NCBI RefSeq assembly: GCF_003918875.1
Contig: NW_025767056.1
Coordinates: 62,001-126,000 of the forward strand
Direction of reading: 5' to 3'
DNA length: 64,000 bases
From: Haliotis rubra
Taxonomy: Eukaryota
Position numbers and translations under genes: made by a program. Position 1 is the first letter of the stretch. Each line of letters begins with the position of its first letter. This document shows, piece after piece, positions 1 to 64,000 of the stretch. Below the pieces are notes generated by a model that was not told the DNA's origin, searched no databases, and saw nothing but the letters and a program-made list of their open reading frames with translations.

Positions 1-670
1 TTGATACACAGACAATAACAACAGGGCTGAACCAGGCGTTACACATCTCATGATGATGATCATGTGATATACTGGAACTCCTGCCAGTGGAGACAAAGTG
101 TTTACCACGAGAACAATAGGAAGAGGCGGAAATACTCGGTCAAGTGGGTCGTGACCGTTGCTCTAGAAATCAGGTATAAATGCACCATGTATTCAATGGC
201 AAGGAGACTTGGTTTCGGCGACTCACCACGAGTCATACAATGCCTCAATTCTAGTTATCTAGACTTGTTTTAAGTCTGATATTGTTCCCACTGTAAATAT
301 ATGCCTTATGAGGTATTGCTGTATATCCATGCCCATTAAACCTTCATCTTTAAATTCACCTGAATCCTTGTTGCAGTTTGAGCTCATGATCTTCCAGATC
401 GGGTTACTGCTACAAGTGGAGTTAACATAGTGAACATGAACGATGTGACATTAATAATGATCTGTCATGACAGTGTGTTATCATGATAAATGTTAAGCAG
501 ATGTGTTCCATCTATATGACATGTAAGTAAAAATGAATGAAGATTTGAACTTTGTTGTTTCTATGATTCACCCAACCCAGGAGGTTAGGGCAGTAGTTTT
601 GGCGGACTGTGTTGTTTCATAAGTGCTAATACGTAAAGGCTTTTGATTTCGTTTGATATCTGAAATAATA

Positions 671-1745
671 TACCTGAGTCAAAAAGAAACTTCACAAAAT
701 GTAATTTTGAAAAATAATGAATAATTTTTTTCTGAAGATACATCTATGTATCCGAAATTGGATTCCTATCTTTCGACTCTAGAAAAACGTTAGCAAAACC
801 CCCTCAAACCCATCCATTCGTCGTGCAAATTATGTTAGTGCCAAATCAGGTTTTGTACGTGCACTCGATCACGTGATCTTCGCATCGAAGTTTTCTTCAT
901 ATGCACGTGTTTGCACCACAGTTCTAACGGTACTTGAAATGCCACGATTGTCAAATGTGCAACATGAATGTGCCGTTTGCATGTTGCAAGCGGGAAGATC
1001 AGTTATTGACATCGCAAGAGCAATGGGATGCAGCCGTTGTTCTGTGTATGACTTGCGAGGTCGTCTACAACAAACTGGCACCACTTCTGATCGCCCAAGG
1101 TAGGGTCGTCCAAGTGTGACGTCACGAGCAGAAGACCGTCCTAGGTCACAGATTTCTGCCGGCTACACGAACCAGGGCTGAGATGTTTAGAGGTCGACTG
1201 TCCCTCACAGACCATTCTGAAATCGGTTGCGCTGGCTGCCAATCTCCATTCTCGACGTCCATATCGTGGGCCAATATTGACGCCGTTTCATCAACGTCGG
1301 AAAACGTTTGTTGTGGGCCCAACGTCACTCCGATGGACCCAGAGAGACTGGAATCGAGTTGTCTTTTAGCGATGAATCCAGGTTTACCCTCAGATTCGCG
1401 GACGGCAGGCATACATTCTTGGAGACGACGTCATGAACAGTATGCCCAAAGTTGTGTACAGGAAGTTGACAGATTCGGGGCGGAAGTTGCATGGTGTGGG
1501 GTGCTTTCTGTGGGAACAACTGTTCCCGACTTCTGGTCATCCGTGGAAACCTCACAGCTGCTGCTTACCGCGACCAGGTGCTCACCCCTGAAATCGTTCC
1601 TTTCATGGCGGCTCATGGCCCAGGTCTACAGTTCCAGCATGATGATGCTCGGCCACATACCGCGATGGTGACACGGAATTTCCTTCAAAACGCTGGAATC
1701 AACGTCATGGACTGGCCATCCAGGTCCCCTGACCTTAATCCAATA
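671..1745 (+). mobile_element. Tc1/mariner transposon, 3'-truncated (transposase pseudogene 939-1745)
   Basis: Paired-like HTH MPRLS...AVCMLQAGRSVIDIARAMGCSRCSV...TGTTSDRPR*GRP. Catalytic region VWGAFCG...FQHDDARPH...DWPSRSPDLNPI is cut just before the DD34E Glu. Contains stops and frameshifts. Left end is approximately TA-TACCTGAGTCAAAAAG; no right TIR. Confidence 0.9.
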
Positions 1746-2372
1746 GATCCAGCTGTTGGCTCAGCACTTTGACAGGCCCTTGACTGCTAAAGGGTATGTG
1801 GAATGGCTTACTGTGAAGAAACAGATTGTGAGGATGCTCAGTTTTGAAGAAAATCTTCACTTTGTGCAGGTATGGGAAAGGGTTTTGACAACTAATGATC
1901 TGAAAGGTGAAAACAAGGACATCTTAGCCCTGGTTCGAATAATCCTTTCACTGCCTGTGAACTCGGCAATATGTGAAAGAGGGTTTTCCCTCATGAAGAG
2001 AGTGAAATCTGACTGGCGAGGTTCATTGAGGAGTGACACTCTGACAGATCTGCTTTCTGTATCAGTGAATGGTCCAGCCACACATGATTACAACCCAGAT
2101 GCTGCCATTGCACTATGGCTCACGAAGAAGAACAGGAGGATTGCTGCAGCTGGAAAGAGAACACAGACAGAGCAGGCATGGAGCAGTGATGAATCTGAGT
2201 AACGACAAGTGGGTAAACTTCGGAATAAAACATCTAAATGATTCGATAGCATATTTCTTTCATGACATGTTGCAATAAAAGCAGTGCAACTGGAATTTGG
2301 CTGGTGCAACTAGGTTTTTATCTTAGGGTGCACCTGGTGCAAGTAGGTTAACATCTCTTAAATTGAGCCCTG
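1746..2372 (+). mobile_element. hAT transposon 3' end with C-terminal dimerisation domain (ZNF862-like)
   Basis: ORF 1756-2202 contains ILSLPVNSAICERGFSLMKRVKSDWRGSLRSDTLTDLLSVSVNGP. The terminus ...GAGCCCTG at 2372 is the reverse complement of a CAGGGCTC hAT-type TIR. Confidence 0.8.
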
Positions 2373-2389
2373 CAGTATATAACAAAACT

Positions 2390-3056
2390 ATATTCCAACG
2401 AGCCAAACCCTGCATATAACTGTGTCCTCTATCCCCTGTATGAGGATCTGTATAAGTCTTCTTTTGTTCCGCCTCTTGGTAATAGAGTGAAACCTTTCCT
2501 TTCTGCTGCTGGCATTGTGCTGTAAAATATAGCTCTTTCCCGCCTTCTTTCTTCTCCTCCTTGGCAATAATAATTGGTGAGGCCACGAGTTGACCTAACA
2601 CTAACAGCATTTAAAAAATCAAAAACTAATGAATTACAATATAAATGAGAATTTAGTCAATTAAAAAGTAAATACAATACATATAAATCCTTATTCACAG
2701 ATGGATCCAAGGATGGTGGTGCAGTGGCTTGTGCCACTGTCATTGGGTTCAAAAGACCCAATGACAGTTCAATTTTCACAGCAGAAGCAAACGCAATTCT
2801 AACAGCTCTTAAATATATAAATACACGCACTAAATATAAACAATATATCATATTTTCAGATTCTCTTTCTTGCCCTCAGGCTATAAAAATCTTTCGTGTA
2901 AACATCCACTTTTAATCGAAATAATTGAGTTATATAATGATCTTGCCACTGGCCAATACGACATAGTCCTTTGTTGGTTACCAAGCCACGTAATCTATAC
3001 CTTGCTTTAGTCACAATATGGCCAGTGTGACTTAAAATCTTTACTCACTCACTCAC
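2390..3056 (+). mobile_element. Internally deleted I-clade LINE fragment (RT C-terminus/RNase H pieces plus CACT tail)
   Basis: FTDGSKDGGAVACATVIG...SSIFTAEANAILTALKYI...IIFSDSLS (RNase H). Same family as the minus-strand LINE next door. Ends in ACTCACTCACTCAC. Confidence 0.85.
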
Positions 3057-3123
3057 CAATCACAAATCTACTGTAATAAGGAGTCATGTGTATATTTTCT
3101 CTATTTGTTTCTCATGCATGACT

Positions 3124-5817
3124 TGAGTGAGTGAGTGAGTTATTATTTAACGTCACATCGGCAATATTTCAGCCATATCGTGACGAGAACATTTGACAGG
3201 GTAATAGAATATATATAGTTATTATAAAAACCTGCCGACGAAGGACAGTAAAAATAATAGATAATCACAGATATGAATATAAAACTAGCGAACAAAGCTA
3301 AAATATTCCAATTAAAGAAGACAATACAATGTAAAAATGGGCTATAGATCGCAAACAACTGAAGGTAGATCACCATACTCAAGGCCCAAGGGGGCTTACA
3401 TTACTTTTGCTACCTGCATGGACCCTAGCTGGATTTATAACCTCATCCCTTCAGCCATTGGCGTTTATACTGATATTTAGCCATACATTAAAATGACATT
3501 AAAATACTACGATTAAAAAACCTGGTAGACTGAAATTTACTTGAAATGTTTTGGGACTTACGTATCCTCTCAGGAGGACAATAATTTTACGCCACGTCAA
3601 CCCTTTGAGGGCACAGCCACTAACAATCTAAGTTAACAATCTAAACTACCAATCATTAAAATACATCTACTTTCCTACAGACATTATTAATCAAAATCAG
3701 TGATCAAATCAATTTCTTTAAAACCAAGAATTAAATGAACATGAACAGGCGTTAAAAAGATCCCTTAACAGTTTTAACATTGTAATTATTTATCCCTTTA
3801 TGATGGAGATTTGACACAGTCAAGCAGGAGATGCTTGACTGTGACTTTCATCACAAGGGATACAAAACGGAGGATCTTCACCTTCAACAAGTAGTTGTGA
3901 GTATACCTTAGGTATGGCCAATGCGACATCGTCGCATAATGACCTCTTCAAATCTGGACTGACAACCCAAGTGAGTGTAACCAATATAAGGTTTTATTTC
4001 ATGTAGTTTATTAATACCTACTTGAGTGTCCCATTCTCTTCTGCATCAGATCACGGATGTAAGATCTAATGCAAGCTTTGTAATCAGAGTATGGGAGCAG
4101 AAGTGGTGTCACAGATTTGTTGAGAGCTGCCTTAGCAGCAATATCATCGTTATCGTGTTCCCAGAAATGCCAACATGGCTGGGTAACCAACAAAAGACGC
4201 CCGATTGGCCAGTAGCAAGCTCATTATACACCTAATAATTTCTAATAAAAGTGGATGTTTGCAAGAAATATTTTTATAGCCTGAAGACACGAAAGAGAAT
4301 CTGAAAAGATGATATATTTTTTATATTTACGGTGTTTATTAATATATTTAAGAGCTGTTAGTATTGCGTTTGCTTCTGCTGTGAAAAATTGAACTGTCAT
4401 TGGGTAGTCTGAAGATATTATTTTGGGATCCAATGACAGTGGCACAAGCAAATCAACTACCACCATCCTTGGATCCATCTGTATATAAGGGATTTATATG
4501 TATTATATTTATTTCTTAATTGAATTTAAATTCTGTTTATACCTGTAAATCATTAGTTTCAGATTTTTTAAATGTGGTTAATGTTAAGTCAACGTCTGGC
4601 CCTCACCAATTGCCAAGGAGGAGAAGAAAGAAGACGAGAAGGAGATATATTCTCCAGCCCAATGCCGGCAGCAGAAAGGAATGGTTGAATTCCCAGCCCA
4701 AGAGGCGAAACAAGAGAAGGTTTTTGTTGCATAAATCCTCATAGAGGATTAAAGACGCAGTTAAATGCAGGATTAGACCTGCTGAATACAGTTTTGTTAC
4801 ATATACCTGTAAAGATAGTTTGATTACCACGTTGCAAGGATGGCTCACTCATCAGCCTCAACACATAGAGACTATCAATAGGAGAGATTCTAAAAGACCC
4901 AAGACAAAGTCTAAGGCCTTTGATGGTGGACAGAATCAAGTAGTTTAAGGTTGTTTTGTAATTCCACCATAAAACGATGGAAGCATAATCAAGTTTTGAA
5001 CGCACTAAAGCGATCGATATAGATGTAGGAGGGTAGCTTTGATCCTCCCCTTCACTTAGAATTGGAAACGACTTCAACAAGTCAAGTGCCTTCAGGCATT
5101 TAGTTTTAAGTGCTTTAATATGTGGTAGAAACGTTAAGTGTGAGTCAAAAAATAACACCCAAGAACTTGGCCTCTTTCATAACTTTGATGGTGTGCCATT
5201 TAGAAATAGTTCCGGTCCTTATGCGGTTTGTATTTACGGCAGAAATGTATACAATTAGTTTCGGATTTAGAAAATTTAAAGCCATTTTCGAGACACCATT
5301 TATCTATCTTGTTTAAACACAACTGCAGTTGCCGTTCAATAGTATGCATATTTTTACCGCTTGACAAGAAATATTAAATCATCCACAATGATCCATCTAT
5401 TGAATCATTTAAAACTTGATAAACTGTTTATCTTAATGTTAAACAGTGTGACAGACAAAATACTGCCTTGAGGGACACCCCTCAATCCTGATTATAATGG
5501 TCAAACAGGGTTGAGCCCACTGGACTGAAATTGTCTATCATTTAAAAACTTGATATAAATTGAGGCAAACGGCCCCGTATCCAAAATCATGTAAATCTCT
5601 CTCAAAATACCATATTTCCACGTAGTATCGTATGCTTTTTCTAGATCGAAAAGATCGACACTGCATGTTGTTTATTAATTATGGCATTTTAACAAAGATT
5701 CCAAACGCACTAAATGATCAACAATTGTACTTCTGTTTTTACGGAAACCACATTGTATATCAGTTAATAGGTTATTGGTTTCCGGCAGCACCAAACTAAT
5801 CGATTATTGATCATGCG
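3124..5817 (-). mobile_element. I-clade (Nimb-like) LINE 3' half, indel-rich duplicate copy
   Basis: Near-identical to 5925-8587 but with many 1-bp indels. Contains RT, RNase H, 3' UTR and (CACT)n tail. Confidence 0.85.
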
Positions 5818-5924
5818 TATGCCAGTGTGACTTAAAATCTTTACTCACTCACTCACCAATCTGGAAATCTACTGTAATAAGGAGTCATGTGTATATTTTC
5901 TCTATTTGTTTCTCATGCATGACT

Positions 5925-8900
5925 TGAGTGAGTGAGTGAGTTATTATTTAACGTCACATCGGCAATATTTCAGCCATATCGTGACGAGAACATTTGACAG
6001 GGTAATAGAATATATATAGTTATTATAAAAACCTGCCGACGAAGGACAGTAAAAATAATAGATAATCACAGATATGAATATAAAACTAGCGAACAAAGCT
6101 AAAATATTCCAATTAAAGAAGACAATACAATGTAAAAATGGGCTATAGATCGCAAACAACTGAAGGTAGATCACCATACTAAGGCCCAAGGGGGCTTACA
6201 TTACTTTTGCTACCTGCATGGACCCTAGCTGGATTTACACCATCCCTTCAGCCATTGGCGTTTATACTGAGATTTAGCCATACATTAAAATGACAAAAAA
6301 TACTACGATTAAAAACCTGGTAGACTGAAATTTACTTGAAATGTTTTTGGGACTTACGTACCCTCTCAGGAGGACAATAATTTTACGCTACGTCAACCCC
6401 TTTGAGGGCACAGCCACTAACAATCTAAGTTAACAATCTAAACTACCAATCATTAAAAATACATCTACTTACAGAGCATATTAATCAAAATCAGTGATCA
6501 AATCAATTTCTTTTAAAAACCAAGAATTAAATGAACATGAACAGTGTTAAAAGATCCTTAACAGTTTTAACATTAAAATATTTATCCCTTATGATGGAGA
6601 ATTCGACACAGTCAAGCAGGAGATGCTTGACTGTGACTTTCATCACAAAGGGATACAAAACTGGAGGATCTTCACCTTTCAACAAGTAGTTGTGAGTATA
6701 CCTTGTATGGCCAATGCGACATCGTCATAATGACCTCTTCAAATCTGGACTGACAACCCAAGTGAGTGTAACCAATATAAGGTTTTATTTCATGTAGTTT
6801 TTATTAATACCTACTTGAGTGTCCACTTCTTCTGCATCAGATCACGGATGTAAGATCTAATGCAAGCTTTGTAATCAGAGTATGGGAGCAGAAGTGGTGT
6901 CACAGATTTGTTGAGTGCTGCCTTAGCAGCAATATCAGCCATCGTGTTCCCAGAAATGCCAACATGGCTGGGTAACCAACAAAAGACGATGTCGCATTGG
7001 CCAGTAGCAAGCTCATTATACAATTCAATAATTTCTAATAAAAGTGGATGTTTGCAAGAAATATTTTTATAGCCTGAAGACACGAAGAGAATCTGAGAAA
7101 AGATGATATATTGTTTATATTTACGGTGTTTATTAATATATTTAAGAGCTGTTAGTATTGCGTTTGCTTCTGCTGTGAAAATTGAACTGTCATTGGGTAG
7201 TCTGGAAGATATTGTTTTGGACCCAATGACAGTGGCACAAGCAACCGCGCCACCATCCTTGGATCCATCTGTATATAAGGATTTATATGTATTATATTTA
7301 TTTCTTAATTGACTAAATTCCTGTTTATACTGTAAATCATTAGTTTCTGATTTTTTAAATGTGGTTAATGTTAAGTCAACGTCTGGCCTCACCAATTGCC
7401 AAGGAGGAGAAGAAAGAAGACGAGAAGGAGATATATTCTCCAGCTCAATGCCGGCAGCAGAAAGGAATGGTTAATTCTGTGCCCAAGAGGCGGAACAAAG
7501 AGAAGGTTTTTTTGTTGTATAAATCCTCATAGAGGGATTAAAGACACAGTTAAATGCAGGATTAGACTCGTTAGAATAGAGTTTTGTTATATACTGTAAA
7601 GATAGTTTGATACGACGTTGGGTAAGGGATGGCTCATCAGCCTCAACATAGAGACTATCAATAGGAGAGGTTCTAAAAGACCCAAGACAAAGTCTAAGGC
7701 CTTGATGGTGGACAGAATCAAGTAGTTTAAGGTTGCTTTTGCAGGCTCCACCATAAACGATGGAAGCATAATCAAGTTTGGAACGTACCAGTGATCGATA
7801 TAGATGTAGGAGGGGTAGCTTGATCCCCCCCACTTAAGTGGAAACGACTTTCAACAAGTCAAGTGCCTTCAGGCATTTAGTTTTAAGTGCTTTAATATGT
7901 GGTAGAAACGTTAAGTGTGAGTCAAAATAATACCCAAGAACTTGGCCTCTTTCATAACTTTGATGGGTGTGCCATTTAGAAATAGTTCCGGGTCCTTATG
8001 CGGTTTGTATTTACGGCAGAAATGTATACAATTAGTTTTGGATTTAGAAAATTTAAAGCCATTTTCGAGACACCATTTATCTATCTTGTTTAAACACAAC
8101 TGCAGTTGCCGTTCAATAGTATGCATATTTTTACCGCGACAAGAAATATTAAATCATCCACAATGATCCATCTATTGAATCATTTAAAACCTTGGATAAA
8201 CTGTTTATCTTAATGCTAAACAGTGTGACAGACAAAATACTGCCTTGAGGGACACCCTGATCCTGATTATAATGGTCAGACAGGGTTGAGCCCCTCGGAC
8301 TTGAAATTGTCTATCATTTAAAAAGTTGGATATAAATTGAGGCAAACGGCCCGTAATCCAAAATCATGTAAATCTCTCAAAATACCATATTTCCACGTAG
8401 TATCGTATGCTTTTCTAGATCGAAAAAGATCGACACTGCATGTTGTTTATTAATTATGGCATTTTAACAAAAGATTCCAAACACTAAATGATCAATTGTA
8501 CTTCTGTTTTTACGGAAACCACATTGTATATCAGTTAATAGGTTATTGGTTTCCAAGTACCAAACTAATCGATTATTGATCATGCGTTCCATGGTTTTGC
8601 AAACGCAGCTAGTGAGTGAAATTGGTCGATCATTTGACGGATCAGTATGATCACGTCCAGGTTTTGGAATTGGAACTATTATTGCATCACGCCATGAAGG
8701 AAATTCACCGGACGTCAAATACTATCAAAGATATGTAGAAGTGTCTCTAAACAGGATTCCGGTAAGTGCTTCAGAAGTTGATAATGTATGTTATCAGCTC
8801 CTGCAGCAGTATCGTGAACTTAGTCCAAGAGCTTTATAAAGCTCATGAATAGAGAATAATTCATTATAGTCTTCCCCATTATCCGTGTTGAAATTAATAG

Positions 8901-9817
8901 GTTTCGTTTCTTGTTGCTGTTGATATTTTTGAAATTTAGGTACATAGTTGGAGGAAGAAGAGGGCTTAATAAAGTTTCACCTAGTTTATTTGCAATATCT
9001 GAAGTATCTGTTAATAATTCATTTCCAATTGTAAGGTGGTGAATGCCAGTTTTAGAGCCTTTACCTTTGATTTTTTGTACCATATTCCATACCTTGGACA
9101 TGGGTGTACGTGAATTGATGTTTGAGACATAATTTTGCCAAGATCGACGTTTACTTTGTTTAAAAGTACGCCTAGCTTTGGCATTTAAGATCTTAAATTT
9201 ATTGAGATTATGGACCATAGGATGGCGACGGAAATAGTGTTCAGCTTTTTTCCGTGCCTTCCTTGCTTGTTTGCAGTTGTCATCAAACCATGGTTTTCGT
9301 ATGTGAGCAACAGCAGAGGACTTAGGACTTCCTACTGATACACAAGTCCCATCTAAACAGTAGCTTCGTCTGAAGTTGTGACCCAAAACCCCAACGAACA
9401 AAAGGCTTCTTTGCAATACACAGGAACCTTGGATTTTAAGTTCATGGTTCAACAGAGACAACTCCTTAAACCACATGTTGGTGTTTATTATGCTGTAGCA
9501 TACTTCAAATACCTGAAAGAATATGCTGAGGGGTTTAGGGATCGTGTCACACTGTTCTGTGTAGACGACAAGCACAAAGTGAAAGATGAAGAGTCAGGAT
9601 GTCCTGTTGCTGCTGTAGATAGAGGACGGCAGTGATGGTTGGATTAAATGAACATTTCAAGTGGCAGATCATGACTTTACCAAGTTGTCAGAGGACTTAG
9701 GAATACATTCATCAGCAATGATATTGAGTTCATCAGAAAAACATTTTACGGGATCAAGAGTGCCCATGAAAAGTTCAGGTTTCAATTTGCTAATGCAAAG
9801 CGTTTCAAACAAACAAT
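5925..9817 (-). mobile_element. I-clade (Nimb-like) non-LTR retrotransposon, 5'-truncated, RT plus RNase H, frameshifted
   Basis: Motifs RKPWFDDNC, WRDAIIVPIPKPGRD...RPISLTSCVCKTMERMINNRL, QCGFRKNRSTIDHL, GVPQGSILS, FSKSKTNC, LVRSKLDYAS and RNase H YTDGSK...IFTAEA...WLPSHVGISGN. 3' hairpin and (CACT)n tail at ~5925. Confidence 0.9.
9328..9688 (+). mobile_element. 361-bp insert encoding a Zator-like DDE transposase fragment, flanked by a 14-bp direct repeat
   Basis: Translates to KFMVQQRQL...YFKYLKEY...CVDDKHKVK...PVAAVDRGRQ(V)MVGLNEHFQVADHDFTK. CAGAGGACTTAGGA is duplicated at 9314-9327 and 9689-9702. The Zator assignment comes from the recalled DDK...DHDF motif. Confidence 0.55.
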
Positions 9818-10464
9818 GTACTTGTCTTAGAAAGAGAACTGTACATGAACCGCAAAATTGTGATAAGAGAATGACAATTACTTTCAGAAATGTCACAGGC
9901 TTAAAACAAAACAGAGTTATCTCACTTATACAATTATACACACACTATACCATTGAAGAGTTATCTCCCTTACATCAGTGTGCCAAGCAATGCACCAAAG
10001 TTCAAATCCTGGTACTTTTAAAATAATACATACAATGTGAAATTAATGATTGAGTCGGGCAAGGATTTACATGGATTCCTGTATTTGAGGGTCCCTGGGA
10101 CTCAAACTCTTAATTTTCAGGGGTCATGGACAACAAAATGGGGGTCCCAGACACTTAAATATTACCATTGCTACTGTTATTGTATTGTGTATCATGATCA
10201 TCAAATAGTTACAGTAATTAAATTGCAAATAATACCATAACCTAGCCATTTTTAGCAAACTCCGTGATAACGTATTGTAAAGTATTTAGACTTTTCCTGA
10301 GTCCCTGTGGACGCGCAAATATATTTTGTAGCGTCCATTGTCATACTTTATGCGTATAGGACGCAGGAATTCGCGTCCTGTAACTCCCAATGACATGGAA
10401 AATTCATTTCTCAATACAACTTGCCTACTCATCCTGGTGGTGCCATACTCCTCCTCTGGATTTC

Positions 10465-11098
10465 TTCATGAAAAAATCTTAAGTTTTAAATTATGAAATT
10501 GCTTAGCTAAGATTTTAGATAAGACTGGATCATGAAACTGTCGGAGCAAACTCTTAGCTAAGACTAAAACAGCTGCCATGGCAATTTTAGAATCATCTAA
10601 TCATGTTCGGTCACACTTTATTAATTGAGCAGAAGTTTACTAGAAAGCACCTACTCAGACATTCCAAGCAAGTCAATTGAAGCTTTTATCCCTGTCGCGG
10701 GAATTTTAGTGGTTTTACGGTATGGGAGGAACTCAACAGAAGTTACGTATTAGCAGTTTGTTTGTCAACTCAAACAGGTGCTGGAATATCGTCTGACTGA
10801 GTCACTCAGCTGTCAGTATGACGGAGAAAAGCTCAGACACCGAAGAGAAGATCCAACTGCACCCCTCAATAGGAGACGATACTCATCGAAGAGGTGACCA
10901 AGAGGGAGAGTCTCCTCTTCGGAAAGCTGGACGGGGTCAGTCGGACAAGAACAACATCACAACAAGAAAAAAATCAGTGCATGGGAAGACGTTGCAGCGA
11001 TTGTGAACTCGTAAGTTGAGATTAATTTGCTTGGATAAATATATACATTCTATCACAAATTAATAGCTAAAATACATGGAATTATCATGAAACGGCCC
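10465..11098 (+). mobile_element. Harbinger-derived non-autonomous element with Myb/SANT exon remnant (10818-11010)
   Basis: Frameshifted PKRRSNCTPQ*ETILIEEVTKRESLLFGKL...KKSAWEDVAAIVNS followed by GTAAG donor. Right end CATGAAACGGCCC is Harbinger-type. Left boundary is approximate. Confidence 0.65.
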
Positions 11099-12750
11099 TC
11101 CTGTTATCAGAAATTTGCTGGCCGCCGAAAATGATATTGGACTCAACCTTAACGACGGGCCACTATCAGTTCTGTTGTCAAGTGACGTCATAGTTCGACA
11201 TTCGAGTGGCTTTCGACTGGCAGATATTCTGGGTCAAACAAGTCAAAGCTAACCCAAATTCCCGTTGTGTTTGACATGGTTTAATTGTTCGACGACGTCA
11301 TCGCGGTCAATTACTTCATTGTTTCCTTTTCTTTTCAACACAAATTGTGGGCTTTCTTGTCTGGCAGTTAATGGTCCTAACCTCAACAACTGAAAAAACA
11401 AAATGTTTCTACTGATGAATTTTAAATGCACTATACTATAAAAGTTTTTGTTTTTTCTTTGACTGTTGATGGACTGGAATATTTTAAGATCCGTTTACTA
11501 AATTCATTTCCAAAGACGTATATACACAGGATTGGAAGCCTCCACTGACAGTCTCGCTCTGATGTGGGTCGCGCTCATTTGCCGCAACAGGGGTGTCTGC
11601 GCGCTGTGCATCGTGGGTAATTCGCTAACGCTGGACACCGGAAAGGATAGCATCATATGTGGGATTATGTCAGATAAATGCGGCATTTAGATAGCATTTC
11701 ATGAATCAAAGGTAAGAATTATCATTACTTAGAACATAAACGAAAGCCACCGGCATCTGTTTTCAAAGGATTAACTATTATTTTTGGCAAAGAATCCTTT
11801 TGAACTGCTGGCCAGTCGTCACTTGTGGCGCTGACTTCGAAACCAATATGGTTGACACGCTCAGTTTGCAAAATTGTACATTATGTCCTATTTGTGCGTC
11901 AATTTACGTTGCAGGGGGTGCAGGAAGTCCTTAGTTACTTTGGTCAGATAATGGAACCATTTATTCTCTATGTACTTACGATGTTGTAAATGGTTAAATA
12001 TATTTTTTATTTATAGATTTTCACTCGCGATTGTCATGATATTTGTGTCAAATAGAAATATTCAGTGGCATCGTCCATATCCATTGTGATTTTTTTGTCA
12101 CAATTTCCAAATCATGCACTGAACCATATTTTCCAGACAAAATGAATTTTAAAATTTCAATTTATGTTTGTTGTATTCATGAAGAATTTTATTAGTTTCA
12201 CGTCAATTTCGCCCTCAAAACATGCAATTAAAAATGTTAAATTTTATCTGATCACTATTCACCTATGTACATGATGTATCACCATCAGTAGTCCTGATAT
12301 TTTCGTTTTTTTTTATCGGAAATATTTGATTGTCTTATTTTGATAAAATGATAGAATACATGTCTATTTAACCCAAAGTAATGAAGATTTTTAGAAAACA
12401 TATATTACAAATATGTATATTGCAATATTTGTTTTGGTCTGTCATGGTCTATAGCATACTACTTGTCGAGTTGGTAGGAATCTTTATTTCCACATGTTTT
12501 CAAGATAATGCATGTCATATATGATAAAAATGTATATTGATATGGTCTATTTATATTAAATGCATTGAACCACAATGAATTTTCTGAATGATATAATTTC
12601 AAAGTCTCTGTATCAATAATTTATCTTACTTTTTGGTGTATATTGCCATATACTCTGTGCTATGTATTGAGCTCATAAGAGCTCATGCAGGTGTTTGTAA
12701 GTAATATATTTTTGTGTTTATCATTGTTCATTATGTCTGTTGTATCTTAG

Positions 12751-15700
12751 ATGCCTCAAACTCCTCGGCCTGTGTCCAAGAGAAAGGCAATAGGCCGTAG
12801 AAAGAAAAGGCGGCACAGTTATGAACATTATGATGAAGAGAAGCAAGTTGAACATGTTGCTGCAGACCACTCCTACTCATTTCCTATGTGAGTAGCCACA
12901 AACATTTGAGATTTGTTATATTTTCTTGTTCTTTTAAAATATTTCTTGAATACACAGTACTGTTTTATACAAAAAATACTTATAAATATTTCCACACTTT
13001 TACACCAGACTTTAGACAAACTTTAATATGCCAACTATATGGGCAAATGAATACCACCATTCAATCTCCACTCAAACAACTCCACCCCCCTTTCTGACAT
13101 CTCTCCCACCCTCGCCTCTCCATATGTTTACCATGTGTCAATATGAGACAGCTACTTGCTAGATCACAATGACATGTAACAAACAGTTCTGTCATGGTGT
13201 TGTAAAGTCATCTCCATCCATATTATATGTGTGTTATTATTTTTAAAGCTGATGTTGGTTTTCTCCCTGAAGTGTTTCAATGAGTGATAATATATCCATT
13301 TCTATTCATTGACATATATTCTTAATTACATAATATTTGTAAAACAAATATTATTTGTATGTGATGTCATTGTAATTTATTGCACTTTTCAGAAAAGACT
13401 GCAGTGAGAGTGCCGGATGGGAAACTGCATGGGATAATTTCTATCTAAAAGACAGCAATCCATCACCTTCCACACCCCTTTACAGTGAAGTGACAGATTC
13501 TGACAACTGTTCTGCCAATGCGTTTTATGTTGTTCTCCACAAAGTATTCCAGTATAATGCTGAAGATGAACTGGATGTGGTTGTTTGCAGACTGTTGACT
13601 GAGAGGACATATGCAAGATATCTTTCCCTTATGGATGAAGTTAAGCAAGACCTATCAGCCTTTGGACACTTACTGTTTTCTGGTGCCAATAAACATGGTT
13701 TGAGATTTGTTCAACCATATGATCATGAACCTAGCCAGGCCATGAGACTGAATTTGATCATCAATCAGTCATTGAAACCAACTTTATTTGTCCATGGCAA
13801 GGAAGTAAATACTAATCATGATTTTTGGACTGGTCTTCCACATATATATCATTCTGTGAAAGACATCCAGAAGTTACAGTCCAAACTGGAGCGATGGGAC
13901 ATTTGCATGGGAAACTTTGAGGCTCAGTATGTATCCATGGTGCCCTCAGGTGTTGGAATTTACAAGAGTTCAGGTTGTGTCTCTGCTGTTGCCTACCGGG
14001 AAGATATCCATGCTATCAGAGGTGACATTCCATACGAGTCAACAATACGTTCAACTAATTGCTGTCTACTGGTTCAATCAAAGAGGAGGTGCAAACACTG
14101 TGATCTGTACAGAAATACTCTGCGGAAGAAGGATTCACGTCAAAAAGGCCCACACTGTGTCAACATTTTCTCTGAAGAAAACACCCCACAGTACTATGAA
14201 CAGAATTCATCTGGTTAAAAAAATTAATATGCTAAAACATGAGAAGAGATCAATTCAAGCAGAACTTGACCGACTTAAAAGACGGGTGCTTGATGTCATC
14301 AAAACAAAAGGACATGTGTTGAGCTACAGTGAAAACGAAGAACTCTTACAACTTGTGGAACAATACACAAGTGATGTCTTGAGAAGTTATCCAGACGAAA
14401 CTTCCACTCAAAGGCTCTTCTGGGACCAGCAGCTAAAGTATGCAAAACTCAAAAAAACAAATCCGCAATGAGGTGGCACCCTATGATGGTAAAGTGGTGT
14501 TTGTATTTACGTAGCAAAAGTCAGAAAGCTTACAATGTGGCCAGAGATTCTGGATTTATTGCTCTTCCAAGTACCCGTACCTTATTTGACTATTCACATG
14601 TCTTGCCGAGTACATGTGGCTTTCATGAAAGATTTACTGAACATCTGATTGAACAGGCTGAAAAATGTGGAATGTACAAGGAAGAATGGAAATCCTATGT
14701 TGGGATCCTCCAAGATGAAATTAAAGTATCAGAAGGACTGGTTTATGACAAGAAAAGCGGCGAGTTAGTCGGATATGTAGAGCTGGACAAAACCGGGAAT
14801 GACATCAGTAATATGGAAAATCTGCTTATTGACAGTGATCCCAAACTTGCAAAATCCATTCTGGTTGTTATGGTGAGAGGCATCACTACATCTTTGAAGT
14901 ATCCATTTTTCTGTCTGGCTACTGATGGAATAACTTCAGCGACTTTATACCCTCCAATATGGGAAACTGTGAGAATACTAACGATTGAATGCGGGTTGAA
15001 GCCATTGTTTATTACATGTGATGGGGCAACACCTAACAGGAAATTCTTCAAACTACATCGTGATGAAAATTTGCAGAATACTTTTTGGACTTTAAACCCA
15101 TATTCGTTTCCCACCAGGAAACTGTATTTCATATCTGATGTCCCACACTTATTGAAAACAACAAGAAACTGTTTCTCAAATTCTGGAGCACATAATTTGG
15201 CACGAAATCTTTGGAAAAGTGGGAAATGCATTTCATGGACTCATATTATTCGTTTGTATGAAGATCATGTTGAAACACCATTATTTACCCTATGTCCCAA
15301 ATTAACCAGACATCATGTACATTTATCATCATTTGCAAAGATGAAAGTAAACCTAGCTGCACAAGTACTCAGCAAAACAGTTGCAGATGCTTTGGAAGAA
15401 CTTTATGGGGACCATGTGACAGAAACTGTGAAATTTATTCGCCATATGAATCGTTTCTTCGACTGTCTTAACACTAGACATTTAGAGGAGGCAAAACGCA
15501 AGAGGAACCCAGACCTAGAACCATATAGGACACAAGATGACTCGAGATTTCACTATCTGACTGATGAGTTTCTACAATATTTCAATGACTGGGAAGTGGC
15601 AGTAATGAACAGGGCAGGACAATATACTCTACGTCAGCGAACAAATATGAAGCTGAGTCAACAGACATTGAATGGTCTCCATATCAGTGTGAACTCCATT

Positions 15701-15975
15701 GTAGAATGCACTAAGTTTCTTTTGCATGAAGGAGCAAGTTTTGTTTTGACCCACAGATTTAATCAAGATCCCCTTGAAGAACATTTCGCTCATTATAGAC
15801 ATAAAGGTGGATCGAACGACAATCCAACAGTTTTTTGATGTCCGGAACACTCTTTCTGAACTCAGAGTAATTGGATCTCAAGCACTTGCTCCTATTCGGG
15901 GGAAACGTTTCCAAGAAAAGACAACAGGGATCACTTGCTGTGGACAATACGCCACTAGCAAAGAGGATGAGATAA
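12751..15975 (+). CDS. P-element/THAP9-type transposase (spliced; frameshifts at homopolymers); no THAP domain seen
   Basis: Exon from 12751 (MPQTPRPVSKRKAIGRRKKRR...DHSY, GTGAGT donor), then exon from ~13393. Motifs RWHPMMVKWCLYL, LPSTRTL, ILQDEIKV (D1), ITCDGA (D2), SDVPHLLKTTRN, KMKVNLAAQVLS and NQDPLEEHF (E). Frameshifts near 14145 (A5), 14455 (A7), 15835 (T6) and 15900 (G5). Confidence 0.88.
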
Positions 15976-16039
15976 TCAAGTGACATCCTATTTCATGATC
16001 ATGAATGAAAACTTTGAAAGGCTCAGCTTCAAGGCGAGA

Positions 16040-18340
16040 CAGTATGTTTTAAGTGTGACAGATACATAATTCTACTATTCCCCTACATATCTCCAGAGAA
16101 TTCACCAATCTGTGAAGGCTGTGACAATGATGGTATCTCAACACTGGACTATTACAGTAACAGAGTGAAATCAGACTATCCAGAGGAACATGTCTTCCTA
16201 CGTGGTGATCTGAATGCCAGTATGAAGGACTTTCTAAAGTACATTTCTGATGACATTGTTGAATATGTGTAGTGTGCAGAGTACTACCCCACTGTGTTTG
16301 ACAGTCCTAGGAACATGAACGGCATAATAACTATGGCAATGAATTTGCTGAACTGTGGCGTACATTCAGAGTACATAGGGTATGGCAGAGTACTTAATGA
16401 CCAGTGAATTCACTTTACATGTGTCACACATAATGGTGCAACATGTTGGCATCCTCATCAATTTCCATGTATTAGGATACTTTGGTATTTGTACATTTGA
16501 TTTTTCATGTAACTTTCCATAAACATGATTATATTTTCACTAGAGATTTCTTGTAAACAATGTAGATAGCCATATGCCAGGTAACCATGGTAACAGCTGT
16601 AATGACCATAAGGATATGAAATGAAATATTTTGTAAATTTGTGTGGTTAAATGATTATGGAAATACCTTGTACAGGCAGATGTATTGCAGGTATTCTAGC
16701 ATTGATGAGTCTGTATCTTTATTTGTAAAGTTGCTACATGATGCGGCAACTCATACTGTGGGTGTACATCCACCATGGTTTACAGATAATTGCAGCCAAA
16801 ATTATAGGTCTTGCAGCTCACAGAGATCATTATCAATGTCTGTATATATAGAGAGAGTTTTGAGGAATATTTAATAATAATAATAATAATGTGTCATAGC
16901 GCTAACAATCAAGGCCATTATTACCCCGGATAACCCAAGCTGCCTGTTAGGCACTAGAAGGTTATAGTCATATGACTTTTTTCCACCGGGTACCCATTTT
17001 CCTGCTGGGTGAACAGAGGCAATTTTGAACAAACTCACTTTCCTAAGGTGAGACCACATGTATGACATGTGCTTCGTTGTGGGGCAGGACTAGTCCTAGA
17101 AACTCTCAGGAGTCAAGCTGCCAAACACGGTCACCCATCCAAGATCTCTCCGAGCTCGACGCTGCTTAACTTCACCGATTTGTGACCTGAGCTTTAAGCA
17201 CAGGACAACGCGCCACCAGTGAAATTGTAAAAACAATCCCAAAAATTATAGAGGCATTTTACTTATAGATTCCAGCTATGAATAATATTTATTCACTCAT
17301 TTTAGCTGATGATGCCTCAGCCATATCTCATACTTGTGTTCAGCTACAAAGAAAGTTTACAGTGCTTGAATTTTTTTGTGAAACAAATGGTATGAATGTG
17401 AATTTAATGAAAACTAAAGTTGTTGTTTATAGAATTTACTTCTTTGAAGTCTTGTGAAAAATGGTTTAATGATTGGAACTCTATTAATTTGGTATCTTTA
17501 TATGAATACTTTTGTCTTGTGTTTACCCCAAAGGTAATATGGAGCAAAGCTCAAACATGTTTAGTATCCCAGGCCAATAAGGCATTATTTTCTGTCAATA
17601 ATTTTCAAAGGAAATTAGTTAATTTCAATTGTGTAGAAAAATGGTTAAGATATTTGATTGTATGACCTGTACCATGCTATGGATAAAAATGAGACTCTTC
17701 TGACTTAAATACCATTGAATCTGTCCACATTTAATTTTGTACAAATGCATTTAATGTTGGAAAATGTACTTGTAAAAATATTGTTTTAAATTTAGGTGAA
17801 TCTGGAAGACTACCTTTGCAAGACTACTTTTGAGAAGATAAAAAAAATGTTCTATTTCAATATGGATTTGGCTTTGTTTGGATATAAATGTACTATGCTA
17901 TCCAAAAAGCTACAGTTAATGATTTTTTAAGCAAAAATTGTTTGATAACTTATTTCAGTCCCAGTATTCTCTACAGTCAAAACATAAAATATTTTATTGC
18001 AGTGATTTTAATTCTATTTTAAATGTTGTACATTTAGATTAGAAAACTGGTAGATGTGAAAATGTCATTTTTGAAGAGAGGTATTGCAAATCATGTGAAT
18101 ACTAGGGTATGTTTCTATTGGATGATGAATGTATTTTATATTTGTAAAACATATTCGGTGTACATGAAGAAATATTGTAGTATTGATCACATCATTATTA
18201 ATTTTGCTGGAATAGTAAACAGTGATGTAATAAGAGATGTATGGCAATTTTTTTACCATGTAAATAAGACAAGAAAAACGTAAATGCACATTGTATACAT
18301 AATTGTGATGAAGTTTATATTTTGGGCTGGAGCTCTGTTA
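16040..18340 (+). mobile_element. Heavily degraded L2/CR1-group LINE fragments inside the P element
   Basis: Endonuclease-like ...VFLRGDLNA near 16195, RT-like LILADD near 17300, MNVNLMKTKVVVYR and GESGRLPL. Same group as 62690-63990. Interrupted by the SINE at 16871-17217. Confidence 0.6.
16871..17217 (-). mobile_element. SINE with tRNA-like/5S-rRNA-derived head and Deu/Nin-like core, (TTA)n tail
   Basis: Minus strand reads GGTGGCGCGTTGTCCTGTGCTTAAAGC (tRNA A-box-like), then GAAGTTAAGCAGCGTCGAGCTCGGAGAGATCTTGGATGGGTGACCG (5S internal control region), then CTCTGTTCACCCAGCAGGAAAATGGGTACC (Deu/Nin-like), then GCGCTATGACACATTATTATTA. Confidence 0.75.
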
Positions 18341-18583
18341 CTGAAATAAACCATGAGTCAGTCTTTCTGTCTGTCTGTCTGTCTGTCATACTGATGATCG
18401 GAAACAGTGAACTGAGATACTTGCCATTGCCACATATAATGTGCACTGACCTTGCAAGGTTGAGTAGGAACAAATGGATTTACATCTCTGACATTTATTT
18501 TTTTTAATGATAAAATCAGGGGACACAATTCACCTAATAATACCAAATCCCAGATTATATTATAAAATATCATATTTATCAGG

Positions 18584-20278
18584 TTAATCATTGTAAGGTC
18601 TCAATCGTTTTCTCAGAGACTGGGATTTTTTTTCCTTTGAAAACTGATTTGGCGTTTTCCTTCTGCGTTTGTCTTTGCACACGTTTTGCAGTGGCCCTTC
18701 CACGGAGTCTTAGGAATAGATCTACAATGTTCTCTAAGATTGATGTTTTTAATTTATCCTCAGAGTCAGTTAGCTTGTCCCAGTAGTAAGAAACTGTGAT
18801 ATCTTGCAAGATTGTCTCTTTCAGTGCTGTCTTTGAATCATTGTTGTGATAATATAAATTAGATGCCTGCCTGCATATTGCCTCTATCTTTCGGACAAGA
18901 AAGAAAAAGTTATCACCACAGACTTTCAGTCCACCACGGTTCACCTTCAGAGTCCACTTTTTTTATCTTCGTAACAAAATCAGGAGACTTCTCAGTGGAT
19001 GAGGCACAAAGGTTTTTCATAATTAATGCAGAGGCTGTATTTCCTTTCTTTTTTGATTTTTTTTCCATAGCATAAATCAAGTATCCCGATATGTAGAAGA
19101 GCACAGAGTTGTCTTGGTGTGTAAATGATTCTGCAGACTTCTCTGTGTCCATCTGCAGACTTATAGTAAAATTGTTAACAGCGCATCTGAGGAGGTCGTC
19201 CAGCAGACACTGACTAAACAGGTGGACATGCATTTCTGTCTCTCTGGAAGCTCTCATGATCACGGATCTTAAGCTGGCGCAAAATTCAAAGTTTGTCCTC
19301 ATTGCATGGAATTTCCTAAACATTAATTCCTTGTCTGATGAGAAAGAGCTTGTCTTTCCAAAAAACGGCCAATGTGTCCAGTAATGGTGGCTTGATTAAT
19401 GTTTCGAGATGTTGCATTGTGACAGGTGAAGAAATCACTGCTTTGCCAATCTCAACCATGATACCTCCAGATTTTGATGTGATCGAATTGTGGTTTGGGT
19501 TGTTGCACACTTCGGAGACAGCAGACTCAAGCAGTTGTGCAAATGAGTTGTCAGTAAAGGTTGTTATGCTGCTTGATGTGTTGGTGATACCCTTGTCACA
19601 GACAGGTACAGCAGTAATATCACCAGCTTTCTGTGTGTCTGACACCTTGTGCTGACTGACTGGATTAAAATAATTGTATATTAATATTGCTTTTCTCCAT
19701 CTGCTTATTGAAAACATATGTACAGATAACAGTAGGATACTTGTGATTATTACTATTATTATTATTATTATTATTATGTTTACAGATTAACATCAAATGC
19801 AGCAGAGTGGGTCCGGTGCCTTATTATTATTATTTTTATTAAGCATTACCTCTAAACACTTTCAATTAACCATGATAAGGGCTCAAAACAAAAGAATATA
19901 TTCCTTGAATATGCTGTGGTCTTAATTATTTGCATCAACAAGACTGCATTTATGTCTGACCATCACATATATGGAAATATTCACTATATTAGTACTCTCA
20001 CCTATTACATCGTATCGTTTGTGTTTGTTGACGACGTGACCCCTGAACCCTGACACGGACAAATACTGTTTGGGGCACAGAGGACACTGGTAGCATGTCT
20101 TCTTTACGGAAGGTGTGTCAGTGTGTTTTGTCTTGGTTTTGGGCTTTGGTCGTTCGGTAGAGTTATCTTCGTCCTCAGACCATGAATCCGAACTGAAGTC
20201 TAATTCGTACTCTGTCCATTCACCCAACATTGCCGATAAATCGACATCGGATTCGTCCCAATACAGATAATCTGACAT
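18584..20278 (-). CDS. Second gene of the P element: acidic N-terminus, C2H2 zinc finger and THAP9/P-transposase C-terminal-domain-like region
   Basis: Exon 1 20278-20002 (MSDYLYWDESD...YQCPLCPKQYLSVSGFRGHVVNKH, GTGAG donor) splices in phase to exon 2 at 19659 (TTTTAATCCAG acceptor). C-terminus NSVLFYISGYLIY...NRGGLKVCGDNFFFLVRKIEAICR...ENIVDLFLRLRGRATAK...SLRKRL. About three frameshifts, two in T-runs. Confidence 0.8.
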
Positions 20279-22597
20279 CGTGTTTGTTTGTATTTGGGTA
20301 GATATATAGCGATCGCAGTTGGTATATCACATAGATGAGTAAATCATCACTGCAAGTATAGAACATGTGACATGCACATACACATGACGTATCGCGTCGA
20401 GAAAATTTCTGACAGCTGCGTTATCCGGATGTTTTGGTAACTACGGAAAGCAATGCGCAAGCGCAAGATGGTCAAAGGTTAACCAATCGCGAGTCGCGGC
20501 CGGGGAACGTTATCACTCGCTATCAATGAACACGGTCAGCTTACGCGGCGCACATCGCCTAAGGCTTCCAATCCTGTGTATATACGTCTTTGGTTCCTCA
20601 GCCTGCATCCATGCTTAAAGGAGAATACTAGACAATTGTAATAATTTGCTGGGTGAAAGATAAATTCATCAGAAACATGTAGAGCGGTGTTGGGTATTAC
20701 CGAACAAAATTCCATTTCCGCATTGTTTTCTCAAGTTGCCGATCGTGAGAGCAAATTTGATGCGCATGCCTTGAAAGAGAAACTTCCTCTTCCGGAAGAA
20801 CGATCGTCTGCTCCTTAAATATACTTCAAAGGACTTAGAGAAGAAAATTGACGAAAAGACAAGAAACAGGATTTTACATCCTTAAACGTGGTGCGTATAT
20901 CGGCGATGAGAGGGTTAAGCCAACAAGTCTTAGTCAAAACTGGGATACCCCATTCTGAATATAGCACCATGTCTATTTTAGTACATTACGCAGTTCAAAA
21001 CCATAACGTTAGGCTTTGTTAGCCATATATAGACTGTACCGTCCGATCAACACTAACCCTTCACTGTGTAGCCCTGTCGTCCTTTACCGAACAAGCGTCA
21101 TTGGCCTCAGCAATTTTTGCTATGAGAATGACCATTTGTGTCGCTTATTTGTGGATAATAAAACAAACAGTACTAATTCATCCATATGGTATATGAACCG
21201 TCAAAACAAACACAAAACAAGATAATTATGCCTGTCTCCATTCACTATTTATAGGTGTTAGAATTTACCTTGTCCTGTGTACTTCACGCATATGTTGCTT
21301 TCAAAGCAATATATCGACAACTAAACAATACATTCACATCCTGATGTACACACGGGTAGTGCCTACATGTTCGATCGTGCTATAAATAAATAATCGCTAA
21401 CTTTGGAAACGTGTCGTGTTCTCCTGAAAATAACGATGATTGTTTCATCAACTGATCAAGGAATGTGTGTTATTGTCCAAGCAATCGCGTTCTCCCAAGC
21501 CATATATTAATAACTGAGACTATAACTCCAAACATTAGTCCGGGGAACAACTTACTTTTACATCAGGAACGTGTTTGTTGAGGCATGTCGATAAATGATT
21601 GAAATATTCGACCGTGACCTTACAGGAATGTCAAGGGCGGTTAATTTCCCGACTTCGTTGAGAGTGGTTTCCCTTAGACTGTGCTCCACTACTGACTGAC
21701 GGGCACCTTGCACGTTATTTGCTTTTATTTATATCGGTTCCAGGCATTATCGACCGATACTTAAAGTAAAAGCTAACATCAAATGGTATTTAAGACTTTC
21801 AAATGACTTAAACTTCAGCAGTGTTTAATTATATTCACCCTTGTCTATTTTGAAATACGTAATTCCATTACTTTTCGTGGCCAGTTAATTCTTCCACAAA
21901 ATACGTCAACATATCATAAAAAAAACATACACATTACTCATGTATTTAAAGTAAGGCTTCCAGTATTTTTTTCGGCATTCACATCTTCCGTATGCCTCAT
22001 TTTTGTATTCGTGAAATAATAGAAAGTTCACCGAAGCAGTGGGAATTAATGCCCTGATGTGATCGAGTCTCTTTGCACACAAAACAGTTAAGTTTTCTCA
22101 ATAATATACATTCACTGAAATAATGTTTCAATGAGAAAGCGACCAGACATATATCAAATCAATAAGAATTAAGATTATTAAATAGAGATAAGTGATTTAT
22201 ATTTGAAAATTTCACATGAAACACGTAAAACATCCCCGATGATCTGATATAGATACACACCGGAACACATTTGTAATGCGAATGTACAGACACTGTTCAA
22301 GAACACCTGTTTTATTCCTGGCAGTTATATGATTTACAAGTGAAAATAAGAACTGCCTTTTGAACAAAACATCAATCAAGTGATACTGTTAATATTTAAT
22401 ACAACACTCTTTTTCATCAGTAATGACAGTAATTACTTTTCATAAAGTAAGAACACACTTTAAATGCTATGAATGATCAATATTTCATATGTAGATTAAA
22501 TACAAGTTTATAATTGGTATGCCGTGACATGTATGTCTATTTACTGTCCTGCAATCTGCCTGTCCATCGTTCTAGATTTATGTCAAAATTGCAGACG

Positions 22598-24608
22598 ATG
22601 AACCGTCAAGCCCAGTAAAGAAAAAGTATCTCCAATCAACTTTTGATCATGCAGTTTCTCTCGTCAGACAAGGGTTGTTGTCTCTTTCAAAGGCATCAAG
22701 AACGTACAGCATTCCTAAAACCACCATGTTTGATACATTGCACAATAAATACGATGGAACAAAATGTGGTCACAAAACCATTTTATCGGAAACAGAGGAA
22801 AACCGCCTGGCCGACTGGGTGCTGGACATGTCAAGAATCGGGTACGGTTGCACCAGGGAAGAACTTTTGACAACTGTGAAAAACATTCTGGATGTGGATA
22901 ATTGTGTCAATCCGTTTAAATACAATAAACCAGGAAAGGATTGGTTTTATGGCTTCTTAAAGCGATATCCCAGCATTTCAATCAGGACACCACTTCAATT
23001 GGGGAAGGAGCGAGCTATCGTAACACCAGAGAAAATTGTCGGCTGGCATCAAAATTTCCTTGATTATGTAAACAATCATGTACAAGACCCCACTGTCATA
23101 CTTGACCCGTCTCGAATATATTACGCAGATGAATCGGGGTTTCCTCTCTGCCCGAGGAGTGGGAAAGTATTATCTGCGAGGGGTGCACCTATTGTCTATC
23201 AGTTTGTCTATCAAGTGACAAGACCCAAATCACTGTCATGGCTTATATGAGTGCCAGTGGGCATTATATTCCCCCTATGTTGGTATTCCCAGGCAAGCGG
23301 TTTGCTTACAATGTCTTGGAGGGTTTTGAGGGAGCTGCGATGGCACGATCGGACAATGGTTGGATGGACAGTGTACTCTTTGATGACTGGTTGAGGGATG
23401 TCTTCATTCCTTCAGTCAAGCATAAAGGAGTACAATTTCCTGTCCTGTTGTTTGTTGATGGACATTCAACACACATCACATGGGATGCATCAGAAATTTG
23501 CAAAAAGAATGATGTAATTCTTTACTGTTTGCAAGAACATGCATCTCAGTTGATGCAACCTTTGGACCTTCGCCTATTCAGCTCGCTAGTATGGTGATCT
23601 ACCCTCAGTTGTTGGCGATCTATTGCCTATTTTTATATTGTGCTGTCCCCTAATGTTAAAATGTTTTAGATTTAATTACTAGTTTTACATGTATATCTGT
23701 GTTATTCTAGTTGTTTTACTGTCCTTCGTCGGCAGGTTTTTATAATATCTGTATATATATTCTATTTAAATGTCAAATGTTCTCGTCACGATATGGCTGA
23801 AATATTGCCGATGTGACGTTAAATATTAACTCACTCACTCACTCACTCATTCCCCCAGCCTCTATATATCCTGGACATCCTACTATTCGTGTAGCCTCTA
23901 CTGCGTCTGTGCCCACCAGTCATGATTCCACAGAAGTGACACAAGGACAGGATCAGTTGTCCGTGTTTGAATCTATTCTCGGGGAGGACACTGTGAAGCT
24001 GTACGAGAAACAGAAAGCTACGACGTTCCAGACAATATGTACCAGATATGGTTGAACTTGAAACAGACCAGCATATCGCCATTCGGGAGATTTCTCAATG
24101 TGCCGAGTGTACCGCATGGGAAAAAGAGACGAGGAGGAAGAACACAGTCACTGCCAAAAGCGATAACGGGAGATGCCTATAGGCAGATTTTGCAGGATAG
24201 AAAAAAAAAGAAGAAGAGATTGAACAGCTAAAGGTGATGAAACGTACAGAAAGGGAAGAGAAAAGAAGGAAGAAAGAAGAGGACCGGGAACAGAAGAAAA
24301 GAGGTAGGGACGAGAAACGGCGATTAAAGGAAGCTGAGAAAGAAAGAAGAAGAGCTGAAAGACGCATGCTGGACACAAGCGAGGAGGCGGACTTCTCTCT
24401 AAATGACTCAACTGATTTCGAAATGACCCCCGTCGGACAAACCTCAAAATGTTATAAGTGTGAACTAGCATATGACAACAGGCCTTCAGCTTGGATTTCC
24501 TGTGAAAAATGTGAACCTTTGTTTCATCTCGACTGCAACGATGTACCTGTTGATGATCTCACACCTGAAGAAATCATTGACTTTCCGTTTGAATGCCTTT
24601 TCTGCTGA
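22598..24608 (+). pseudogene. pogo/Tigger-type transposase (HTH_psq, CENP-B HTH, DDE_1, C-terminal PHD-like finger), disrupted
   Basis: SLSKASRTYSIPKTT, EENRLADWVLDMSRIGYG, PGKDWFYGFLKRYP, IYYADESGF, NGWM, LFVDGHSTH, MQPLD; C-terminus CYKC...WISCEKC...HLDC...FECLFC. Interrupted by a LINE tail at 23586-23848. Confidence 0.9.
23586..23848 (+). mobile_element. 5'-truncated I-clade LINE 3' UTR inserted in the pogo transposase
   Basis: Matches the LINE 3' UTR (CTAGTATGGTGATCTAC...CGTCACGATATGGCTGAAATATTGCCGATGTGACG...(CACT)n). Confidence 0.85.
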
Positions 24609-26047
24609 ATTTGTGAATAGTGAATGTATACCTTCAAATTGCTATATTTTGAACACAAATGTAGTAATATTGCTTCTGTATTTAGACCTACTGTATATAA
24701 AATTACTGAATTGACATCGTTAAGTTACATGTAATCGGAATCACATGTGTTTTCATGGTAATCATGTTACCCATTTACCTGGCTAAACTGACCATATTTC
24801 TTTAAGGAGACTCGATGTGGTCTGATTTATAGTTTGTGGTTCTTTCATATTGCTCTTTCGCATACGTTACACGTTTCAGTAAAATGTACTGATCAATGCC
24901 TATCAAGTACTTTCATGCAGGTTAAGATCAATACCCAAAGAATGTTTGTCTTTGTCAATAACTGGTGATAGCTGACCAATGGTTGTGTATTATAATCAAC
25001 TGGTAATTCCCATCAATCTATAATTGTTATGATAACTCACTTCTTGATTTTTCTGTAAATAGGCGAGTATTGTTCACAATCACCTGTAGCTAAAGTGACG
25101 ACGTAAATCCAACTGGGGTATTTGCAGGAAGCTGAGGTACCGTAAGTCCCCATAATCCCCAGTGAGGTGGCCTATCTTTGGTTGCTGGTGGCTACAACCC
25201 ATGTCTTTAACAGTTGTAGATAGTACTGTCATGAGATGAATCGTTCAGGACAACTTTGTTGCACACAGAACAAGAAAATCCCTCCGCCATACGCACATTA
25301 TGAAAGAGTTGTTACCTGGTATATAACTGCTCAGCATCACACCTGATATATAACTTTTTACCACATGAAATGTTTTTGACACGTCCTGACATGCGTAAAT
25401 TGCATAAATGGGCTAAATTATACCGGCGTAAATTATTTCATATGATGCGTTCATGGCAGCATTTGAATGGTACATATGTGACTTGTTTTACATGATTACG
25501 GGTGAATGTTATGATGATTAACTGGATGTTGAGATACCATATCAAACAATAGCATGTCTGACCTTGTTAGCAAAGAAATGAATGATCTAATATTATATAT
25601 GTGTTATAGTTACACTATTACACAATACCGTTACAGGGAGTGGAACTGGTATACCAACATATTGAGTGAACACACTTTTGAATATTAAGTTCATAACACT
25701 ATAAACAGTACGTCGTCTTGCTATTTTTCATTCTTTTTAAACTTTCAGTATAATGACGTTTATTCCTAATTCAGAACAAACACTTCTTGAAACTGCAAGC
25801 AAATCTACATGAATTCCATTAACCATAACGTCGCGTGAAAAATATTGCGCAGGACCTATATATCTGCAATTCAAATATTCGTTTGGTTGGTTTGATGTTT
25901 AACGCCGCACTCAACAATATTCCAGCTATATATTGGAACGGACTATAATTATACAAATTTTAGTAAATGGCTTGAGGTCAGAGCATATAATATGTACGAA
26001 ATTTCATCACGGAGAAATGACCGCACTTCAGCATAAACACACGTCAG

Positions 26048-26190
26048 GTGTTGTTCGGAATAGACCGACACGAGTGTTCGGAAAAGCCCGACGTAAGTGT
26101 TCGGAGAACCCGACGAGATTGTTCGGAATAGCCCGACGTCATTGTTCGGAATAGCCCGACGTGACTGTTCGGCAGAGCCGACACGAGTGC
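26048..26190. repeat. Subterminal array of ~6 copies of GTTCGGAATAGCCCGAC-like motifs (21-22-bp period)
   Basis: The core is similar to the pogo TIR core GTTCGGTAATACCCGAC, so these are probably transposase-binding sites. Confidence 0.75.
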
Positions 26191-26589
26191 AAAATCTGAA
26201 AATTAGGTCGTGTCAACTTTGAGCTTGAAACAGGTTAATCGGACAGTATTAACTCGTCTTCACACGTGAATATGATACACATTGAGAGGTTCGTTGTGTG
26301 TATTAATTACTGTTACGTGTGATGAACCACAGTAGGAATTAGGCGGGATCTGGTGTTAGCTGTTCGGTAATACCCGACACCGCTCTACCCCAATTTTTAT
26401 TTCAAAAATATGGTTTATTATGTTTTTATCGCGAAAACAGTTTCTGTTATCTGAGCTTCGACCATTATGCATATTCCGCTGGAACTCAAGTGACCTTTCC
26501 GCTCATGACGTCATATGTGACTAGCGTCCGCCATATTGCCAAAGAACAAGCGCTACGGTAATACAAATCGTGTTATTTCTGTCGTTTTT

Positions 26590-26815
26590 GTAAATGGTAC
26601 GATGATGTATTCCGTTGTCATCGAATCTTCGAACAATGGAAAGAGCCACCATTTCTTCCGTTTTCCAAGTAAAGAGATAGATTTAAGCAGAAGAAATGCT
26701 CCGATCATTCCGAGTTGGACCCATAGGAAAGAGACATGCACATATGGGAAATGAACATCCCAAAGGCAAAGCTAGGCTGAAGAAGGAAGAAGTACCCACG
26801 ATATTCATTTATACG
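26590..26815 (+). pseudogene. THAP zinc-finger domain remnant (second copy ~31190-31420)
   Basis: SNNGKSHHFFRFPSKEIDLSRRNA...ARLKKEEVPTIF, matching the THAP FxFP and AVPTIF motifs. Internally deleted. Confidence 0.7.
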
Positions 26816-26870
26816 CCATCATTCCTTGTTACAACTTACTGATTTATTTTTAACATAAATTAAATCAGTC

Positions 26871-29800
26871 TAAATAGAGATAAGTGATTTATGTTGAAAT
26901 TTCACATAGAAACACGTAAAAACATCCCCGATGATCTGATATAGATACACCGGAACATTTGTAATGCGAATGTACAGACACTGTTCAAGAACACCTGTTT
27001 ATTCCTGGCAGTTATATGATTTACAAGTGAAAATAAGAACTGCCTTTTGAACTAAAACATCAATCAAGTACTGTTAATATTTAATACAACCTCTTTTTTC
27101 ATCAGTAATGACAGTAATTACTTTTCATAAAGTAAGAACACACTTTAAATGCTATGAATGATCAATATTTCATATGTAGATTAAATACAAGTTTATAATT
27201 GAATTTATGCCATTGACATGTATGTCTATTTACTGTCGCAATCTGCCTGTCCATCGTTCTGAATTTATGTCAAGAGTACGAGACTGATGAACCGTCAAGC
27301 CCGCAAAGAAAAGTATCTCCAATCAACTTTTGATCATGCAAGTTTTCTTCCTCGTCAGACAAGGGTTGTTGTCTCTTTCAAAGGCATCAAGAACGAACAG
27401 CATTCCTAAAACCACCATGTTTGGGTACATTGCACAATAAATCTGATGGAACAAAAATGTGGTCACAAAACTCATTTATCGGAAATAGAGGAAAACTGCC
27501 TGGCTGACTGGAGTGCCTGGATATGTCAAGAATCGGAATACGGTTGCAATCTAGAAGAACTTTTGAACAGCTTTGTAGAAAAACATTCTGGATGTGGATA
27601 ATTGTGGAAAATAATCGTTTAAATACAATAAGCCAGGAAAAGGATTGGTTTTTATGGCTTTCTTAAAGCGATATCCCAACATTTTCAACTAGGACACTAC
27701 TTCAATTGGGGGAAGAGCGAGCTATCGTAACCTCCAGAGAAAATTGTCGGCTGGCATCAAAATTTCCCTGATTATGTAAACAATCATGTACAGCATCCTG
27801 TACTGTCATAATTTGACCCTGGGTCTCGGAATATATTACGCAGCAGATGAATCGGGGTTTCCTCTCTGCCCGAATTGTGGGGAAAGTATTATCTGCGAGG
27901 GGTGCACCTATTGCTCCACCAGTTTATCTATCAAGTATTGATGACCCAAATCACTGTCATGGCTTATATGAGTGCCAGTGGGCATTATATTACTTCTATG
28001 TTGGTATTCCCAGGCAAGCGTTTTGCTTGCCAAATGTCTTGGGAGTGTTTTGAGAGGGAGCTGCGATTGCTTTGATCGGACAATGGTTGGATGGACGGGT
28101 GGCCTTTCTTTGATGACTGGTTGAGGGATGTCTTCATTCCTTCCTGTCAAAACGCCAAGGAAGTACAATTTCCTGTCCTGTTGTTTATTTTGGATGGAAC
28201 ATTCAACACACATCACATGGGATAAATCAGAAATTTGCAAAAAGAATGATGTAATTGCTTTACTGTTTGCAAGAACATGCATCTCTGTGCTGATGCAACC
28301 ACTGGACCTTCGCCTATTCCAGTCGCTAGTATGGTGATCTCTACTCAGTTGTTGGCTATGATCTATTTTACCTATTTTTATATTGTGCTGTCTAATATTT
28401 AAAATGTTTTAGATTTGTACTAATAGCGTTTTACATGTATATCTGTGTTATTCTGAAGTTGTTTTACTTGTCACTAAAGTCGGCGGAAGTTTTTGCTCTA
28501 TGCCTATTCTATTTAAATGTCAAATGTTCTCGTCACGATATGGTAAAATCGTACCGATGCTTGAACGTTAAATAACTCACTCCTCCTCCTCATTCCCCAG
28601 TCTCTACATATCCTGGACATCCTACTATTCGTGTAGCAGCCTCTACTGCGTCTGTGCCCACCAGTCATGATTCCACAGAAGTGACACTAAGCACAGGATC
28701 AGTTGTCCGTGTTTGAATCTATTCTCGGGGAGGGACTTGCTGTGAAGCTGTACGAGAAACAGAAAGCTTCGACGTTCCAGACAATATGTTACCAGATATG
28801 GTTGAACTTGAAACAGACCAGCATATCGCCATTCGGGAGATTTCTCAATGTGCCGAGTGTACCGCATGGGAGAAAAGAGACGAGAGGAGGAAGAACGCAG
28901 TCACTGCCAAAAGCGATAACGGGAGATGCCTAAAGGCAGATTTTGCAGGATAGAAAAAGAAGAAGAGATTGAACAGCTAAAGGTGATGAAGAGCATTACA
29001 GAAAGGGAAGAGAAAGAAGGAAGAAAGAGAAGGACCGGGAACAGAAGAAAGAGGTAGGGACGAGAAACGGCGATTAAAGGAAGCTGAGAAAGAAGAAGAA
29101 GAGGCTGAAAGACGCATGCTTGACACAAGCGAGGGGAGGAGGACTTCTCTCTAAATGAAGCTCAACTGATTTCCAGAAATGACCCACGTCGGACAAACCT
29201 CAAAATGTTATAAGTGTGAACTGGCATATGACAACAGGCCTTCAGCTTGGATTTCCTGTGAAAAAATGTGAACCTTTGTTTCATCTCGGCTGCACCGATG
29301 TACCTGTTGATGATCTCACACCTGAAGAAATTATGGACTTTCCGTTTGAATGCCTTTTCTGCTGAATTTGTGAATAGTGAATGTATACCTTCAAATTGCT
29401 ATTTTTTGAACAAAATGTAGTAATATTGCTTCTGTATTTGAACCTACTGTATATAAAATTACTGAATTGACATCGTTAAAGTTACATGCTTAAGTGGAAT
29501 CACATGTGTTTTCATGGTTATCATGTTACCCATTTACCTGGCTAAACTGACCATATTTCTTTTAAGGAGACTCGATGTGGTCTGATTTATAGTTTGTGGT
29601 TCTTTCATATTGCTCTTTCGCATACGTTACACGTTTCAGTAAAATGTACTGATCAATTACCTATGAAAGTACTTTCATGCAGGTTAAGATCAATGCTCAA
29701 AAGAGATATTTGTCTTTGTCAATAACTGGTGATAGCTGACCAATGGTTGGTAACATTATAATCAACTGGTAATTCCACATCAATCCTATAATTTATTTAT

Positions 29801-31485
29801 GATAACTCACTTCTTGATTTTTTCTGTAAATAGGCGAGTATTGTTCCACAATCACCAGTAGCTAAAGTGACGACGTAAAATCCAACTGGGGTATTTGCAG
29901 GAAGCTGAGGTACCGTAAGTCCCCATAATCCCCAGTGGGGGGTGGCTATCTTTGGTTGCTGGTGGCTACAACCCATGTCTTTAACAGTTGTAGATAGTAC
30001 TGTCATGGGATGAATCGTTCAGGACAACTTTGTTTGCACACAGAACAAAGAATCCCTCCGCCATACGCACATTATGAAAAGAGTTGTTTACCTGGTATAT
30101 AACTGCTCAGCATCACACCTGATATATAACTTTTACCACATGAAATGTTTTGACACGTCCATACATGCGTAAATTGCATAAGTGGGCTTAATTATACCGG
30201 GTAAATTATTTCATCATGATGCGTTCATGGCAGTATTTAGATGGGTACATATGTGACTTGTTTTACATGATTACGGGTGAATGTTATGATGATTAACTGG
30301 ATGTTGAGATGCCATATCAAACAATAACATGTATCTGACCTTGTTAGCAAAGGAATGAATGATCTAATATAATTTATGTGTTATAGTTACACTATTACAC
30401 AATACCGTTACAGGGTGTGGAACTGGTATACCAACATATTGAGTGAAGACACACTTTTGAATATTAAGTTCATAACACTACTAAACAGGTACGTCGTCTT
30501 GCTATTTTTCATTCTTTTAAACTTTTCAGTATAATGACGTTTATTCCTAATTCAGAACAAACACTTCTTGAAACTGCAAACAAATCTACATGAATTCCAT
30601 TAACCATAACGTCGCGTGAAAAATATTGCGCAGGACCTATATATCTGCAATTCAAATATTCGTTTGGTTGGTTTGATGTTTCACGCCACTTACTCAACAA
30701 TATTCCAGCTATATATTGGAACCGGACTATAATTATACAAATTTTAGTAAATGGCTTGAGGTCAGAGCATATAATATGTGCAGAAATTTCATCACGGAGA
30801 AATGACCGCTGTATAAACACTTCAGGTGTTGTTCGAATAGACCGAAACAGACGTAAGTGTTCGTTATTCGGAATAGCCAGTGATGCATTGTTCGGAATAA
30901 CCGGGCGTATTAATTACTGAATTACGTGTGATGAAACACGGGTATCGGAATTAGGCGGGATCTGGTGTTAGCTGTTCGTAAAGGTAATACCGATGACTGC
31001 TCTACCCACAATTTTATTTCAAAATATGGTTTATTATGTTTTATCGCGAAAACAGTTTCTGTTATCTGAGCTTCGACCATTATGCATATTCCGCTGGAAC
31101 TCAAAAGTGACCTTTCCATCATGACGTCACATGTAATAGCGTGATATTGCGTCCGCCATATTGCAAATCGTGTTATTTCTGTCGTTTTGTAAATGGTACG
31201 ATGATGTATTCCGTTGATCATCGAATCATCGAACAATGGAAAGAGCCACCATTTCTTCCGTTTTTCCAAGTAAAGAGATAGATTTAGGCAGAAGAAACGC
31301 TCCGATCATTCCGAGTTGGACCCATAAAGAAAGAGACATGCACATATGGGATTAATGAGACATCCCAAAGGCAAAGCTAGGCTGAAGAAGGAAGAAGTAC
31401 CCACGAGGATTCATTTATACGCCATCATTCCATTGTTACAACTTACTGCAAAATTGGATTGTTTTAACATAAATTAAATCAAGTC
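26871..31485 (+). repeat. Tandem duplicate of 22179-26870 (pogo body, right TIR and THAP remnant), indel-riddled
   Basis: The junction restarts at AAATAGAGATAAGTGATTT. Colinear over ~4.6 kb with dense 1-2-bp indels. Confidence 0.92.
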
Positions 31486-31490
31486 CGATT

Positions 31491-31830
31491 GCCAGTCGAA
31501 TTGCCCCGCTACAATTTTTTCCCAGGGGGTAGTCAAAATGACCCAATTTATTCCAAAATGATTAAATATAGGCCATAAATGTGTAGTTTTGTCAACTTTT
31601 GATATTATGTTCTCCATATTAAAAGTATATACATAGTTATGAGTTTACGAATGGAACATTTATCAATATATTACGTCCTAATAGCACATATGAAGAACAC
31701 AATATCCAAAGTTGACTAAAAAACTATGCATATACGGCATATATTTAATCATTTTAAATAATTTGACCGAATTAGAATGAATGATCAAATTTGCTTGGGC
31801 ATTTTGCGAGGCTGGGGTAGTTCGACTGGG
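31491..31830. mobile_element. Palindromic MITE
   Basis: Ends CCAGTCGAATTGCCCC / GGGGTAGTTCGACTGG. Internal arms (AAAATGATTAAATATA...GTCAACTTT vs AAAGTTGAC...TATATTTAATCATTTT) are also inverted. Confidence 0.7.
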
Positions 31831-32017
31831 TACCTATGAATATATATTATCAAAATCGAAGAGATTTCACGCAGACTTTAAAACGTTTCAGCTATAACCC
31901 GTTAGCCATGACTCGGTTTAGACCTAAGTAACCGCTCCCAATCTACCCGAAACATTGCCGAATACAACGGCAAAATCATAAAAGTACTTTGTTTAGCACT
32001 TTTATTGTTTTCTATAA

Positions 32018-32184
32018 GGGCGGTGGGGGTAGCCTAGTAGTTAAAGAAGCGTTAGCTCGTCACGCTTCAGACGCCCGGAGTTCAAATTCCCACATGGGCA
32101 CAGTAGTGTGTTAAAGCCATTTCTGAATTGTCTAGCCAAACGATATTGCTAAAGAAAGCGGCGAAAACTAAAAACTCAGTCAGT
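32018..32184 (+). mobile_element. tRNA-derived SINE, family A (degenerate)
   Basis: A-box GTAGCCTAGTAGTTAAAG, degenerate B-box and the shared tail. Confidence 0.8.
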
Positions 32185-32636
32185 ATTGTTTTTCCATTTT
32201 TGTCGAAGATTACGCACTTTGAAAAGGTATCAGACACGCTATTTTGAGTACTTTAACTATTTACATAAGTCCTTCTAAAAACCGAGTACAGGGAAACAAT
32301 ACATAATTGTCCTGGATTTAGTATTTTATGTTTCACCAGTTTTCGGAGAATAACTGATCTGCGTCGCGAATATTATCTCTGCTCGACCAGGCTGGGGTCT
32401 TGCATGGAGACTTGATACGTTATTATGAGCAACAGGCACCCTATCTGCTCTTTAACTGTCGGGTGTTTCCGTAATAGGCGGAAATACGAGTACGTTTTTT
32501 GTGTTTTTATTGCTATTTTGCAAACTTTTTGTTCAATTTTAATCACGGAATGTGACTTTTAGAATATCCTTTACAATATATCAAAAGTTTTGTTTTCGTT
32601 CGTATTCTCCTTTAACTATAGGATTTCAACTTAAGT

Positions 32637-34389
32637 TTGTCACCAAGTTGGCTGCCGCACAGCGTGTTTTTTTGCCAAGATCCGTCAGATTTAATGATAT
32701 GCCTGACGAGGAACTTATTAAAGAGATACAGATTGAACCAACAACGGTGTATTAGATTTATATTGCAACTTATTGGAGCACAAGTACAGCCATTAACTGG
32801 ACGAAATCATGCTATTTCCGCGACAACAAAACATTCAGTCACTTTCAGGTTCCTGGCAACAGGCAAGTTTCAGTTGTGTAACGGGGATGATCATGGGTTG
32901 AGCCAACCGAGCGTGGGACTTATATTAGAAGCCTTGACCACACCTGCCATGGTGGCACGGTTTATACACTTTCCCAGTCCTGCCGAGTGTTAACGTAACA
33001 AGGTGGAGTTTGAAGCCAACTGTCACCCGGGGGTGAGCGGCGTCATTGACGGCACACACATACAGATACAGGCACCGACTGTAAAAGAGGATGTTTACAT
33101 CAGTCGACATCACTACCACAGCATCAACACACAGGTACTTTCTTCACGGATTCATTTCTAAAGACACACGAGAAACCTCTCAAACTTTTGGATCGTCGAT
33201 TTGGGCGTAACAAATTTGTAAACGGGCCGTGGTTTGTATTTTCAGGTAGTGTTTGATCCCTTCCACCGTATCATTGACATCGTGGCACGATGGACTGGGT
33301 CCACACACGACTCGAGAATCCTGTCCCAGAGTGCCCTCTTCCGGTTGATGGAGGGCAACAACTTGCCAGCTTGGTGTCACCTCCTCGGTGACATCGGTTA
33401 TCCGTCCAGACGTTGGTTGCTTACTTTCCTACGCCCAACAACCAGGCTGTCAGATTAAATACAATCGGTAAGAACTAACCCTAACATGTTGGAGTGATCT
33501 CCCTTGTTACTTTATAAAAAGTTGTATTCAGAATTTGGATCACACATAATACGGAAAACAATACCAAATTAAAGCTTTCCGTTATATGCAAGTATGTATT
33601 CACCAGCTGATCATAATTATTATCACAATCATTTGAATAATAATATAACTTCTATGATATAATTATTTATTTTGATGTAAGAATATTAAATATGCACTGA
33701 TACAAATCAGATTAAGTAACCCTAAAATAATTGTTCTTTCATCTGTTCTCATTTCAACATTTTTTTAGTTTTTGCAATGATAATGACAAAATAAATATCT
33801 GCAGTAAAATTGAATACAAATAAAAGTAAAGTTACAATCCCCCATCATTATGTATTATTATTATTTAAAAAAACAAAAACAAACCCAAACAAACTAATGT
33901 GCACCAAAAGTATTTTGATATATTTTATTAGTTTAAGACAAAATTATTTTCAGAGCACACAAGATCACAAGAAGAAGTTGTGTTGAGCGGGGATTTGGCC
34001 AACTAAAGCGCAGATTGGGGGTCATTCATAGTGAGATCAGATAATCCCCAGAGAGCACTTGCAAGGTAAAATTGAAAAACTAAATGAAAGGGTTACAAAT
34101 ATGCTTTTGAAAAATTACTCAACTCAGTAATATGTTGTAACTTGCTGTACCAAAATTTTCCATGTTCATTGAAATTTTTTGTACAGCGTGTTATTTCATG
34201 TGTTTCATATCATAATGACCTGTGCTGTTCTCCATAAAATGTGCAAGGAGCTGAACATACCAATTCCATCAGATGATGGCAACCTACAGCAACAACAACG
34301 GCACGCAGCCCCAGTACCACCAGTCCTGCTACCACACGGTTTGATGGCAGTGCGTTACAGGAAGAAGTTTGCAAGGACTCATTTTCCAT
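32637..34389 (+). pseudogene. Harbinger (HARBI1-like) DDE transposase, 4 exons, disrupted
   Basis: RFLATGKFQ, PGVSGVIDGTHIQIQAP, HSINTQ|VVFD, ARWTGSTHDSRIL, LLGDIGYP, VERGFGQLKRR, IIMTCAVLH. GT-AG introns 33135-33245 and 33468-33953, and a further intron starting at 34066. Confidence 0.92.
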
Positions 34390-36033
34390 GTAAGTCTGAC
34401 TATATTTGGTTGATTCACTGAAGTGATTATCAACGTATTTTCATCATTTACTAGGACAGATACAAATGATTACTTTGTCAAATCAGCCCAATTCTAATTT
34501 CTTCAACACAAGATAAATAACAGAACAACTGATACATCCTGAAGAATATTTATTATAACAATATAGTAATTATAATGTTGAATAGCATTACAAAGGACAG
34601 GTTCTAAATAACCAACAAATTAACAGAAGAAACATCAGCACTGTTCACACACTACAGCAAAGTCTATAAATCAATGCTTACAGCTATGTAAACATAAATA
34701 TAATTTAACTCTCTTAAACATCAGACTATCAAAATCTCTAACGAGATTATGCAACTTAATTATAAATTAATAGTAGTACCTTAGATGCGGAAAACATTCA
34801 TAAGTTATGACTATGGGATCATATGAAAAATTCTTTCAAAGGGTGAATAAATATCATCCATTGAAAAAACTCTATGGATACTTGCTTCTTTTGCAATATG
34901 TCTTTGAATTCATCTGAAAGATTGATTGTCGGTGGTTCTTTTGCATTAAAAACGAAATACATTTTCTACAGTTAAGTTTGACATGTTTTAATTTTTCTGT
35001 AAATTTCCTGTCACATGGCATCAAGTGTTAATTGAGACAGATTGAGTTCCAGCACTTTAGAGTTAGGCTAATTTTTTCCATGTTTAAACATCAAATTATT
35101 TGATTTTTTTTTTTTAAGACTCAAAGTATACACACGAAATTCAATATGTACATTCTGTAACTATCACTACGATAACAATAGATAAATCTTTAAAATATTT
35201 GAAACATTTGACATAAAAAAGACTCACGTTCACAACTTAGTTTAACCATTTGTCTATGTTGTATTTAAACATACACAAAGAACTTAGGCTCCCCCAACCC
35301 TATATTTGAATTTTTTCTACATAATGTTATCTGGCTTAGGAAAATAAGAAAACAACTGAGATAATGATTCCTTTAATGGTTAGATTTAAAGTCACATCGG
35401 CAATATCCTCAAATGGAATATTTGCATATACTGTCTTTCAAAACTAATTTTGCTGCACTGGTTACAAGTTGCATTTTACTCAAAAATGAAAGTGATGATC
35501 AATGGCCAATATCCATTGAAATTCTTTCTTACAAGTGGGCAGATAACATGTTTGTCAAGTCAGTTTTGACAATATTGAATAAAAACATTAAGAGTTAAGT
35601 TTCAAAAATGGGAAAAATTCAGATGCATTAAAATTTGTTTTGAAAACAGTCAAGTCAGGAATATGCCATAATTTCCTGGTGAGAACATGTGTTTACCCAA
35701 CAATTCAAGTCAAAGAAAAGTTTCTTTTCCCATATTCTGTTATTTTTTTAGTTCTTGTTAATCTGCCAACATTTGCTCTGAAAATTGAGCAAGTGACATC
35801 CACCTTTGATAGATACACATAAATAGAAGGACCAAATTTACTTATGTCAATAAACAGTACTACTCCTGCATTTTTAAATAAACATAAAAAGACACAAAAT
35901 TCTATTTTATAGCAATATAAAACACACATACAAACAAATCATAACTTTAATACATGGTGCTTAATTAAGAATTTTGTGTATATTTTCAACTAGTAATACA
36001 GAAATATACTGATATTGACAAGTTGATACAGCT

Positions 36034-37671
36034 TAGGGCTGGGACGGGTACTCGAATCCCCGTCGGGTACAGCTGGAATCGAGTCCTATTTCAAGGAATC
36101 GAGTACCCGGAAAGGGAGAGAACTCTGTAATGACAAGGGCAGGTAACTCTAATCTAGAGCCATGTGGACGATACGCATGCTAAGTTGAGTGTTGGGCACA
36201 TTTTGAGCTTGATGCAAATGACAAGAGAACCAAATGCCGACTCTGTGGTACAATGCCAATCCACTGCGGAAGCAGTACAAGTTAAATGCACAAACATCTT
36301 GCACTAAAACACAACCTAAAAAATAAACGTGTTCATTACATTGTGTAACTGTGTTCATTGCTTATCAAGTTTTTATTAAAAGCTTTTAAGATTACATTGA
36401 AATTTTGTCTTTAGTTTCTATTTTATTTCAATTTCAGGCAACACAGCTTGTACATTTACGTTTAACATGAATACATTGACTATTAAAGAGATTGCAATTA
36501 AGTGATTGTATGAGTTGGCAATATCACATAAAACTAATGAATTAACATATTAAAACGAACGTATACTCGTATTGAAAGAGCACATTCTGATTTGCAAATA
36601 CAATGTTCGACTGGTTATCAATACAATAAGAAGAAAGATGATCAGAAATAGAAGCACAACTCACGTAACTCACATATAATACCATTGCAGTTACTGTACA
36701 TTGTATAGTTTAACAAATAATAACAAGCATACAGTTATCCCAATGAAGATACACAATGTTCGAGATACAATATTAGAACATTGATTTAATAATAGTTGTT
36801 GTTTTTTATTTAAACGTGATAATATAGCATTTAGATACATTTCTTTATCCCTACATTCAAACAAAAGCATCTCAATGCGACATTTATCTTCTAGAAGGAT
36901 AAAAATTAAATCACTATAAAAATTTCATATACGGCCAATGAGTTATTCACGGCTCTGTATTAGTCTGTACTCTGTAATGTATGATAGACAAACTGTCATG
37001 CAACTGAGTTCCGCAACAGAGCAAAATGACCAGTCTTCTCAGATACGAGCCAAGCATTTTGCTATATTGCTTAACTCAGTTGCATTAAGGTTTGCCTGTC
37101 TGTATATCTCGTATAAAATTCTCCAGTCAGTAAATACATCAATCCAATTTTATTCTATGCAAGTTTACATAAAGTCTGCATGTAACACTTTATAGGTTCA
37201 GTTAGAATATCACACATGAACGTAGTTGTCTACTAGCGGAATGAATAACTGGTCTTTTTCATTATTAACGTAACACACATTTTTTGTATTGTCCGAGTGA
37301 TGGAGGTTATTATTATCGACGGTAATTTGTCTGCGCATGAGCAGTGAGTAGTCAAGTCACAGTAACAGCGGGAATGAAAAGTTCTGTGTTTTAACAAATG
37401 TTCTGTGTTTTAAGAAATGTTCTGTGTTTTAAGTAGCAATGTAAGTAATGGTGTTACTCTGTATATTAGTTATAAACAGACGTAAGCAAATAGCCTCAGA
37501 TCAGTTTCAATGTCTCATTGCATCCTCTCAGGTTTTCTATAATAATATCTGTCAAATCGTGATTGAATATTCAAAAGCTATGTATTCCTAACATTTCCGG
37601 GTACTTGATTCCGATTCGGGTAAATACATCCGGGTACTCGATTCCATTTGTTCCTACCCATCCCAGCCCTA
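36034..37671. mobile_element. Non-autonomous hAT element with 8-bp TSD
   Basis: TIR TAGGGCTGGGACGGGTA / TACCCATCCCAGCCCTA (1 mismatch). Perfect TSD ATACAGCT at 36026-36033 and 37672-37679. Subterminal GGGTACTCGA/GAATCGAGT motifs. Confidence 0.92.
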
Positions 37672-37677
37672 ATACAG

Positions 37678-38455
37678 CTATTCTTCTAATTTCCTTATTT
37701 TTGATTGAAGATAAGTTTTCTGTAATTTCACTTCAATCTCATGCAAAAACTTCTCTCTTCCTAGGACTACTGAGGAAGTTGCTGATGTGGACGCTGATGC
37801 TGATGGTAATGCCGATGATGATGACTGTCCAATCTGCGATTTAGGATAAGGACATCTCACTCCCTCTTGAACTAGATATAAACAGTGCCATGACGTCACG
37901 TTTCTTCTGTGACGATGCGTTCTACATGCGGTGACGGCGGGTAGCCAGCCTATGTTTGAAAGTAGATTTGGTTTATTTTCCTCAATTTGACGACTTCAGT
38001 AATCAACAGAATATTATATTCATGCCTATATCATACTATGTTTACCACACTCGTGCCTAAATGTCGGTATATCCCTCGGGAAATACCAACATTTAGGCAC
38101 TCGTGTCGTAAACATAGTATGACATGGGCACTCATATAATATCCTCTATTTACTTATAAATTGCTGTTTTCTGTTTTCTTTTATTATTTCATCTCTTCAC
38201 AGATTTCCAGACAAATAGAGAAGCAAGGTTTTATCTAATTTCAACTTTAATTTTAGGAATTCACATGGTCACGGGAACTCATAAAATAGTTTCAATATGT
38301 TATTACCTACTTTTCAAAGGATTGATCTAGCTCTAGGAGCTGTATGAATCCATGGACATCGGCCCAATTCCTGACAGCACTGAATTCTCCCGGCCTATAC
38401 AGTCCACCACGGCTTCTGTAACTGGGTTTATTGGCGTTGGGAGAGGTCCGCCGCC
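37678..38455 (-). pseudogene. Harbinger Myb/SANT partner gene, downstream exons (convergent to the transposase)
   Basis: Exon after TTTCAG reads GGGPLPTPINPVTEAVVDCIGRENSVLSGI, the (T)GGGP motif typical of Harbinger DNA-binding proteins. Coiled-coil-like tail EKFLHEIEVKLQKTYLQSKIRKLEE. Confidence 0.6.
38008..38150. mobile_element. Short palindromic element, Crypton-type non-autonomous
   Basis: Arms TCATACTATGTTTAC..CACTCGTGCCTAAATGT / ACATTTAGGCACTCGTG..GTAAACATAGTATGA. No TSD. Confidence 0.55.
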
Positions 38456-39728
38456 TGAAAATATAATCGGATATTAATTATTGTAATTATTAAAATTTGT
38501 TGTTTTTTTCCACTAAGTCCTTATACAATCTAAACATACGGCAAAGTTCACACTAAACATATTACACAATTCACCCACTGTCACCTGCTCATGTGATATA
38601 TTGAAGATTACTAGTTTTCGTGACAAATATCATTTTTACCTCATCAATCAAGATAGAAATTTGATATTTTCGTGATTTTGCAATGTAGACTCGTCAGTTT
38701 GATATTTTACATTTTAAAGTTTTCTCCTGGAATAAGTTTCAAAAATTTATATGACAAAGTAAATTGAATAGATTGGGTTTCAAGACACTTTTAGCAATAT
38801 TCCAGCAACATCATGGTGAGATATCTTATGAAATAGATGAAATGGACATCAACAGTCAATGAACAATATGTATGAGACATCTGAAATGAAGGCATACTTG
38901 GATATTGACATGTACATGAAACTGATAAATAAATAGTGAGTAAAATTGTTAGGGTCAGTAGGAAAATTTTGGGTCGGTTGGGAAACCGGAACCCCAAGAT
39001 TTTTTTTAGGCCTTATCTCCGATATGTTACCCTTCACAGGAAATAAATTCCCAAATTCAATGGTTGTAGTTGTTGCATTCTTGAAAGTGTTGTAGTTAAA
39101 TTTTTTTGCCCGCACTCTTAAGGTTTTTCTATTTCTTGATAATCTCATCTCTGCTTCGTTGTTGCTGTCCATTTGAATTGATGGTGTCTGTGATTTTCTT
39201 AAACATAAAGTTGTTAATATATGGATTAATATTACCTCCTTGATTTGAAAATAACAAATTTTTGTTTGGCATTCTTTAGTTGAAGGAGGGAAAATTAAAA
39301 CTTTTTGAAATTGATGAAAAAGTAATTTTTCTGTGTGCTCAAGTCGGAGGGAACAAAGGTAAAAAGGTTGCCATTAAGGCAAAGTAATTGTGTACCATTA
39401 CTCTTGAAAATGTGTATTATAAATTGAAGCAAAGCCCTTTATTGGATTCCAAAACAGAATGTATAGAATATTTCTGTAAATAAACAATCATAACAAACAA
39501 ACATAAAAGGAGGGAATTATTTTTGTTTCTTTTCAAAGTTTTCCGTGAACTTCTACCAGTACCGGTGTTATGAACATCTGCCATTTTGTTGGTAAGACTT
39601 CCGTCCGTTAATATTTACCGACACAATTTGAGGAATGGTTGACAGTTAAATGTTCAAATCACAAATCCTTGATGCCTCTGTACGCTGCCCACTCATCCGA
39701 CATTATGGTACTACCGGGTAATACATGA

Positions 39729-39894
39729 CTGACTGACTGAGTTTGGTTTTACGCCGCTTTTAGCAATATTCCAGCAATATCACGGCGGGGGACACCAGAA
39801 ATGGGCTTCACTCATTGTACCCATGTGGGGATTCGAACCCGGGTCTTCGGCGTGACGAGCCAACGCTTTAACCACTAGACTACCCCACCGCCCC
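39729..39894 (-). mobile_element. tRNA-derived SINE, family A, full length
   Basis: A-box and B-box (GGTTCGAATCCC). TSD GGTAATACATGA at 39717-39728 and 39895-39906. Confidence 0.92.
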
Positions 39895-40230
39895 GGTAAT
39901 ACATGATGTTGTATGACAGGTAGCAGTGTACCAGCGTCACTTTTTTTTAACAGGCACAAGAAAAGTATGTGTTTCTCGGCAGATACCACCGAACACCCAA
40001 ATTCCGTCCACTAATCGGCCCCGATTGTAATTCCTTATTACCAAATTTGGCCTCGTCAATTTCAACAGTCGTGCCCTGGCCCCCTGTTTTGGTACCTCCC
40101 CCAAGGTCGATATCTTCTACACAAACCTCGCGGATGTACTTAAAGTCATCGCAGATTGTTCCTGTTGATGTTATCTCACTACCTCGTGGGGAATGGAAGT
40201 TCCAGTTGCAGTTAGTTCATAAGATATTTT

Positions 40231-41207
40231 TTGGGCAAAGCGATTACATGGAAGGAGTGCTTTCCTCAAGGAAATGCTGCTTCCATCGAACCACGTTCCC
40301 TTTTGAGAGGAATCACGGTCAAGCATGTCCTGCTTGACTGTGTTGAATATTACATTACAAGGAAAATCTATTTCAAATCACGAACCATGAAGGATCTTTT
40401 TAATAATGTCAGTTCTCATTTAATTATTGCATTTTTAAAAGAATTAGATTTGTTAAATGATTTGTAAATAGATAAATGGCATTTTAAAGATGGTAGTATA
40501 AATTAGAACCACGGTCAAGCATGTCCTGCTTGACTGTGTTGAATTCTCCATCATAAGGGTTAAGTATTTCAATGTAAAAACAATGAAGGATCTTTTTACA
40601 AATGTTAATTATCATTTAATTATTGTTTTTTTTAAAGAAATTGATTTGTTTGATGAATTCTGATTAATGTATTTTGTAAATAGACATATTGGTAATTTAC
40701 ATTAGTAACTTAGATTGTTAGTGGCTGTATCCTCTAAGGGGGTTAAAGTATCGTAAAATGATTGTCCTCCTGAGAGGGTACGTAAGTCCCAAAACATTCA
40801 AAGTTAAATTTTTGCTTACCCGATTTTTGAACGTAGTATATTTGTTCCTTTAAAATTTGGCTAAACTTTTCTACAATCGCCAGCGGCTGATGGGATGGTG
40901 TAAATCCAACTAGGGCCCATGCAGGTAGCAAAGGTACTGTAAGTCCCCATGGTCCCTAGTATGGTGATGTACCTTCAGTTGTTGGCGATCTATAGCCTGT
41001 TTTTATCTTATACTGTCATAATAGTGCTATTAGTTTTAACTTTCCACACTAGTTTTAATTCTAATTGTGATATTCTAGTTGTTTTACTGTCCTTTGTCGA
41101 CAGGTTTTTATAACCTACATATATTCCATTTCAATGTCAAATCTGTTCTCGTCAGGATATGGCTAAAATATTGCCGATGTGACGATAAATATTAACTCAC
41201 TCACTCA
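40231..41207 (+). mobile_element. I-clade LINE 3' end with an internal ~190-bp duplication
   Basis: ITVKHVLLDCVE...KDLF ORF2 end is present twice (CACGGTCAAGCATGTCCTGCTTGACTGTGTTGAAT at ~40314 and ~40510). Followed by 3' UTR and CACT tail. Confidence 0.85.
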
Positions 41208-41617
41208 CCTTTCTGAGAGGAACAGTGTTTTTATTGGACTGTTTACATTTTTTTATTCCACTGAAATCGAAATTGTGGGAATCGATGAATTTACTGAGGT
41301 CTGCCTTGCAAATCTGCACCTGCTTTTCTTGGCTAGTAAAGAGTAATCCTGAAAGAAATTTCTGGCGTATTCCTCAGTGGAACTGTTAGTACACAGAGTA
41401 AAGAAATTCAATCCGACAGTTTTCTTCGTACTGGGTCCAGGTGTCTGGATAAATGGCACTGTCGTTAGTGTCGAGGTGGAGGAATAACGAGGCATTATGA
41501 TTCACATACTCAATATTTTCCGGTAATTCACTATCAGAATTAGAATCAGGGGTGATGACGAGGAGGAACTGTGATCTGGACCTTCACTTTAACTTTGTTA
41601 GGTTCTATATAACAATC

Positions 41618-41786
41618 GGAGGCGGTGAGGTAGCCTACTGGTTAAATCGCTGGCTCGTCACGCCGAAGACCGGGGTTCGAATCCCCACATGGGTACAATG
41701 TGTGAAGCCCATTTCTGGTGTCCCCCCGCCGTGATGTAGCTTGAATATTGGTAAAAGCGGCGTAAAACCAAACTCAGTCGGTCAGT
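41618..41786 (+). mobile_element. tRNA-derived SINE, family A
   Basis: A/B boxes and the shared tail. Confidence 0.88.
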
Positions 41787-42224
41787 ATTTTAGACATAGC
41801 TTATGACATGACAAACAAAACACTCTCATTCAACCTTTAATCTCGTTAAAATCGTGCACAACTTTATAATGCATGAAATGTACCAGCAACAGGGTCCATG
41901 AAGGACACGCACGAAGTTTTCCAATATACACACTCAGACCAATCAAGACCCATTCATGCTCATACTGTTGATCATTGGATCGTCTGGTCCAGACTGGATC
42001 ATTTACAGACCACCGCCATATAGCTGGAATATTGCGGAGTAAAACTCACTCGGGTTTTAGACTTAAGACAATCAGAATAAACCCTTATTGTGTCAAAAAA
42101 ATATCTAGAGATATTTTTGTTTCAAAATCATAATCATTAAACTTGATACTCATCAGCTGTAGTACATGTATGATTATTGTGTGTCATGTTAATGTAAGCA
42201 TGTATATGACGTATGTGTATAAGA

Positions 42225-42390
42225 CTGACTGACTGAGTTTGGTTTTACGCCGCTTTTACCAATATTCCAGCAATGTCACGGCGGGGGACACCAGAAATGG
42301 GCTTCACTCATTGTACCCATCTGGGGATTCGAACCCGGGTCTTCGGCGTGACGAGCCAACGCTTTAACCACTAGACTACTCCACCGCCCC
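42225..42390 (-). mobile_element. tRNA-derived SINE, family A
   Basis: TSD ATGTGTATAAGA at 42213-42224 and 42391-42402. Confidence 0.92.
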
Positions 42391-42905
42391 ATGTGTATAA
42401 GAACCAAGTTGGATATCCAACCATATCGTTGGCTTTTGATTCAAGATGACTTGACTGGGTGTACCACAATTCACCTGAATGTTATCTACGATCTATTACT
42501 TGAAAGACAGGTTGTGCAAAAGTTTGTCTATTACAAGTATGATTTCGATAGTTGTTATATTTGAACCCATTTTTCCAGATTCAAACTCGTCTGACAAATA
42601 TATTATTATATTGTATAAATATTTTTTGTCACGATATGGCTGAGATATTGCCGATGTGACGTTAAATATTAACTCACTATTACCAAAAATAAACTTAGCC
42701 AAAGTTAACAGGATAAATACAAGCCTTCCTCACACACACCTGGTAATCTGTTTAACCCCAAAAGACAGTCCTACAAAATAAAGCCTACTCTAAGCCTATA
42801 GCTTCCCCCAACCCGCTATTCATTTTCCTATCCTAGATTCTACATAACACATATACACAATAACTAAGGAAAGGAGGAAGACCTCCCGACTAACTTAACG
42901 GTCAG

Positions 42906-43356
42906 CATTGTCCTCCTGAGAGGGTACGTAAGTCCCAAAACTTTCAAAGTAAGATGTAAATTTACCACATTTTAATCGTAGTATTTTTGTTCTTTTAACT
43001 TCCGGCTAAATTTTCCTACAATCGCCAGCGGCTGAAGGGATGTTGTAAATCGCGCTAGGGTCCATGCAGGTAGCAAATGTAATGTAAGTCCCCATGGTCC
43101 CTATTATGGTGATCTACCTTCTGTTGCTGGCGATCTCTAGCCTGTTTTTCTTTTGTATTGTCCCAATTGTGCTATTAGTTTTAAACTTTCCACGCTAGTT
43201 TTAATTCTAATTGTGATATTCTAGTTGTTTTACTGTCCTTCGTCGACAGGTTTATATAATATACATATATTCCACTTCAAAATCAAATATGTTCTCGTCA
43301 CGATATGGCTGCAATATTGCCGATGTGACGTTAGATAATAACTCACTCACTCACTT
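42906..43356 (+). mobile_element. 5'-truncated I-clade LINE 3' UTR with 13-bp TSD
   Basis: TSD ACTTAACGGTCAG at 42893-42905 and 43357-43369. Confidence 0.9.
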
Positions 43357-43769
43357 ACTTAACGGTCAGGGTATCCTGAAGCAAGCGACCTCTGAGAGTG
43401 TTGCGGGCCCTTATATACCCCGTGCGCTAACCTTTAATCCTGGTCAAGTAGCTACCTTATCACCCGTCACCCATGGCAGCGCATGCCATGACCGTAAACC
43501 AACCGAAAGGGCAATTCCAACGGAATTTTACTGCCAAAACAAAGGTAAACAAGTGGAATTTTAAAAACTACAAGCAGAAATCACTTATGTAAGGTAATTT
43601 ACACTTCAAACTTACCGCTAAGTTTACATTACGAACCTGACGCCCGATAACATGATAAATAACACTTCTAAAAAAACATTTCCCTACACATATACATAAT
43701 ATGCTTGCACATAATGAAAAAAACCTTTCTTATCAAATGGTTGAATGAACGTTGTATCAAAAAGTTATT

Positions 43770-46070
43770 CTGTTGAACACTTCTTCCTTCTTTTTCTTGT
43801 GCCACAAATTCACATTTGATGGGATATCTGGATGTTTCCCTTCATCGTTCAACTCATTAAGTCCAAACATGTGACTGGTCAGTTGAAGCAAGTATGATGT
43901 GCCAACGACATCTAATACGGTTTTGAAATTCCTGTGATTAAAGGCTTGTGAGTTCCTTTAAACCAGCAAAATAAAACACAAACCAATCTATAAAAATCAA
44001 TTACATCTCGAATAAAAACAAGGTCAGTTGAACATGCATGACACATGTCGGCAGCATGAAAGTTCAATGTAGACTAGGCCTCTTGAGTGGTCGGTCTTGA
44101 AATGTCAATGTTAGCAGACAGATGAGCGTAAATCCAATGTTGTGTCATGCATCTCTTTATATACCTACTGCACAGTTTTGGAGTGTTCTGACAAAAGCTA
44201 TGCCACACCACCTTCTCAGAGCTTCCAGAATCCCACCGAAGACACCGGAATAAAAAACAAAGGAAGGTAACTCCTCAGCTTACTTTTAACAAGTGAAGAT
44301 AATAGCCTAAGTTCAATTGTGAGTTCAAATCCACATTCAGTGCTTTCAACTTTTGCGACCCATAATAAACAAAAGTTAATTAATGTGACATAATTAACAC
44401 ATCCTTATAACACATCCACAAACTGTTCATGTCCCTGGAAAGCATACGGTTTAGCGTTCATGTTCATGCATAATATGAAATGATAATTCAGCAAATTGAT
44501 ATTGTGGGTCCGAATACCGTGTTATCAATAACAGTTTTGTCTCACAGCTTTTTTTTTAAATATGGTCGTTGTTTTGCTACATTGCAAAATTATATGTAAG
44601 TAATCAAATATACCTTAAACCGCACCTTGATTTTGCCATTAACATTTGATCTTTGAGTGACTAATTTCAAATGTCCATGTGTGTCCTTGTCCATTCCCGT
44701 GACAAGCTTGAGAAACGCCCTTGCACAATTTCTGCAAGTAATTGCAAAGAAATTTCATAAACGTCATTGAAATGTTATAGAGTGATTCACACAAGGCACA
44801 CTCATTTGGTATTGTTGACATTGTTTTAAAATGTTAATTTAGAAGCTATTTGCCTATGTCTATGTAGCAAGTACATTATAAGAATGTTCCAGGCTCAATT
44901 AAATTCACAAGTATTTGGATGTTTCATTGCACGGCATTCCCATTAACCCCCATAATATTTAGCTATTTAAGAATAACGGCTATGTATTTGTGGCAATGTT
45001 ATCCCTACCTCAAGGAAATCTTGAAGGATGTGGAACATTTCCACAATGACTGGTTCGAGCTGATCAAATCTCGACTGCACAGTGTGTGTCTCTTCCTTCA
45101 AGGCTTTTACTCCCTGGAGTCTTACTCTTGACATCCGGTCGCCACCAAGAGGAACTCGTAGTCTTTCAAACTCTTAGCCTAAAATACATTAATAATGCTT
45201 AGATACATATCAAAGTAAAATCATGAAACACTTATTAACTATTATGTGTAAGCTTATGAAAATGAATTTGGTAATATTTAATATCTAATATAAAAAATGA
45301 CAATGATTTACGTAATCCCACAAATCTGATTGTTCTACCTCTGACTGCTCTGGCATACCACTGATTGATGTGCGTGACATAGGCGTCCATTATGTAGATA
45401 CAGTCAGAGTATGCTGCTTTTTTTTCAATATAAATGGCAACAGGAAAATCGATGACGCCTTTGATATCTCGACTTGTCTATCGTGTAGTACTTGGTGTTG
45501 AATGAGGCTTTTCATCCTGCTGAATGAACTTAAACTCTCTACCAATTTCCTTGCCAGCAAGATCTTCAAATTTTCCAAGTAGACAGGAAATCATCTGCAC
45601 ACTCTGATTTCATCTCTTTCTGAGGAGCTTTGTTTGATAATTCCAAAGCATCAATCCTGTCGGCAACAGAAGTCAGAAGGAAACAAATGGTAGTCTTTAC
45701 TCTTGCTGGTCATTCGAACATCGTTCGTTGTTACTCCTGGATCTAGATTATCACCATCTGGCTTCCCAGAGTGAGTTCGCATCCCGGATGGGGCTCAACT
45801 CAAAAAGTACTAGAATTTGTACTTTACTAAGAAAGTGTAATCCCAAATATAACACATGTTACATTTGACCACTTTCTTAATGGCATTGTGTAATCATTCA
45901 CTGAATTTAATTATCAGCATCAAGATGACCTGAAAAAAAATCTCTGTATGATGCTATCTTCACAGTGGGCTGAATAACTGTCCAGCAGCTGGTCCGTGGT
46001 CCTGTCGAACAGTGTCACATGGATTTTGTTTAGCACTGAGAGAAGGTGAAATATCATCGTACAAACTTTT
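43770..46070 (-). pseudogene. DUF6589-like (probably AcademH-type) transposase remnant, multi-exon
   Basis: Minus-strand blocks DGDNLD..VTTNDVRMTSKSKDYH, YLENLKILLARKL...AYSDCIYIMDAY...QWY and RVPLGGDRMSRVRLQGVKALKEDTHTVQSRFDQLEPVIVEMFHILQDFLE, with GT donors. Superfamily name is from recalled motifs. Confidence 0.6.
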
Positions 46071-47403
46071 AAATGACTAAACGATACTTTGAATTAAGAC
46101 TGGCACTTCAAACAATACGTGTTCAACCTACATACATTCAAATCTATGCTAAACGTCAAAACATATGTGACACTTTATTTGCCCCATCATCTACGCAGAA
46201 TATTAGCTCCATTCAGGTGTTCCAACTTTCAAATAGAAACAAGGCCACCAACAATATTCCGAGGAAAGAAAGAGATGCAAGAAAAATAACATTCATGTTA
46301 TCGAAGACGAGCTCCATGTGCCATGAAAAGTGCCCATCACGTAGTGAACTGAGGAAGACATATCTAGAACCATTCTATTTACAAACCCAACAAGGAACAT
46401 ACCACAAGATCTGCTAGAATCAACTAGAAAATTGTGTGAAGTTACACGCCTTTTAACAAAAACAGTCATAATTAAAGCATGCTGCCCAAACTGATTAGAA
46501 AATTTCCTTTCTTCAGGATAGTGCGCAGGAGACTGACAGACACCATCCTGAAGTGGGGCGGGCGTTCCAGAAACTAAGCGTTGAATAGCTTCATGTTAAA
46601 AATCAACCTGAGTTTGTCTGAGTTCTTCTTCGGGACCAGAAAGATTGGTGAATAAAACCCGGGGTTGATTGGTGACAGACCTAGATTGTTGGTGGCTCGC
46701 AGCATATCGATGGTCGCTCTCAGGGTTTGTGCCTGAACTGGGGGATAAGTACGCTGAATAGGGTAAAGATTTAGAGACGGGCTGCCTATGATCGATAGCT
46801 GGTAACCAGGACTTACTATCCTTGTCACAAACAGGTCGTCCAGAATCGACCAACTGTTTAGACAACCATCTCATCCCATGACGAGATATTAAGTGGACCC
46901 CAGCGGCGGACAGTGAGTGTGTAGCCAAGGAAATGTGATATCTGATCAAGAATAGTCTGAAATTGCTCTAATATGAGAGATATACATTCGCGAATGTATG
47001 CATCTTGGTCACTGAAAGGGCACAGTTGATAGAAGGCAAAGTCCGATGAATGGCAGCATCCATATGGGCTAGTTCCCTATCTTCTACCATAAAGTTTATT
47101 CACTTAGTTGGGGTGTAATAATTGATGGGTCCAGTATATCAGATAGGGGGGTCCTAACCTGCTTACTATCCTTGTCACAAACAGGTCCTCCTGAAGAAGG
47201 TACCTAAGTCCCGATACTGATCAAGAATTCTCAAAGGAAATTTAAATTTACTAGTTTTTTAAACCGTAGTATCTTTGTGATTTTAAATCATGGCTAAATG
47301 TTCCTACAATCGCCAATGGCTGAAGGGATGGTGTTAATCCAGCTTGGGTCCATGCAGGTAGCAAAGGTACTGTAAGTCCCCATGGTCCCTAGTATGGTGA
47401 TCT

Positions 47404-49717
47404 CCGTATAGGTTAGAAGACGAGGACGCGTTCTGTAACCATGGATTAAGGCGGTTAGAGCCTGAGAGGCAGAGAGGGCTCTAACCGCCTTAATCCATGG
47501 TTACAGAACGCGTCCTCGTCTTCTAACCTACTTAGAGCATGCACACAAATATTGCTTTTAATAAAATAAAAGAATAATATTTATATGGTACGCGTCTGTA
47601 ATTTAATGAATGAACTATAGTTTTTTAAGCGCAGGCAAGGTTGTGGTACGGTCGAGTTATGTCATGAACGGCACATGTGATATATTCTGCATTCTACCTA
47701 AAGGCCCGTACAGTCGCTATCGTCGTTAAATCAACGCCAATATGTCTTTACCAGTTATCGAAGGTCGTCTTGAGAAAGCGGCCCGATGCTCTTTGATTAA
47801 TCAGCTTCAGGGGTACATAGGATTTCATTCCGGGCCCCCATCAAGGATGGTTAATGAACCGAGGACGTAAAGCACGTGCTTTTCGGAAATCTCACCTTTA
47901 CAAACACATGGTCTCAGCGCACATGTCTCTTCATTACGCAGCAGGTATGAGTGGGACCAACAGCGACGATACGTTGATTCCAGCTTCACAGTGTGAGTTT
48001 TTGACAATAAGTGAAAACTCTGAAGATGATGAAATTCTATGCACAGCACTGGAAACTGTGGAGGAAAGGGATCTTCTTCAGCAACATTACAGCGATATTA
48101 GTGACGTGGAGGAAGAAGTCCACGTGAGTGAGAATGTGTTTGGCGGCGGTAGTGGGAAGCACAGTGATCATGAAAGATTTTCTGAACCGTTGTTGGATTC
48201 TGAAATTGCAGGTTTATGCGAGACAAGTGTGCCTCAAAATACCGAACAGAATTTACGTTGGGCCTGTGGTCTTTTTGAAACTTGGAGAAATTCACGTAAT
48301 CAGAGAATTTTACTAGGGGAAACATCCGGACAGCGTTTAAGTTTAATGGCTCATAAACTCAAGGATCTGAACGACGATGAACTTAATTACTCTGTGTCGT
48401 TTTGTATGAGAGGTGTGCAAAGCGATGGATCTGAATATAATCCAAAAACTCTCCGGCAGTTAGTGCTGTAATTGAACATGCATTTGACGAAGTGTGGTCG
48501 AGATTTGAAATTCCTGTCGGATAACGTTTTCCTCGAACTGCGAAATATATTGGACAGTGTAATAAAAGAAGGATCGAATGGAATTCGTACCAAAAAAGGC
48601 CAAGGTTATTTCCTATGAACAAAAGACAACTATGTGGGATATGGGCATCTTGGGAGTTTCGTAACCACAGGTTCTTTTGGATACAATGCTGTACCTCATT
48701 GGATTAAATTTTGCACTCAGAAGCGGCGATGAGCACAGGAATCTTACAGTTGACCAATTCGAAATTGACAAGGATGACACTGGAGAATTTCTTCTTTATT
48801 CTGAGAAGACTAGTAAGTGTTACCAGCGTGGACTTAAGGATTTTGGTGTTCCTCCAAAGTGTGTTCGTGCATACGCCAGTGACGATCGTAACAAGTGTGT
48901 AGTTGCGATATTCAGAAAGTACTGTAGTCTGCGTCCGACCAACTCCCGTGTCATGTATTTGCGACCACTGGTGAAGCCCAGAGATGATCAGTGGTACAGT
49001 CAGCAGGCTGTTGGAAAACACACTCTGCAGCAGACAGTTGGCAAGATGTGTAAACAAGCAGGCTTTGAAGGTAAGTTTTACCTTTTTAACTTTTCATTAA
49101 ACTTGTGAATGTGGTGGTTTTGGGTTTCACAGTATGGCGTGACCATATTTCTGATTGAGGCTGCCCTTGTACTGTAAGCGTAATTTGACAAGGCTTCTGT
49201 ATGACTGTTCAAAGGGGCGGTATTGAAAAGCGTTGAACATATAGCCATATTCCTTACTTTGTTAGACTAGCAATAATGTAAATTGTCTTTTTGCAGGTTT
49301 TTACAGCAATCACTCACTCAGAGCCACATGCGCCACTCGACTCTTTCAGTCAGGCATTGATGAACAACTAATCGCCAGAACAACGGGACATCGGAGTACC
49401 GCTGTGAGAGAGTACAAGCGAGTTAGTACAGCTCAGGAGAAAGAATCAGCAACGTGATCCAAGGTGGCGGTGAACTCCCTAAAAGACGATGAACTGCTGA
49501 CTCCAGTGTCGACGTAGCTACCACTACCATGCCTGCAGTCTCGCAAATTGTGACGGACGATCGCGTCGCGATTTCAGTGTCTGTTGTCATTAAAAAGTAA
49601 TAAAAAGTAATTATAGTCGAAATTGTTCTTTTTATTTGAGAAAGTAGTTCGGTCCGGGTTGTAACAGCCACATCGGATGGTTATAGTATGGTCGAAGACA
49701 AAGGAAGCATGCTCTAA
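47404..49717 (+). mobile_element. CryptonA-type tyrosine-recombinase DNA transposon
   Basis: No TSD. Terminal palindrome at 47409-47530. 11-bp inverted repeat TTAGAGCATGC (47532) / GCATGCTCTAA (49707). YR gene inside. Confidence 0.88.
47854..49440 (+). pseudogene. Crypton tyrosine recombinase (DUF3504/ZMYM-KCTD1-related), one intron 49071-49296, with stops and frameshifts
   Basis: VPQNT...WACGLFETWR, DGSEYNPKTL, GLNFALRSGDEHRNL (R1), WYSQQAVGKHTL, intron, then FYSNHSLRATCATRLF (HxxR) and TGHRSTAVREY (H, Y). Confidence 0.92.
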
Positions 49718-51302
49718 CTTCAGTTGTTTGGGATCTCTCGTCCATTTTTATTTTGTATTGTCCCTAATAGTCATATATTTTAAGTTAAATGCTAGTTTTA
49801 ATACCTCAAATTGTGATATTCTAGATGTTTTACTGTCCCTTGTCGACAGATTTTTTATTATTTATTGTTATCATATTAACTGTTTTAGTCACAATATGGC
49901 TGAAATATTGCCAATGTGACTATAAATTTTAACTCACTCACTCGCTCCACCATGAAGAAAGAACTGTTACGTTTGCCACACAAGGTGGAAATGTTCTCAT
50001 CCACAGGTGGAGCTGTGAAGATGGAGGTAAGACCATTCCTTTCAAAGGCATTTTAGAAGTTGTATAAATGAAGAAAAACCAAGTTTAATGGATAGTCAAT
50101 CAACTTCTTTATTGCAATGAGGTAAGACTATGCCCATGTGAAGTAGCCGGTAGAAATCTTGGTGAAGAAAGACCATCCCTAGTCCGCTTTAGAGCTTTGA
50201 AGGCCCGGTCTAATGTAGTAGCCGTCTGAAGAATACATTGACGGGGAGAAGGGTAAGGGAAGTCAGATCACTGCCCCGAAGAAAGTAGGACTAATGAAGG
50301 ACAATGAAGTTTCTCAGCAACCCATGCGAGAACAGGTTCTACCAGATCAAAACTGCCCTCGGGTGTGGAGACTTGAGAATGACCTGGAGAATGGTCATTA
50401 AAAAAACGCACCATGTGCTCAGCAGATCTAGCCGAAGAGGGAGTAGCCAGCAGTTGAGCTGAAGAAGACGGTTGGTAGTAACCGCCCTTAACATCATATC
50501 AAGATCTGGCGTGGGTTCAGTGTCCTGAGAGGGAGTCCAAGGCTCGGGTTTAATCTGAGATGACACTGAAGCCACCGGAGCAGAAGTAGATGGGCACTGC
50601 ACAGGGGAAAGTTGATCTAATGAACCAAAGCGACGCCTCGTAGGAGATGGAGACCGGCCAAGACAGATGAATTGATGATCGGGAACCAGTCATAACAGTT
50701 GGGTCAGGATGCTCTGCAGAACCAGTCAGGTGAGGGGTGCGAGAATGAGAACGATACCTAGAATGCCTAGGTGACAATGTTCCATAAGACTCCAAACGGT
50801 CAGTTGAACTAAATTGTTGATATGAGGCGAATATCTAGACGAATTGCCTCAGTGCAAAATTCCAGTGGTGGTTCGAACCGCAGAAGCATCCAGTGAACCA
50901 GTTCGGAGATGCGGTTAGGTAATGATGGATGAACTAGTTCCAGGTAACTCGGTTGTATCCGTAGAACCTGTAGGTCACAGTGAATGCGATCGACCAGACG
51001 AACTAGAACGGTGCTGATGAATCAGTTCGAGTGGCTGTAGTTCAGTAAGAATAACCACAAACTGGACGGGTGATACCGAGGTGAACTGGTTCAAGATGAC
51101 AAGTTAGTTTGGTGAAACTGTGGCGAACCGTTCAGTAATTCGGCTCAGAGGACCGAGATAGAACAGAACTGTCTGTTGAACCAGTTCGGTAATGTGGTTG
51201 AGAAGATCTTGGCGAAGTAGATCGATCTACTGAACTAGTTCGGCGAATGGGTTCTGGCAAACTAGTTCAGTGAAGTTGCGGCAAACTGGTTCAGCCTGGC
51301 CA

Positions 51303-51627
51303 GGTGAACTAGTTTGTGTAAGGTGTGGTGAACTGGGTCGGCCTGGCCTGGTGAACTAGTTTGTGTAAGGTGTGGTGAACTGGTTCGGCCTGGCCTGGTG
51401 AACTAGTTTGTGTAAGGTGTGGTGAACTGGTTCGGCCTGGCCTGGTGAAATAGTTTGTGTAAGGTGTGGTGAACTGGTTCGGCCTGGCCTGGTGAACTAG
51501 TTTGTGTAAGGTGTGGTGAACTGGTTCGACCTGGCCTGGTGAACTAGTTTGTGTAAGGTGTGGTGAACTGGTTCGGCCTGGCCTGGTGAACTAGTTTGTG
51601 TAAGGTGTGGTGAAATGGGTCGGCCTG
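51303..51627. repeat. 47-bp minisatellite, ~6.9 copies, flanked by degenerate 42-bp related units
   Basis: Unit GGTGAACTAGTTTGTGTAAGGTGTGGTGAACTGGTTCGGCCTGGCCT starts at 51303, 51350, 51397, 51444, 51491, 51538 and 51585. Confidence 0.95.
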
Positions 51628-52335
51628 ACGAAGTAGTTAGGGGATGGTGTGGTTGACTGGTTCGGCCTGACGAACTTGTTCGATGATAAGGTTCAAATTG
51701 GTCTGCCAAACTAGTTCAGCGAAGGTTTGGCAACTTGGTTCAGTCTGATGAACTCATCCGGGGATGGTTTGGGGAACTGGTTCGGCTTGACGAACTAGTT
51801 CGATGATGGTGTAGTGAACTGGTTTGATCCTGACGAACTAGTTTGACGAAGAGAGCCATTCCGTGCTGAAGAATTGTCGTGGCAAACCAGTTCAGCGATT
51901 ATACTCAGATAAGTTAGGCGAGCCATTGCAGGAAACAGGACGATCTGACGAACGGTTCAACGAGATGAATGAGTTTGGCTGGTACGCAGCAGTTCAGCTT
52001 GATCTGACGAACTATCGTGATGAGAACGATCAGACGTTTGACGAATGAGAGGCTATGAGAGGATCGATTTGGCGATCTAGACTGTCCAGATGCTCCCTGG
52101 CAAGCAGCAACTGTCAACTGTGTCCTACTCGTAAAGGGGGTAACGGGCAAGCTACACATGCCCAGGTTCCTAATCTCCCGACGGCTGGGATGAAGGAGGA
52201 GATCGGGAGGAAGATAAAGTCATCCGAAGGTCCTGAGGGGCTTCAGCAGTCACAGGGATGGACGTTTGTTCAATCTCTACCCTAGAAGCTCTCGTCTTAA
52301 TGGGAGGCGAGTGAGTACCCAACAATTTCCCCAAA

Positions 52336-53221
52336 TAGACTAGTCTAATTTCTCAGAAATGTGAATGCATGAGGCATTTTTGAGTAAACGCAAGCAAACA
52401 TTTTCTAGGGTAGTTTTTCGTGCTGAATACGAATCTGTTGTTTGCCTAATTAGGTCACAAATTGGAGTCAAAGGTCAATGAATGCAAAATTCTTTTTTTT
52501 TAGAAGTGTTTTATGTATCATTCTCAATCCATACAATGAACTCATTTTACAATATGTTGATTAATAATGTTACCACAGGATTTCAAAATGTTGGATTTCA
52601 TGGAAGTGCTGAAGGAAAAATTCGTATTAAGGCAAATATCTCCCTTACGGAACGACTTTTTGTTTCTGCGTGAAGAGCTACTTTTTACAAGCATTTTTGC
52701 TCAAAAATGCAAAGCAAGGCTAAATCTTTTCCTTTTGTTGACAGAATTATATTCCAGGCAAACTGTTTAGATCACAAAATTTGCATTTAAAGCGCATAAT
52801 TACTTCAAAGGTTAATGAGTGTGACAGGATGGGATAGGCGTTTTTACATGTATGCCACACGAATGCTTTTATACTGCCTCACCTGCATGGCAAATGAAAC
52901 TGCTTTCATTCATGCAGTGAGTTTGATTAATGATTTTAGCAACATAATTACCCACAGAACAGTTCAGGAAATCACAGGAACAGGTGGGAAGCCTATCCAA
53001 TAATGTGTCAAATACGTAGTATGAAGAAAACTGGAAAATAAATGCATACAAGCCATGTGCTATGACTGAAGGATCGAGCTTGTACTAAACTTGAGCTTAG
53101 CAGACAACAGATTCGTATTCAGCACGAAAAACTACCCTAGAAAATGTTGTTTGCTTGTTTTTACTCAAAAATGCCTCATGCATCCTTAAAATCCACATTT
53201 CTTAGAAATTTGACTAGACTA
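52336..53221. mobile_element. Non-autonomous Academ-type element with ~110-bp TIRs
   Basis: TAGACTAGTCTAATTTCTCAGAAATGTG...GCTGAATACGAATCTGTTG at the left end, with the inverted copy ending ...GACTAGACTA. AAA on both flanks (3-bp TSD). Confidence 0.8.
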
Positions 53222-53979
53222 AAATACTCCGAGAGTCCGACAAAGCGCCCACAAAATCCTCCCCTCCCTAGGGAGGAGATTTCGACCACTTTGCAACCAA
53301 AGTAGGACGATGTAGGCGAGGTTTCTTAGCCAAAGGACCCATTTCTGACGAGAATGAGAATGATGTGAGAGCAGAGGTCACGTGGGTTGCTGGGGAGCAT
53401 GCTGCATGCTTCGTATGGAATGTGGTAAGTGATGCATAGCGAGAGTAGCATGGAATGAATACACGGGCGATGGGAAAGGCGATGGGAAAGAGAGGCAAAG
53501 GGAAAAGTTTATAGTCGTTCCACTATGGGTCGAGGCAAGAGAGAGAGATGCAAACCCTGAGATAAAATAAGTTTTAAAATTTGATGTCATATCACTATTT
53601 CATAATGTATTCTTTAATTTTCAAAATTAAAAATGTTTCTTTTAGATTAGGTTAGATTAGGAAATCAAACACGTAAAACACGTTGTAAATGTCAAGTTGA
53701 ATGAATCCTAAATATTAACACGTTAGGATCTTTTTAGATTAAATCTAAAAGTAAAAAATATAATAACATGCATTTCAAATGTATCAATTGTTTCAAAAAG
53801 ATAAACAAGCTCCTTTAACATGCCTCAAAGGTCTTGTACATATAACCAAGTCAAACTTCATTAAAAGGTTACCGTACCATATTATCTGCATGATATCTGA
53901 TGGCTATGGTCGGAAACAGTCTCAGAATAGATAACACTTCATTTAGGAGATAAACATCATGTGTTGGCCGATTTCTGGG

Positions 53980-54535
53980 TGTTATTCAGTATTTTAAGCA
54001 CAGGAATTCATTAAGAACCGACGGCGTTAGCCGGAGGTTTCAAATGAAATATTCCCGTGCTTCAACATTGAAGCACAAAAGTAAACCATGGGTTTTACTG
54101 TCTGCACTCATTGACATTGAGTACGGGTACAGCAGTGAAGTGTCATGAGCTGGCCGCTCAGCTGGTTCCCATAATAGCATCTGGAACTGCTCATTTGTGA
54201 CGTCATTCCGACTTTACGTCACAATATGATTTGAATGACGTCACCTCTGCTGACGACGCAACAATACAATTGCGATCGTATTGACACGCGGTATTTGTAC
54301 GTGTCAATACGCAGTGAATAGTCTTGCAATTTCCTGGAATCGAATAGCATTCGATCATGTTTTTCAACCAAACAGATTAAAGAACACGGTGACTTTTGGT
54401 TTACATTGTTATTTGAGTGCAGTATCATACCATAGATGGTAGCAATGGCAGAAATCTTTGATGAATGAGTTATCTTGTCACCTTCAATATCAAAACAATA
54501 AAGCATATTTTTTGTAATGTTAATTTTCATTTAAT
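53980..54535. mobile_element. Probable non-autonomous Crypton-like element with an imperfect terminal palindrome
   Basis: AAGCACAGGAATTCATT...AACC..CGGC..AGCCG..GGTT...AATGAA...TTCCCGTGCTT hairpin near 53996-54062. No coding remnant. Confidence 0.4.
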
Positions 54536-54559
54536 AAAAAAAAAAAGGAAATAGAATTA

Positions 54560-55132
54560 CTGGAATTTTTTTTAGTAATATGACTTGCAAAAGGATTAAG
54601 TGGTATTTTATAAATGGTAGTTTAGATTATCAACTGAGATTGTTGGTGGCTGTATCCTCAAAGGGGGTTAAAGTATCGTAAAATTATTGTCCTCCTGAGA
54701 GGGTTGGTAAGTCCCCAAACTTTTAAAGTACATTTAAACTTACCAATCTTTTAAAACGTAGTATTTTTGTTATTTTAATTTTGGCTAATTTTTTCTACAA
54801 TCGCCAGCTGCTGTCGGGATGATATGAATCCAGCTAGGGTCCATGAAGGTAGCAAAAGTACCTTAAGTCCCCATGGTCCCTAGTATGGTGACCTACCTTC
54901 AGTTGTTGGCGATCTATAGCCCGTTTTTATCTTGTATCGACCTAATAGTGCTATTAGTTTTAACTTTCCACTCTAGTTTTAGTTGTAATTGTGATATTCT
55001 AGTTGTGTTGCTGTCCTTCGTCGACAGGTTTTTATAATATACATATATTACATTTCACTGTCAAATATGTTCCCGTCACGATATGGCTGAAATATTGCCG
55101 ATGTGGCGTCAAATATTAACTCACTCACTCAC
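54560..55132 (+). mobile_element. I-clade LINE 3' UTR fragment
   Basis: Colinear with 40600-41207; ends in the CACT tail. Confidence 0.88.
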
Positions 55133-56494
55133 TGAAGCAGATAGGAAAGTAGACTTTGCAAACACGCTCGTTCAAATTGCATAGGGTCCTGTTGTGACTG
55201 CGCTGTTGCTGCTGAGATATGCCAACACTAACGAATTACCTTTCTTTCTTGTCAGCAGAAGATGTTGAAGCCTTCCAAAACAATTTTCTCCTGGATAACT
55301 TTTGGGCTGGATTTTTTACAGGAAGTGGACTGATCACTAATTCTTAGATTCTCTACAGAAGAAATCAGTTCACACGCAACGCTGAACCGTTTAGGTGTGC
55401 TTACCTGTGTTGTTCCAATTTGGGCCGTTGTAGTTGCTTTAGTCACGATTTGGCCTTGCTTATGGCAGCCGCTTGGAAGACAGCACAGCTTTCAATCTTA
55501 TTATGGCACGAACGGCAAAGTAATTGAATGTCTGAGTCAATGATCTATCCAAATGAACTAACTACACTTGTCCCCAAATTCTAGATCCTGTGTTGGGACA
55601 GCCAGGTGTTCGAGAAAGGATGGAGACGGCACAGCACAGGTTAATGAATCAATAACTTTGTCGGTACTTGTGCACGTGTTTCGCTAACACCTGGCTGTCC
55701 CTTTCTCTGTACTCCTCCCTCGTAACAAATAGTGAACTGTGTCAATATTTTAATGATAGTTTGTTAAACAACTTTTTTGATTTTAGGACATAAATTCTGC
55801 AAACAAATCACAGAGTTGGTCTGATGTTTTGATTATGATCAGCGTTTCATTGAGTATTATATGTTTATTAGTTTTCGAGTTAGATTGCAATTCATCGGTC
55901 CGCTTTTGAGCCAAACGCACTATAGGCACAAATCTTGTTAGGAAATAACAGAGACTTTTGACATGGGCCAAAGTTCATCTACAGACGACGGATGTCTCCG
56001 CCAATGAGCTACTACCTAACATGTCTAGAACCACACACGTGGCCTACCCAATATATCTAGCACTACGATGAACAATAACCCTCGTCAAAAAGTAGTCCCT
56101 TAATTAGAGCAAATCAAACAAGGTGCTACTAGACTGACTATCCGATAAACAATTAATCTATCAATGGTAATTACTATCTAAATATCCCTATATGAACCCC
56201 CTGCCCCCTACTTACACTACTATTTACTATTATTCCTGCATTTGGAAATTCAGAGTTATCTTTCCTTGGAAATAGTCCTAGACTCTTTTCATCTCCGTCC
56301 CCGTTTGCGCTTAGACGAGGCCCAGTCGTAAACATTGCCACGAGAGGGGTACGAGACGCCATTTGGCTTGCCGGAATGACACGAGTAGTTACGGATGGAT
56401 AATTTAGTCTGGAAATTACTTAAATCATTTCCCCAAAACACATCTTATTTACAAGGGGCTTCTGCTGAACAAAATAACTTGGCTCAGTATAACA

Positions 56495-56598
56495 GTGAGT
56501 GAGTGGGTTTAGTTTTACAAGAGGTTCAACCGCTGAGATTATAATCCACATTCGGCTTGACGAGCAAACGCTTTAACCACTAAGCTACCCCACCGCCC
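56495..56598 (-). mobile_element. SINE family A, internally deleted
   Basis: Head ACGCTTTAACCACTAAGCTACCCCACCGCCCC and tail GTGAGTGAGTGGGTTTAGTTTTAC. Confidence 0.7.
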
Positions 56599-56644
56599 CT
56601 TTTTAAGATGGCAACACTAAACGAACCCTGTTATAGCTTTTATA

Positions 56645-56888
56645 ACCCGTGAAGATCCGGGTTAGACTTGATCTTAAACAACCCATGCTTGTCGTTAAAG
56701 GCGACTAACGGGATCGGGTGGTCAGGTCTGCTGACTTGGTTGACACATGTCTTCTTGTCTCAATTGCGTAGATAGATGCCCATGCTGTTGATCACTGGTT
56801 TGTCTAGTCCAGACTCGATTTTTTACAGACCGCCGCCATATAGCTGGAATATTGCTGAGTGCGGCGTTAAACAACAACCCAACCAACC
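56645..56888 (+). mobile_element. Short retroposon family B (non-tRNA structured head, shared LINE-type tail)
   Basis: ACCCGTGAAGATCCGGGTTAG...GGCGACTAACGGGATCGGGTGG...CCGCCGCCATATAGCTGGAATATTGCTGAGTGCGGCGTTAAAC. Confidence 0.85.
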
Positions 56889-57035
56889 GTACTGGAACCA
56901 TCCCGACTTACGGATATAAGTGGAAACAGCATAATTTCAGGAAATATTTGTTCTCGCACTTCCATGCCGTGATAAACCTTGCTGAACATGTTGTCTCTGA
57001 CCCTTAATTTCAGTGTAAAAAAAGACCTTTATGAG

Positions 57036-57303
57036 TGAGTGAGTGACTTTAGTTTTACGCCGCACTCAGCAATATTCCAGCTATATGGCGGCGGTCTGTA
57101 AATAATCGAGTCTGGACCAGACAATCCAGTGATCAACAACATGAGTATCGATCTGCGCAATTGGGAACCGATGACATGTGTCAACAAAGCCAGCGAGCCT
57201 GACCACCCGATCCCGTTAGTCGCCTCTTACGACAAGCATAGTCGCCTTAATGTGGCAAGCATGGTTTGCTGAAGACCTATTCTGACCCGGATCTTCACGG
57301 GTC
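57036..57303 (-). mobile_element. Short retroposon family B, full length
   Basis: TSD ACCTTTATGAG at 57025-57035 and 57304-57314 fixes the 5' end at GACCCGTGAAG. Confidence 0.9.
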
Positions 57304-57829
57304 ACCTTTATGAGCAGAAGAAACCTGATGCACTCATATTTTGCGTAGTGTAAGTTCCCTAGTAAGGCATCTACCACTCGTTGTTGGTTCTTGTAGCCTG
57401 TTTGTATATTGTATAGTCTTCAATAAGTTTAGATTAACATACTAGGTTTACATCAATATCTGATTTACTGGTTTTATCAATGTATTTTTCAACAGGTTTT
57501 TATAATATCGATTGTCATGAATGTATAACTTCTTTTAGTCACTATAAGGCTGAAATACTGAAATTACAGGAAATATTTTTATCTCATGAAGCGATATCCC
57601 TTGCTGTACATTTTCCGCCTTTGCCCTTTCAATGTAAAGAACGAGGAGTTGAAACCTGATGCACTCGATTTACGTCCTGGTTTCTATATAAGACAAGTAA
57701 GCAAAGAGTATATACCTCTCAGGCTTCAGTGTCAATATGATGTCTAACAGTCCCTGAACCACACTATTTCCCCTACTGCCGAACCCTCCCTGCAATGTTA
57801 CAGCTCTAAATGAAGCAAGTCTAGATCTT

Positions 57830-57996
57830 AGGCGGATCCAGAGGAGGGGTGCAGGGGGGATGACACATTGAACACACATTGGTCGTCCCACTACCCCCCC
57901 CCCCCCACTTTTATGCTGAAAGTTTAATGACCATTGAAACTCGGGTGAAAATGAACTGTGCACCCCGCTTTTCTCAAAAAGCTGTATCCGCCCCTG
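57830..57996. mobile_element. Small GC-rich MITE (GGCGGATCCAG / CTGTATCCGCCCCTG termini)
   Basis: Terminal inverted repeat with partially matching flanks TAGATCTT / TAGATGTC. Confidence 0.6.
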
Positions 57997-58334
57997 TAGA
58001 TGTCCCCCGGTTCAGGAATTTTACATCTCACTGGGGCTCCTCTTCAGTTTCATTGGGATTTTTTAACCAGCAATATTAATTATATTCAGACACTAAGTGT
58101 TAGTCCACCTGTGGCCATGCTGCGATCAATACATACGCACCCTAGAATGGGTACCGAGCTCAGCAAATAGACTTGGCCTCGTCTCAATAAATACCGGATA
58201 CTATGTCAATACAAGATCGAGCTGTTGATTTTGCACATCCCTGTATTCAATATGTTTGCTCGTGTGGGGTCCTTTCATGAATCGTCGTTATGTATAAAAT
58301 CTTGAAAACAGTTTTTGGAGTGAACAAACATTCG

Positions 58335-58525
58335 ACATAAATGTATACCATTTGGTGAGTGAGTGAATATGGTTTTACGCCGCTTTTAAATAGCAATATT
58401 GCAGCAATATCACGGCGGGGCACACCACAAATGGGCTTCACACATTGTACCCATGTGGGAGTCGAACCTGTATCTTCGGGGAGACAAACCAACGCTTCAA
58501 CAAGTAGGTTACCCCCATCGCACCA
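58335..58525 (-). mobile_element. SINE family A (diverged)
   Basis: Aligns with the family A consensus. Confidence 0.8.
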
Positions 58526-58641
58526 CCATAGCGTCGAAGTTAGGGTTGTCTCGAAGTAAAAGATTGATCCCTGCGGCGCATTCCGTCTTTAATCATGATT
58601 TTTCACTGGTGTCTCATCTCGGATAACTCGAAGTATTTACG

Positions 58642-58803
58642 GGGCCGGTGGGGTAACCTAGTGATTAAAGCGTTGGCTCGTCACCCCGAAGACCCGGGTT
58701 CGATTCCCCACATGGGCACAATGTGTGAAGCCTATTTCTGTTGTCCCCCGCCGTGATATTGCTGGAATATTGCTAAAAGCGGCGTAAAACTAAACTCAGT
58801 CAG
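58642..58803 (+). mobile_element. SINE family A, full length
   Basis: TSD TCGAAGTATTTACG at 58628-58641 and 58804-58817. Confidence 0.92.
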
Positions 58804-58911
58804 TCGAAGTATTTACGTATGTCCGATCTGCTTCGACACAAGGGTGTATGACAGTAACTTCATTTATCATATGATAGGTAGGTTACTCGGCAGGATTGAG
58901 CCAATTGTATC

Positions 58912-59011
58912 GGGGCGGTGGGGTAGCCTAGTGGTTAAAGCGTTGGCTTGTCAGGCCGAACATCCGGGTTCGATTCCCCACATGGGCACATTGTGTGAAG
59001 CCCATTTCTGG
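58912..59011 (+). mobile_element. SINE family A, 5' portion only
   Basis: A/B boxes present; truncated after CCCATTTCTGG. Confidence 0.85.
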
Positions 59012-59239
59012 TTCGATTCTCCGGTAGGTTAGTGCAAATGAATAACAAATGGTATCCTTTTATGTCATTTACTGACGTCACTATTTCCTGCCGAGCCGGT
59101 AGTGGTAATCGATGCTCTGGGTGAGTGAGTTAAGATTTATAGTCACATCGGCAATATTTCAGCCATATCGTGACTAAAACTAGTCGATGCTCTGGACAAA
59201 TTAAAAGAATATTTGTTCATTATTAAAATAACATGTAAA

Positions 59240-59434
59240 CCGTTTGCTTGTTGTTCAGCTATATGGTGGAGGTCTATAAATAGTCGAGTGTGGACCAGAC
59301 ATTCCAGCGATCAATCTACCAAACGTGGATACAATGACATGTGTCAACCACGTCAGGGAACATGACTACCCGAGCCCGTTAGTCGCCTATTACGACAAGC
59401 ATGCGTTACTCAAGACACATGATTTTCATGGGTA
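59240..59434 (-). mobile_element. Retroposon family B (degenerate)
   Basis: Contains CCCGTTAGTCGCCTATTACGACAAGCATG. Confidence 0.75.
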
Positions 59435-60107
59435 CAGTTAATACTTCGCAACAGTACGATAAATTTTGTCCTAGTGTTTCTTCCTATTCGACTATATTAA
59501 TGTTCATTGAGCTAGTTTTAACAAATATGTGAAAACCTAGTTATTTGACTGCACTTAGGGTGTTATACAGTAGATATTAAGTTCTGAATATATGTGAAAC
59601 TTGTAATGTACACAGTCATGCCTATTATATATCTTTTCCAGCATGTTTTCTAGATGTGTCATAGTTTCGATGATGGCGTTTAAAAACACCCACTCACTCA
59701 CTCACTCACTCACTCACTTTACAGACAGCCACTAGGGCGCGGCGAACTATAAACAAACGTTTTTTCTTTGTACACATCCTGAGTGCCTTAAACAAGCATC
59801 GCTTCGGCATATCGTCCACGAACTAGACCAATGTTAAACCAGGTTCTCACTAAACCTATTTCCCCTATTAATGTCAGGGGGGCACAGTTTTGCAAGTCAT
59901 GCGAGCGAGGTCAACATTTGGTATTTCACTCCCTATAACATTGGGTCCGTGTACACACGTACTGGATACGCTAGGGTACAGCAGTAGATTCAGATCAAGG
60001 TAAGATTCTGCTGAATTTTACCTACATCAAAACTATCCGATTTTCTGAAATATATAGAATAAGATATAACATAGTATTCATACCCTAGACTGGATCTGTG
60101 TGTCTTT

Positions 60108-60339
60108 GTTTGGTTTGGTTGTTTAACGCCGCACTCAGCAATATTTCAGCAATATTTCAGCTACATCTGTATATAATCGGAAATCGAGTGATCAACAGCA
60201 TGAACATCGATCTAAGCAGTTGGAATACGATGACGTGTGTCAACCAAGTCAGCGAACCTGACCACCCGATCCCGCTACTCGCCTCTTACGACAAGCATGG
60301 ATTACTGAAGACCACTTCTTATCCGCATCTCCACAGGTC
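60108..60339 (-). mobile_element. Retroposon family B
   Basis: Aligns with the family B head, body and tail. Confidence 0.8.
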
Positions 60340-60747
60340 TACCAGTTCAGTACACACTTTACATGATCTAAGGTAAACCCGGTCCTTGCAAAATAAACTA
60401 ATCTGTAAAAACACGGAAGGATTGGAGTATGTAATATCCTTTGTCGATTACAATAATCTGTACGGATCCGATAGACGGAGTTAATCTGCAAAAGCTGATA
60501 ATGCCCAGCTGCTGAAATAGGAAAATGAGGAATGATTGACAACGAATATATGCCTTCAAAGGCGGCGTAAAACCATACTCACTCACTCATGATATCATTA
60601 ACGATTAAGGAAGGAAACGAGTAAATGACTGCAAAGGCATAACCTCACATTTTAAGTATTTACGACCACAACTCGGCTGACTTCAGAAAATCAAAGATAT
60701 CTGTTTTTGTCCGTTTCCATTCCATCCAAAACATAAGCCAGGGTGGA

Positions 60748-60970
60748 GACCCGCGAAGAACCGGGTTAAAATTGGCCTTCAGCAATCCATGCTTGTTGTA
60801 AGAGGCGACGAACGGGATCGGATGGTCAGGCTAGCTGATTTAGTTGTCATCGTACCCCAATTGCGTTGAGAGATGCTCATGATGTTGATCACTGGGTTGT
60901 CTGGTCCAGACTACTGCCATATAGCAGGAATATTGCTCAGTGCGGCGTTAAACAACAAACAAACAAACCC
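60748..60970 (+). mobile_element. Retroposon family B
   Basis: GACCCGCGAAGAACCGGGTT... through to a (CAAA)n tail. Confidence 0.82.
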
Positions 60971-61025
60971 ACAGTGAAGCTATCTTCGCAAACGTATATC
61001 TGTGAAAATATTATGTTCTTTCAGA

Positions 61026-62497
61026 ATGTGGACGAGAATGAGTCTTACGTTCCTGACTGCGCTGGCGGGGCTGCACATTACCAATACACAGATAGTGTCA
61101 ACTCAAAATGGACAGCTTCTTGGACAACGACTATCAGTGTTGGGCAAGTCCCTTGACGTATTCTATGGAATCCCATATGCCAAGCCTCCGGTAGGCGATC
61201 TTCGCTTTAAGCATCCTCAGCCTTCAGAGTCTTGGGGACCGGAAGTTAGAGATGCGCAAAAACCGACGCCATCTTGCATTCAAACTAAGGATACGTTTGA
61301 ATCTTCGGAGGCTTACAGACAGACCCCTGATGATTACAGTGAAGATTGTCTTCATCTGACAGTGTGGACGCCATCAGCCAATCGTGGCAATCTGGCGGTG
61401 ATGGTCTGGATCTATGGTGGGGGGTGGCATTTCGGATCAACACGGGTACCACTGTATGACGGCAAATACCTTGCAGCAGAGAATAACGTCATCATTGTTT
61501 CCATGAATTACAGATTAGGTCCTTTAGGGTTCAGCTACCTGGGGCCAGATACCATCCCTGGCAACATGGCCTTGATGGATCAAAGACTGGCCTTACAATG
61601 GGTGAAGGACAATATTGTCAGCTTTGGTGGAGATCCAGCCCGGGTGACCATATTTGGAGAAAGTGCCGGAAGTGCCAGCGTAGGTCACCATTTGATTTCA
61701 CCTCTGTCAAGTGATTTGTTTGACAGAGCTATCATGCAAAGTGGAACTCAGGTTGCTAACTGGGCTTACACCTTCCCTAAAACAGCAAAACGGAAGATGA
61801 AGAGGTTTGCTGTTCTCCTTGGATGTTCATCTTCAACTGATGCAGATATATATGACTGCTTGAAGACAGCAGATGCACAAACTATGGCAGACCTTCAGTT
61901 TGGTTTGTTTGATGAAGGGCTTGCTTTTAAAGCAGTCGTGGATGGGTACTTCCTCCCCGATGACCCCAAAACTCTTGTGTCTCGCGGTTCTATCAAGCAG
62001 ACCAGTGTATTACATGGTTTTACTAAAGACGAGGCAACACTGTTTATGTCAGTGATATTGAGGCAGGTGAGAAACACATCTTCATTACCGGAAACAATGA
62101 TTTTAAGTCGCCCGGAGTATGAAAATCTCTTTGAACTTGATTTTGCAACTGGAGAACCAATCGAAGAACCCCTTCGTCTGTTTTATGAAAGTCAGAAAAC
62201 ACCTCTAAAGTACACCGACTATTTTGATGTTATAAAGCGCGTGAGTTCCGATAAGGGATTGAAATGTCCTCATCTTGACTTTGACAGATTGTACTCTCCT
62301 GCTAACCCTACCTACGTGTACAGTTTTAATCACCGACTATCAATTAGTCCGAATCCACAGTGGATTGGAGCAACCCATTGGTATGAGGTTGAGTTTGTGT
62401 TTGGTTTGGTCCTTGACGAGTCCCTGGGATGTACAGAGGAGGAGATGGAACTCAGCAGGACCATGATGACGTACTGGACCAACTTTGCCAAGTCAGG
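61026..62497 (+). CDS. Type-B carboxylesterase / cholinesterase-like protein, main coding exon (secreted; 3' exon(s) outside the window or not found)
   Basis: Signal peptide, FYGIPYAKPPVGDLRF, SEDCL, WIYGGG, GESAG (catalytic Ser), TKDE (Glu), GATH (His), then YWTNFAKSG followed by a GTGAGT donor at the conserved cholinesterase intron position. TTCAG acceptor just before the ATG. No stops. Confidence 0.93.
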
Positions 62498-62689
62498 GTG
62501 AGTGCGTGAATAACTCGCAATCAATGGTAGCAATAACGTAATAGTTGAGTAGAGTTGGGCTTTACGTCACATCGTCATTTTTCCAGCCATATAGTGACGA
62601 GTTACGTAATAGACATCTATTGTGGCTACCAAATCCTATATTGTAGTCTCTCGCAGGAACTTCATCCTCGAATGTTTTGAATTTTGAAT

Positions 62690-63990
62690 TTTGAATTTTT
62701 TTCAGGACAGCTACTTTTCGCTGATGATGTTACTTTAGCTTCAGATACTAAATGTGGCCTTCAACATCAATTACATATTTCAGCATTGTATTCCGATAAG
62801 TTGGGTTTAAAAGTTAACCTTGATAAATCTAATATTGTTATATTCAGGAGGGGAGGTAGACTTAAAAGTACTGATGCATGGTACTTTACAGGTAATAACT
62901 TAAAGATAGTCAATAGCTATAAGTATATCGGTTTTCTATTCACGTGTAATGTTAGCCTGGGAAATCGTTATCCGATCTCTCCTTGCGTGGTAAAAAAGTA
63001 TTAATGGGATGAAATGGCAGCCTTAGAAACATCGGTTCGTTATCACCGGATATCTTTTTCAAAATATTTGATAGTCAAATACAATCTATCCTATTATATG
63101 CTTCAGAAATGTGGGGACATAACAATAATGAATGTATTCAGAAAATACATCTTTCGGCTTGCAAATTATACCTAAAGGTTGGACCTCAGACACCTAACGC
63201 TATTGTGTATGGTGAATGTGACCGTTTCCTTATTTTTGTAAATGCAGCTGTTCGTTGTCTTAACAACTGGATTAAAATAATAACAACGCATAAAGATCGC
63301 ATACCAAAGAAAGCTTATGAAATGTTACTTAATCTCGATAACCTTGGCTATGAGACATGGGCTTCAAAAATTCGCTAGTTGCTCCTTTCTTAAGGATTTG
63401 GATTTGTTTGGCTATAACAAACTATCGGAATCTTTAAAACGCGTTTAGTGGATGTTTTTAAACAAAACTGGAGATCCGATCTTGACAATAGCACACGTTA
63501 TGTTTTATAGAGAGAATTCAAAAGCTTATTAAACTCTGAAAAATACCTTTTTGAAATTGAAGATTATAAATTACGTAAATATTTAGTTAGATTTAGAGCA
63601 GGATTACTAAGGTTAAAATTTAATGAAGGACGATGGTGTAAAATTAACGCAAATTTGAGAACGTGTCCTATCTGTTACGGAGGTCTAGAAGACGAATACC
63701 ATTTTACTTTCATTTGTCCTAGATATGATGACTTACGTCGTAAATATTTACCAAGTGATTTGAAATAGAATATGCATAACCCAGATAGCATTCAGACGTT
63801 GACCCAACGTTGGCAATGGTTTTGCCAACATTACCATTATCATATCATATCTTTATCTTCTTTATCCATATTAACCTGTATCGTATGTTCTGATTACCTG
63901 TATACATGTATGCAGATGGGCGTGTATACATATATGCAAATTGTATTATAATGTATGAAACTGTATGTATATGGGCCCGGTGGCCTTTGT
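62690..63990 (+). mobile_element. L2/CR1-group LINE 3' fragment in the esterase intron
   Basis: LLFADD (RT), GLKVNLDKSNIVIF, YKYIG, YASEMWG, VYGECDR and CPIC...EDEYHF zinc knuckle, with stops. Confidence 0.88.
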
Positions 63991-64000
63991 AGGGAAATAC

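Follow-up and report, generated by a model that had tools for sequence, protein, structure and literature searches.

We identified a 9.08-kb P-superfamily transposon in Haliotis rubra, at positions 11511-20592 of the 64,000-nucleotide stretch that was analysed (the window), in which two convergent genes appear to divide the transposase between them. Gene 1 encodes the catalytic part and stops before the C-terminal domain (CTD), while gene 2, on the minus strand, encodes a separate protein whose C-terminal helical half is supported, by a predicted structure and by sequence profiles, as a homologue of the CTD of P transposases. We consider it fairly probable that the element belongs to a widespread P-superfamily clade and has moved recently, and that in this clade the gene-2 protein associates in trans with a dimer of the gene-1 protein, both proteins being needed for transposition.

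A repeat search of the window returned perfect inverted arms of 32 nt (11510-11541 and 20562-20593). Identity with a second copy in H. rubra (L003) runs from 11511 to 20592, and with these as the true ends the perfect terminal inverted repeats (TIRs) measure 31 bp, the length already proposed in a sequence-only reading of the window. The left TIR (CAAAGACGTATATACACAGGATTGGAAGCCT) spans 11511-11541 on the plus strand and the right TIR spans 20562-20592 on the minus strand; two occurrences were counted within the window, versus 0 expected by chance. L003 lies at another locus, comprises the same 9.08 kb with 3 substitutions relative to the window copy, and is flanked by a perfect 7-bp target-site duplication (TSD), GTCCATA. 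With just 3 substitutions between them over 9 kb, the two copies point to a very recent transposition in abalone, and it was the whole two-gene unit that transposed. The window copy itself has no TSD, and searches of the flanks gave no explanation for its absence. The short TIRs and 7-8-bp TSD of the P superfamily are present in this group of elements, the TSD being taken from L003 and from the related elements L004 and L008 and not from the window copy. The right flank of the window copy consists of a very high-copy repeat.

The spacer between the convergent genes (15976-18583) comprises about 2.6 kb of nested repeats, and the second copy carries the same spacer. At 17278-17457 it includes a weak reverse-transcriptase fragment (RVT_1, E 0.0085), and at about 16900-17300 a repeat of very high copy number, where word depth reached about 1.5 million compared with about 1000 elsewhere; an Rfam search of 16700-17400 gave no match. 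In the relatives L004 and L008 the spacer measures about 490-680 bp. The two-gene appearance might also come from an assembly error or from a locus that is rearranged or chimeric, either because the 3' part of a single-gene P element was inverted or because two elements are nested, and such an artefact would agree with the missing TSD, the high-copy right flank and the many homopolymer errors of the window copy, as well as with the nested repeats between its genes. We regard it as extremely improbable: the same 9.08 kb with a perfect TSD occurs at a second locus, the compact relatives L004 (about 5.3 kb; TSD TTGCCAC) and L008 (7.3 kb; TSD ATACCAA) have TIRs, TSDs and the same two genes, and a start codon, a zinc finger and a stop all belong to gene 2 itself, which in other species is a single open reading frame (ORF) of 440-480 aa. 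We likewise rejected the idea that gene 2 arose when the 3' end of a single-gene element was inverted, given that it has an N-terminus of its own and is a single ORF elsewhere.

The main exon of gene 1 (13393-15975, plus strand) was delimited by Pfam matches, the 6p5a_A alignment, homologues, tblastn, mapping of P0001, copy comparison and reads. The Pfam domains TNP-like_RNaseH_N (E 2.4e-18), TNP-like_GBD (E 1.3e-21) and TNP-like_RNaseH_C (E 3e-6) were all detected above their cut-offs, and among PDB sequences gene 1 matched 6p5a_A (E 1.5e-14). In that alignment, the Asp of CDGA and the Glu of QDPLEE fall on the Drosophila catalytic residues (SDLG and QDIVE, respectively); the first Asp (LQDEIK) lies within the RNaseH_N match, outside the printed alignment. 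The catalytic acidic triad (D, D, E) of the P superfamily is present, and on these sequence matches gene 1 is assigned as a P-type transposase with an RNase H domain and a GTP-binding insertion domain, in agreement with the catalytic core recognised in the earlier reading. As to the coiled-coil dimerisation region and HTH domain that precede the RNase H domain in the P superfamily, a heptad-like stretch (KINMLKHEKRSIQAELDRLKRRV) and an MRWHP... region were seen in the sequence; among gene 1 homologues, PF12017 was recorded solely for the distant homologue P0064.

Gene 1 stops about 50-60 aa beyond the catalytic Glu, closely as first read (about 60 aa proposed, about 50 aa found), with a short basic tail and no CTD. 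The tail, '...ALAP.RGN....ID..P..KR.R*', together with the lack of a CTD, was found in 9 out of 9 homologues inspected, from molluscs and elsewhere, and the 909-aa NCBI model of H. cracherodii (L008), with an uninterrupted ORF of 864 codons, has the same stop and tail and no CTD. The CTD that P-superfamily members carry within the transposase polypeptide is thus absent from gene 1 and from the homologues inspected. Splicing of gene 1 to a downstream CTD exon had been named as an outcome that would count against a divided transposase; cis-splicing to gene 2 is ruled out by the convergent orientation, and the stop and tail that end gene 1 are conserved among its homologues. The 6p5a_A alignment stops at chain residue 548 and gene 1 continues for about 50 aa, so that its end would fall inside the disordered linker that precedes the CTD (617).

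The region upstream, 11542-12750, has no assigned coding sequence, and no THAP or other Pfam domain was detected in any plus-strand frame. It may contain a promoter and, because a consensus splice acceptor is found at 12749-12750, perhaps an unrecognised first exon. The putative 5' coding exon of gene 1 (12751-12887, plus strand) begins with an ATG followed by a basic stretch and DHSY; it is bounded by a polypyrimidine-AG acceptor before and a GTGAGT donor after, is in frame with the main exon across 12888-13392, and resembles the first exon of the 909-aa H. cracherodii model. Gene 1 probably has this one real intron (12888-13392), at its 5' end. A THAP domain was not detected in the H. rubra element by Pfam (plus-strand ORFs, 11541-14218), by tblastn with the THAP exons of L004 or by a C2CH pattern, as anticipated from the sequence, and the Haliotis element therefore differs from P-superfamily members with an N-terminal THAP. 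L004 does have THAP exons upstream (Pfam E 1.8e-6), so the CTD-less clade, as judged from sequence, is not uniformly THAP-less.

The frame changes at 14451-2, 15831 and 15898 in gene 1 and at 18626, 18958 and 19360 in gene 2 all fall in homopolymer runs. The second copy differs from the window at these sites, and short-read contigs have one letter fewer, at full depth, at 15831, 15898, 18626, 18958 and 19360; for these reasons we attribute the frame changes to assembly errors and not to introns. Introns within the main body of gene 1 were rejected on the evidence of the second copy and the reads. The proposal of two convergent spliced genes consequently held for the convergence and for one probable intron in each gene, and failed for the frame changes in the main body of gene 1 and in gene 2. 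Another frame break, at about 14146-14178 of gene 1, is common to both H. rubra assembly copies, and because of it both copies may depend on transposase from other copies.

Gene 2 forms an intact ORF of 449 aa once the read-supported lengths are used, and the acidic N-terminus, single C2H2 finger and FYISGYL...LFLRLRG region first noticed in the sequence were all recovered. Exon 1 (20002-20278, minus strand), defined by its ORF, a zf-C2H2_4 match and homologous exons, encodes the acidic motif (MSDYLYWDESDVDLSAMLGEWTEYE), which is conserved across phyla, and the finger; the finger match (E 2.8e-4) is below the Pfam cut-off, and the homologous exons in L001 and L002 pass that of zf-C2H2_6. It is followed by a GT-AG, phase 1 intron with (TAA)n microsatellites (19660-20001, minus strand), the spliced product of which aligns without gaps to P0136, the gene-2 homologue of H. 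cracherodii. This intron (20001-19660 in the direction of the gene) is probably real; both introns were called from splice signals and NCBI gene models in H. cracherodii. One contig of a sister-species RNA library crosses the gene 2 acceptor unspliced. In this library the 5' half of gene 2 was covered by unspliced contigs of low depth, which could derive from DNA contamination or read-through transcription, and the 3' half of gene 1 by no contig. Exon 2 (18584-19659, minus strand) encodes an all-helical domain, with the motifs FYISGYL, NRGGL, FFLVRKIE and IVDLFLRLRG in its C-terminal region followed by a basic tail; it was defined by ORFs, tblastn, reads, the intact ORF and matches to 6p5a_B in structure and profile.

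The structure was modelled for P0136, which is 40% identical end to end to the H. rubra protein. The AlphaFold model had a mean pLDDT of 79.5, with values above 90 over the helical domain. Residues 299-456 superposed with VIA-align on 6p5a_B over 118 out of 118 residues (rmsd 2.3 Å) with a Z of 11.5, a value to be read with the warning of the program's makers that, with helical folds, values under about 13 may stem from a commonly occurring arrangement. This chain was the top match of the model among 980 (next Z 7.3), and Foldseek gave it a probability of 0.92 and a TM of 0.65 by target. The Drosophila CTD is deposited in the PDB as this separate chain, residues 617-734. A profile of the gene-2 family (60 members) searched against all PDB sequences retrieved only 6p5a_B, with a modest E of 0.0046, and the YI[AS]GY and RGGL.kPs..F motifs were aligned in order. 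In addition, AFDB clusters match the C-terminal 300 aa of 'Transposable element P transposase' (E 4.7e-5), and precomputed Pfam THAP9_C matches are on record for members of the family; these last were not reproduced by direct hmmscan against Pfam, which gave only sub-threshold matches to Tnp_P_element_C (E 0.0035-0.12).

The CTD match appeared in structure and profile only with the alignment of 60 sequences. Single-sequence searches with pieces of the window gene 2 (Pfam at E<=10, PDB sequences, ESM Atlas) gave nothing useful, AlphaFold run on 9 sequences gave a low-quality model (pLDDT 62) with no fold match, and the 9-sequence profile missed 6p5a. A Foldseek search of the AlphaFold models of Swiss-Prot returned meaningless whole-chain helical matches and neither THAP9 nor P transposase, which we treat as a failure of sensitivity of a global search with a partly disordered query of 480 aa. 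The model of P0136 and the profile thus support, on predicted structure, the homology of the C-terminal helical half of gene 2 to the P transposase CTD, and with it the reading that this domain lies on a separate gene; a lack of such structural homology was one of the outcomes named as telling against it. That the domain moved there, as the sequence-only reading had it, presumes a fission and not a fusion.

We found the convergent pair in all eight lineages examined, including molluscs, a hemichordate and amphioxus. The loci are those of H. rubra (two copies), L001, L002, L004, L005 (B. belcheri), L006 (Tegillarca granosa), L007 (Ptychodera flava; 8.5 kb between the two genes) and L008. Copies without gene 2 would have counted against the sequence-only reading; L003 and the seven further lineages all carry it in convergent orientation, and its co-occurrence with gene 1 in other invertebrates, which had been suggested as a check, was found inside TIRs in L004 and L008. 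In particular, both genes lie within TIRs of about 31 bp in three elements, each flanked by a perfect 7-bp TSD: L003 and L004, whose TIRs match perfectly, and L008, whose TIRs have two mismatches. The gene-2 family comprises 1158 cluster representatives at E<=1e-3, and the best 150 of these are all stand-alone proteins of 100-480 aa. The closest gene-1 pairs were also the closest gene-2 pairs (Spearman 0.51).

If an ancestor had lost the CTD and gene 1 were sufficient alone, gene 2 would be a passenger, kept for evasion of silencing, chromatin targeting or nuclear import; gene 1 does retain all the catalytic modules and its own basic tail, and the searches returned no known match for the acidic motif or for the N-terminal half of the gene-2 protein. 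We consider this reading improbable, as it needs the coincidence of a passenger that carries exactly the domain absent from the transposase, and in four phyla the two genes have retained their relative orientation. Rather less improbable, and still unlikely, is that gene 2 is a dedicated regulator that would, by analogy with truncated P repressors, occupy the element ends or compete for CTD docking and so limit or time transposition. Its predicted DNA-binding finger and lack of a catalytic domain would suit such a role, as would its faster divergence (23-48% identity for gene 2 versus 42-74% for the transposase, for the same locus pairs) and a promoter necessarily located at the other end from that of gene 1, where independent control is possible. 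However, the CTD is absent from every gene-1 sequence of the clade inspected, and in Drosophila this domain makes many contacts with donor and target DNA in the active complex (PMC7776569), so that a pure inhibitor would leave its replacement unexplained; gene 2 is moreover intact in very recently transposed copies.

We therefore return to the reading in which both proteins act together. Gene 1 would provide the catalytic part: a putative coiled coil and HTH-like region, an RNase H domain with a GTP-binding insertion and a basic, nuclear-localisation-like tail, with its end at the position of the flexible disordered linker that precedes the CTD in the Drosophila enzyme (PMC7776569). Gene 2 would provide a protein of about 450 aa with the acidic motif, one C2H2 finger and the C-terminal helical CTD homologue. 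This protein may join the gene-1 dimer in trans and supply the DNA contacts of the CTD, which in the Drosophila strand-transfer complex is placed next to the other subunit and touches transposon as well as target DNA (PMC7776569). The finger and acidic motif could add end recognition or docking, and both proteins would then be needed for transposition. A broader and more tentative proposal, which we hold possible but short of probable, is that a large multi-phylum P clade consists of natural two-component transposases, with the CTD as a free subunit bearing its own C2H2 finger; this state may even be ancestral, with the single-chain P and THAP9 enzymes derived by gene fusion.

The element shares with Drosophila P and vertebrate THAP9 the 31-bp TIRs and an all-helical CTD with YI[AS]GY and GGL.kPs motifs and a basic tail. 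It differs in that a second, convergent gene encodes the CTD in one protein with a C2H2 finger, an acidic motif and another helical half-domain, and in that the Haliotis element has no detectable THAP domain. Unlike Drosophila P, its transposase gene stops within the region equivalent to the disordered linker, and its TSD is 7 bp, compared with the 8 bp of the Drosophila P element. The Drosophila elements Galileo and 1360 resemble it in their P-type transposase and 7-bp TSD. Galileo belongs to the P superfamily (PMC4168063), and both have been described as single-gene elements with an N-terminal THAP, the TIRs of Galileo being very long (PMC3688188), in contrast to the two-gene abalone element without a detectable THAP.

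As a functional analogy, PIF/Harbinger elements are also cut-and-paste transposons with two ORFs, one for a catalytic protein and one for a DNA-binding partner, as is predicted for the abalone element; they belong to another superfamily, and their Myb-like partner is no split-off part of the transposase fold, whereas the abalone partner carries a domain that canonical family members have within the transposase itself. Both PIF/Harbinger proteins are required for transposition. Their two-ORF layout has been described (PMC5543537). The second conserved gene inside the TIRs here, with its C2H2 finger, may be an accessory gene of this kind. ProtoRAG of amphioxus, a Transib-derived element related to RAG1-RAG2, also has convergent catalytic and accessory genes within TIRs. 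The tail-to-tail arrangement is alike, and the proteins are unrelated to the abalone pair; RAG2 is not known to be homologous to any domain of single-gene Transib transposases. Searching the literature on two-ORF, split or accessory-protein P elements, we found no description of this layout and no paper that remarks on a two-gene P clade, and the P-superfamily members found described were all single-polypeptide enzymes; Repbase and Dfam lie outside that search and may hold an earlier entry.

P elements are textbook transposons and a mainstay of Drosophila genetics, and little is understood about their relative in humans, THAP9. A conserved clade with a separate CTD gene suggests that the CTD is a module that can be split off from the rest of the enzyme and supplied in trans, which fits the flexible linker and the position of this domain against the other subunit in the cryo-EM structure. 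It also suggests that elements of the P type, like Harbinger or RAG1/RAG2, are able to evolve a layout with an accessory protein, and more than 1000 clusters of invertebrate proteins annotated as 'uncharacterized' or 'C2H2-type domain-containing' would become transposon partner proteins. As the halves of a natural split transposase can be expressed separately, the role of the CTD becomes directly testable. If the clade is indeed two-component, the P transposase CTD works in trans, and these elements would offer a ready-made split system for dissecting and controlling P-type transposition.

A perfect inverted repeat was detected by the repeat finder at 11510-11541 and 20562-20593 of the window, and its sequence occurred twice in the whole window, against zero expected by chance. 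Through the H. rubra NCBI protein LOC124262759 we recovered another locus of this species, L003 (contig QXJH01000853.1), to which window 11511-20594 aligned at 99.6% identity (L003:7328-16393). The alignable part was confined to this span and the flanks were unrelated; thus, L003 is a second insertion of a 9.08-kb unit. The comparison sets the ends of the element as CAAAG...CTTTG and its terminal inverted repeats (TIRs) at 31 bp, exactly the length of the perfect TIRs described in the sequence-only reading. A perfect 7-bp target-site duplication (TSD) was found at the L003 copy (GTCCATA) and at the elements of two relatives, unlike the window copy, whose left (11504-11510, TCATTTC) and right (20593-20599, GTTCCTC) flanks do not match. 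Recombination between copies, an aberrant (hybrid-end) insertion of the P type, or a mis-join are possible explanations. The right flank of the window copy consisted of very high-copy sequence. The L003 copy lies within an ionotropic glutamate receptor gene model (Lig_chan, Lig_chan-Glu_bd; L003:1-21776), on the opposite strand and presumably in an intron of that gene.

Between window 11511-20592 and L003:7328-16392 we counted 3 substitutions and 24 indels, nearly all of the latter being differences in the length of homopolymer runs. The window length was contradicted by short reads in at least 5 of the 24 indels: at positions 15831, 15898, 18626, 18958 and 19360, full-depth short-read contigs from two H. 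rubra samples and one sister species were a letter shorter. In gene 1 (+ strand, the P-type transposase), the NCBI protein could be mapped to the window once 2, 1 and 1 bases were passed over in A7, T6 and G5 runs, and L003 has shorter runs at these places. When read-supported lengths were used and a single GT-AG intron (20001-19660) was removed, gene 2 (- strand, the convergent partner) became an uninterrupted ORF of 449 aa, which aligned over its full length with P0136, an NCBI model from H. cracherodii (40% identity, E 8e-108). Since homopolymer lengths differ in L003 and in the reads, and the gene-2 ORF is intact, most of the apparent splicing within the genes is an artefact. Splice signals and the sister-species gene model point to the predicted intron of gene 2. 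One RNA-library contig of a sister species crossed the acceptor of this intron unspliced, and the RNA support, all from a sister species, was weak. A frame change of gene 1 around 14146-14178 was common to both assembly copies. Errors in homopolymer length are frequent in this H. rubra assembly and disrupt ORFs, a point to weigh whenever frameshifts are called elsewhere in it.

The element also harbours other repeats. A short repeat between the two genes (16900-17300) reached a word depth of about 1.5 million in the H. rubra short-read contigs, versus about 1000 in the rest of the element; it was also abundant in an RNA library, showed many internal joints and variants, had no match in Rfam, and probably represents a SINE-like family. 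Degenerate fragments resembling a non-LTR retrotransposon follow directly after gene 1 (16641-17665, +), with RVT_1 assigned to 17278-17457 at E 0.0085. Both H. rubra copies share these fragments, so the element transposed after gaining them. Finally, (TAA)n/(ATT)n microsatellites in the gene-2 intron (19738-19850) and in the spacer (16866-16890) made up most of the internal inverted-repeat pairs of the repeat finder, and one of them differed by a single 3-bp unit between the two copies.

The 456-aa ORF of gene 1 (14468-15838) was 100% identical to LOC124262759, and Pfam recognised three TNP-like modules, corresponding to the N-terminal part of the RNase H fold, the GTP-binding insertion domain and the C-terminal part of RNase H. 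In the match to the Drosophila P transposase structure 6p5a_A (E 1.5e-14), both the second Asp and the Glu had their counterparts. Homologues of 780-793 aa indicate that the complete protein also carries an N-terminal domain of some 180 aa in which cysteines are conserved, and after it a putative coiled coil; the window counterpart of these regions lies at 13393-14450 (+). Further upstream, an exon-like ORF (12751-12887, +) starts with ATG, encodes a basic stretch followed by DHSY, is bordered by a polypyrimidine-AG acceptor before and a GTGAGT donor after, and shares the reading frame of the main exon if 12888-13392 is spliced out; the first exon of an NCBI 909-aa model from the H. cracherodii relative is similar to it. 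The basic stretch and DHSY resemble the HCF-1-binding motif that follows the THAP domain in THAP proteins, and this ORF could be what is left of an N-terminus of the THAP type. We detected no THAP domain in the Haliotis element, as the sequence-only reading had stated, but this does not extend to the clade: in a relative's locus (L004) whose transposase is 42% identical, Pfam recognised a THAP domain (E 1.8e-6) in two small exons just upstream of the transposase ORF (L004:9234-9718, ending in VIPTLNLP). Absence of THAP is therefore not a trait of the whole two-gene clade: some of its elements retained the domain, and in others it was lost or replaced.

At the other end, the reported early stop of gene 1 after the catalytic Glu proved to be a shared feature. 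All nine homologues read, from molluscs and elsewhere, stop 50-60 aa past this residue with a common tail (...ALAP.RGN....ID..P..KR.R*), and the same tail closes an uninterrupted 864-codon ORF in H. cracherodii (L008). In Drosophila a disordered, flexible linker connects the C-terminal domain (CTD) to the rest of the transposase (PMC7776569). The alignment to 6p5a_A ends at chain residue 548, gene 1 extends about 50 residues beyond it, and the Drosophila CTD (6p5a_B) starts at 617, which places the terminus of gene 1 within the equivalent of the linker.

Gene 2 comprises two exons on the - strand: exon 1 (20278-20002) with a conserved acidic motif and one C2H2 finger, and exon 2 (19659-18584) with an all-helical domain, then a basic tail, and with the motifs VLFYISGY, W..K.NRGGLK....FF.LVR..E and LFLRLRG. 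All the parts previously noticed in this gene were present in the ORFs. A family profile searched against 1.84 billion representative proteins retrieved 1158 clusters at E<=1e-3 (409 at E<=1e-10), and the best 150 of the 1158 were all stand-alone proteins of 100-480 aa, none of transposase length. Full-length members (440-480 aa) share the acidic motif, the single finger and the helical domain, and several species encode them in one ORF. Named members came from molluscs (Haliotis, Patella, Mytilus, Pecten, Tegillarca), an annelid (Owenia), a hemichordate (Ptychodera) and a cephalochordate (Branchiostoma), all annotated as uncharacterized or as C2H2-type domain-containing protein.

Single-sequence searches with gene 2 identified nothing, and neither a first, poor structure model nor a narrow profile recovered the 6p5a CTD. 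An AlphaFold model of P0136, the homologue that shares 40% identity with H. rubra gene 2, was then built with 60 diverse family members (mean pLDDT 79.5, >90 across the helical domain). Its sole high-probability Foldseek match in the PDB was 6p5a_B (probability 0.92, TM 0.65 by target); in VIA-align the same chain ranked first of 980 (Z 11.5, rmsd 2.3 Å; second-ranked Z 7.3), all 118 of its residues (P transposase 617-734) pairing with model residues 299-456. A 60-sequence profile searched against all PDB sequences had a single match at E<=10, again 6p5a_B (E 0.0046), aligning LfYIsGYiihalk with MEYIAGYVIKKLR and WtekvdRGGLkkPsddf...elE with YVDEVSHGGLIKPSEKF...ELE. The AFDB clusters included a "Transposable element P transposase" whose C-terminal 300 residues matched (E 4.7e-5); precomputed Pfam listed THAP9_C for several family members, one at E<=1e-5, and hmmscan gave only sub-threshold matches to Tnp_P_element_C. 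Because modelled structure and sequence agree on the domain and its motifs, we consider the homology of the C-terminal half of gene 2 to the CTD, proposed from sequence alone, to be established. Neither the N-terminal helical half nor the acidic motif matched anything known. The helical domain also matched internal or C-terminal parts of AFDB proteins named ATP-dependent DNA helicase (PIF1-like; E 1e-5 to 4e-4) from mussels and corals; fused gene models could account for these, as could a second class of mobile elements using this domain.

Homologues of both genes were arranged tail to tail at every locus examined: both H. rubra copies, two loci with transposases 52% identical to that of H. 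rubra (L001, L002), L004 (genes about 490 bp apart), B. belcheri and Tegillarca granosa (both reached from the gene-2 side), Ptychodera flava (8.5 kb apart) and H. cracherodii (680 bp apart, both genes annotated by NCBI). The closest pairs of transposase loci were also the closest pairs of gene-2 proteins. Both ends were defined for three elements, and all three enclose both genes: besides L003, whose 31-bp TIR is likewise perfect, the L004 element (about 5.3 kb; perfect 31-bp TIR starting CATAGTCATAAG; TSD TTGCCAC) and the L008 element (7.3 kb; TIR of about 31 bp with two mismatches, starting CACGGAC; TSD ATACCAA). The co-occurrence of the two genes inside TIRs thus holds in other elements, with TSDs, and these independent copies contradict, and exclude, the reading of the two-gene layout as an artefact.

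By its catalytic core, TIRs and TSD the element is a member of the P superfamily, from whose canonical members it differs in lacking a THAP domain and in having a transposase polypeptide without the CTD. The Drosophila CTD is an all-helical domain that, in the strand-transfer complex, hangs on the disordered linker and contacts transposon and target DNA, and the basic tail at its end points to the target (PMC7776569); in PDB entry 6p5a it is deposited as a separate chain. Since the domain already acts across subunits on a floppy tether, it is an evident candidate for delivery as a separate protein. We therefore moderately favour a reading in which the gene-2 protein would join the gene-1 dimer in trans and supply the transposon and target DNA contacts of the CTD, its finger and acidic motif adding end recognition or docking. 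That gene 2 acts instead as a regulator is the main rival, and we judge it rather improbable; a mere passenger is less likely still. Searches of the full-text literature, whose scope did not include Repbase or Dfam, turned up no account of a P element that is split or carries two genes. A two-gene P element, in which the CTD may be delivered in trans, is of clear interest for transposon biologists.
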